Shown: positions 1 to 4,519 of the stretch, one piece after another
Numbering within the stretch: the stretch's first letter is position 1
Layout of the letters: every line of letters starts with the position of its first letter
IMG/VR virus record: IMGVR_UViG_2734482581_000010
Source: a virus
Taxonomy: Duplodnaviria; Heunggongvirae; Uroviricota; Caudoviricetes
Length of the DNA stretch: 4,519 nt
Direction: 5' to 3' (one strand)
The notes under the pieces: generated by a model
Told to the model about the DNA's origin: nothing
Database searches by the model: none
What the model saw: only the letters and a program-made list of their open reading frames with translations
Program-made: the position numbers and the translations under genes

Positions 1-60
1 CTCTCGTCTGGGGAATATCTCCCCGGCAGCCTTCAGGGAAAAATATCATCAGATGGCTGC

Positions 61-414
61 TTAAAAAAAGAACAAATGGTAGTGTCCGCTATTGCCAGTA
101 CACCTCAATTGCTCTGCGGCTTCGCTCAGAGCTGGCGTATGTTCCCGGCCTACTGATTCACACAGGTAATCAACGAAACCGGACACCAGTTTTCGTTCGC
201 GAGGCGTGATCGCCCCACCGACCGGAGTCCAGTAATCGAAACCCAGTTGCAGGAGTTTGAAAAAACGCTTGTGGAATGCGTAGTTACACACACGCTTAAA
301 GTCTGCGTGTATCCACTCACCTATTTTGATTTGATGCAGAAAATCGCAACTCTCCGGCGTCGCCGGGAGAAGTAATCCGGAAGAGGTTTGTTTGACCAGT
401 TGTATATGTGCCAT
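61..414 (-). CDS. hypothetical phage protein, about 117 aa from ATG 414..412 (the ORF track's longer version starts at an in-frame TTG at 456)
   Basis: Open frame on the minus strand. The ATG at 414..412 has GGAG about 8 nt upstream and lies 38 nt after the stop of the upstream gene. The TTG at 456 overlaps that stop but has no better ribosome-binding site. The C-terminus reads ...HLFFF from a T7 run (A7 on + at 63..69), so the 3' end may be affected by a homopolymer error. No recognisable family. Confidence 0.45.
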   Translation of the reverse strand: MAHIQLVKQTSSGLLLPATPESCDFLHQIKIGEWIHADFKRVCNYAFHKRFFKLLQLGFDYWTPVGGAITPRERKLVSGFVDYLCESVGREHTPALSEAAEQLRCTGNSGHYHLFFF

Positions 415-452
415 CGGCTTTCTCCGGTGGCACGGTGTTACACAGCAGGAGT

Positions 453-740
453 TCAATCCTGCTCAAGATTGTAGATGAGTTTATTCTTCAGCAAAAGCAG
501 AAAACCAGCCTTAAAACCAATCTCTTTCAAAACCCGTAATGATGTGACAAATTCGTCCTCACGCAAAATAAAACCGTCCGTCAGAAGTCCATTACAAAAA
601 TAAAATAACACAGCACCGCTCTTCCTTTGTTGAGATTGCAAACATCTAATGCGGCAATGGCTGACAATCGCTCCATTCTCAACGCGCACAGCATAGAGGC
701 CATTTTCACTAAAAATTTCACGCAATTCTTCGATTTTCAT
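453..740 (-). CDS. hypothetical small phage protein (95 aa)
   Basis: ATG at 740..738 preceded by GGAAGGA about 8 nt upstream; stop TGA at 455..453. Same strand and close spacing with the neighbouring gene. No recognisable motif. Confidence 0.5.
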   Translation of the reverse strand: MKIEELREIFSENGLYAVRVENGAIVSHCRIRCLQSQQRKSGAVLFYFCNGLLTDGFILREDEFVTSLRVLKEIGFKAGFLLLLKNKLIYNLEQD

Positions 741-861
741 CTTCAGAATCCTTCCAGATAAATAGCTCTCCCCTGTTCGGGGTCCATCCCTCTTCTCCCT
801 GCGCGCTACTTAAGTGAGTCGATTCTATCTGCGAAGGTGCGCGAATCAAATTCACCGGAAA

Positions 862-914
862 TAAACAACAAAAAACCCGCCGAAACGCTGAGAGATCACA
901 GCGATGGGCGGGTT
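862..914 (-). terminator. intrinsic terminator at the 3' end of the hok-family transcript
   Basis: Minus-strand RNA reads AACCCGCC-(inner CGCUG/CAGCG stem)-GGCGGGUU followed directly by UUUUUUGUUGUUU: a GC-rich stem-loop plus U-tract. It lies about 75 nt downstream of the hok stop. Confidence 0.55.
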
Positions 915-989
915 AAGTGCGGGTGCGTTGAGGATGCCTGACACATCAGAGGTGGGCGGGGATGGGATCAGCTCCCCGCCCGGTCACTC

Positions 990-1145
990 TTACTTCCTGG
1001 ATTCGTAGTCTACGAAGACAGCGACCTCCGTCTGGCCGGTTCGGATTCGTACCTCACAGAGGTCTTTCCTCGTTACCAGTGCCGTCACTATGACGGTTAA
1101 ACAGATGACGATCAGGGCGATTAACATCGCCTTTTGCTGCTTCAT
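990..1145 (-). CDS. hok: Hok/Gef-family type I toxin (51 aa, HokC/HokD-like small membrane toxin)
   Basis: Translation MKQQKAMLIALIVICLTVIVTALVTRKDLCEVRIRTGQTEVAVFVDYESRK has the single hydrophobic helix and the conserved LCE-R-R-G--EVA-F--YE core that I recall from Gef/RelF/Hok proteins. ATG at 1145..1143 is preceded by AAGGAG with a 9-nt spacer. Confidence 0.85.
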   Translation of the reverse strand: MKQQKAMLIALIVICLTVIVTALVTRKDLCEVRIRTGQTEVAVFVDYESRK

Positions 1146-1202
1146 AGCCTGCTTCTCCTTGCCTTTCGGCATGTAAGAGGCTAACCTACATGTGCAAAGC
1201 AT
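990..1202 (-). CDS. mok: Mok-like overlapping leader ORF (70 aa, in-frame N-terminal extension of hok)
   Basis: ATG at 1202..1200 with GAGG about 8 nt upstream. The N-terminal extension MLCTCRLASYMPKGKEKQA resembles the in-frame Mok leader of chromosomal hokC-type loci as I recall it. Whether it is translated is an inference. Confidence 0.5.
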   Translation of the reverse strand: MLCTCRLASYMPKGKEKQAMKQQKAMLIALIVICLTVIVTALVTRKDLCEVRIRTGQTEVAVFVDYESRK

Positions 1203-1258
1203 GAAATTGGCCTCAGATTAATGTTAAGCGTCTTGCCGGACGCGTAATGTTAACTGGG
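1194..1258 (+). ncRNA. sok: putative Sok-like antisense RNA (position approximate)
   Basis: Hok-family loci carry a short antisense RNA across the mok translation-initiation region. On the + strand there is a weak promoter-like pair, TTGCCT (1159..1164) and TAACCT (1182..1187) with 17-nt spacing, pointing into the mok start, and an imperfect hairpin TTAAGCGTC/GACGCGTAA at 1223..1246. The ends are not determined from sequence. Confidence 0.25.
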
Positions 1259-1321
1259 GCTTTTCTCTATCTGCCTTTTGGTGTTCATGCCTGAAGCAGA
1301 TAGCCTCAAGCACCCGCAGTC

Positions 1322-1351
1322 ATTCTACTTACCTCGCCAATATGAAATCAA
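1322..1351 (-). promoter_or_regulatory. putative sigma70 promoter of the mok/hok mRNA
   Basis: On the minus strand: -35 TTGATT (1351..1346), 18-nt spacer, -10 TAGAAT (1327..1322). The predicted start near 1315 lies just upstream of the sequence GCUUGAGGCU, which matches my recollection of the hok mRNA 5' end. Confidence 0.35.
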
Positions 1352-1372
1352 TCAGAAAGGTGCCCCATAAAA

Positions 1373-2059
1373 TCACTCCTTCTCTTCTTTACCGTAGTGG
1401 AGTTGACCAATTTTGATAAGAGGGCGTCCCTGAGATTTGCGGTGTAGATTGGTATCGCGCAGAGAATACACACAGCCACAATATTCCTGCTGATAGAATT
1501 TTTCGCGCTTGCTGATTTCAATCATACGGGACGAGCCGCCCTGCTTGCGCCAGTTATAATCCCAGTACACCATGCCCGGATAATGCGCGACGGCTCGCCG
1601 CCCACAGTCGTTAACCTGCTGCATATTTTTCCAGCGTGAAATGCCCAGTGAACTGCTGATCACACTGAAACCATTTTCAGCGGCGTACAGCGCTGTCCGC
1701 TCAAAACGCATGTCAAAACACATGGTGCAACGGATCCCTCGTTCGGGCTCCCATTCCATTCCTTTGGCTCGTTCAAACCAGTTGTCTGTGTCGTAATCAG
1801 CATCAATAAACGGCACGCCGTGTTGTTCAGCAAAGCGAATATTCTCATCCTTACGAATTAAATACTCTTTCTGAGGATGAATGTTCGGGTTGTAGAAAAA
1901 GATGGTGTAGTCGATTCCCGAGGCCTGAAGCGCCTCCATCACCTCACCGGAACATGGAGCACAGCAAGAGTGCAGTAGTAGTTTGTTTGCCCCGTTTGGG
2001 AGCTCCAATTTGGGCCGTTTGAAATCAGCAACTGTCATAAATATGTTTATTGGGGTCAT
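1373..2059 (-). CDS. queH: QueH-type epoxyqueuosine reductase homolog (DUF208 family)
   Basis: 228-aa ORF with the N-terminal [10 protein letters not shown] motif, internal CTMC and C-terminal QEYCGC motifs characteristic of DUF208/QueH. No clear Shine-Dalgarno before ATG 2059 or the in-frame ATG at 2038, so the start is uncertain. Confidence 0.8.
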
Positions 2060-2206
2060 AAAAATATCAAAGAGTGTAGCATTAGAACGGGGCTATCGGA
2101 AACAGATGTGTGACTGCTCCCCGCCCTTTCGGGTGGTCTCCTGATGATTTGAGGGTGCAGAAATCCCTCCGGTTAAGGATTAAATTTTTAACAGTGCTAA
2201 ATTTAA

Positions 2207-2563
2207 TTATTCAGTTCTGGATTTTGTCGCCCTGCGTATCCGCGCTTTCGCGTTACGCTCAATCTGTATCAGCTTTTCTATATTTCTCCGCCTTTCCTGT
2301 TCCTCCTGGCGCAATAGCCTTACATCATCTGCCAGTCTGGTTTCTCTTTTTGCCACAGAGAGCATCCAGTCAAACGGCTCCACAACCGCACCGCAGATTT
2401 TACAGCGGACCTGACGCTCTTTTTCGTCAACCCGTACAGAGGCGTGATGGCAATATGGTCTTTCCGATGGCTCATAAAGAAAATTAACCTGATTACGAGG
2501 GTCATCCTCTTTTACCGGAAATAAAACGATATTGCTTAACTCATCTTCTGGTTTTATTTCCAT
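2207..2563 (-). CDS. hypothetical protein with Cys/His cluster and basic coiled-coil-like C-terminus (119 aa; alternative ATG at 2620 gives 137 aa)
   Basis: ATG at 2563..2561 is preceded by AAGGAGAGGAG. Translation has YCHH...(11)...CKIC, a possible zinc-binding site, followed by a charged, heptad-like segment RLLRQEEQERRRNIEKLIQIERNAKARIRR. The upstream ATG at 2620 abuts the stop of the preceding gene and has a poorer ribosome-binding site. Confidence 0.55.
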   Translation of the reverse strand: MEIKPEDELSNIVLFPVKEDDPRNQVNFLYEPSERPYCHHASVRVDEKERQVRCKICGAVVEPFDWMLSVAKRETRLADDVRLLRQEEQERRRNIEKLIQIERNAKARIRRATKSRTE

Positions 2564-2620
2564 GCTCCTCTCCTTTGATGCGAATGCCAGCGGTAATTGA
2601 AGCCTGATAGCTAATTTCAT

Positions 2621-3043
2621 TCACAGTATCGCCTCCTGAAAATTACCCTGATAGAAAGCCAGTACACGCTGCATAGCTTCGCTCTTCCGGCACTCGCGAC
2701 AGATTATATTCAGGCGCCTGTCGTAGCGGCGTATTTCTCCGTCAGGTAATGACCAGATAAGGTCCGGATCAACAACAACCGGTTTCCTCACCTTTACTCT
2801 CGAGAGTTTTTTGCGGGCGCTTTGCCAGTCCTTGCGAGCCTGTTCAGACGGGAATAAGCCGTAGCCAGAATTATATACATCACCACTTGCGACCAGTTCT
2901 ATGCATAAGCGACCGACAGACGCACGACTGATACCTGTTTCATCTGACAACTGCCGAATCGTGACCCGACCGTCCTGATGCACGAGTTCCACAATTCGCG
3001 TCTTCAGTTCTTCCCGCTGTTCGGGAGTAAAAGGTTTCGCCAT
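2621..3043 (-). CDS. hypothetical protein with N-terminal helix-turn-helix-like segment (140 aa)
   Basis: ATG at 3043..3041 with AGGAGG 4 nt upstream, 14 nt after the DnaC-like stop. The segment VTIRQLSDETGISRASVGRLCIEL looks like an HTH recognition unit. Family not recognised. Confidence 0.6.
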   Translation of the reverse strand: MAKPFTPEQREELKTRIVELVHQDGRVTIRQLSDETGISRASVGRLCIELVASGDVYNSGYGLFPSEQARKDWQSARKKLSRVKVRKPVVVDPDLIWSLPDGEIRRYDRRLNIICRECRKSEAMQRVLAFYQGNFQEAIL

Positions 3044-3057
3044 AAATCCTCCTGAAA

Positions 3058-3711
3058 CTACTTAACAACCCTCGAATGGCTAACATTCGGACGCCAGCTC
3101 TCCCAGTTAAAATTCACCCAGCGCCCGNNNNNNNNNNNNNNNNNNNNNNNNNNNNNNNNNNNNNNNNNNNNNNNNNNNNNNNNNNNNNNNNNNNNNNNNN
3201 NNNNNNNNNNNNNNNNNNNNNNNNNNNNNNNNNNNNNNNNNNNNNNNNNNNNNNNNNNNNNNNNNNNNNNNNNNNNNNNNNNNNNNNNNNNNNNNNNNNN
3301 NNNNNNNNNNNNNNNNNNNNNNNNNNNNNNNNNNNNNNNNNNNNNNNNGATAGCTGCCGCTAAGTGATTCTTCCCGGTACCAGGTTTTCCGCTGAACGCA
3401 AAATTTGTACACCCGGTCATCAGTTCATCGGCGATGGATTTCGCCTGGCTTAACGCGTATCGCTGGCCGTCGTTCTGCACCTGGTAATTCGCAAACGAGC
3501 ATTTACGGTGCAACGGCTGGATGCCTGAGCGATTCAGAATTTTTTCCACCCGCAACTGGCGATTCAGGCGGTTGATCTCCTCGCTACGTTTCTGGCCTTC
3601 AGCAAGTTGCCACTCGCGCCACTCCGCTACCGTTCTGAATGGGGCGGTTACATGTGGCGGGGTCAGTCGGCGGATGCGTTCCAGAACGCCGCCTGTCGCA
3701 ATATTTTTCAT
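3058..3711 (-). CDS. dnaC: DnaC-like replicative helicase loader (AAA+), phage-type; CDS interrupted by the N gap
   Basis: The N-terminal 121 aa align with my recollection of E. coli DnaC (NRSGIQPLHRKCSFANY vs NRSGIRPLHQNCSFENY) and include Walker A FSGKPGTGKNHLAAAI. The C-terminal WVNFNWESWRPNV matches the DnaC tail WVIFNWDSYRSRV. The middle of the gene falls in the 221-N gap, so length and frame across it are not real. Confidence 0.85.
   Translation of the reverse strand: MKNIATGGVLERIRRLTPPHVTAPFRTVAEWREWQLAEGQKRSEEINRLNRQLRVEKILNRSGIQPLHRKCSFANYQVQNDGQRYALSQAKSIADELMTGCTNFAFSGKPGTGKNHLAAAIXXXXXXXXXXXXXXXXXXXXXXXXXXXXXXXXXXXXXXXXXXXXXXXXXXXXXXXXXXXXXXXXXXXXXXXXXXGRWVNFNWESWRPNVSHSRVVK
3128..3348. 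other. run of 221 N (assembly or scaffold gap, or masked region)
   Basis: Directly visible as n characters. It lies inside the DnaC-like gene. Confidence 0.98.
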
Positions 3712-4110
3712 GGTCCGTTACCCCCTGAAGCCTGGCGGGATCGCACTGTCCGGCAACGAGACGGTGTTAACCTGTCGGAGCAACGTCTCAGGCCGAACAC
3801 CTTTCGGCGCGAACAGGCCCTGGTATTCATTGGCGATGCTGTGTCGAATCACCTGCTCAGGTGTAAAACCCTGCTGACGGAATTTTTCCAGTTCCCGTAT
3901 CGCCCCGTTAGCGCCCTGCTCCGTTCGAATCGGTTTTCGCAATGCCTGTCTGAACCGGACCCACTCATGCCAGAGTGTTTCCGGCAACCAATCGGGCAGC
4001 TCAATAGCCTCCGGCTCGAATTTTTTAGACGCTCGTTTTTGGCGAGGGGGAGATCAGTATTTAGATCTTCCTCTTCCTCTTCCTCTGGTAACGCTTTTTG
4101 ATCCGTTTGT

Positions 4111-4129
4111 GTAACGCTGGCAGCGTTAC
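4111..4129. repeat. 19-bp dyad-symmetric site GTAACGCTG-G-CAGCGTTAC (iteron-like)
   Basis: Perfect 9-bp inverted arms around one central base, read directly from the sequence. A GTAACGC half-site also occurs at 4088..4094. Confidence 0.45.
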
Positions 4130-4318
4130 CTTTTCGTTTCAGTTCGCGTATTTTTGTTACTCGCTCGTTTGTAACCGCCCGTTTTTTTTAGAGCTTTTTC
4201 CGTTATGACGTTCAAAGTTAGGTAGAGAAAGCCCTCCGTCATTTTCGACCAGCCATCCAACCTGAATTAACGCATCAGCAAAACCAGACATAAAAGTGAT
4301 GCGATCTATTGCACTTTT

Positions 4319-4339
4319 TGTAACGCCGCGAGCGTTACA
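4319..4339. repeat. 21-bp dyad-symmetric site TGTAACGC-CGCGA-GCGTTACA (second copy of the same motif)
   Basis: Perfect 8-bp inverted arms with the same GTAACGC-N5-GCGTTAC core as 4111..4129. Related GTTAC-N10-GTAAC at 4156..4175 and a TTAACGC half-site at 4267..4273. Confidence 0.45.
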
Positions 4340-4394
4340 ATCTGCATTACCGTCTATCATTTGTTGATCCGCCCATGCCCAGAAGCGAATAACC

Positions 4395-4519
4395 TGAGGT
4401 AGCCTGAGTTTAACGGACACTCCTTCCTGAAATAGAATGGCATCAGAAGGAGCTAATAATGAGCAGAAAAACCCAACGTTACTCTAAAGAGTTCAAAGCC
4501 GAAGCTGTCAGAACGGTTC
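4395..4519 (+). mobile_element. left end of an IS3-family insertion sequence (partial; continues beyond the window)
   Basis: Terminal sequence TGAGGTAGCCTGAGTTTAACGGACAC starts with TGA and has GGACAC at positions 21 to 26, the same layout as the IS3 left inverted repeat as I recall it. It is followed 64 bp later by an OrfA-type start. Confidence 0.75.
4459..4519 (+). CDS. IS3-family transposase OrfA, N-terminal fragment (continues beyond the window)
   Basis: ATG at 4459 preceded by AGAAGGAG with a 6-nt spacer. Translation MSRKTQRYSKEFKAEAVRTV matches the N-terminus of IS3-family OrfA proteins; I recall this exact start from an IS600-like element but cannot verify it. Confidence 0.8.
   Translation, partial: MSRKTQRYSKEFKAEAVRTV

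Follow-up and report, generated by a model that had tools for sequence, protein, structure and literature searches.

Positions 1351 to 862 of the analyzed DNA (the whole 4,519-nt stretch is referred to here as the window) hold, on the minus strand, a 51-aa toxin reading frame nested in a longer in-frame ORF, preceded by a structured leader and followed by a GC-rich stem and a terminator, with a candidate antisense RNA gene on the plus strand across the start of the longer ORF. The elements located in this interval and the basis for placing each of them are as follows.

1322..1351, minus strand: promoter-like element (-35 TTGATT at 1351..1346, an 18-nt spacer, and -10 TAGAAT at 1327..1322).
1304..1315, minus strand: tac element at the 5' end of the hok mRNA (GGGUGCUUGAGG), placed by the start of the Rfam match, alignment with R1, and pairing with fbi in the full-length fold.
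1287..1297, minus strand: segment predicted to pair with tac in a metastable hairpin during transcription, from the fold of the first 45 nt, with the role described for R1 (PMC9841398).
1256..1262, minus strand: ucb, or anti-Shine-Dalgarno (SD) box (AAGCCCC), predicted to pair with the mok SD in the closed form or with tac in the open form, from the folds and the Rfam consensus structure.
990..1202, minus strand: mok-like ORF (70 aa) in frame with hok, from the ORF list (SD GAGG at 1214..1211, 8 nt before the AUG).
1177..1181, minus strand: dcb (GCCUC), predicted to pair with the mok SD in the open form, from alignment to helix 3 of the Rfam consensus and a constrained fold.
990..1145, minus strand: hok toxin ORF (51 aa; SD AAGGAG at 1160..1155), recognized by Pfam and PHROG.
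954..981, minus strand: GC-rich 9-bp stem-loop (981..973 paired with 962..954; fold, -20.9 kcal/mol), which aligns with the R1-type GC stem.
921..933, minus strand: fbi element, the 13-nt partner of tac (CCUCAA-C-GCACCC, with bulged C927), from folds and covariation.
862..914, minus strand: intrinsic terminator of the hok mRNA (stem 914..907 paired with 881..874, inner hairpin 903..899 paired with 890..886, and a U tract).
1194..1264, plus strand: candidate gene for the Sok antisense RNA (71 nt), mapped by alignment from the ends of K-12 sokC (1194 and 1270).
1159..1187, plus strand: predicted Sok promoter (-35 TTGCCT at 1159..1164, a 17-nt spacer, and -10 TAACCT at 1182..1187, with a G1194 start 7 nt downstream).

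From its sequence, the interval is very probably a complete type I toxin-antitoxin locus of the hok/sok type, belonging to the hokD/hokW clade and situated in a lambdoid prophage remnant. A sequence-only reading had proposed the full hok-family architecture for this interval, and all of the features that it listed were found where it had placed them. The hok ORF (1145..990) was matched by the ORF list and by Pfam and PHROG, the in-frame mok-like ORF from the ATG at 1202 by the ORF list, the 9-bp GC stem just past the stop codon by its predicted fold, and the intrinsic terminator by the folds together with comparison with relatives.

The prophage segment is short and is bounded by insertion sequences. 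Positions 1 to 107 of the window are the end, and positions 4395 to 4519 the start, of IS600, in the same orientation, so that the hok-bearing piece (108..4394; 4.3 kb) is bracketed by IS600; the DUF1367 gene is truncated. No lysis or morphogenesis genes were detected in the window. In FDAARGOS_943, the nearest complete genome, this DNA runs on in both directions within an IS-ridden lambdoid prophage with many pseudogenes.

The 51-aa product matched Pfam PF01848 (HOK_GEF) over the entire model (positions 1 to 42 of 42; E = 4.3e-23; 81 bits versus a cutoff of 22) and PHROG 251, "MokW-like host killing" (E = 1.3e-32), whereas the NCBIfam Hok models gave matches only below their curated cutoffs, which counts against the assignment. 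It was 98% identical to HokW (VT2-Sakai/Sp5), 90% to K-12 HokD, 78% to HokC, and 45% to R1 Hok. The check for Hok-family similarity that the earlier reading had suggested thus came out positive by Pfam, by PHROG, and by alignment to HokD and HokC. The sole difference from HokW among the 51 residues is R50 (E50 in HokW); HokW of Sakai prophage 5 is toxic and is neutralized by sokW, and hokW-sokW is an experimentally demonstrated type I toxin-antitoxin pair (PMC8621323).

The reading frame of mok relative to hok is the usual one. In K-12, mokC and hokC are annotated with a common frame and a common stop codon, and mok is also in frame with hok in the R1-type sequence; the in-frame mok found here is therefore not unusual. 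Sequence identity at the mok start (0.68) was lower than in the flanking leader segments (0.76 to 0.81) and in the hok coding sequence (0.95 to 1.0), so a "hypervariable patch" at the mok start is a real but modest effect.

The leader supported the same family assignment independently of the protein. The interval 1315..1140 (minus strand) matched Rfam RF01794 end to end (model positions 1 to 157 of 157; 117 bits versus a gathering score of 59; E = 3.9e-27), on the strand of the hok mRNA and from +1 to the hok AUG. The likely transcription start is near 1315, 7 nt past the -10 hexamer, as the Rfam model begins at 1315 and the +1 of the R1-type locus aligns to 1314.

Upstream of this putative start, the promoter-like element named in the sequence-only reading is present: TTGATT-18-TAGAAT matches 9 of 12 consensus positions, and a promoter scan returned 2 sites in the region versus 0.5 expected. 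The -35 hexamer that had been named, however, is not homologous to that of the relatives, which have TTGGCG-17-TAGAAT with a conserved -10. Compared with all relatives examined, 10 nt of the spacer are deleted in the window, leaving TTGGCG only 7 nt from the -10. Because the deletion brought the upstream TTGATT closer, this nonhomologous hexamer may act as a substitute -35 at 18-nt spacing; the deletion makes the strength of the hok promoter uncertain. The 10-nt deletion is shared with Escherichia coli ECMA0423 and Shigella flexneri SFBU1023, the loci of which are 99.8% identical to that of the window.

The earlier reading had also pointed out that the start of the leader (1304..1320) is nearly the reverse complement of a 3' element (916..933). 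The complementarity is exactly as described (16 of 17 positions paired, with bulged C927), but the effective 5'/3' helix would be 12 bp (1315..1304 with 933..921) rather than 16 bp, because the transcript probably begins at about 1315. In the minus-strand RNA folding that had been suggested as a check, the 5'/3' pairing was part of the minimum-energy fold of 1320..862 (-196 kcal/mol; z = -8.6 versus shuffles), as helices 1318..1310 with 926..918 (9 bp) and 1309..1304 with 933..928 (6 bp). The duplex between the 12-nt 5' end and the 3' untranslated region (UTR) had an energy of -21.1 kcal/mol, which was matched by 4 of 2,000 dinucleotide shuffles of the 3' UTR, and nowhere in the window, on either strand, was there a better nontrivial partner for the 5' end than fbi.

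We examined this pairing across the family by scanning GTDB species genomes with a Hok alignment, which returned 80 loci. In 68 cases a leader motif preceded a Hok-like ORF (66 loci after spurious second-motif hits were removed), and the best partner of the 5' end lay 45 to 60 nt after the stop codon in most of these 66 to 68 loci. The 66 loci yielded 31 distinct tac/fbi types with compensatory changes at two positions (4 and 12). Position 4 was U-A in 9 types, C-G in 19, U-G in 2, and mismatched in 1; position 12 was G-C in 16 types and A-U in 7; at position 11, there was one A-U among 26 G-C pairs. MAFFT failed to hold the bulged and unbulged fbi types in one register; thus, the formal count covers the outer six pairs only, and the inner six were counted from duplex predictions. 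In the outer six pairs, 93.5% of the cells paired (versus 27 to 63% with the partner slid), and no shuffle attained the observed percentage. The fbi segments were picked as the best duplex partners, which biases these figures toward pairing, but the position and the core of fbi are alignable. The bulged nucleotide varied freely (C, U, or A), and the bases 3' of fbi, which could pair with sequence upstream of 1315, were not conserved. Both observations agree with initiation near 1315 and with a helix that is effectively 12 bp long.

An alternative is that the complementarity is a chance match without any role; in its favor, the 3' UTR is GC rich, and a few shuffles attained the observed energy. 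We regard this as exceedingly improbable and as effectively refuted by the covariation, since the pairing is kept at the same distance from the stop codon, with compensatory changes, in Escherichia, Photorhabdus, Pantoea, Erwinia, Kluyvera, and IncF plasmids; moreover, tac/fbi pairing has been shown experimentally for R1 (PMC9841398). Interpretation of the 5'/3' complementarity as the tac/fbi fold-back is supported by folding, by family covariation, and by the R1-type control described below.

In the R1 model, the nascent mRNA has a metastable 5' hairpin, the complete mRNA is closed by tac/fbi with ucb over the mok SD, slow 3' trimming proceeds to the terminal stem, and tac then pairs with ucb (PMC9841398). 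Counterparts of the paired states were found among the predicted folds. The first 45 nt folded into an 11-bp hairpin (1313..1303 with 1297..1287), and the first 70 nt folded into a tac/ucb stem (1315..1313 with 1258..1256 and 1311..1308 with 1262..1259) that has the same pairs as the Rfam consensus structure. In the full-length fold, ucb GCC (1260..1258) paired with mok SD GGC (1212..1210), and the mok AUG region paired with 946..934. Forcing the open (tac/ucb) state cost 13 to 19 kcal/mol in the full-length mRNA and 2 to 3 kcal/mol after truncation at 947, compared with 11.6 (full length) and 3.2 kcal/mol (truncated) for the R1-type control. The minimum-energy fold of the truncated mRNA retained the closed/metastable form and did not adopt the open one. 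We rejected this as counterevidence to the switch and consider it a limit of the method, because the R1-type control behaved in the same way.

The GC stem at 954..981 is presumably the 3'-terminal protective stem of the processed hok mRNA and a stop point for 3' exonucleases; in R1, mutations breaking the corresponding stem abolish the truncated mRNA (PMC9841398). The terminator consists of an 8-bp GC-rich stem around a 5-bp hairpin, followed by UUUUUUGUUGUUU (-22.8 kcal/mol). A simple terminator scan made no call at 862..914; the scanner has a loop limit of 8 nt, and the loop here is longer. Relatives have AACCCGC-TTCG-GCGGGTT-T(n) at the same place, whereas the loop in the window carries a 23-nt insertion that forms its own hairpin (-22.8 versus -11.8 kcal/mol). 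Homology to all but two genomes ends at 908.

A Sok-like RNA had been expected on the plus strand over the mok start but had not been placed, and the alignment with K-12 sokC now provides a candidate gene at 1194..1264. The predicted RNA has a free 9-nt 5' tail, a long hairpin, and a GGGGCUUUU 3' end (-30.2 kcal/mol; z = -4.8), and its sequence is complementary to ucb, to the SD and AUG of mok, and to the two codons that follow. Its predicted length is that reported for sokW (71 nt) (PMC8621323). K-12 sokC is annotated as a 59-nt noncoding RNA with a 9-nt overlap with the mokC start. The predicted Sok hairpin is 16 to 18 nt longer than in hokC, R1, and the Rfam consensus, a feature common to the hokD/hokW clade except the PPompW phage. 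The putative Sok promoter was placed by homology to sokC, sokW, and R1: it occupies the position of the R1-type TTGCGC/TATCCT, and both of its hexamers are identical in VT2-Sakai sokW. It matches 7 of 12 consensus positions and was below the threshold of the simple promoter scan.

Among known systems, the closest is hokW-sokW of Sakai prophage 5, VT2-Sakai, and 933W-type Stx phages (DNA 91% identical over the 428 nt that run from shortly before the -10 to fbi). The two have in common the in-frame mok, the 18-nt-longer sokT/Sok hairpin, the Sok promoter hexamers, and the predicted Sok length. They differ at several positions of the mok-start sequence encoding the Sok 5' tail (GCAAAGCAUG here versus GUUCAGCAUG), and the upstream promoter region and the terminator of hokW-sokW are unrelated to those of the window. 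The locations also differ: hokW is found close to the right-hand end of an inducible Stx phage, whereas the window locus has queH on one side and the nin-region genes of a prophage remnant on the other.

This setting bears on whether the locus might assist prophage lysis, as reported for hokW-sokW, with induction halting the supply of Sok, Hok being made, and lysis and phage release occurring earlier. The likeness of the two loci in protein and DNA (50 of 51 residues and 91% identity) favors such a role, as does the response of hokW-sokW to mitomycin C, in which sokW RNA is lost, HokW is made in a RecA-dependent manner, and twice as many phage are released (PMC8621323). In a 4.3-kb remnant with no lysis or morphogenesis genes in the window, however, there would be nothing to release, and we consider this role improbable here.

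K-12 hokD (relF; Qin prophage) is 90% identical at the DNA level from 1159 to 908 of the window, an interval that takes in the toxin ORF with its SD, the GC stem, and fbi and reaches into the terminator. Both loci are in the nin region of a lambdoid prophage, adjoining rem/DUF1367-type genes. K-12 hokD lacks the promoter, tac, ucb, sokT, the mok start, and the Sok -10, with relBE in their place; the window has all of them. The window locus is accordingly not of the K-12 hokD type, in which the ORF is directly 3' of relBE without a leader, mok, or sok, as it has a full leader with queH upstream. The coding sequence is 100% identical in RefSeq to one labeled hokD by PGAP; because homology to K-12 hokD begins only at 1159, just before the hok SD, this name reflects protein similarity only. 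Judged by sequence, the complete form is that of the window, K-12 hokD being a beheaded one.

K-12 hokC/mokC/sokC (gef) has 75% DNA identity over 357 nt, with the same order of elements, an in-frame mok, and an annotated Sok RNA. It lacks the 18-nt hairpin extension, which gives the shorter sokC, and has IS186 in the GC stem, parting it from fbi. The archetype, hok/sok of plasmid R1 (IncFII), follows the same scheme of a metastable hairpin, tac/fbi, ucb/SD, and tac/ucb pairings, and a terminal GC stem (PMC9841398). It also has the invariant GCUUGAGGC motif at the 5' end, and its open/closed energetics parallel those of the window. The R1 system differs in the divergence of its Hok, in being plasmid borne rather than in a prophage, and in its tac/fbi (GGCGCUU/AAGCGCC), which has no bulge, versus GGGUGCUUGAGG/CCUCAA-C-GCACCC in the window.

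Related DNA is widespread. It was present in 4,713 of 5,426 complete E. coli genomes (median, two places per genome), in 110 phage records (including VT2-Sakai, EDL933-Stx, and Rac-SA53), and in plasmids, both P1-like and others. A 533-base stretch around the locus was 100% identical in two RefSeq E. coli genomes, and the allele was kept at 99.8 to 100% identity in at least four genomes. The analysis shows the sequence elements, the predicted folds, the tac/fbi covariation, and the homology to experimentally studied loci, and the independent tests of the toxin, the leader, the folding, and the covariation are concordant, which supports the interpretation as a complete hok/sok-type locus. It is an ordinary, apparently intact hok/sok copy and an already known kind of locus.

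Intact anatomy might nevertheless conceal a decaying, silent copy in which hok is no longer transcribed, owing to the promoter deletion or to other changes specific to the lineage. The 10-nt deletion removes the -35/-10 spacing of the relatives, the prophage has been cut down to a 4.3-kb fragment by IS600 on both sides, and the corresponding prophage of the nearest complete genome is full of IS elements and pseudogenes. Several K-12 hok loci have been inactivated by other routes, hokD having lost its whole leader and hokC having IS186 in its 3' stem. We nonetheless think it unlikely that this copy is silent. The two ORFs (hok and mok) and their ribosome-binding sites are intact, as are tac, ucb, fbi, the GC stem, and the hexamers of the putative Sok promoter; the substitute -35 at 18-nt spacing passes the promoter scan; and at least four genomes carry the allele nearly or fully unchanged.

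Most likely, the module works as in R1, and it is along these lines that we infer the transcription, processing, toxicity, and biological role of the locus. By homology with R1 hok/sok, a weak promoter would direct synthesis of a minus-strand mRNA of about 450 nt from about 1315, the 5' end of which would be kept in the metastable hairpin during synthesis. In the finished mRNA, tac (1315..1304) would pair with fbi (933..921), ucb would cover the mok ribosome-binding site, and the region around the mok start would be paired with 946..934. The finished mRNA would then be neither translated nor bound by Sok, because the closed tac/fbi fold hides the ribosome-binding site and the start region of mok. 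Slow exonucleolytic trimming from the 3' end would take off the terminator and fbi and halt at the GC stem (981..954), after which tac would be free to pair with ucb, exposing the mok ribosome-binding site. Translation of the upstream, in-frame mok would drive that of the 51-aa membrane toxin Hok. Sok (1194..1264; plus strand), which would be unstable and strongly expressed, would pair with the processed mRNA over the mok SD and AUG, and the duplex would be degraded. Once Sok synthesis stops, Hok would be made and the cell damaged or killed.

Two consequences of such a module had been raised in the earlier reading, stabilization of the element and abortive infection, and both are plausible. 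Under the first, loss of the segment would remove the short-lived Sok while the stable hok mRNA persists, and the cells would die. Plasmid hok/sok is established to act in this way (PMC9841398; PMC8621323), and recombination between the two same-orientation IS600 copies that flank the segment is one route by which it could be lost. The sole experiment on the closest relative, hokW-sokW, indicates another role, and we therefore hold addiction as a possibility only tentatively. Under the second, a lytic phage would shut off host transcription, deplete Sok, and so trigger Hok. With R1 hok/sok on a high-copy-number plasmid, T4 plating fell by 42% and plaques were smaller by about 85% (cited in PMC8621323), but this effect was weak and was seen only at high copy number, which makes a defensive role of the window locus doubtful.

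A more specific proposal within the R1-type mechanism is that this allele is an active addiction module holding the 4.3-kb remnant in place. Deletion between the IS600 copies would lose Sok, the stable hok mRNA would kill the cell, and the level and processing rate of the hok mRNA would have been retuned for single-copy chromosomal life by the lineage-specific promoter deletion together with the enlarged terminator. We consider this combination speculative and quite improbable.

As a discovery the locus adds little, since hok/sok is among the best-studied type I toxin-antitoxin systems, most E. coli genomes have a member of the clade, and the closest relative has been characterized experimentally. 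Its value is in part one of annotation: public records mark only the 51-aa coding sequence as hokD and leave mok, Sok, tac, fbi, and the processing stem unmarked, though all are present. Furthermore, this allele, with its promoter deletion, terminator insertion, and flanking IS600 copies, could offer a modest natural experiment on the tuning of hok expression in chromosomal remnants.

The hok/sok locus, a type I toxin-antitoxin locus, lies on a 4.3-kb prophage piece that is bracketed by two direct copies of IS600, since parts of this element occur in the same orientation at both ends of the window and are each 100% identical to both IS600 copies of comparison locus L001. The features flanking hok/sok were as follows.

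1..107, same orientation as the copy at 4395..4519: IS600 3' end
822..849, minus strand: second promoter-like element (TTGATT-16-TAGAAT), just downstream of the hok terminator
1373..2059, minus strand: QueH (epoxyqueuosine reductase) gene (Pfam E=2e-65)
3058..3711, minus strand: ydaV/DnaC-like replication gene, its middle masked by an N run at 3128..3348
4395..4519, same orientation as the copy at 1..107: IS600 5' start

The left IS600 copy cuts off a DUF1367 gene (61..456), for which the Pfam match covers model positions 1 to 102 of 198 only. The QueH gene, a tRNA-modification gene, is prophage cargo. It is located directly upstream of hok, and the same order was observed in E. coli OSUCMP42 (L013). 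The second promoter-like element precedes a 95-aa ORF (740..453; PHROG 340, unknown function).

In the alignment of related hok loci (A1), the hok promoter of all relatives examined was TTGGCG-17-TAGAAT, versus which the window has a 10-nt deletion in the spacer (window 1328..1345; A1 columns 40 to 70), so that an upstream TTGATT occupies the -35 position with 18-nt spacing. This deletion is common to the window, E. coli ECMA0423 (L014), and S. flexneri SFBU1023 (L015). In the relatives, the terminator is a simple hairpin (7-bp stem, TTCG loop), whereas that of the window has a loop enlarged by a 23-nt insertion (882..906) with its own 5-bp hairpin. Homology of the window to almost all other genomes stops at 908.

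At A1 columns 455 to 475, an IS186/IS421 end (CATAAGCGCTAACTT) was found inside the GC-rich stem that follows the hok stop codon, at the same point in two independent hok loci (K-12 hokC [L002] and plasmid pPK8217 [L007]), which suggests that this stem is an insertion hotspot for the IS186/IS421 family.

Hok loci almost identical to E. coli or IncF types were also present in assemblies recorded as Veillonella, Acinetobacter, Xanthomonas, Ferruginibacter, Streptomyces, and Oscillibacter (L017, L030, L035, and L073 to L075); contamination with enterobacterial contigs is the most likely explanation.

The start codon of mok, the in-frame ORF upstream of hok, is ATA instead of ATG in E. coli PK-F-10132 (L011; A1 columns 208 to 210), and mok-dependent Hok translation may therefore be lost in this locus.

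Co-resident hok paralogues within one genome (L014/L019/L020 and L015/L022/L024) differed mostly around the mok start (window 1194..1210), where clade identity was 0.68, compared with 0.95 to 1.0 in the hok coding sequence. This region encodes the 5' recognition tail of the antisense RNA Sok, with variants such as GCAAAGCAUG, GUUCAGCAUG, and GUCUGGCAUG among co-resident paralogues. Such divergence is consistent with the avoidance of cross-talk.

Follow-up and report, generated by a model that had tools for sequence, protein, structure and literature searches.

A prophage-borne queH gene in Escherichia and Shigella, encoding a predicted cobalamin-independent epoxyqueuosine reductase that may act in the lysogen

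A stretch of 4,519 nucleotides from a tailed-phage record (IMG/VR IMGVR_UViG_2734482581_000010), here called the window, carries on its minus strand a gene for a QueH-type protein, which by its family would act on position 34 of tRNA-Asp, -Asn, -His and -Tyr and reduce epoxyqueuosine (oQ) there to queuosine (Q). We propose that a lambdoid phage captured queH together with its upstream promoter region from an Enterobacter-like Enterobacteriaceae chromosome, and that the captured gene now forms a one-gene cassette between replication genes (DUF977) and hok/sok. In the prophage, QueH would serve as a lysogenic-conversion gene by which Q is completed without vitamin B12, and lysogens of E. coli, Shigella and E. 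albertii would thereby regain the pair of QueG and QueH that other Enterobacterales appear to carry. We assign a probability of about 0.6 to this account as a whole, i.e. a working enzyme, its capture, its expression in the lysogen and a benefit from B12-free Q, of which activity, expression and benefit are what we infer. Neither the protein nor its reaction is new, as the family is known and RefSeq already names the gene. The point that has apparently not been described before is that queH of E. coli, Shigella and E. albertii is prophage-borne in every copy for which flanks were examined.

All recognisable genes of the window lie on the minus strand and belong to the early-right part of a lambdoid prophage, while ends of an IS600-type IS3-family element form both ends of the window. 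Short-read assembly of a Shigella genome would be expected to yield short contigs of this kind, bounded by IS copies. Among species-representative genomes the closest is Shigella flexneri SFBU1023, with 99.6% identity over 108-3127. A sequence-only reading of the window had described DnaC-like, hok and IS3 sequences around queH, and all three could be located, as a PRK12377 match, as an RF01794 match and as an IS600-type transposase, respectively. The features referred to below are as follows.

4459, start of an IS3-family (IS600-type) transposase
4420-3718, minus strand, replication-initiator gene fragments
3058-3711, minus strand, DnaC/YdaV-like helicase loader (NCBIfam PRK12377), partly N-masked
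2621..3043, minus strand, DUF977/Ren-like gene, the usual upstream neighbour of queH (PF06163, E=1e-33; phrog_142)
2207..2620, minus strand, small zinc-ribbon gene, phrog_1621 (E=5e-56)
~1335..2109, minus strand, queH cassette of ~775 bp, consisting of the gene, ~70 nt upstream and ~38 nt downstream
2073..2081, minus strand, candidate extended -10 element TGCTACACT, from conservation upstream of queH
1373..2038, minus strand, queH coding sequence in its likeliest form, 221 aa plus stop (Pfam, RefSeq start, orthologue starts)
1140-1315, minus strand, sok antisense RNA (Rfam RF01794, 117 bits)
990-1202, minus strand, hok/mok toxin gene, the usual downstream neighbour of queH (PF01848, E=1e-22)
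740-453, minus strand, phrog_340 gene
456-61, minus strand, truncated NinB/DUF1367 gene

In its maximal form the open reading frame spans 1373-2059 in the ORF listing and encodes 228 aa, in whose translation the motif QEYCGC can be read. It matches the Pfam profile PF02677 (QueH/DUF208) with E=1.9e-65 and 220.6 bits, compared to a cut-off of 23.5, and the alignment spans profile positions 1-174 of 175; score and coverage together exclude a chance match. A sequence search of the PDB returned QueH of T. maritima (E=5e-22, residues 20-196, ~30% identity). In line with this, T. maritima QueH occupies the top five places among PDB structure matches to an AlphaFold model of the protein, computed with 32 homologues as input (mean pLDDT 71, pTM 0.73); TM values are 0.76-0.78 normalised to the target and E values ~1e-9 to 1e-10. 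The next structural matches are PP-loop sulfurtransferases, which score at least 10,000-fold weaker. Profile, PDB sequence match and predicted fold agree with the QueH-type assignment that had previously been made from motifs. An NCBIfam search gave no match of the open reading frame to a QueH model, and the equivalent PHROGs family is phrog_3217, annotated as "unknown function", whose profile starts only after the CCAPC motif.

The cysteines of the family, whose conservation the sequence-only reading had proposed to check, are all present. In the numbering of the 221-aa form, the CC, CxxC and CxC motifs correspond to Cys25/26, Cys104/107 and Cys187/189, which align with cysteines of the T. 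maritima protein. Neither these residues nor Cys29 vary among 173 QueH sequences from prophages and enterobacteria. We take the cysteine motifs to be ligands of the Fe-S cluster and of an adjacent metal, with which the titles of PDB mutant entries agree. Cys29 aligns with Asp13 of T. maritima QueH (CCAPC versus CCAPD), a position that is exchanged for Asn in PDB entry 9dco. Since Cys29 is also invariant in the chromosomal enterobacterial orthologues, the exchange characterises the whole lineage and does not point to a defect of the phage-borne protein. We identify the product of the open reading frame with high confidence as QueH, by family a cobalamin-independent epoxyqueuosine reductase, whose catalytic activity is predicted from sequence and modelled fold.

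Two start codons come into question, ATG 2059 and ATG 2038, of which the latter is most likely the real one. It is favoured by the start of RefSeq entry WP_012421537.1, which corresponds to window position 2038, by the chromosomal QueH orthologues, which start at the equivalent ATG, and by an E. coli allele (L177) in which an in-frame TAA closes the seven-codon extension upstream of ATG 2038. A Shine-Dalgarno sequence is absent before both candidate starts (upstream sequences ctctttgatattttt and ccaataaacatattt), so that the earlier observation of no obvious ribosome-binding site holds for ATG 2038 and ATG 2059 alike. The chromosomal queH orthologues likewise lack a Shine-Dalgarno sequence.

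The sequence-only reading had also called the expression signal of queH unclear. With respect to the ribosome-binding site this stands; with respect to transcription, a conserved candidate extended -10 element, TGCTACACT, which came with the gene, may provide the signal. The element sits 43 nt upstream of ATG 2038, from which a transcript start near 2066 is inferred, and it is retained in 15 of 15 distinct prophage upstream variants examined. Sequences of the form TGCTAnnnT (TGCTACACT, TGCTACAAT or TGCTATATT) are also found 37-44 nt before the chromosomal queH start in six lineages, namely Enterobacter, Scandinavium, Kluyvera, an Erwinia species, Sodalis and Acerihabitans, where the surrounding sequence has otherwise diverged. 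Further lineages show other promoter-like elements at this distance upstream of queH. A generic sigma-70 scan detected no promoter near queH on the queH strand; it missed TGCTACACT due to the weak -35 hexamer. In a terminator scan no terminator was found adjoining queH. The hairpin that lies downstream of chromosomal queH is absent from the phage version, in which the hok promoter region follows directly. Taken together, the upstream conservation suggests that queH brought along its own weak constitutive promoter, which would be usable from a repressed prophage.

The limits of the cassette become apparent from comparison with other prophages. Homology between prophage L174 and the window is confined to 908-1334 and 2121-2903, i.e. 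the queH stretch is missing, and L174 retains the DUF977, phrog_1621 and hok regions without queH. In queH-bearing prophages with different neighbours, homology to the window stops at 2109. In other prophages DUF7167, DUF1627 or Ea22-like genes occupy the position between DUF977 and hok. In the locus L001, queH lies inside a full lambdoid prophage context. Of 80 IMG/VR viral contigs with queH, 75 have DUF977 no more than 2.5 kb upstream of the gene and 66 have hok downstream of it, so that the order DUF977 - queH - hok, the recurrence of which had been proposed as a check, is found in most of them. The queH gene is thus a presence/absence single-gene prophage cargo ("moron") in a variable DUF977-hok/sok slot, which is what had been suspected of a lone gene between a replication module and hok. 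Two potential partners of queH were considered and rejected. The phrog_1621 gene adjoins queH in 14 of the 80 contigs only and is present in the queH-less L174, and a pair of Kiwa-like defence genes, which follows closely after queH in strain 405, represents an association found in one genome only.

To evaluate how widespread the gene is, we determined its presence in complete E. coli genomes. DNA of queH is found in 995 of 5426 genomes (about one in five, 82% being without it), nearly always as a single chromosomal copy under the RefSeq name "epoxyqueuosine reductase QueH". It also occurs in Shigella flexneri, in E. albertii and in one isolated phage. All E. coli copies that were inspected (FDAARGOS_944, 81009, 405, B-StaR, GPEC657, EC958 and REL606) are located in a lambdoid prophage, and the 80 IMG/VR viral contigs likewise carry queH in a lambdoid prophage setting. 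The isolated phage is Escherichia phage HannyBb, in which queH occupies the corresponding place and bears the annotation "hypothetical"; it was the one convincing isolated phage in a protein search of 50,697 phage records. The other 24 matches among these records are probably bacterial DNA, being unannotated metagenomic fragments or of implausible size for a phage. A search of the host for queG, as the earlier reading had suggested, showed that queG is universal in E. coli (5426 of 5426 genomes), hence QueH is always the second enzyme there.

The differences extend to laboratory and clinical strains. The E. coli B strains REL606 and B-StaR as well as the ST131 strain EC958 possess queH, and K-12 does not. 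BL21(DE3) has lost 1,361 bp in a clean deletion, on both sides of which the sequence is 100% identical; the missing segment contains queH, a fragment of a methyltransferase gene and the beginning of DUF977. We know of no harm caused by the loss of queH in BL21(DE3). In REL606 the gene is intact inside a decayed Qin-type prophage with a frameshifted integrase.

Outside these species the gene has a different setting. Chromosomal QueH orthologues that are 78-93% identical occur across the Enterobacterales. Those of Erwinia/Pantoea, Serratia, Rahnella/Ewingella, Pectobacterium, Proteus/Providencia and Photorhabdus sit in gene neighbourhoods that are not of phage type and are conserved within the genus. 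In an Erwinia species queH lies between purL and glrK, and in Providencia it adjoins tmcA. In Enterobacter, Kluyvera, Scandinavium and Kosakonia it is placed amid metabolic genes, in one case with an integrase fragment alongside. In view of these orthologues, the idea that QueH belongs to lineages other than the enterobacteria is not supported. The sequence-only reading had further reasoned that a host lineage with chromosomal QueH would make the prophage copy unremarkable. Chromosomal QueH is indeed found at the level of the order and the family; this does not extend to the species E. coli, in which all copies with inspected flanks reside in prophage DNA.

The prophage QueH proteins form a tight group (96-100% identical), whose nearest chromosomal relatives are those of E. 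hormaechei (93% amino-acid identity), Scandinavium (92%) and Kluyvera (91%). At the nucleotide level, homology to the E. hormaechei queH locus covers window positions 2102-1366 with 83.5% identity, which nearly coincides with the limits of the cassette and includes 64 nt upstream of the queH start. In a published COG table queG and queH are counted together, and the total is 2 in E. cloacae, S. marcescens, P. parmentieri, P. laumondii and S. flexneri 2a 301, compared to 1 in K-12, O157 Sakai and Salmonella LT2; as the table sums two COGs, a count of two is consistent with, and does not prove, one queG plus one queH. Judged by this combined count, the pair of QueG and QueH appears to be ordinary in Enterobacterales. 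The pathway to the substrate of QueH is supplied by the host: the same table gives one tgt and one queA each in the E. coli strains K-12 and O157 Sakai as well as in S. flexneri.

The substitution pattern bears on whether the prophage gene is maintained for its function or carried along. A non-adaptive passenger, spread by recombination among lambdoid prophages through a recombination-prone slot, would fit the 82% of E. coli genomes without queH, the loss in BL21(DE3), the presence of QueG in every E. coli genome and the highly mosaic nature of the slot. However, all 80 IMG/VR copies are intact and encode 221 aa, i.e. none of the viral contigs has a disrupted queH, and the 87 prophage copies comprise 21 nucleotide alleles which encode only 7 proteins. 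In pairwise comparison of the prophage alleles the median dN/dS is 0.025 and no pair exceeds 0.10, with dS reaching 0.29. A neutral gene would at such divergence have gathered non-synonymous changes and frameshifts, and the dN/dS of 0.025-0.06 among the prophage alleles contradicts a neutral passenger. The prophage queH alleles are under strong purifying selection, and the intact copies, the low dN/dS and the intact gene in REL606 together argue strongly against a decaying passenger. We consequently regard the passenger explanation as unlikely. The same data suggest that selection on queH acts in the host and not in the virus alone.

That the virus itself profits from QueH is an equally unlikely explanation. 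Here, read-through of the early-right operon upon induction or infection would yield QueH, and conversion of oQ to Q would tune phage translation. Such a role is in accordance with the location of queH downstream of the replication genes on the same strand, with no terminator detected between them, and with its presence at the same position in the isolated phage HannyBb. Yet the codons read by Q-tRNAs show no bias, with an NAU fraction of 0.54 in late and 0.53 in early genes compared to 0.57 in a sample of host genes. The tRNAs encoded by the prophages are those for Gly, Thr, Arg and Met/Ile, none of which is a Q-tRNA, so that a link of queH to phage tRNA genes was discarded; the stretch of HannyBb that was examined contains no tRNA genes. 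Moreover, the REL606 prophage, in which queH is intact, is defective and with its frameshifted integrase probably unable to grow lytically, and a promoter-like region of its own came with queH. A far more remote idea is that QueH acts off tRNA altogether, on a 7-deazaguanine in phage DNA, on a free nucleoside, or in defence or counter-defence. The slot does also hold hok/sok and, in one strain, the Kiwa-like pair, and phages are known to use 7-deazaguanines in their DNA (PMC6884629). Against this, no DpdA/TGT-like protein, FolE, QueC, QueD or QueE is annotated in the 40-kb prophage around a 100%-identical copy, and among its 61 annotated features there is no other queuosine or 7-deazaguanine gene; nor does the 16.7-kb HannyBb stretch contain a DpdA/TGT transglycosylase or a preQ0 synthesis gene. 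On these grounds a role in DNA modification was rejected. The 93% identity to chromosomal housekeeping orthologues and a dN/dS of ~0.03, with no relaxed or diversifying selection seen, likewise speak against a substrate other than tRNA, as the sequence-only reading had entertained. To our knowledge, no oQ-type base occurs in DNA.

We favour a function of prophage QueH in the lysogen, where the cofactor of the host enzyme would set the need for it. E. coli does not synthesise cobalamin de novo. As QueG is cobalamin-dependent, oQ thus builds up in B12-free medium, and under these circumstances prophage QueH would most likely complete Q in the lysogen. According to PMC6850298, which cites Frey et al. 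1988, cells contain oQ34 in glucose-salts medium without B12 and Q34 in rich medium. QueH has been described as a cobamide-independent alternative to QueG (PMC6461909), and QueG and QueH of S. aureus have been termed redundant enzymes with different cofactors (PMC13443448). We tentatively suggest, at somewhat less than even odds, that the viral QueH changes host tRNA modification such that completion of Q becomes independent of B12 in E. coli, Shigella and E. albertii. We know of no phenotype that separates oQ-tRNA from Q-tRNA, hence any benefit of queH could be small.

The prophage copies are actively maintained, whereas related genera keep queH on the chromosome. Should lysogens express queH, the presence of Q or epoxy-Q in B12-free media would vary from strain to strain: about one strain in five, including REL606 and EC958, would have Q where K-12 and BL21(DE3) have epoxy-Q. 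This would be of relevance to work in minimal medium, given that REL606 possesses queH and BL21(DE3) and K-12 do not, and it would constitute a hidden variable between laboratory and clinical strains. A link between Shigella virulence and Q modification of tRNA has been reported. The gene may also matter in Shigella and in gut settings in which B12 is contested. More generally, queH would be an example of how phages bring a cofactor-independent isozyme to a host relying on a scavenged cofactor and, if the proposed role is true, the first tRNA-branch-specific queuosine enzyme for which viral spread and use are demonstrated. A literature search for QueH or DUF208 in combination with phage, prophage or REL606, which covered part of the primary QueH literature, returned no paper on a phage-borne QueH.

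Compared to known systems, the prophage gene closely resembles the chromosomal queH of Enterobacterales, with which it shares protein length, the CCAPC, CxxC and CGC motifs, a leader without Shine-Dalgarno sequence and, in many cases, TGCTAnnnT ~40 nt upstream. The two differ in their surroundings: chromosomal queH is found amid metabolic and housekeeping genes with a downstream hairpin, while the phage copy resides in a lambdoid prophage without the hairpin. T. maritima QueH (PDB 7LC5, 7LC7 and 9DEU), the family member with a characterised structure, belongs to the same Pfam family and conserves the six aligned cysteines, but lacks the basic C-terminal tail of ~25 residues that is present in QueH of the window. 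QueG (E. coli yjeS) reportedly catalyses the same reaction, from oQ34 to Q34 in tRNA (PMC5372724), and in contrast requires cobalamin (PMC5699537) and has a fold unrelated to that of QueH. In E. coli, queG belongs to the chromosomal core genes and queH to the accessory genes carried by prophages. Phage 7-deazaguanine clusters, in which DpdA is accompanied by FolE, QueC, QueD and QueE, are also phage-carried genes related to the queuosine pathway. Unlike the present case, these clusters comprise multiple genes and end in a DNA transglycosylase, while here a lone, tRNA-specific last-step enzyme is encoded; according to a 2019 survey of 7-deazaguanines in phages, homologues of QueA, QueG and QueH were absent from the viruses analysed (PMC6884629). 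Finally, queH resembles the lambdoid morons between the replication genes and the nin region in being a single gene on the strand of the early operon with a candidate promoter, but differs from the usual ones in that the cargo is a housekeeping tRNA-modification enzyme instead of a virulence, exclusion or toxin-antitoxin function.

Among the E. coli B strains, queH lies intact within the same defective Qin-type prophage in REL606 and B-StaR. In BL21(DE3), by comparison, a clean deletion of 1,361 bp (NC_012971.2, around 1,591,200-1,591,500), whose flanks are 100% identical to the corresponding sequences of the other two strains, has removed queH and a methyltransferase fragment and has truncated the DUF977 gene at its 5' end. 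The slot can also hold other neighbours. In E. coli strain 405 a two-gene block (positions 1196-2835 of that locus), annotated as a Kiwa KwaB-like protein and a membrane protein, directly follows queH in place of hok. Thus, anti-phage defence is a further type of cargo in the queH slot, found at a single locus among those compared. Outside the prophages, the chromosomal copy most similar to the phage queH is that of Enterobacter hormaechei B56. Immediately upstream of this gene lies a 234-aa fragment of the phage integrase family (positions 5181-5885 of locus L094), and queH may therefore be mobile in Enterobacter as well.

Two sequence signals are located at the edges of the queH cassette:

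Window 2119-2140, minus strand: GC-rich hairpin CCACCCGAAAGGGCGG, just beyond the upstream cassette edge and 3' of the phrog_1621 gene.
Window 1322-1351, minus strand: sigma-70-like site (TTGATT, 18 nt, TAGAAT), directly 3' of the queH stop codon, at the cassette edge.

Since it lacks a U-run, the hairpin does not qualify as a canonical terminator. In prophages that lack phrog_1621, a different hairpin occupies the equivalent position. The sigma-70-like site presumably serves as the hok/mok promoter. Between queH and this site no terminator was found, hence queH transcripts may read through into the hok locus.

At both window ends (1-108 and 4391-4519) the sequence corresponds to the two termini of an IS600-type element of the IS3 family, in identical orientation, and these interrupt ninB and the replication-initiator gene at the window edges. 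A contig of 4.5 kb with IS copies at its ends is a typical outcome of short-read Shigella assembly, and the window therefore need not be read as a composite transposon. Within the window, a run of N (3128-3348) spans 221 nt, whereas the matching segment is 314 nt long in two near-identical loci, L001, which carries an identical queH, and L093. Judged from this difference in length, the DnaC-like ORF looks 31 aa short, as would result from either masking or a real deletion.

The PHROGs entry for this QueH family, phrog_3217, is labelled 'unknown function', and the queH of Escherichia phage HannyBb (L002, 8001-8687) is annotated as a hypothetical protein. The phrog_3217 profile starts at residue 41 of the 228-aa ORF, past the CCAPC motif, which suggests that an internal Met has been taken as the start in many phage annotations.

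Within this motif, residue 29 of the 221-aa QueH (window 1952-1954) is a Cys, as it is in all 173 of the 173 enterobacterial and prophage QueH sequences. It aligns with Asp13 of the T. maritima protein, the residue mutated in PDB entry 9dco. Given this Cys in place of Asp13, the alignment indicates that the ligand set of the metal adjoining the cluster may differ from that of the T. maritima enzyme.

Follow-up and report, generated by a model that had tools for sequence, protein, structure and literature searches.

The two small genes that lie between a helicase-loader gene and queH in the window (the whole stretch of 4,519 nucleotides analysed here) are ordinary members of known families and leave the understanding of phage biology unchanged. 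Based on profile comparisons, the first, referred to here as gene A, is a long-form homologue of the Ren protein of phage lambda, and the second, gene B, is by its sequence a member of a large phage family that is catalogued but unstudied. The account we favour, with slightly more confidence than doubt, is that a separate Ren-like gene A and an independent gene B, whose product is likely to bind nucleic acid, are accessory genes of a lambda-like prophage. They would lie next to each other because the mosaic stretch just downstream of the replication genes is home to both, and not because they are parts of one system.

Layout of the locus

Both genes are intact and are encoded on the minus strand, gene A at 2621-3043 (140 aa, DUF977 / Ren-like) and gene B at 2207-2563 (118 aa, PHROG 1621). 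The order on that strand, in 5' to 3' direction, is a replication-initiator gene in two fragments (4157-4420 and 3718-3987), a DnaC/IstB-like helicase-loader gene of the ydaV type (3058-3711, partly N-masked at 3128-3348), gene A, gene B and queH (1373-2059), which is the next gene downstream of gene B and matches Pfam QueH with 1.9e-65. Beyond queH, a hokD-type toxin gene and sok RNA, a PHROG 340 gene and a DUF1367 gene are found on the minus strand. This confirms the preliminary description in its account of two tightly linked small genes on the same strand (2207-3043) following a DnaC-like gene, as well as in its naming of the flanking genes.

The stop codon of the loader gene and the start of gene A are 14 nt apart, and a Shine-Dalgarno sequence, AGGAGG (3048-3053, minus strand), is read from the sequence 4 nt before the ATG of gene A. 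The longest open reading frame of gene B spans 2207-2620 and would encode 137 aa. The ATG at 2561-2563 is common to all homologues, is preceded by a ribosome-binding site (AAGGAG, 2570-2575, minus strand) and gives a protein of 118 aa; it is also the start used by RefSeq in a copy that is 99.7% identical. Gene B is as real as first described, only its length of 119 aa has to be corrected by one residue. The spacer between the genes (2564-2620, minus strand) has 57 nt, contains the ribosome-binding site of gene B and is in frame with both genes, with a single TGA (2621-2623) between them. Promoter-like and terminator-like sites were looked for on the coding strand from the loader gene to queH and none was found, which fits co-transcription in an early-right operon.

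From 2100 to 3127 the sequence shows 99.7% identity to a Rac-like prophage carried by two FDAARGOS chromosomes labelled 'E. coli', where the RefSeq annotation reads 'ydaV: ATP-binding protein', then 'DUF977 family protein' (423 nt) and then 'hypothetical protein' (357 nt). The exact proteins of gene A and gene B occur in about 1000 contigs each, mostly labelled Shigella sonnei or S. flexneri, and the conservation of both far exceeds chance. The order DUF977, gene B, QueH was seen at 14 sampled loci. The element that hosts the two genes would be a defective (decayed) Rac-like lambdoid prophage, probably of Shigella or E. coli, with gene A and gene B in its early-right (pR-type) operon.

Gene A and the Ren protein of phage lambda

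Gene A matches Pfam DUF977 (PF06163) with 1.1e-33 and 116.5 bits at a gathering cut-off of 22.1, and its residues 1-136 cover profile positions 1-134 of 134. This is a full-length match with no difference from the family, the name of which carries no function. Gene A also matches PHROG 142, annotated as 'Ren-like exclusion protein' (2.7e-44). The earlier statement that neither protein has a recognisable family does not hold for gene A (DUF977/PHROG 142), nor for gene B (PHROG 1621); what stands of it is that gene B is without a described function.

Gene A had been called 'HTH-like', and rightly so. The Pfam models HTH_24, IclR and MarR match residues 11-59, and in the AlphaFold model residues 1-82 form a winged helix-turn-helix with pLDDT above 90. 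A basic flexible linker (residues 83-95 in the model) leads to a segment that is nearly invariant in the family alignment (residues 96-135, PDGEIRRYDRRLNIICRECRKSEAMQRVLAFYQGNF). This C-terminal part is modelled with low confidence, yet it is the most conserved sequence in the DUF977 family. The N-terminal domain occurs in at least six sequence types, which co-segregate with the upstream gene; for the type found in the window, the gene before it is DnaC-like in all 33 of 33 cases. The open reading frames upstream of 147 sampled DUF977 genes fall into five sequence clusters, and the representatives of four of these match DnaC-like or O-like references or are P-like on inspection by eye; the fifth looks similar to YdaW of K-12, again by eye only.

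The relation to Ren is carried by several lines of evidence. Lambda Ren (96 aa) itself matches PHROG 142 with 1.6e-41. Alignment of the DUF977 profile to lambda Ren with hhalign gave a probability of 95.2% (E 2.5e-8) over 89 aligned columns, in which residues 15-132 of gene A are paired with residues 5-93 of Ren. A BLASTP comparison of gene A with Ren recovered the C-terminal 20 residues at 60% identity (E 3e-7), pairing NIICRECRKSEAMQRVLAFY with NLVFKECRQSAAMKRVLAVY. When the DUF977 profile was compared with 15 lambda nin and exo-xis proteins, Ren was the sole match (4e-9), and K-12 YdaW, taken as a negative control in hhalign, scored 0.9%. Lambda Ren did not reach a score against the Pfam DUF977 model.

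Gene A and Ren have the same architecture, a winged helix followed by a C-terminal xECRxSxAMxRVLAxY motif. Their place in the rightward early operon is also the same: gene A comes directly after the DnaC-like loader, as lambda ren comes directly after P. The differences are that gene A is about 45 residues longer, its winged helix and its C-terminal motif being set apart by an extra helix and the basic linker, that it has a second cysteine, giving CxxC, and that the gene upstream encodes a DnaC-like loader instead of lambda P. The suggestion that the two genes sit where ren/nin genes are found in a lambdoid early-right operon is borne out, gene A being the homologue of Ren. DUF977, a large family present in most E. 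coli genomes, is now tied to lambda Ren by profile evidence.

What gene A might do follows from what is known of Ren. Toothman and Herskowitz reportedly found in 1980 that ren mutants are subject to Rex exclusion. Ren is likely involved in replication, and an interaction of the Ren and Rex proteins was seen in a two-hybrid assay (bioRxiv 10.1101/2021.04.19.439022). By analogy, gene A is expected to work at the replication complex of the phage or together with it and may, like Ren, help the phage to evade abortive infection by a system of the Rex type. An exclusion or anti-defence function of gene A is conceivable on the grounds of this homology; a scan of PADLOC-DB gave weak winged-helix matches to Csa3 and CARF regulators with E-values of 0.0017 or worse.

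Some phage records label the slot of gene A 'YdaW family'. YdaW (b1361) of the Rac prophage of K-12 indeed sits in the same slot, but the BLASTP match to gene A has an E-value of 0.054 and covers the HTH only, and the hhalign value given above together with the placement of YdaW in PHROG 630 rules out a relation. ydaW was reported to block RcaT, the toxin of retron-Sen2 (bioRxiv 10.1101/2020.06.22.160242); since gene A and K-12 YdaW are not homologous, this result is not transferable. In other phage records the orthologue of gene A is called LygF, which is a mere locus name from Salmonella genome reports and gives no clue to function. No relevant publication came up in searches of the literature for DUF977, for PHROG 1621 or for the RefSeq accession.

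The family and predicted fold of gene B

Gene B matches PHROG 1621 ('unknown function') with 3e-56, residues 1-117 aligning with positions 1-120 of the 134 of the profile; weaker matches were obtained to PHROGs 8538 and 4865, which are also of 'unknown function'. PHROG 1621 was also matched by each of 41 diverse homologues examined. When 1.84 billion cluster representatives were searched with a profile, 1619 proteins matched at E<=1e-3, and 268 did so at E<=1e-10. Close homologues were from Enterobacterales only, and every one of them was named 'hypothetical protein'. No match above threshold was found to Pfam, and none to NCBIfam or PADLOC; a Pfam scan of 41 distant family members gave scattered coiled-coil noise only. 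Environmental members of PHROG 1621 have 173-186 aa, with a C-terminal extension of 50-70 residues that the Escherichia clade does not have. The family is spread over at least 1600 sequence clusters in lambdoid, Mu-like and environmental phages.

Conservation was scored in 35 close and 41 distant homologues. C38, C54 and C57 are invariant and H40 is nearly so, whereas H39 is not conserved; the CHH...CxxC cluster noted in the preliminary description is real. These ligands lie in the zinc-ribbon core (residues 38-57, codons at 2393-2452, minus strand). R50, L98, E102 and R108 are nearly invariant across the family, which can be described by the signature [VI][VI]xFP ... CxH-x13-CxxC-xxxDPFD ... 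LKRxERNxKARxRRA. The last element, L-K-R-x-E-R-N-x-K-A-R-x-R-R-A, is located at residues 98-112 and is found family-wide; it comprises the conserved ExNxKxR motif and the conserved basic tail, ERNAKARIRR in gene B. The [VI][VI]xFP motif is part of an acidic, poorly ordered N-terminus.

The AlphaFold model of gene B has a mean pLDDT of 75 and contains a zinc-ribbon hairpin, with a beta-hairpin predicted at residues 43-54, followed by one helix of about 55 residues (63-117 according to DSSP on the AF2 model; codons at 2213-2377, minus strand), in which residues 81-110 have pLDDT values of 92-95. Throughout the family, hydrophobic residues recur at positions 77, 81, 84, 88, 91, 95, 98, 105, 109, 112 and 116, that is, in a heptad spacing of 3-4 with the conserved glutamate E102 as sole exception. 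The net charge of the last 28 residues is +8. All this agrees with the charged, coiled-coil-like tail recognised at the outset.

Structure searches with the model gave no significant neighbour. The best Foldseek match was 1pft, a TFIIB ribbon (E 0.16, query TM-score 0.21), and the TFIIB zinc-ribbon model of Pfam (PF08271) scored 21.5 bits, below its cut-off of 29; a search of PDB sequences with the gene B profile gave only a coiled-coil match, EzrA (E 1.5). Gene B and the TFIIB ribbon have in common a small beta-hairpin zinc knuckle and CxxC in its second half, but the ligand spacing in gene B, C-x-H-x13-C-x2-C, is unlike the TFIIB type. The CHC2 zinc fingers of DnaG primases have the Cys-His-Cys-Cys ligand order that is also seen in gene B, but the zf-CHC2 model did not match gene B at E<=1. 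Moreover, the ribbon of gene B is followed by a single long helix, whereas TFIIB has cyclin folds and DnaG a primase domain in this place. An RNA-polymerase binder of the DksA/TraR type, such as lambda Orf73, was considered and rejected: the zf-dskA_traR model gave no match at a Pfam E-value of <=1, gene B has Cys-His-Cys-Cys ligands and not four cysteines, and the DksA/TraR finger is flanked by helices, whereas gene B has one helix, after the finger and not before it.

As an independent accessory gene, gene B would encode a zinc-ribbon head on a coiled-coil stalk that, judging from the heptad pattern, should make the protein oligomeric. Judging from its charge, the strongly basic and highly conserved C-terminal helix (ERNAKARIRR) would bind nucleic acid, or possibly another acidic partner, and the protein would be produced at an early stage of infection or induction. 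It is tempting to go further and to see in the family a class of early phage proteins that is so far undescribed and has a single conserved molecular target. In that case, contacts would be made through the near-invariant basic helix and through the [VI][VI]xFP motif at the N-terminus, and the recurrence of the gene beside Ea22-like genes, junction nucleases, Q, Mor and terminase would speak for a part in the lysis-lysogeny or early-to-late decision. We consider this a possible but rather unlikely reading. Be that as it may, PHROG 1621 is well defined, very widespread and structurally simple, and with its strikingly conserved basic helix it is a reasonable target for biochemistry.

Pairing of the two genes and neighbourhoods of gene B

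One alternative is that the winged-helix protein of gene A and the zinc-ribbon protein of gene B are a functional pair in Escherichia/Shigella, for example in exclusion/anti-defence or as regulator and effector. How often the genes occur together was counted in two IMG/VR samples, along with genome contigs and annotated phages. The samples consist of the 80 best hits per scan, which are redundant, biased to near-identical sequences and almost all from Escherichia/Shigella prophages, and the percentages are rough. Among 101 copies of gene B, 48 were directly after DUF977, 34 had DUF977 0.6-3 kb upstream with Ea22-like and other small genes in between, 14 lacked DUF977 over the 2 kb or more that lie upstream and 5 were undetermined. 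Starting from 81 copies of DUF977, gene B was directly next in 41 and within 2 kb in 10, and in 26 a stretch of 2 kb or more was free of gene B.

Several observations are in favour of a pair. Wherever the two are adjacent in Escherichia/Shigella the junction is always the same, the genes share one frame with the single TGA between them and with no terminator-like or promoter-like site, and both are intact though the replication-initiator gene of the prophage is broken. Phage vB_EcoS-640R1 also has the adjacent pair. In addition, four database clusters hold read-through fusions of DUF977 to gene B of 278 aa. However, each of these clusters is a single sequence, and the fusions may therefore be stop-codon point mutations. 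The copies of DUF977 without gene B and of gene B without DUF977 listed above also argue against a pair, as do the homologues of gene B examined outside Escherichia/Shigella, none of which had a DUF977 neighbour, and the lack of a meaningful PADLOC match for either protein. We therefore regard a functional pair as improbable.

The pairing of DUF977 and gene B is facultative and lineage-specific, which is a robust observation; a conserved two-gene operon was not found across the range of either family. The preliminary description had taken the two genes as one unit and had thought of exclusion or anti-defence functions. With adjacency in only 48 of 101 gene B copies and 41 of 81 DUF977 copies, the pair is largely not conserved and the unit is not supported; for gene B an exclusion or anti-defence function finds no direct support, the PADLOC search having been empty. 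This removes a false lead: a Ren-family gene and an independent cassette should not be screened as an operon-level defence/anti-defence system.

In another alternative, gene B would be a partner or a detachable C-terminal module of the Ead/Ea22-like coiled-coil proteins, early-left proteins that shift lambdoid phages towards lysogeny, and the copy in the window would have lost its Ea22-like partner by recombination. At least 28 of the 101 gene B copies are directly after an Ead/Ea22-like gene, typically with an overlap of 23 nt. The same order is found in Enterobacter phage Tyrion, whose gene B homologue is 33% identical, and in Stx phage ArgO145 gene B is in the early-left region beside Ea22-like genes, gp18 being the cognate Ea22-like protein, with no DUF977 there. 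In-frame fusions of Ea22-like proteins to gene B, 127-264 aa in length, are present in at least nine database clusters from chromosomes and one plasmid and thus outnumber the fusions to DUF977. A trace of this linkage is also seen in the window: the 29 nt or so that precede gene B (2564-2592) accompany its cassette in phages without DUF977 and still match the Ea22-linked cassette, and the matches to Stx phages stop at query position 493, which is position 2592 of the window. Ea22 itself contains a coiled coil in its central part and favours lysogeny (PMC10834534, PMC7093339). Against this stand the many homologues without an Ea22-like neighbour, which lie ahead of Q in the nin region, in Mu-like contigs or before TerL, and the comparison of the gene B profile with lambda Ea22, which gave a generic coiled coil only (hhalign 1%). 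A partnership with Ea22-like proteins has, in our view, the same small chance as a functional pair with gene A.

The independent cassette that we favour is in varied company elsewhere. In phages of Erwinia, Pantoea, Photorhabdus, the Klebsiella type and other enterobacteria, the homologue follows NinG, RusA, YbcO, DUF968 or DUF7740. In other genera gene B is located between the NinG/RusA junction nuclease and Q, the slot that is held by ninH and ninI in lambda. With the nin proteins (NinD, NinE, NinF, NinH) and the exo-xis proteins (Ea8.5, Orf60a, Orf61, Orf63, Ea22) of lambda, gene B shares neighbourhoods and small size but no homology: compared with 15 lambda nin/exo-xis proteins, the gene B profile gave a zinc-knuckle match of 20 columns to NinF (hhalign 60%) and values of 5% or less with the others. 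With Ea22-like proteins, junction nucleases, Q, Mor and terminase as its recurrent neighbours, there is a hint of a role in DNA transactions or in developmental timing, but the neighbours do not discriminate between the two.

As a further alternative, the gene B family could be a regulator or accessory factor of the early-to-late switch, in late transcription or packaging, that acts through its zinc ribbon on DNA or RNA polymerase. Seven gene B clusters from enterobacterial phages other than those of Escherichia have a Q antiterminator next downstream or one small ORF away, and these Q proteins belong to three unrelated families (PF03589, PF06530 and PF06323), but the site before Q is the end of the nin region and the arrangement may be positional inheritance; in the window and in most E. 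coli copies gene B is about 2.7 kb away from the Q-like gene. Similarly, gene B follows GemA or Mor in two Mu-like contigs, but in a third it is upstream of the transposase, in the early region. Longer homologues (182-186 aa) are directly before TerL or one gene away in three environmental phages, and the resemblance to the TFIIB zinc ribbon would suit such a function, were it not below the Pfam cut-off and of no significance in Foldseek. Taken together, a switch factor appears to be the least probable of these readings. The position at TerL could also suggest a terminase small subunit, but this was not adopted for gene B of the window, which belongs to the E. coli clade without the C-terminal extension and sits in early regions; moreover, a separate DUF5681 gene is also located upstream in both contigs in which gene B directly precedes TerL.

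Variable and conserved parts of the DUF977 protein

Among loci L005-L096 and L188-L263, the N-terminal winged-helix half of the DUF977 protein (the product of gene A) occurs in at least six sequence types. Because these variable types co-segregate with the gene upstream and the C-terminal 45 residues are nearly invariant in the same loci, the sequence pattern suggests either an intragenic recombination breakpoint in DUF977 or its co-adaptation to the replication module. The ORFs upstream of DUF977 fall into five clusters, including one that is DnaC-like and two that are O-like. Judged by eye, one cluster is P-like and one comprises a 256-aa protein whose N terminus resembles that of K-12 YdaW.

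Fused and extended forms of gene B

At the junction of gene A and gene B, which encodes the PHROG 1621 protein, gene A and an upstream-extended gene B ORF lie in the same frame, separated by a single TGA (2564-2623). DUF977::gene B fusions of 278 aa are on record in the databases (P0256, P0257, P0261, P0262). More common are in-frame fusions of Ea22-like proteins to gene B, which range from 127 to 264 aa (P0002, P0004, P0043, P0122, P0263-P0267) and were seen on chromosomes and on one plasmid. The fusion proteins of either type may be functional or may be mere mutations.

Distantly related homologues of gene B, 182-186 aa long and extended by an additional helical region at the C terminus, adjoin the gene of the terminase large subunit, TerL (L100, 1060-1608; L097/L098, 6001-6561; P0258). 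On L100 and on the contig encoding P0258, the homologue overlaps the start of TerL and a DUF5681 gene is found two genes upstream; on L097/L098, one gene encoding a 260-aa protein separates the homologue from TerL. These longer proteins could constitute a packaging-related subfamily.

Two gene B-type genes, a few kb apart, were observed on certain prophage contigs (L021, L032, L066, L188, L208). On L021 and L032, both copies are preceded by separate Ea22-like genes; on L066, DUF977 precedes one copy and an Ea22-like gene the other.

Flanking genes and state of the prophage

Next after gene B is a prophage-borne queH (1373-2059; Pfam, 1.9e-65) encoding an epoxyqueuosine reductase, followed by a hokD-type type I toxin gene (990-1315; Pfam HOK_GEF, 1e-22) and, on the minus strand, the sok antitoxin RNA (1140-1315; Rfam match of 117 bits against a cut-off of 59). 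The gene order DUF977, gene B, queH, hok is repeated in 14 loci of the sample. In other lineages, the queH slot is taken by small genes like gp14-16 of the Stx phage ArgO145.

On the right, the window closes with an IS600-type terminus (IS3 family; 4396-4519), which truncates the ydaU-like replication-initiator gene (3718-4420) at its 5' end. This gene is a frameshifted pseudogene, as seen from indels relative to the intact copy in L001: 10 nt are missing at 4044/4045, and 6 and 2 nt are inserted at 4066-4071 and 4182-4183, respectively. The prophage is defective; gene A, gene B, queH and hok are still intact in it. A run of 221 N (3128-3348) masks the middle part of the DnaC-like loader gene, which is therefore only partly readable from the window.

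Gene B on contigs assigned to other taxa

E. coli/Shigella-type prophage DNA with gene B was also encountered in a 3-kb contig of the MAG 'Collinsella sp.' (L089) and in a 233-bp contig of 'Ursidibacter maritimus' (L093). The products encoded there match gene B at 95-97% identity, and their occurrence most likely reflects assembly or binning contamination and not a true presence in those taxa.

Follow-up and report, generated by a model that had tools for sequence, protein, structure and literature searches.

The GTAACGC sites repeated in the initiator gene of a Rac-like prophage are probably iterons bound by that initiator, and would belong to a replication origin located within the initiator's own gene. 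The sites are conserved at the DNA level, periodic (12 bp), confined to one gene and co-varying with the initiator lineage. An embedded origin had been predicted in the initial annotation of the window, as we call the whole stretch of 4,519 nucleotides analyzed here, and this reading best fits these four properties and the presence of a low-stability tract beside the sites. From the comparison of homologous loci, we infer that the initiator recognizes them and that both unwinding and replication start there.

A decayed prophage region and its initiator gene

The window falls in the early-right part of a Rac-like prophage; on the minus strand, its genes run from DUF1367 through hok, QueH, a zinc-ribbon gene, DUF977 and ydaV to the initiator gene. 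The right part of the window comprises the following features:

3058-3711, minus strand: ydaV, a DnaC-like helicase loader gene lying directly 3' of the initiator gene, named from the RefSeq/GenBank annotation of matching genes
3718-4395, minus strand: remnant of the initiator gene, in the position of ydaU in Rac-like prophages, delimited by alignment to intact copies, translation and PHROG 2509
4396-4519, plus strand: left end of IS600, with the start of orfA at 4459; the homology to intact copies ends at 4395

The intact initiator gene measures 789 bp and encodes a protein of 262 amino acids, exemplified by WP_038340159. Compared with intact copies, the initiator gene of the window lacks codons 1-34, has undergone a 10-bp deletion after position 4044 and carries a T8 run in place of T6 at 4182-4189. 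This run is T6 in all intact homologs, and T8 is therefore taken as a frameshift mutation; the 5' truncation, the 10-bp deletion and the frameshift together make the window gene a pseudogene. The element matching 4396-4519 is described in RefSeq as 'IS3-like element IS600 family transposase' and parts the initiator gene from its own 5' end and from the dyad located upstream of it (cluster U, see below). The neighboring ydaV is partly masked by a run of N at 3128-3348. Several helix-turn-helix (HTH) proteins are encoded near the sites.

In the initiator protein, a linker joins a putatively winged-helix-like N-domain to a DnaT-like C-domain. End to end, the intact protein matches PHROG 2509 ('replication initiation protein'). 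Pfam returned no family, Phage_rep_O included, at E-values up to 0.1 for either the full 262-aa protein or the fragments encoded in the window. Residues 170-262 resemble the C-terminal single-stranded DNA-binding domain of Escherichia coli DnaT (2ru8, E 9.5e-5; 9zbt, E 3.2e-4), and PF17948 is precomputed on initiator homologs. Because the NCBIfam DnaT model scores only 16 bits against the initiator, far under its cut-off, the C-domain is considered a relative of the DnaT domain and not DnaT itself. The identification of this protein as a homolog of λ O was rejected on the absence of a Phage_rep_O match, the best match to PHROG 2509 and the DnaT-like C-domain; by these sequence comparisons, the initiator gene is an analog of λ O and not its homolog. 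The structural model of the N-part contains four helices (residues 16-25, 29-46, 61-68 and 73-80) followed by a hairpin (84-91); its core reaches a pLDDT of 80-94, and the fold it suggests is winged-helix-like. The pLDDT falls below 50 in the N-domain loop 50-57 and in the linker from residue 125 on, and the protein segments encoded by the sites are modeled as disordered.

Repeated sites in the window

Counting both strands, the window contains six copies of GTAACGC where 0.43 matches are expected, and none of 200 dinucleotide-preserving shuffles reached six copies; the excess over chance noticed earlier is thus borne out. Five matches fall within 4088-4338, at 4088-4094 (plus strand), 4111-4117 (plus), 4123-4129 (minus), 4320-4326 (plus) and 4332-4338 (minus). 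A sixth copy, at 2250, is unrelated. The full dyad GTAACGC-N5-GCGTTAC is found exactly twice in the window, the expectation being 0.09 with up to three mismatches. Both dyads are perfect and correspond to the two near-identical palindromes first described, at 4111-4129 and 4320-4338; the wider limits 4319-4339 given for the second one are also valid, since T4319 and A4339 lengthen its arms to 8 bp. The sites, none of which is assigned a strand, are the following:

4320-4338: cluster A dyad GTAACGC-CGCGA-GCGTTAC, in initiator codons 54-60 (CNARGVT), coding for the low-confidence N-domain loop
4344-4350: degenerate half-site GCATTAC (GTAATGC on the gene strand), with one mismatch, 12 bp from the arm at 4332
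4111-4129: cluster B dyad GTAACGC-TGGCA-GCGTTAC, in linker codons 123-129 (GNAASVT)
4088-4094: extra half-site GTAACGC (GCGTTAC on the gene strand), within the codons for KALPE

The counterpart of the degenerate half-site 4344-4350 (gene nt 149) is an exact GTAACGC in most homologs. The extra half-site and the nearest dyad arm (4111) are 23 bp apart, measured from start to start, and this spacing recurs in the same orientation in 10 loci. The codons around the extra half-site, CAA AAA GCG TTA CCA, hardly vary among the 18 homologs compared (top-codon frequency 0.88-1.0).

Several elements of the initial annotation need qualification. The GTTAC-N10-GTAAC dyad is indeed present at 4156-4175 but is already broken in a 93%-identical relative. 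Among the proposed TAACGC half-sites, 4088-4094 is exact, whereas 4267-4273 reads TTAACGC (6/7 match) and is located in codons whose synonymous variation is ordinary; neither this site nor the dyad at 4156-4175 is conserved. The repeats had been placed in and around the linker-coding region: this holds for cluster B, but cluster A lies in the N-domain loop. Finally, the T-runs thought to favor unwinding occur at the positions claimed but are not conserved; the T8 run is the mutation described above, and their stability is average to slightly low.

A two-cluster plan conserved at the DNA level

The comparison covered about 40 homologs sharing 32-100% amino acid identity, drawn from annotated phages, one genome per species and metagenomes, with hosts ranging from Escherichia to Xanthomonas, Ralstonia and Vibrio. 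All follow a common plan in which one cluster in the N-domain loop and another in the linker lie about 200 bp apart and half-sites are mostly 12 bp from one another. The intact homologs, with which a comparison had been proposed initially, share this layout. The position of cluster A carries a dyad in all homologs of the GTAACGC type. In enterobacterial prophages (61-73% identity in the N-domain), half-sites are found at gene nt 149, 161 and 173 and at 346-427. Intact copies contain a third perfect dyad, TGTAACGCTCGCAGCGTTACA, located 14-32 bp 5' of the ATG in the non-coding ydaT-ydaU spacer. Of 23 loci, 12 have such an upstream dyad, which overlies the ribosome-binding region at 14-42 bp from the ATG; the upstream cluster is missing in about half of the 23 loci and both internal clusters are present in nearly every one.

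These 23 loci contain 173 half-sites. The spacing between neighbors is exactly 12 bp in 81 pairs, 53 of them convergent and 28 direct, and 23 bp in 10 pairs, and 39% of the half-sites lie outside convergent pairs. A helical phasing of the two dyads was also considered, their distance of 198-264 bp in the GTAACGC group being near whole turns at 10.5 bp/turn, but this idea was dropped as it fails in epsilon15 (279 bp) and phiPSA1 (300 bp) and hinges on the assumed helical repeat.

The same DNA is translated differently from one homolog to another. In most loci, the linker dyad is read in frame 1 (xGT AAC GCx ... xGC GTT ACx, encoding GNAxSVT); BUCT554, TL-2011b, a Klebsiella phage and a Samsonia prophage use frame 0 instead (GTA ACG C.. 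... GCG TTA C, encoding VTxxALQ). The number of sites changes by 12 bp, or four codons, per step and generates (G/C/S)NAx peptide repeats. Codon usage was compared in 18 non-redundant homologs with a median nucleotide identity of 67%, arm codons being those whose third base falls within an arm. The median top-codon frequency of arm codons is 1.0, versus 0.56 for 85 other codons (Mann-Whitney p = 2.5e-6). The cluster A arm codons AAC, AGC (Ser) and GTT (Val) are used in 100% of the homologs compared, and the stretch CAA AAA GCG TTA CCA GAG GAA GAG GAA is equally frozen in the 18 homologs (p = 9e-6). The spacer bases flanking the half-sites are variable. Because the reading frames differ, the upstream dyad is non-coding and the synonymous sites of the arms are frozen, selection acts on the DNA and not on the protein. 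A comparison of 55 close relatives shows no significant deficit of polymorphism in the arms (4/49 variable columns, versus 86/529 in the remainder, p = 0.09).

These data bear on the idea that the sites are a by-product, either of a selected (G/C/S)NAx peptide repeat or of a recently exchanged mosaic joint. The sites do encode a GNAx tetrapeptide repeat, and the linker marks a mosaic junction at which different N- and C-domains meet. A peptide repeat would nonetheless leave unexplained that one DNA core is found in two reading frames and in non-coding DNA, and that the synonymous freeze is limited to the arms and the GA tract described below while spacers vary. A recent exchange is implausible for sites kept in Xanthomonas, Ralstonia and Pseudomonas phages at 43-48% protein identity. 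We regard this explanation, contradicted by these observations, as exceedingly improbable.

The palindromes might also function as RNA or single-stranded DNA hairpins involved in mRNA stability, translation control, antisense termination or a signal of the primosome-assembly type. Each dyad can fold into a stem of 7-10 bp at -10.7 to -15.9 kcal/mol (z -2.3 to -3.9), the plus-strand dyad 4111-4129 together with the CTTTTCGTTT after it receives a terminator-like score (antisense strand), and the change from GTAACGC/GCGTTAC to GTCACGC/GCGTGAC encountered in another lineage preserves pairing. On the other hand, the 39% of half-sites that are orphan or direct are unable to pair, and the linker cluster of the marine contig L114 is reduced to a single partnerless GTCACGC. 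The arms are near-invariant over 43-100% protein identity and display neither compensatory drift nor asymmetry of the G-U type. Terminators are as numerous as expected from shuffling (1 versus 0.7): a T-rich tail follows one of the two window dyads (three dyads in intact copies), on the antisense strand only, and the dyads do not qualify as intrinsic terminators. A hairpin function is therefore highly improbable, and iterons read as double-stranded DNA remain the preferred interpretation.

Lineage-specific cores and confinement to the initiator gene

Six different cores were found in six lineages, GTAACGC being present in most lineages. It occupies the same two places in homologs of 43-56% identity, including Xanthomonas phage CP2, Pseudomonas phages PAN70 and VW-6S, Ralstonia phage YL1 and several metagenomes. 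In other homologs, of similar or lower identity, the core is replaced by GTCACGC/GCGTGAC in L114, TGTCACA in a Vibrio phage, GTAGACG/CGTCTAC in Ralstonia phage Raharianne and (T)GTCCGC/GCGGAC(A) in epsilon15 and phiPSA1, in each case in both clusters; in L114, the linker cluster is the lone GTCACGC mentioned above. The core GTTGCGC/GCGCAAC of L025 is clear in the linker cluster only, unlike in the other lineages, which share one core between both clusters. The core differs within a single host genus, as between Ralstonia phages YL1 and Raharianne or Pseudomonas phages PAN70 and phiPSA1, and the enterobacterial BUCT554 and epsilon15 carry different cores as well.

The initiator itself changes along with the core. 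Eight residue columns are class-specific, about five of which (N55, A56, V59, T109 and V113) are encoded by the iterons. As class-specific residues are mostly iteron-encoded, no independent recognition residues can be named. In the tentative scheme of a distinct class of origins given below, the iteron codons also encode residues of the loop next to the putative recognition helix, and the site and part of its reader would therefore change through the same nucleotides.

At the scale of whole genomes, the full dyads of vB_EcoS-666R9, BUCT554 and TL-2011b (three, two and two, respectively) lie only in or just before the initiator gene, and half-sites in other parts of these genomes do not exceed the background. 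The initiator gene of epsilon15 contains both of its GTCCGC-N7-GCGGAC dyads and 8 of the 18 hexamer copies, where 0.41 are expected; the richly curated record of this phage bears no origin feature at that gene. Where the next gene downstream could be named, it encodes a DnaB-type helicase, a primase-helicase or a DnaC/IstB-like loader; a small unnamed protein takes this place in L115 and the Vibrio phage.

The initial annotation had left room for operators of another DNA-binding protein. Such a protein could be a host factor or a phage regulator such as the CII-like YdaT, the Cro/repressor pair or the DUF977 HTH protein. Such candidates are not lacking, several HTH proteins being encoded nearby. 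However, the initiator is the only gene common to 25/25 loci within 1.5 kb on either side, and the next most common real gene is present in 10. Neither the immunity regions nor the remainder of four phage genomes contain full dyads, and no DnaA box with up to two mismatches exists within 3950-4400. A host factor is disfavored because phages of one host genus carry different cores. Recognition by a protein other than the initiator is thus very improbable, and the initiator would be the natural reader of the sites.

A candidate unwinding tract

The best candidate for an unwinding element is a pyrimidine/GA tract just outside the interval delimited at first, and not the T-runs at 4151-4199:

4051-4086, no strand assigned: candidate unwinding element, with a 21-nt all-pyrimidine run of the plus strand at 4066-4086 (a GAG GAA repeat on the gene strand)

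The element includes an AT-rich segment at 4051-4067, between two GATC sites. A polypurine GA repeat comes after the linker cluster in every lineage, and a short AT-rich piece comes next. Averaged over 25 loci from -300 to +900, the least stable 40-bp stretch is found at gene nt 380-450, which is also the peak of purine asymmetry, with a purine fraction of 0.70 on average and up to 0.95 in single loci; in most loci, this stretch directly adjoins the linker cluster. The tract adjoining the linker cluster is GA-rich and not strongly AT-rich. Like the iterons, the GA repeat is read in different frames, as EEEEEE or REEKRRE, with frozen synonymous sites.

This tract weighs on a further explanation, in which the sites are autoregulatory operators repressing transcription or translation, or blocking transcription, and replication starts elsewhere. 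Inverted half-iterons serve as operators for plasmid Rep proteins, and the location of the upstream dyad over the ribosome-binding region, 14-42 bp before the ATG in 12/23 loci, would suit such a role. Autoregulation would also account equally well for the co-variation of the cores with the initiator. Yet the upstream cluster is missing in about half of the loci, in contrast to the nearly universal internal clusters, and operators within the reading frame, 160 and 370 nt downstream, would be odd for autorepression. The conserved tract of low stability and strand asymmetry would be left without a role, and a second origin-like set of repeats was not seen. We consider it unlikely that the sites are operators alone; autoregulation by the upstream dyad and origin function may coexist.

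A model for initiation

If the sites are iterons of an origin, initiation could proceed as follows. The winged-helix-like N-domain would bind the 7-bp core, as a dimer on convergent pairs and in register on the extra direct copies. The initiator would occupy the two clusters about 200 bp apart and, in intact copies, the third one just 5' of the ATG. The resulting complex may stress the adjoining GA repeat and AT-rich tract and cause their melting. The DnaT-like C-domain and the DnaC-like YdaV would then recruit host DnaB. The window gene is truncated by IS600 and frameshifted; its origin would therefore be a relic that could fire only with an initiator provided in trans by a related prophage.

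Comparison with known replication origins

In phage λ, the origin lies in the middle of gene O, its 19-bp iterons are imperfect inverted repeats accompanied by an AT-rich tract, and extra iterons lengthen the O protein (PMC7466680). The loci described here resemble ori-λ, as represented by λ, 933W and P27, in the placement of the proposed origin in the initiator gene at the junction between the DNA-binding N-part and the loader-recruiting C-part. They also share with it dyad-symmetric sites followed, in the direction of transcription, by a strand-asymmetric tract of low stability, a helicase-loader gene downstream and extra iterons that lengthen the protein. A purine-strand bias is likewise known in the λ AT-rich region. 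The two systems differ in that the present sites consist of a 7-bp core on a 12-bp period and form two to three clusters of two to four sites each, about 200 bp apart, in contrast to the 19-bp iterons of λ arranged in one tight array of four to six. Moreover, one cluster is found here within the region coding for the DNA-binding domain, the adjoining tract is a GA repeat and the initiator falls outside the O family. The λ-type design invoked in the initial annotation therefore stands for the repeats in the initiator gene, the domain boundary and the downstream loader, but neither for O homology nor for a strongly AT-rich tract.

A genomic parallel is the oriJ region (ydaU-ydaV) of the Rac prophage of E. 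coli K-12, which occupies the same place in the genome and carries the same C-domain module; over the final 276 bp of the initiator gene plus ydaV, the identity is 93%. By contrast, the N-domain of K-12 ydaU is unrelated (YdaU family) and devoid of GTAACGC sites. At the equivalent place in its linker, K-12 ydaU has 12-bp repeats of another sequence, (A/G)TGTTCAAACA, including an inverted copy, and these are followed by the same GATC-flanked AT-rich segment and CCCCCTAAATCCCCC sequence as in the window. Because K-12 ydaU combines another N-domain with other repeats, N-domain and repeats appear to move as one module. We tentatively equate the linker repeats of K-12 ydaU with oriJ; the literature found on oriJ and ydaU names oriJ as an active origin only and offers no description at the sequence level.

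In the iteron plasmids P1, F, pPS10 and R6K, a Rep protein of the winged-helix type binds repeated sites; inverted half-iterons near the start of rep can autoregulate, and iteron clusters flank or adjoin rep and can pair. The initiator genes studied here would likewise combine a putative winged-helix-type initiator, repeated sites, separate clusters and inverted half-sites near the gene start. In Bacillus phage SPP1, the oriL sites of the replisome organizer G38P lie inside gene 38, which is followed by helicase loader and helicase genes. The protein family, repeat sequences and host group all differ from ours, and homology was not detected.

An origin inside the initiator gene is thus a known design; here, it would occur in another initiator family and with its clusters split, a layout of which we found no description. 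Our literature search retrieved neither a binding or origin assay for an initiator of the PHROG 2509 type nor a description of the motif, of DnaT-type phage initiators with iterons or of the epsilon15 origin. We tentatively suggest, as a possibility with somewhat less than even chances, that these loci represent a widespread class of phage origins for which no description was found, with lineage-specific iterons on a period of about 12 bp occurring twice within the initiator reading frame and often a third time upstream, a GA unwinding tract, and clusters bridged by DNA looping or wrapping.

Implications for temperate phages and prophages

Should the origin reading be true, the origin would be located for many temperate phages and prophages, including Rac-like and epsilon15-like elements and phages of Xanthomonas, Ralstonia, Pseudomonas and Vibrio. 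Rac-like prophages of this group are present in 681 of 5426 complete E. coli genomes, and curated records of the group, such as that of epsilon15, currently show no origin. The window itself would then contain a dead origin in a decaying prophage. The lineages would also offer natural pairs of initiator and site (GTAACGC, GTCACGC, GTAGACG, GTCCGC and TGTCACA) in which to follow the change of specificity of a small domain. These genes provide a clean case of cis-elements constraining a protein sequence, as reflected in their four-residue indels and invariant codons. In genome annotation, embedded origins can be signaled by initiator genes with frozen synonymous sites and peptide repeats.

Genetic context and decay of the initiator gene

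Two lesions, a masked run and accessory genes mark this stretch of prophage DNA:

4041-4050, 10-bp deletion relative to intact copies, located by alignment to them
4396-4519, IS600 (IS3 family), interrupting the initiator gene after codon 34
3128-3348, run of N hiding the central part of ydaV, the DnaC-like gene
990-1202, hok/gef family toxin gene, hokD in the matching RefSeq record
1373-2059, QueH (epoxyqueuosine reductase) gene

The 10-bp deletion, together with a T6-to-T8 change at 4182-4189, shifts the reading frame of the initiator gene. Since AGGGGGATTT is a single unit of the direct repeat AGGGGGATTTAGGGGG, the deletion is suggested to have arisen by slippage. The closest protein clusters are named Shigella flexneri and Shigella sonnei; together with IS600, they suggest a genome of Shigella type. 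The prophage cargo includes the hok/gef family toxin gene and the QueH gene.

Repeats and conserved sites of the putative origin

The N-domain of E. coli K-12 Rac ydaU is a different one from that of the initiator studied here. The linker-coding region of ydaU carries its own short repeats, followed by an AT-rich, purine-rich tract; they are plausible candidates for the iterons of the classical oriJ:

L007:3418-3490 (K-12 Rac), three to five copies of the 12-bp repeat (A/G)TGTTCAAACA and one inverted copy

In the window, synonymous sites are frozen in a second patch, and GATC (Dam) sites occur in and around the putative origin:

about 4176-4200, second frozen patch (gene nt 301-320, alignment columns 115-119)
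4052-4066, pair of GATC sites
4100-4103, GATC site
4304-4307, GATC site
4366-4369, GATC site

The second patch reads TCn AAA AAA CGG GCn CTT AC, similar to a half-site plus one extra base; at its two Lys positions 100% of 18 homologs use AAA, and at its Leu position 100% use CTT. The GATC pair at 4052-4066 flanks the AT-rich piece adjoining the GA tract, a candidate unwinding element, and is also found around this piece in K-12 Rac; a Dam/SeqA input at the putative origin is possible.

Variable position and possible recent copying of iteron clusters

Iteron clusters of other phages and prophages add to the picture:

35179-35856, epsilon15 initiator gene (L121/L125 entry)
L019:1438-1483, upstream iteron cluster of a Pantoea sp. 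prophage
L019:1642-1687, in-gene cluster of the same prophage

The place of the first iteron cluster within the N-domain is not fixed, since in epsilon15 and phiPSA1 it lies at gene nt 55-101, which code for a helix, and not at nt 149-173. In the Pantoea sp. prophage the two clusters, 204 bp apart, are identical over 46 bp; because the upstream cluster is thus an exact copy of the in-gene one, it looks as if an entire iteron cluster had recently been duplicated or converted.

Follow-up and report, generated by a model that had tools for sequence, protein, structure and literature searches.

Three lesions in a YdaU-family replication initiator gene of a Rac-like Shigella sonnei prophage

Gene content of the window and identity of the initiator gene

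We analysed a stretch of viral DNA of 4519 bases (the window), whose genes of interest are encoded on the minus strand and are described here from the right end inward. The right end of the window is the left end of an IS600 element (4395..4519, plus strand), recognizable by its terminal sequence TGAGGTAGCC..., by the orfA ATG at 4459, and by matches annotated as 'IS3-like element IS600 family transposase' at 97% identity. It is followed by the remnant of a YdaU-family initiator gene (3718..4394, minus strand), which alignment to intact 789-bp genes identifies as codons 36-262 of a 262-amino acid protein, distributed over three frames. Further inward are ydaV, a DnaC/IstB-like helicase-loader gene (3058..3711, minus strand) interrupted by a run of N, a DUF977 gene (2621..3043, minus strand), a small hypothetical gene on the minus strand between the DUF977 gene and queH, queH itself (1373..2059, minus strand), and hokD (990..1202, minus strand) accompanied by its sok RNA. 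Next come a Rem-family gene and what remains of a DUF1367 gene, and the window closes with the right end of a second IS600 copy (1..107, plus strand). This copy has the same orientation as the one at 4395, and positions 4412..4519 of the reverse-complemented window correspond to 4762..4869 of L004, one of the S. sonnei loci described below.

The order ydaT, ydaU-type gene, ydaV, DUF977, hypothetical, QueH and HokD is found in Rac-like E. coli prophages, and the window agrees with it. The Rfam match to the sok antitoxin RNA (1140..1315, minus strand) scores 117 bits against a gathering score of 59 and adjoins the hokD-type Hok/Gef ORF; this type I toxin-antitoxin pair appears to be intact within a decayed prophage. 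The DUF1367-family gene (61..456, minus strand) is truncated by the left-end IS600, and the 131-amino acid ORF listed for it enters the IS end.

The N run within ydaV (3128..3348) is a scaffold gap whose flanks map with 100% identity to L004 (5902..7072 and 7387..10513). It holds 221 N in place of 314 real bases, so that its length is approximate. Finished assemblies have an intact ydaV, which encodes 248 amino acids with matches to PF01695 and PF00308. The gap most likely arose because S. sonnei carries a second, similar ydaV copy (L008). The window looks like a short-read scaffold ending in IS repeats. The earlier note on this DNA took the gap as a sign of draft-quality sequence, which is right for the scaffold and has no bearing on the lesions described below.

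In a megablast search of complete E. coli genomes the initiator gene was found in 681 genomes at a coverage of at least 80%. The best matches align 696 query bases with 704 record bases, and homology begins at query base 66. The annotated homologs are one 789-bp gene that encodes 262 amino acids and is placed between ydaT and ydaV, which argues against the structure of two separate genes that the note had considered for them. They are named 'hypothetical protein' or 'phage replication initiator YdaU family protein' (NCBI), and ydaU in phage Rac. Three intact copies served as alignment references (L001, 2898..3686; L002; and the Rac phage L003, 1228..2016). The gene in L001 (2898..3683) matches phrog_2509, 'replication initiation protein', along its whole length (profile positions 1-262 of 277, E 1.2e-89), and the C-terminal half of the homolog matches the PHROGs family 'primosomal protein' (E 1.7e-39) as well as PHROG 678, 'replication initiation O-like' (E 7.3e-26). 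A Pfam search with the 262-amino acid homolog gave no match, including to PF07120 (DUF1376), and an NCBIfam search gave nothing significant; among the databases tried, only PHROGs assigned a family. The last 19 residues (244-262, window 3721..3777) weakly resemble the C-terminus of the primosomal protein DnaT (NF002770, E 0.006), but the score of 16 bits falls far short of the cut-off of 201 and of significance.

By sequence, the window remnant belongs to the YdaU family, PHROG 2509 (residues 36-262, 97-98% DNA identity), and it lies directly upstream of ydaV (3711..3058), as expected of a lambdoid early-right operon. It is spread over three frames and truncated at its 5' end. The window copy is a pseudogene of the YdaU family, not a functional member. 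The initiator function of YdaU is putative, given family annotation and gene order, and a literature search on the function of ydaU and ydaV returned no experimental paper and nothing usable.

The K-12-type YdaU (285 amino acids, with DUF1376; a copy is present in L008) has only its C-terminal domain in common with the 262-amino acid protein. Because the sharing is confined to that domain, the YdaU-type protein looks modular, with a charged linker that joins an N-terminal domain, which varies, to a C-terminal domain, which is conserved. The layout is also that of lambda O and P, where a two-domain initiator with a charged linker is encoded directly upstream of the helicase-loader gene, and related phage records label the homolog 'DNA replication protein O'. 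However, the homolog matches the O-like family only in part, and the loader here is DnaC/IstB-like, whereas that of lambda is P.

Three lesions across the initiator gene

Translation of the minus strand in three frames confirms the earlier reading of the initiator as three successive frames, with switches at a T8 run (4182..4189) and a G5 run (4046..4050). Both runs are present in the window, and T8 is its sole homopolymer of eight bases or more. The first piece covers residues 36-105 (...HNGKSSKK) and continues into eight out-of-frame codons and a stop, the second covers residues about 106-150 (RAVTNER...EEEEEEDLNTDLP), and the third covers residues about 153-262 (PPRQKRASKK...PPGFRG) up to the stop codon at 3718..3720. 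Each piece has 97-98% DNA identity to successive stretches of one E. coli 789-bp gene, and the frame assignment is therefore correct and not due to chance; the hand translation behind the note, which had allowed for an error of its own, holds. Adding one base at both runs does restore a single continuous reading from 4420 to 3718, as had been claimed. This repaired ORF would still be without the first 35 codons of the gene, given that IS600 begins at 4395.

Two spurious ORFs result from this arrangement. The first (87 amino acids, 4157..4420, minus strand) starts at a GTG within the IS600 end, runs through initiator residues 36-105 and ends with the eight out-of-frame codons (NGRLQTSE). The second (89 amino acids, 3718..3987, minus strand) starts at a TTG, represents the C-terminal part of the initiator and corresponds to FORC11_0720 [Shigella sonnei].

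The alignment to intact homologs that had been proposed as a check places the frame changes at the A run and at a TCCCCCT repeat, and shows that neither is the one-base homopolymer change that had been supposed. The T8 run, which is A8 on the coding strand, is A6 in intact homologs, and the gain of two bases shifts the frame. At the second break (junction at 4045..4051, minus strand), intact homologs have TCCCCCTAAATCCCCCT where the window has a lone TCCCCCT, a loss of 10 bases that shifts the frame again. The C5 run still has its five bases; what is lost is one TCCCCCT repeat and AAA. Losing one repeat unit together with the spacer is what slippage between short direct repeats characteristically leaves behind. 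Since a gain of two and a loss of ten bases shift the frame in the same sense as the loss of one base, the one-base repairs work arithmetically. The deletion also removes part of the PLNPPR motif, which lies in the C-terminal domain shared with the K-12-type YdaU.

The largest lesion was absent from the earlier note. From 4395 on, IS600 sequence replaces the first 103 bases of the gene, and the start codon and 35 codons are gone. IS600 was inserted in codon 35/36 of the initiator gene, and the window shows only one junction of this insertion. Both junctions are visible in L004, with a 3-bp GGT target duplication, and the missing 35 codons lie beyond the 1.2-kb IS600. The terminal sequence, orfA and the duplication seen in L004 are those of an IS600 element of the IS3 family.

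The YdaU of Rac-like prophages (WP_038340159.1 / WP_001737256.1; ydaU of MN652886) is the same gene at 93-98% DNA identity and shares its neighbourhood with the window, with ydaT upstream and ydaV, DUF977, QueH and hokD downstream. In contrast to it, the window copy is without codons 1-35, has A8 and not A6, is without 10 bp of the TCCCCCT repeat, and cannot encode the protein.

Recurrence of the lesions and alternative readings

The 87-amino acid ORF is diagnostic of this allele, as its first codons come from the terminal repeat of IS600 and its final eight are a product of the A8 frameshift. A search of the public collection for exactly this sequence gave 481 blocks, of which 14 have contigs longer than 1 Mb, and a cluster look-up found it on 492 contigs, where it is annotated as 'putative bacteriophage protein' or 'hypothetical protein FORC11_0721' [Shigella sonnei]. 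Most contigs with this ORF are 2-5 kb long. We fetched ten loci (L004-L013), on contigs ranging from about 55-73 kb up to nearly 1 Mb and 4.8 Mb. A8 is present in all of them by construction, because the look-up required it, and for this lesion only the abundance counts as evidence. The 10-bp deletion is not part of the ORF that was looked up, so that its presence in 10 of the 10 S. sonnei loci, compared with none of three intact homologs, is independent evidence. Across all of its 4298 non-N bases the window is 100% identical to two of the loci, L004 and L005.

Neither the A8 nor the 10-bp lesion was detected in about 685 complete E. coli genomes with this gene, and the best matches differ from the window at the lesions. 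An exact-pattern scan of species-representative genomes for the A8 context also returned nothing, in a set where Shigella is probably not separate from E. coli. One E. coli copy that seemed to be without the 10 bp in a short-query search was set aside, as its alignment revealed an unrelated insertion and divergence from the same site, and it is annotated as a pseudogene. The recurrence on many contigs, the deletion in all ten loci and the absence from E. coli indicate that the lesions are fixed mutations of a widespread S. sonnei allele and not the errors of one draft.

We consider it almost certain that the dead initiator is a true pseudogene with three independent lesions in a Rac-like cryptic prophage of Shigella sonnei. 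Of the two readings left open by the earlier note, genuine decay of a prophage replication gene is borne out by the 492 contigs and by the deletion in ten of ten independent loci, and homopolymer sequencing error fails on the same ORF recurring on those contigs, megabase-scale S. sonnei contigs among them.

We weighed four other readings. That the gene is intact and both breaks are homopolymer sequencing or assembly errors of a draft genome is suggested by the N gap, which marks the window as a draft scaffold, and by the position of one break at the longest homopolymer of the window. This is very improbable, however: an ORF that depends on A8 occurs in many assemblies, the A run differs from intact homologs by two bases rather than one, the second break is a deletion in all ten loci and not a change of run length, and IS600 truncates the gene in any case.

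Just as improbable is a contingency switch in which a phase-variable A tract toggles the initiator. The tract does vary, with A6 in E. coli, A8 common in S. sonnei, and A9 in a rare S. sonnei-labelled allele. The A9 allele (L015, 1755..2161; L016, 1561..1967; L017, 1431..1868) is in frame with one extra Lys; it has no IS600 at codon 35 and instead carries its own, oppositely oriented IS600 following codon 136. All A8 and A9 alleles that we saw thus have an IS600 insertion in the gene, and the A8 allele also has the 10-bp deletion, so that a tract of another length cannot make the gene functional again. The tract is shorter in all of the best E. coli matches (236-237 bases against the 239 of the A9 query), and the A9 allele has no match of 99% identity among 687 E. 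coli genomes. We considered and rejected A9 as a widespread ancestor, given that no complete E. coli genome carries it. The A tract is polymorphic in S. sonnei, and A8 may have come straight from A6 or by way of A9.

Polymerase or ribosome slippage is known to occur on A8 runs, and A8 could in principle act as a slippery sequence, with ribosomal frameshifting or transcriptional slippage at A8 and C5 yielding a full-length initiator. We give this reading still less weight, in keeping with the earlier opinion that a double programmed frameshift is unlikely. Homologs with 93-98% DNA identity are read in a single frame with A6, so that the frame changes are not a conserved feature; no frameshift site is conserved, the second site bears the scar of a deletion, and the 1.2-kb IS element parts the start codon and 35 codons from the remainder. 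Equally remote is the reading as two or three separate small genes, which public annotation as the distinct hypothetical proteins FORC11_0721 and FORC11_0720 would favour, since the fragments are collinear and 97-98% DNA-identical with one 262-amino acid gene of about 680 E. coli genomes, and the 87-amino acid ORF is a chimera that starts in the IS600 terminal repeat and ends in out-of-frame codons.

Repeats within the gene and decay of the prophage

Within its linker region and close to it, the initiator gene contains two perfect 19-bp palindromes, GTAACGC-N5-GCGTTAC (4111..4129 and 4320..4338; two found against 0.02 expected), and extra GCGTTAC half-sites, with one at 4088..4094. Three AAACGRGCG motifs on the minus strand (4030..4038, 4162..4170 and 4176..4184; three found against 0.14 expected) flank both frame-shifting lesions. 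Intact E. coli homologs retain the palindromes and the AAACGRGCG motifs, and the K-12-type DUF1376 ydaU has neither. These elements may be the iterons of a lambda-like origin within the initiator gene. The lambda O gene contains the origin; here a counterpart is suggested only by the palindromes.

A hexanucleotide repeat, GAGGAA, encodes six Glu codons in the inter-domain linker (4068..4085, minus strand). Its copy number varies in S. sonnei assemblies, where the GAR run captured after a first GAG is 5, 11 or 13 codons long, and this explains the 18- and 24-base length differences between loci. The copy-number differences are seen in L006, L007, L009 and L010 around 6333, and may be a real variable-number repeat in a pseudogene or an artefact of long-read assembly. 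Two further loci depart from the common structure. In E. coli 61_150228 (L014, 1501..2340) the initiator has been disrupted independently by an unrelated insert of roughly 400 bp just after ACTGATCT, at the TCCCCCT repeat, and its annotation consists of two partial pseudogene pieces. In S. sonnei, the draft contig L011 has two remnants with A8 and the 10-bp deletion, at 6220 and 10341, which is either an IS600-mediated duplication or a misassembly.

The repeat-rich linker and the E. coli insertion at the same TCCCCCT site may point to a lambda-like origin within the gene and a local slippage hot spot. An initiator gene carrying its own origin, as lambda O does, with repeat-rich origin DNA making the segment prone to slippage, would cover the growth of the A tract, the 10-bp deletion, the GAGGAA change and the insertion in E. 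coli 61_150228 at the same spot. We regard this proposal as doubtful, the chances being well against it; if true, the architecture of the origin would steer how the initiator gene decays.

The reading that we prefer, a pseudogene with three independent lesions, can be set out as follows. The window is a fragment of a Rac-like cryptic S. sonnei prophage between two directly oriented IS600 copies, with the ydaU-type initiator gene occupying the position of lambda O, just upstream of ydaV. Transposition of IS600 into codon 35/36, with its 3-bp duplication, has separated the promoter, the start codon and 35 codons from the remainder. In the inter-domain linker, A6 probably became A8 by replication slippage, shifting the frame, and two TCCCCCT units separated by AAA probably lost one unit, 10 bp in all, by slipped-strand or microhomology deletion, shifting the frame again. 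The lesions themselves are seen directly in the alignments; the slippage mechanisms, the order of events and the loss of function are what we infer. No initiator would then be made, and the replication module would be non-functional as a unit, despite ydaV being intact in finished assemblies.

The surrounding prophage is visibly decayed. Finished S. sonnei assemblies show it as a remnant with three IS600 copies along with IS110-family and other IS3-family elements, a ydaT of 101 amino acids compared with 140, and an integrase fragment of 160 amino acids. Pseudogene formation driven by IS elements and by slippage is part of the reductive evolution of Shigella. The window shares with it the IS600 insertion with a 3-bp duplication, the small slippage indels and the IS-riddled prophage, and nothing here is distinctive compared with typical Shigella gene decay. 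The case is a routine IS- and slippage-driven decay of a Shigella prophage gene.

The frame breaks are best annotated as one pseudogene, and neither corrected as errors nor split into two hypothetical proteins (FORC11_0721 and FORC11_0720), a practice found in part of the public S. sonnei annotation. The question of whether the module is functional also has its answer: the replication module in the window is in all likelihood dead.

Follow-up and report, generated by a model that had tools for sequence, protein, structure and literature searches.

Introduction

IS600 belongs to the IS3 group of the IS3 family of insertion sequences and was first described in Shigella sonnei. Elements of this family have a length of 1.2–1.55 kb and canonical ends which start with TG. 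They transpose by a copy-out, paste-in mechanism which passes through a circular intermediate. Their DDE transposase, OrfAB, arises by −1 frameshifting, and 3 bp of the target are duplicated. The replication module YdaU/YdaV, known from the Rac cryptic prophage of Escherichia coli K-12, is analogous to the O/P pair of phage lambda. IS600 is one of the five insertion sequences which have expanded in all Shigella species, and insertions of this expanded set are a main source of pseudogenes in Shigella (PMC7373316).

We have analyzed a stretch of 4,519 nucleotides (the window, one strand) from the viral record IMGVR_UViG_2734482581_000010, assigned to Caudoviricetes. A preliminary description, made from its letters alone, had proposed that an IS3-family element is inserted at the 5' end of a phage replication module, at the right end of the window. 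Our overall reading, which we hold with high confidence, is that the window shows a replication initiator gene split by IS600, as part of a prophage relic bounded by two copies of this element.

The IS600 Element

The last 125 nt of the window (4395–4519, plus strand) are the left end of IS600. All 125 of them are identical to copies which RefSeq names IS600, and near-identity has been judged against copies so named. This segment aligns over its 125 bases in 3236 E. coli records, and in 3209 of them the best match reaches 99% identity or more; the top matches are 100% identical. The RefSeq name of the matching copies is 'IS3-like element IS600 family transposase', with a programmed frameshift. 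An imperfect terminal inverted repeat (IRL, TGAGGTAGCCTGAGTTTAACGGACACT) occupies approximately 4395–4421. It is followed by the Shine-Dalgarno sequence of orfA (GAAGGAG, 4446–4452) and by the start of orfA at 4459 (MSRKTQRYSKEFKAEAVRTV...). The window stops 125 nt into the element and includes the first 20 codons of orfA.

The ends of IS600 were defined from three independent copies, whose flanks resemble neither one another nor the window. The three copies part from the window immediately upstream of TGAGG. By chance, a C precedes TGAGG in all four sites, and the intact target also reads C-T at this point. The last two bases of the boundary are formally ambiguous, the canonical TG end of IS3 elements fixes it at 4395. 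A boundary further to the left, suggested by extended E. coli matches from query positions 108–113, was considered and rejected: The three sites were aligned, their flanks are unrelated, and the extension is due to chance. The position proposed in the preliminary description for the beginning of the terminal repeat, 4395, proves exact to the base, both from the alignment of independent copies and from the point where homology to intact genes stops (4394/4395).

Complete copies of IS600 have a length of 1264 bp, TGAGG...CCTCA (L003, L004, L006). Their termini agree with the 5'-TG / CA-3' rule: TGAGGTAGCC... at 4395 in the window, ...GTACACCTCA at the opposite end of full copies. Between IRL and IRR, 19 of 27 positions agree. 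Two of the three E. coli sites show direct repeats of 3 bp around the element, ccc in one case and tac in the other. A complete copy at the very junction seen in the window is found in the S. sonnei assembly L006 (8763–10026); only 3 of its 1264 positions differ from an E. coli O145 copy. The 100 amino acid product of this junction copy matches PF01527 in Pfam, the 272 amino acid product matches PF00665, PF13683 and PF13333. Two reading frames, orfA (HTH_Tnp_1) and orfB (rve), are thus present, annotated with a programmed frameshift which is known here from the annotation. The IS3-family element of the preliminary description can be named as IS600 from its 125-nt identity, ends, length, open reading frames and target duplication.

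The Interrupted Initiator Gene

A pseudogene of a YdaU-type phage replication initiator occupies positions 3718..4394 on the minus strand. It contains codons 36–262, the 3' part of the gene, as seen when it is aligned with the intact genes (789 bp) in prophages of E. coli. The region 3700–4394 has matches in 1421 E. coli genomes, the best ones with 97–98% identity. Intact homologues are found in L001 and L002 (CDS 4019–4807, 789 bp, 262 amino acids); they are part of a Rac-like prophage, with ydaT on one side and a DnaC-like ydaV on the other. RefSeq names one intact record 'phage replication initiator YdaU family protein'. The intact 262 amino acid protein matches phrog_2509, 'replication initiation protein', over residues 1–262 (profile 1–277 of 277, E 1.2e-89). 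The gene order also agrees with an initiator: The cro/ydaT early region precedes the gene, and the DnaC-like helicase loader follows it directly. "Replication module" appears to be a fair label, with the function of the initiator taken from family annotation (PHROG and one RefSeq name).

The intact protein has two distinct parts. Over its C-terminal 124 amino acids, it shares 81% identity with the Rac-type YdaU of L011. Its N-terminal part, of about 135 amino acids, is unrelated to this L011 protein, which is listed with a match to PF07120/DUF1376. Such a modular build, with what would be a distinct origin-recognition domain, fits the expectation for an O-like initiator. In Pfam and NCBIfam, no match above threshold was found for the intact 262 amino acid initiator, PF07120 (DUF1376) included. 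The last 19 residues show a weak match to the C-terminus of DnaT (E 0.002–0.006, far below the cut-off). We have therefore filed the initiator neither under DUF1376 nor under DnaT.

The homology to uninterrupted ydaU-type genes reaches as far as 4394/4395: It begins with GGTTATTCGC, and everything upstream is IS sequence in a three-way alignment. The intact ATG, with an AAGGTG Shine-Dalgarno sequence ahead of it, is located 104 nt past the junction, so the gene in the window starts at codon 36 and lacks codons 1–35. The preliminary description had stated that the minus-strand initiator frame reaches the junction without a stop. We find this frame open from the stop codon at 4157–4159 across the junction and into IS600. 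It had also stated that the GTG at 4420..4418 is the only start in this frame. The GTG is indeed in frame and inside the IS, but it is not the only one: The ATG at 4360..4358, which corresponds to Met-52 of the intact protein, is in frame too. The native N-terminus is nevertheless missing from the gene in the window, as had been suggested. The alignment with the intact genes of L001 and L002 places the original start beyond the junction and not downstream of 4394, and the PHROG profile aligns from residue 1 of the intact protein.

The Other Side of the Element

Outside its run of Ns, the window is 100% identical to several S. sonnei assemblies, L006 among them. The window ends at 4519, and we infer the far side of IS600 in its own strain from these identical genomes. 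Six of the seven long S. sonnei assemblies we have read (L006, L008–L010, L012, L013) contain a complete 1264-bp IS600 and then the 5' piece of the initiator gene. Nucleotides 1–107 of this gene, ydaT, a P22-Cro-type gene and the repressor gene are found just across the element in all six. There, a 41 amino acid reading frame contains initiator residues 1–36 (MASNWIKLEVITPDKPEIFRLAEILNIDPDAALGKV) and five residues encoded by the IS.

The flanks of the element in these six assemblies are gggaaGGT-IS600-GGTtattcgc, and the intact gene reads GGGAAGGTTATTCGC. In the window, one copy of the target-site duplication is located at 4392..4394 (ACC on the plus strand, GGT on the gene strand) and corresponds to nucleotides 105–107 of the initiator gene. 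When IS600 and one GGT are excised in silico, a continuous alignment to the intact E. coli prophage is obtained across the junction, with 98.9% identity. Its only gaps are an insertion of two bases and a deletion of ten in the initiator gene, described below, and one base in ydaT. Both the right inverted repeat (CCTCA end) and the 3-bp duplication (GGT/GGT), which the preliminary description had expected outside the window, are thus found in S. sonnei assemblies. Under a simple insertion, the plus strand would show ACCTTCCCTAATGCGGCATCTGG when reading on from the right end of IS600 (CCTCA). The flank beyond this end would be ...GGGAAGGT, and the 5' fragment of ydaU would appear on the plus strand past the right end as ...CTAATGCGGCATCTGG.

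The proposal that the insertion had removed the N-terminus and the promoter of the replication operon can only be kept in part. Both are uncoupled from the body of the gene in the window, but they are not deleted: In six assemblies they are separated from it by 1264 bp, with the GGT duplication. The initiator gene was split by a simple transposition and was not deleted at that step, a conclusion about which we have little doubt.

A different possibility is that IS600, or recombination between two IS600 copies, has deleted the 5' end of the initiator, the promoter and the immunity region in the source strain. We consider this unlikely. The seventh long assembly, L007, would agree with such a deletion, as a different, unrelated sequence follows this IS600 copy on its far side. 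The counts of contigs also point in this direction (344 with the reading frame of the 5' fragment, 492 with the chimeric reading frame of the 3' side), and events of this kind are known at the locus, since a second IS600 there has no target duplication. However, the lower count of the 41 amino acid reading frame may reflect gene-calling thresholds alone. The 5' fragment and a perfect GGT duplication are kept in six of the seven long assemblies (L006–L010, L012, L013), and the window is 100% identical to one of these six, L006.

The probability that the junction is an assembly artefact, with the IS sequence as a misattached repeat overhang and an uninterrupted initiator in the real genome, is practically negligible. 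It is true that both ends of the window lie about 107–125 nt inside IS600, which is typical of the ends of de Bruijn graph contigs, and that the window contains a scaffold-type run of Ns. On the other hand, many independent assemblies contain an identical junction inside Mb-scale contigs, where the complete IS and the target duplication are also present, and we have rejected the artefact. The junction also falls on the exact terminus of the IS, and the gene contains further lesions, consistent with a long-standing inactivation.

Some other assemblies show unusual neighbors. In three S. sonnei drafts (L011, L014 and L015), what follows on the far side of this IS600 junction is the ydaV gene of another, Rac-type prophage; L014 has repeated N-containing blocks. 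The odd joins in L007, L011, L014 and L015 may correspond to later rearrangements between IS600 copies or to scaffolding errors. As to the region upstream of the split initiator, ydaT codes for 101 amino acids in L006 (8273–8578) and for 140 in intact prophages, with a 1-bp gap relative to E. coli: This gene also seems to be frameshifted.

The same junction is covered by none of 5,426 complete E. coli genomes, and its exact 39-nt pattern was not found among GTDB species representatives. GTDB places Shigella under E. coli, which would presumably fit the absence of the pattern from the representatives.

Further Lesions in the Initiator Gene

Two other lesions are found in the pseudogene. The first one is a +2 frameshift in a run of eight T (4182..4189, alignment columns 419–420), which is A8 on the gene strand; intact genes have six. 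It ends the reading frame that spans the junction, at 4157. The second one is a 10-bp deletion (TCCCCCTAAA on the gene strand) at 4045..4052 (alignment columns 557–566), with a breakpoint which is ambiguous within a repeat. This deletion (~4051/4052) lies between two 7-bp direct repeats, TCCCCCT, and leaves the C-terminal part (3718–3987) in the third frame. Each of these lesions inactivates the initiator independently of IS600. Such damage is to be expected once selection on a gene has ceased. The frame breaks mentioned in the preliminary description are therefore real as far as the initiator gene is concerned.

The same gene contains two perfect 19-bp palindromes, GTAACGC-N5-GCGTTAC, at 4111–4129 and 4320–4338 (two found, 0.02 expected by chance). 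In L001/L002, a third copy precedes the ATG by about 12 nt. These palindromes may be candidate binding sites for the initiator, either as origin or as operator. IS600 now separates the upstream palindrome from the two internal ones. A hexanucleotide repeat, GAGGAA, which codes for a poly-Glu linker, is found at 4066–4086. Its copy number varies among S. sonnei: L008, L009 and L012 have 18 additional bp, L013 has 24.

The Open Reading Frame at the Junction

A chimeric reading frame of 87 amino acids spans the junction on the minus strand (4157..4420). It consists of a GTG and eight codons from the end of IS600, followed by initiator codons 36 to approximately 107, and it is ended by the +2 frameshift. 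Exactly the same reading frame has been called on 492 contigs, and all the names given by the sources are Shigella sonnei. In 397 of 481 index blocks, the longest contig carrying it has only 2–5 kb.

We have considered the possibility of a new functional gene, in which IS600 supplies the GTG and perhaps an outward promoter, so that the 87 amino acid fragment is expressed, for example as a competitor for origin binding against related phages. The open frame with its GTG across the junction, found verbatim on the 492 contigs, would speak for such a gene, and the fragment still includes some of the N-terminal domain peculiar to initiators of this type. Its conservation, however, is explained by the clonality of S. 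sonnei. An AAGGAG directly abuts the GTG at 4420, without a spacer, as read from the sequence, which is unfavorable for initiation. A consensus scan of the minus strand between 4100 and 4519 found no sigma-70-like site, which counts as weak negative evidence. The reading frame ends at a frameshift and not at its native stop, and the rest of the gene is decayed. A functional fusion of IS and initiator is extremely unlikely and has been rejected, given the missing spacer, the lack of a promoter-like site in the scan and the frameshifted end. The 87 amino acid reading frame is probably not a functional gene. As to its orientation, the left end of IS600 faces the gene remnant, and transcription of the remnant would have to leave the IS in the direction opposite to that of the transposase gene.

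The Helicase Loader and the Run of Ns

The second gene of the replication module is ydaV (3058..3711, minus strand), which codes for a DnaC-like helicase loader. In the window it is only broken by a run of Ns. The intact copy in L006, with 248 amino acids, matches NF009043 (E 8e-154) and phrog_50, 'DnaC-like helicase loader'. At the DNA level, this loader is 94.7% identical to the Rac-type ydaV over 722 nt.

The run contains 221 Ns (3128–3348). Genomes which are otherwise identical have 314 bp at this place, 93 more, in frame. Over the same stretch, another Rac-like prophage has a paralogous ydaV of nearly the same sequence, with an exact run of 142 nt. The Ns replace 314 bp of intact sequence, so we have rejected a lesion, deletion or frame break in ydaV. 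From this replacement and from the near identity of the paralogous gene, the run looks like a scaffold gap of estimated size.

The Second IS600 and the State of the Prophage

The left end of the window is also part of IS600, a feature which was not mentioned in the preliminary description. Positions 1..107 (plus strand) contain the right end of a second copy, with the 3' end of orfB and IRR, which ends in ...GCCAGTACACCTCA at 94–107. It has the same orientation as the copy at 4395. These 107 nt are identical to the right end of IS600 in L003–L005 and to positions 14407–14513 of L006. Direct copies of IS600 thus bracket the whole prophage stretch of 4287 bp.

This second copy is followed by the 5' half of a DUF1367 gene (108..414, minus strand), which matches positions 1–102 of the 198 in PF07105 (E 1.5e-46) and has lost its 3' end to the second IS600. 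The intact gene codes for 199 amino acids in L002 and L011. In full assemblies, the flanks of the second copy are aac and att, without a target duplication. Beyond it, a fragment of an integrase gene, coding for 160 amino acids, is found beside modC. The lack of a duplication indicates that an IS-mediated deletion or a recombination took out the late region. In the same assemblies, the lysis genes are broken by other IS and no late genes are found next to the DUF1367 gene. The defective, immobilised prophage proposed in the preliminary description is well supported by these features: IS600 at both ends, an integrase fragment, IS in the lysis genes and missing late genes. Most likely, the window itself is a short-read contig which ends in IS600 repeats.

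Several other genes in the window are apparently intact, all on the minus strand. They code for a hokD-type Hok/Gef toxin (990–1202), a QueH epoxyqueuosine reductase (1373–2059) and a protein of the Rem family (453–740, PF27490). The 4.3-kb block (initiator remnant, ydaV, DUF977, queH, hokD, rem and DUF1367 remnant) might be excisable, in the manner of a composite transposon, or the 87 amino acid fragment might hinder related Rac-like phages. We regard both as very unlikely. If the block were mobile, its varied neighbors in the drafts L011, L014 and L015 would be due to real mobility and not to scaffolding errors.

Course of Events

The identity and boundaries of the element, the truncation of the gene, the target duplication and the further lesions have been observed directly. 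The course of events that we propose starts with a transposition, in the manner known for the IS3 family. In an ancestor of the S. sonnei strains which carry the insertion, IS600 would have transposed into codons 35–36 of the initiator gene of a Rac-like lambdoid prophage. This would have been a simple insertion, with duplication of 3 bp of the target (GGT). Codons 1–35, the ribosome-binding site and the ydaT-cro-repressor region would then remain on one side of IS600. Codons 36–262, ydaV, DUF977, queH, hokD and others would lie across the element from these, with its left end towards them and with their direction of reading away from the transposase gene.

As a consequence, the initiator could no longer be made, and the downstream module would be uncoupled from the early promoter. 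A slip of two bases in the A-run and a repeat-mediated deletion of 10 bp would have hit the initiator again at a later time. The second IS600, at 107/108, would record a deletion or recombination which removed the late region. We infer that the downstream genes are no longer transcribed and that the events took place in this order.

Comparison with Known Systems

The results are of use for annotation. Hundreds of S. sonnei assemblies contain 'bacteriophage proteins' of 87 and 41 amino acids, they are the two halves of a single initiator pseudogene split by IS600. A contig of about 4.5 kb, which is recurrent in short-read assemblies of S. sonnei, corresponds to the interval between two copies of IS600. 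The Rac-like prophage found here cannot replicate from its own module. Beyond annotation the import is small: This is one more case of IS expansion as a driver of genome decay in Shigella.

When compared with IS600, the element in the window shows no visible difference: The 125 nt, the ends, the length of 1264 bp, the imperfect repeats of about 27 bp, orfA/orfB and the 3-bp duplication are all the same. The order of genes (repressor, cro, ydaT, initiator, DnaC-like loader, DUF977) is the same as in the YdaU/YdaV region of the Rac cryptic prophage of E. coli K-12. The initiator is similar to Rac YdaU in its last 124 amino acids (81%), but it differs in the first 135 or so and in being a pseudogene.

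In summary, this is an event of an ordinary, already known type, IS-driven prophage decay. As in the pseudogene formation and prophage decay described for Shigella (Hawkey et al. 2020, PMC7373316), a coding sequence is broken by an IS of the expanded set, a single prophage remnant has accumulated several IS, and copies without target duplication mark deletions or rearrangements: There is no difference in kind.
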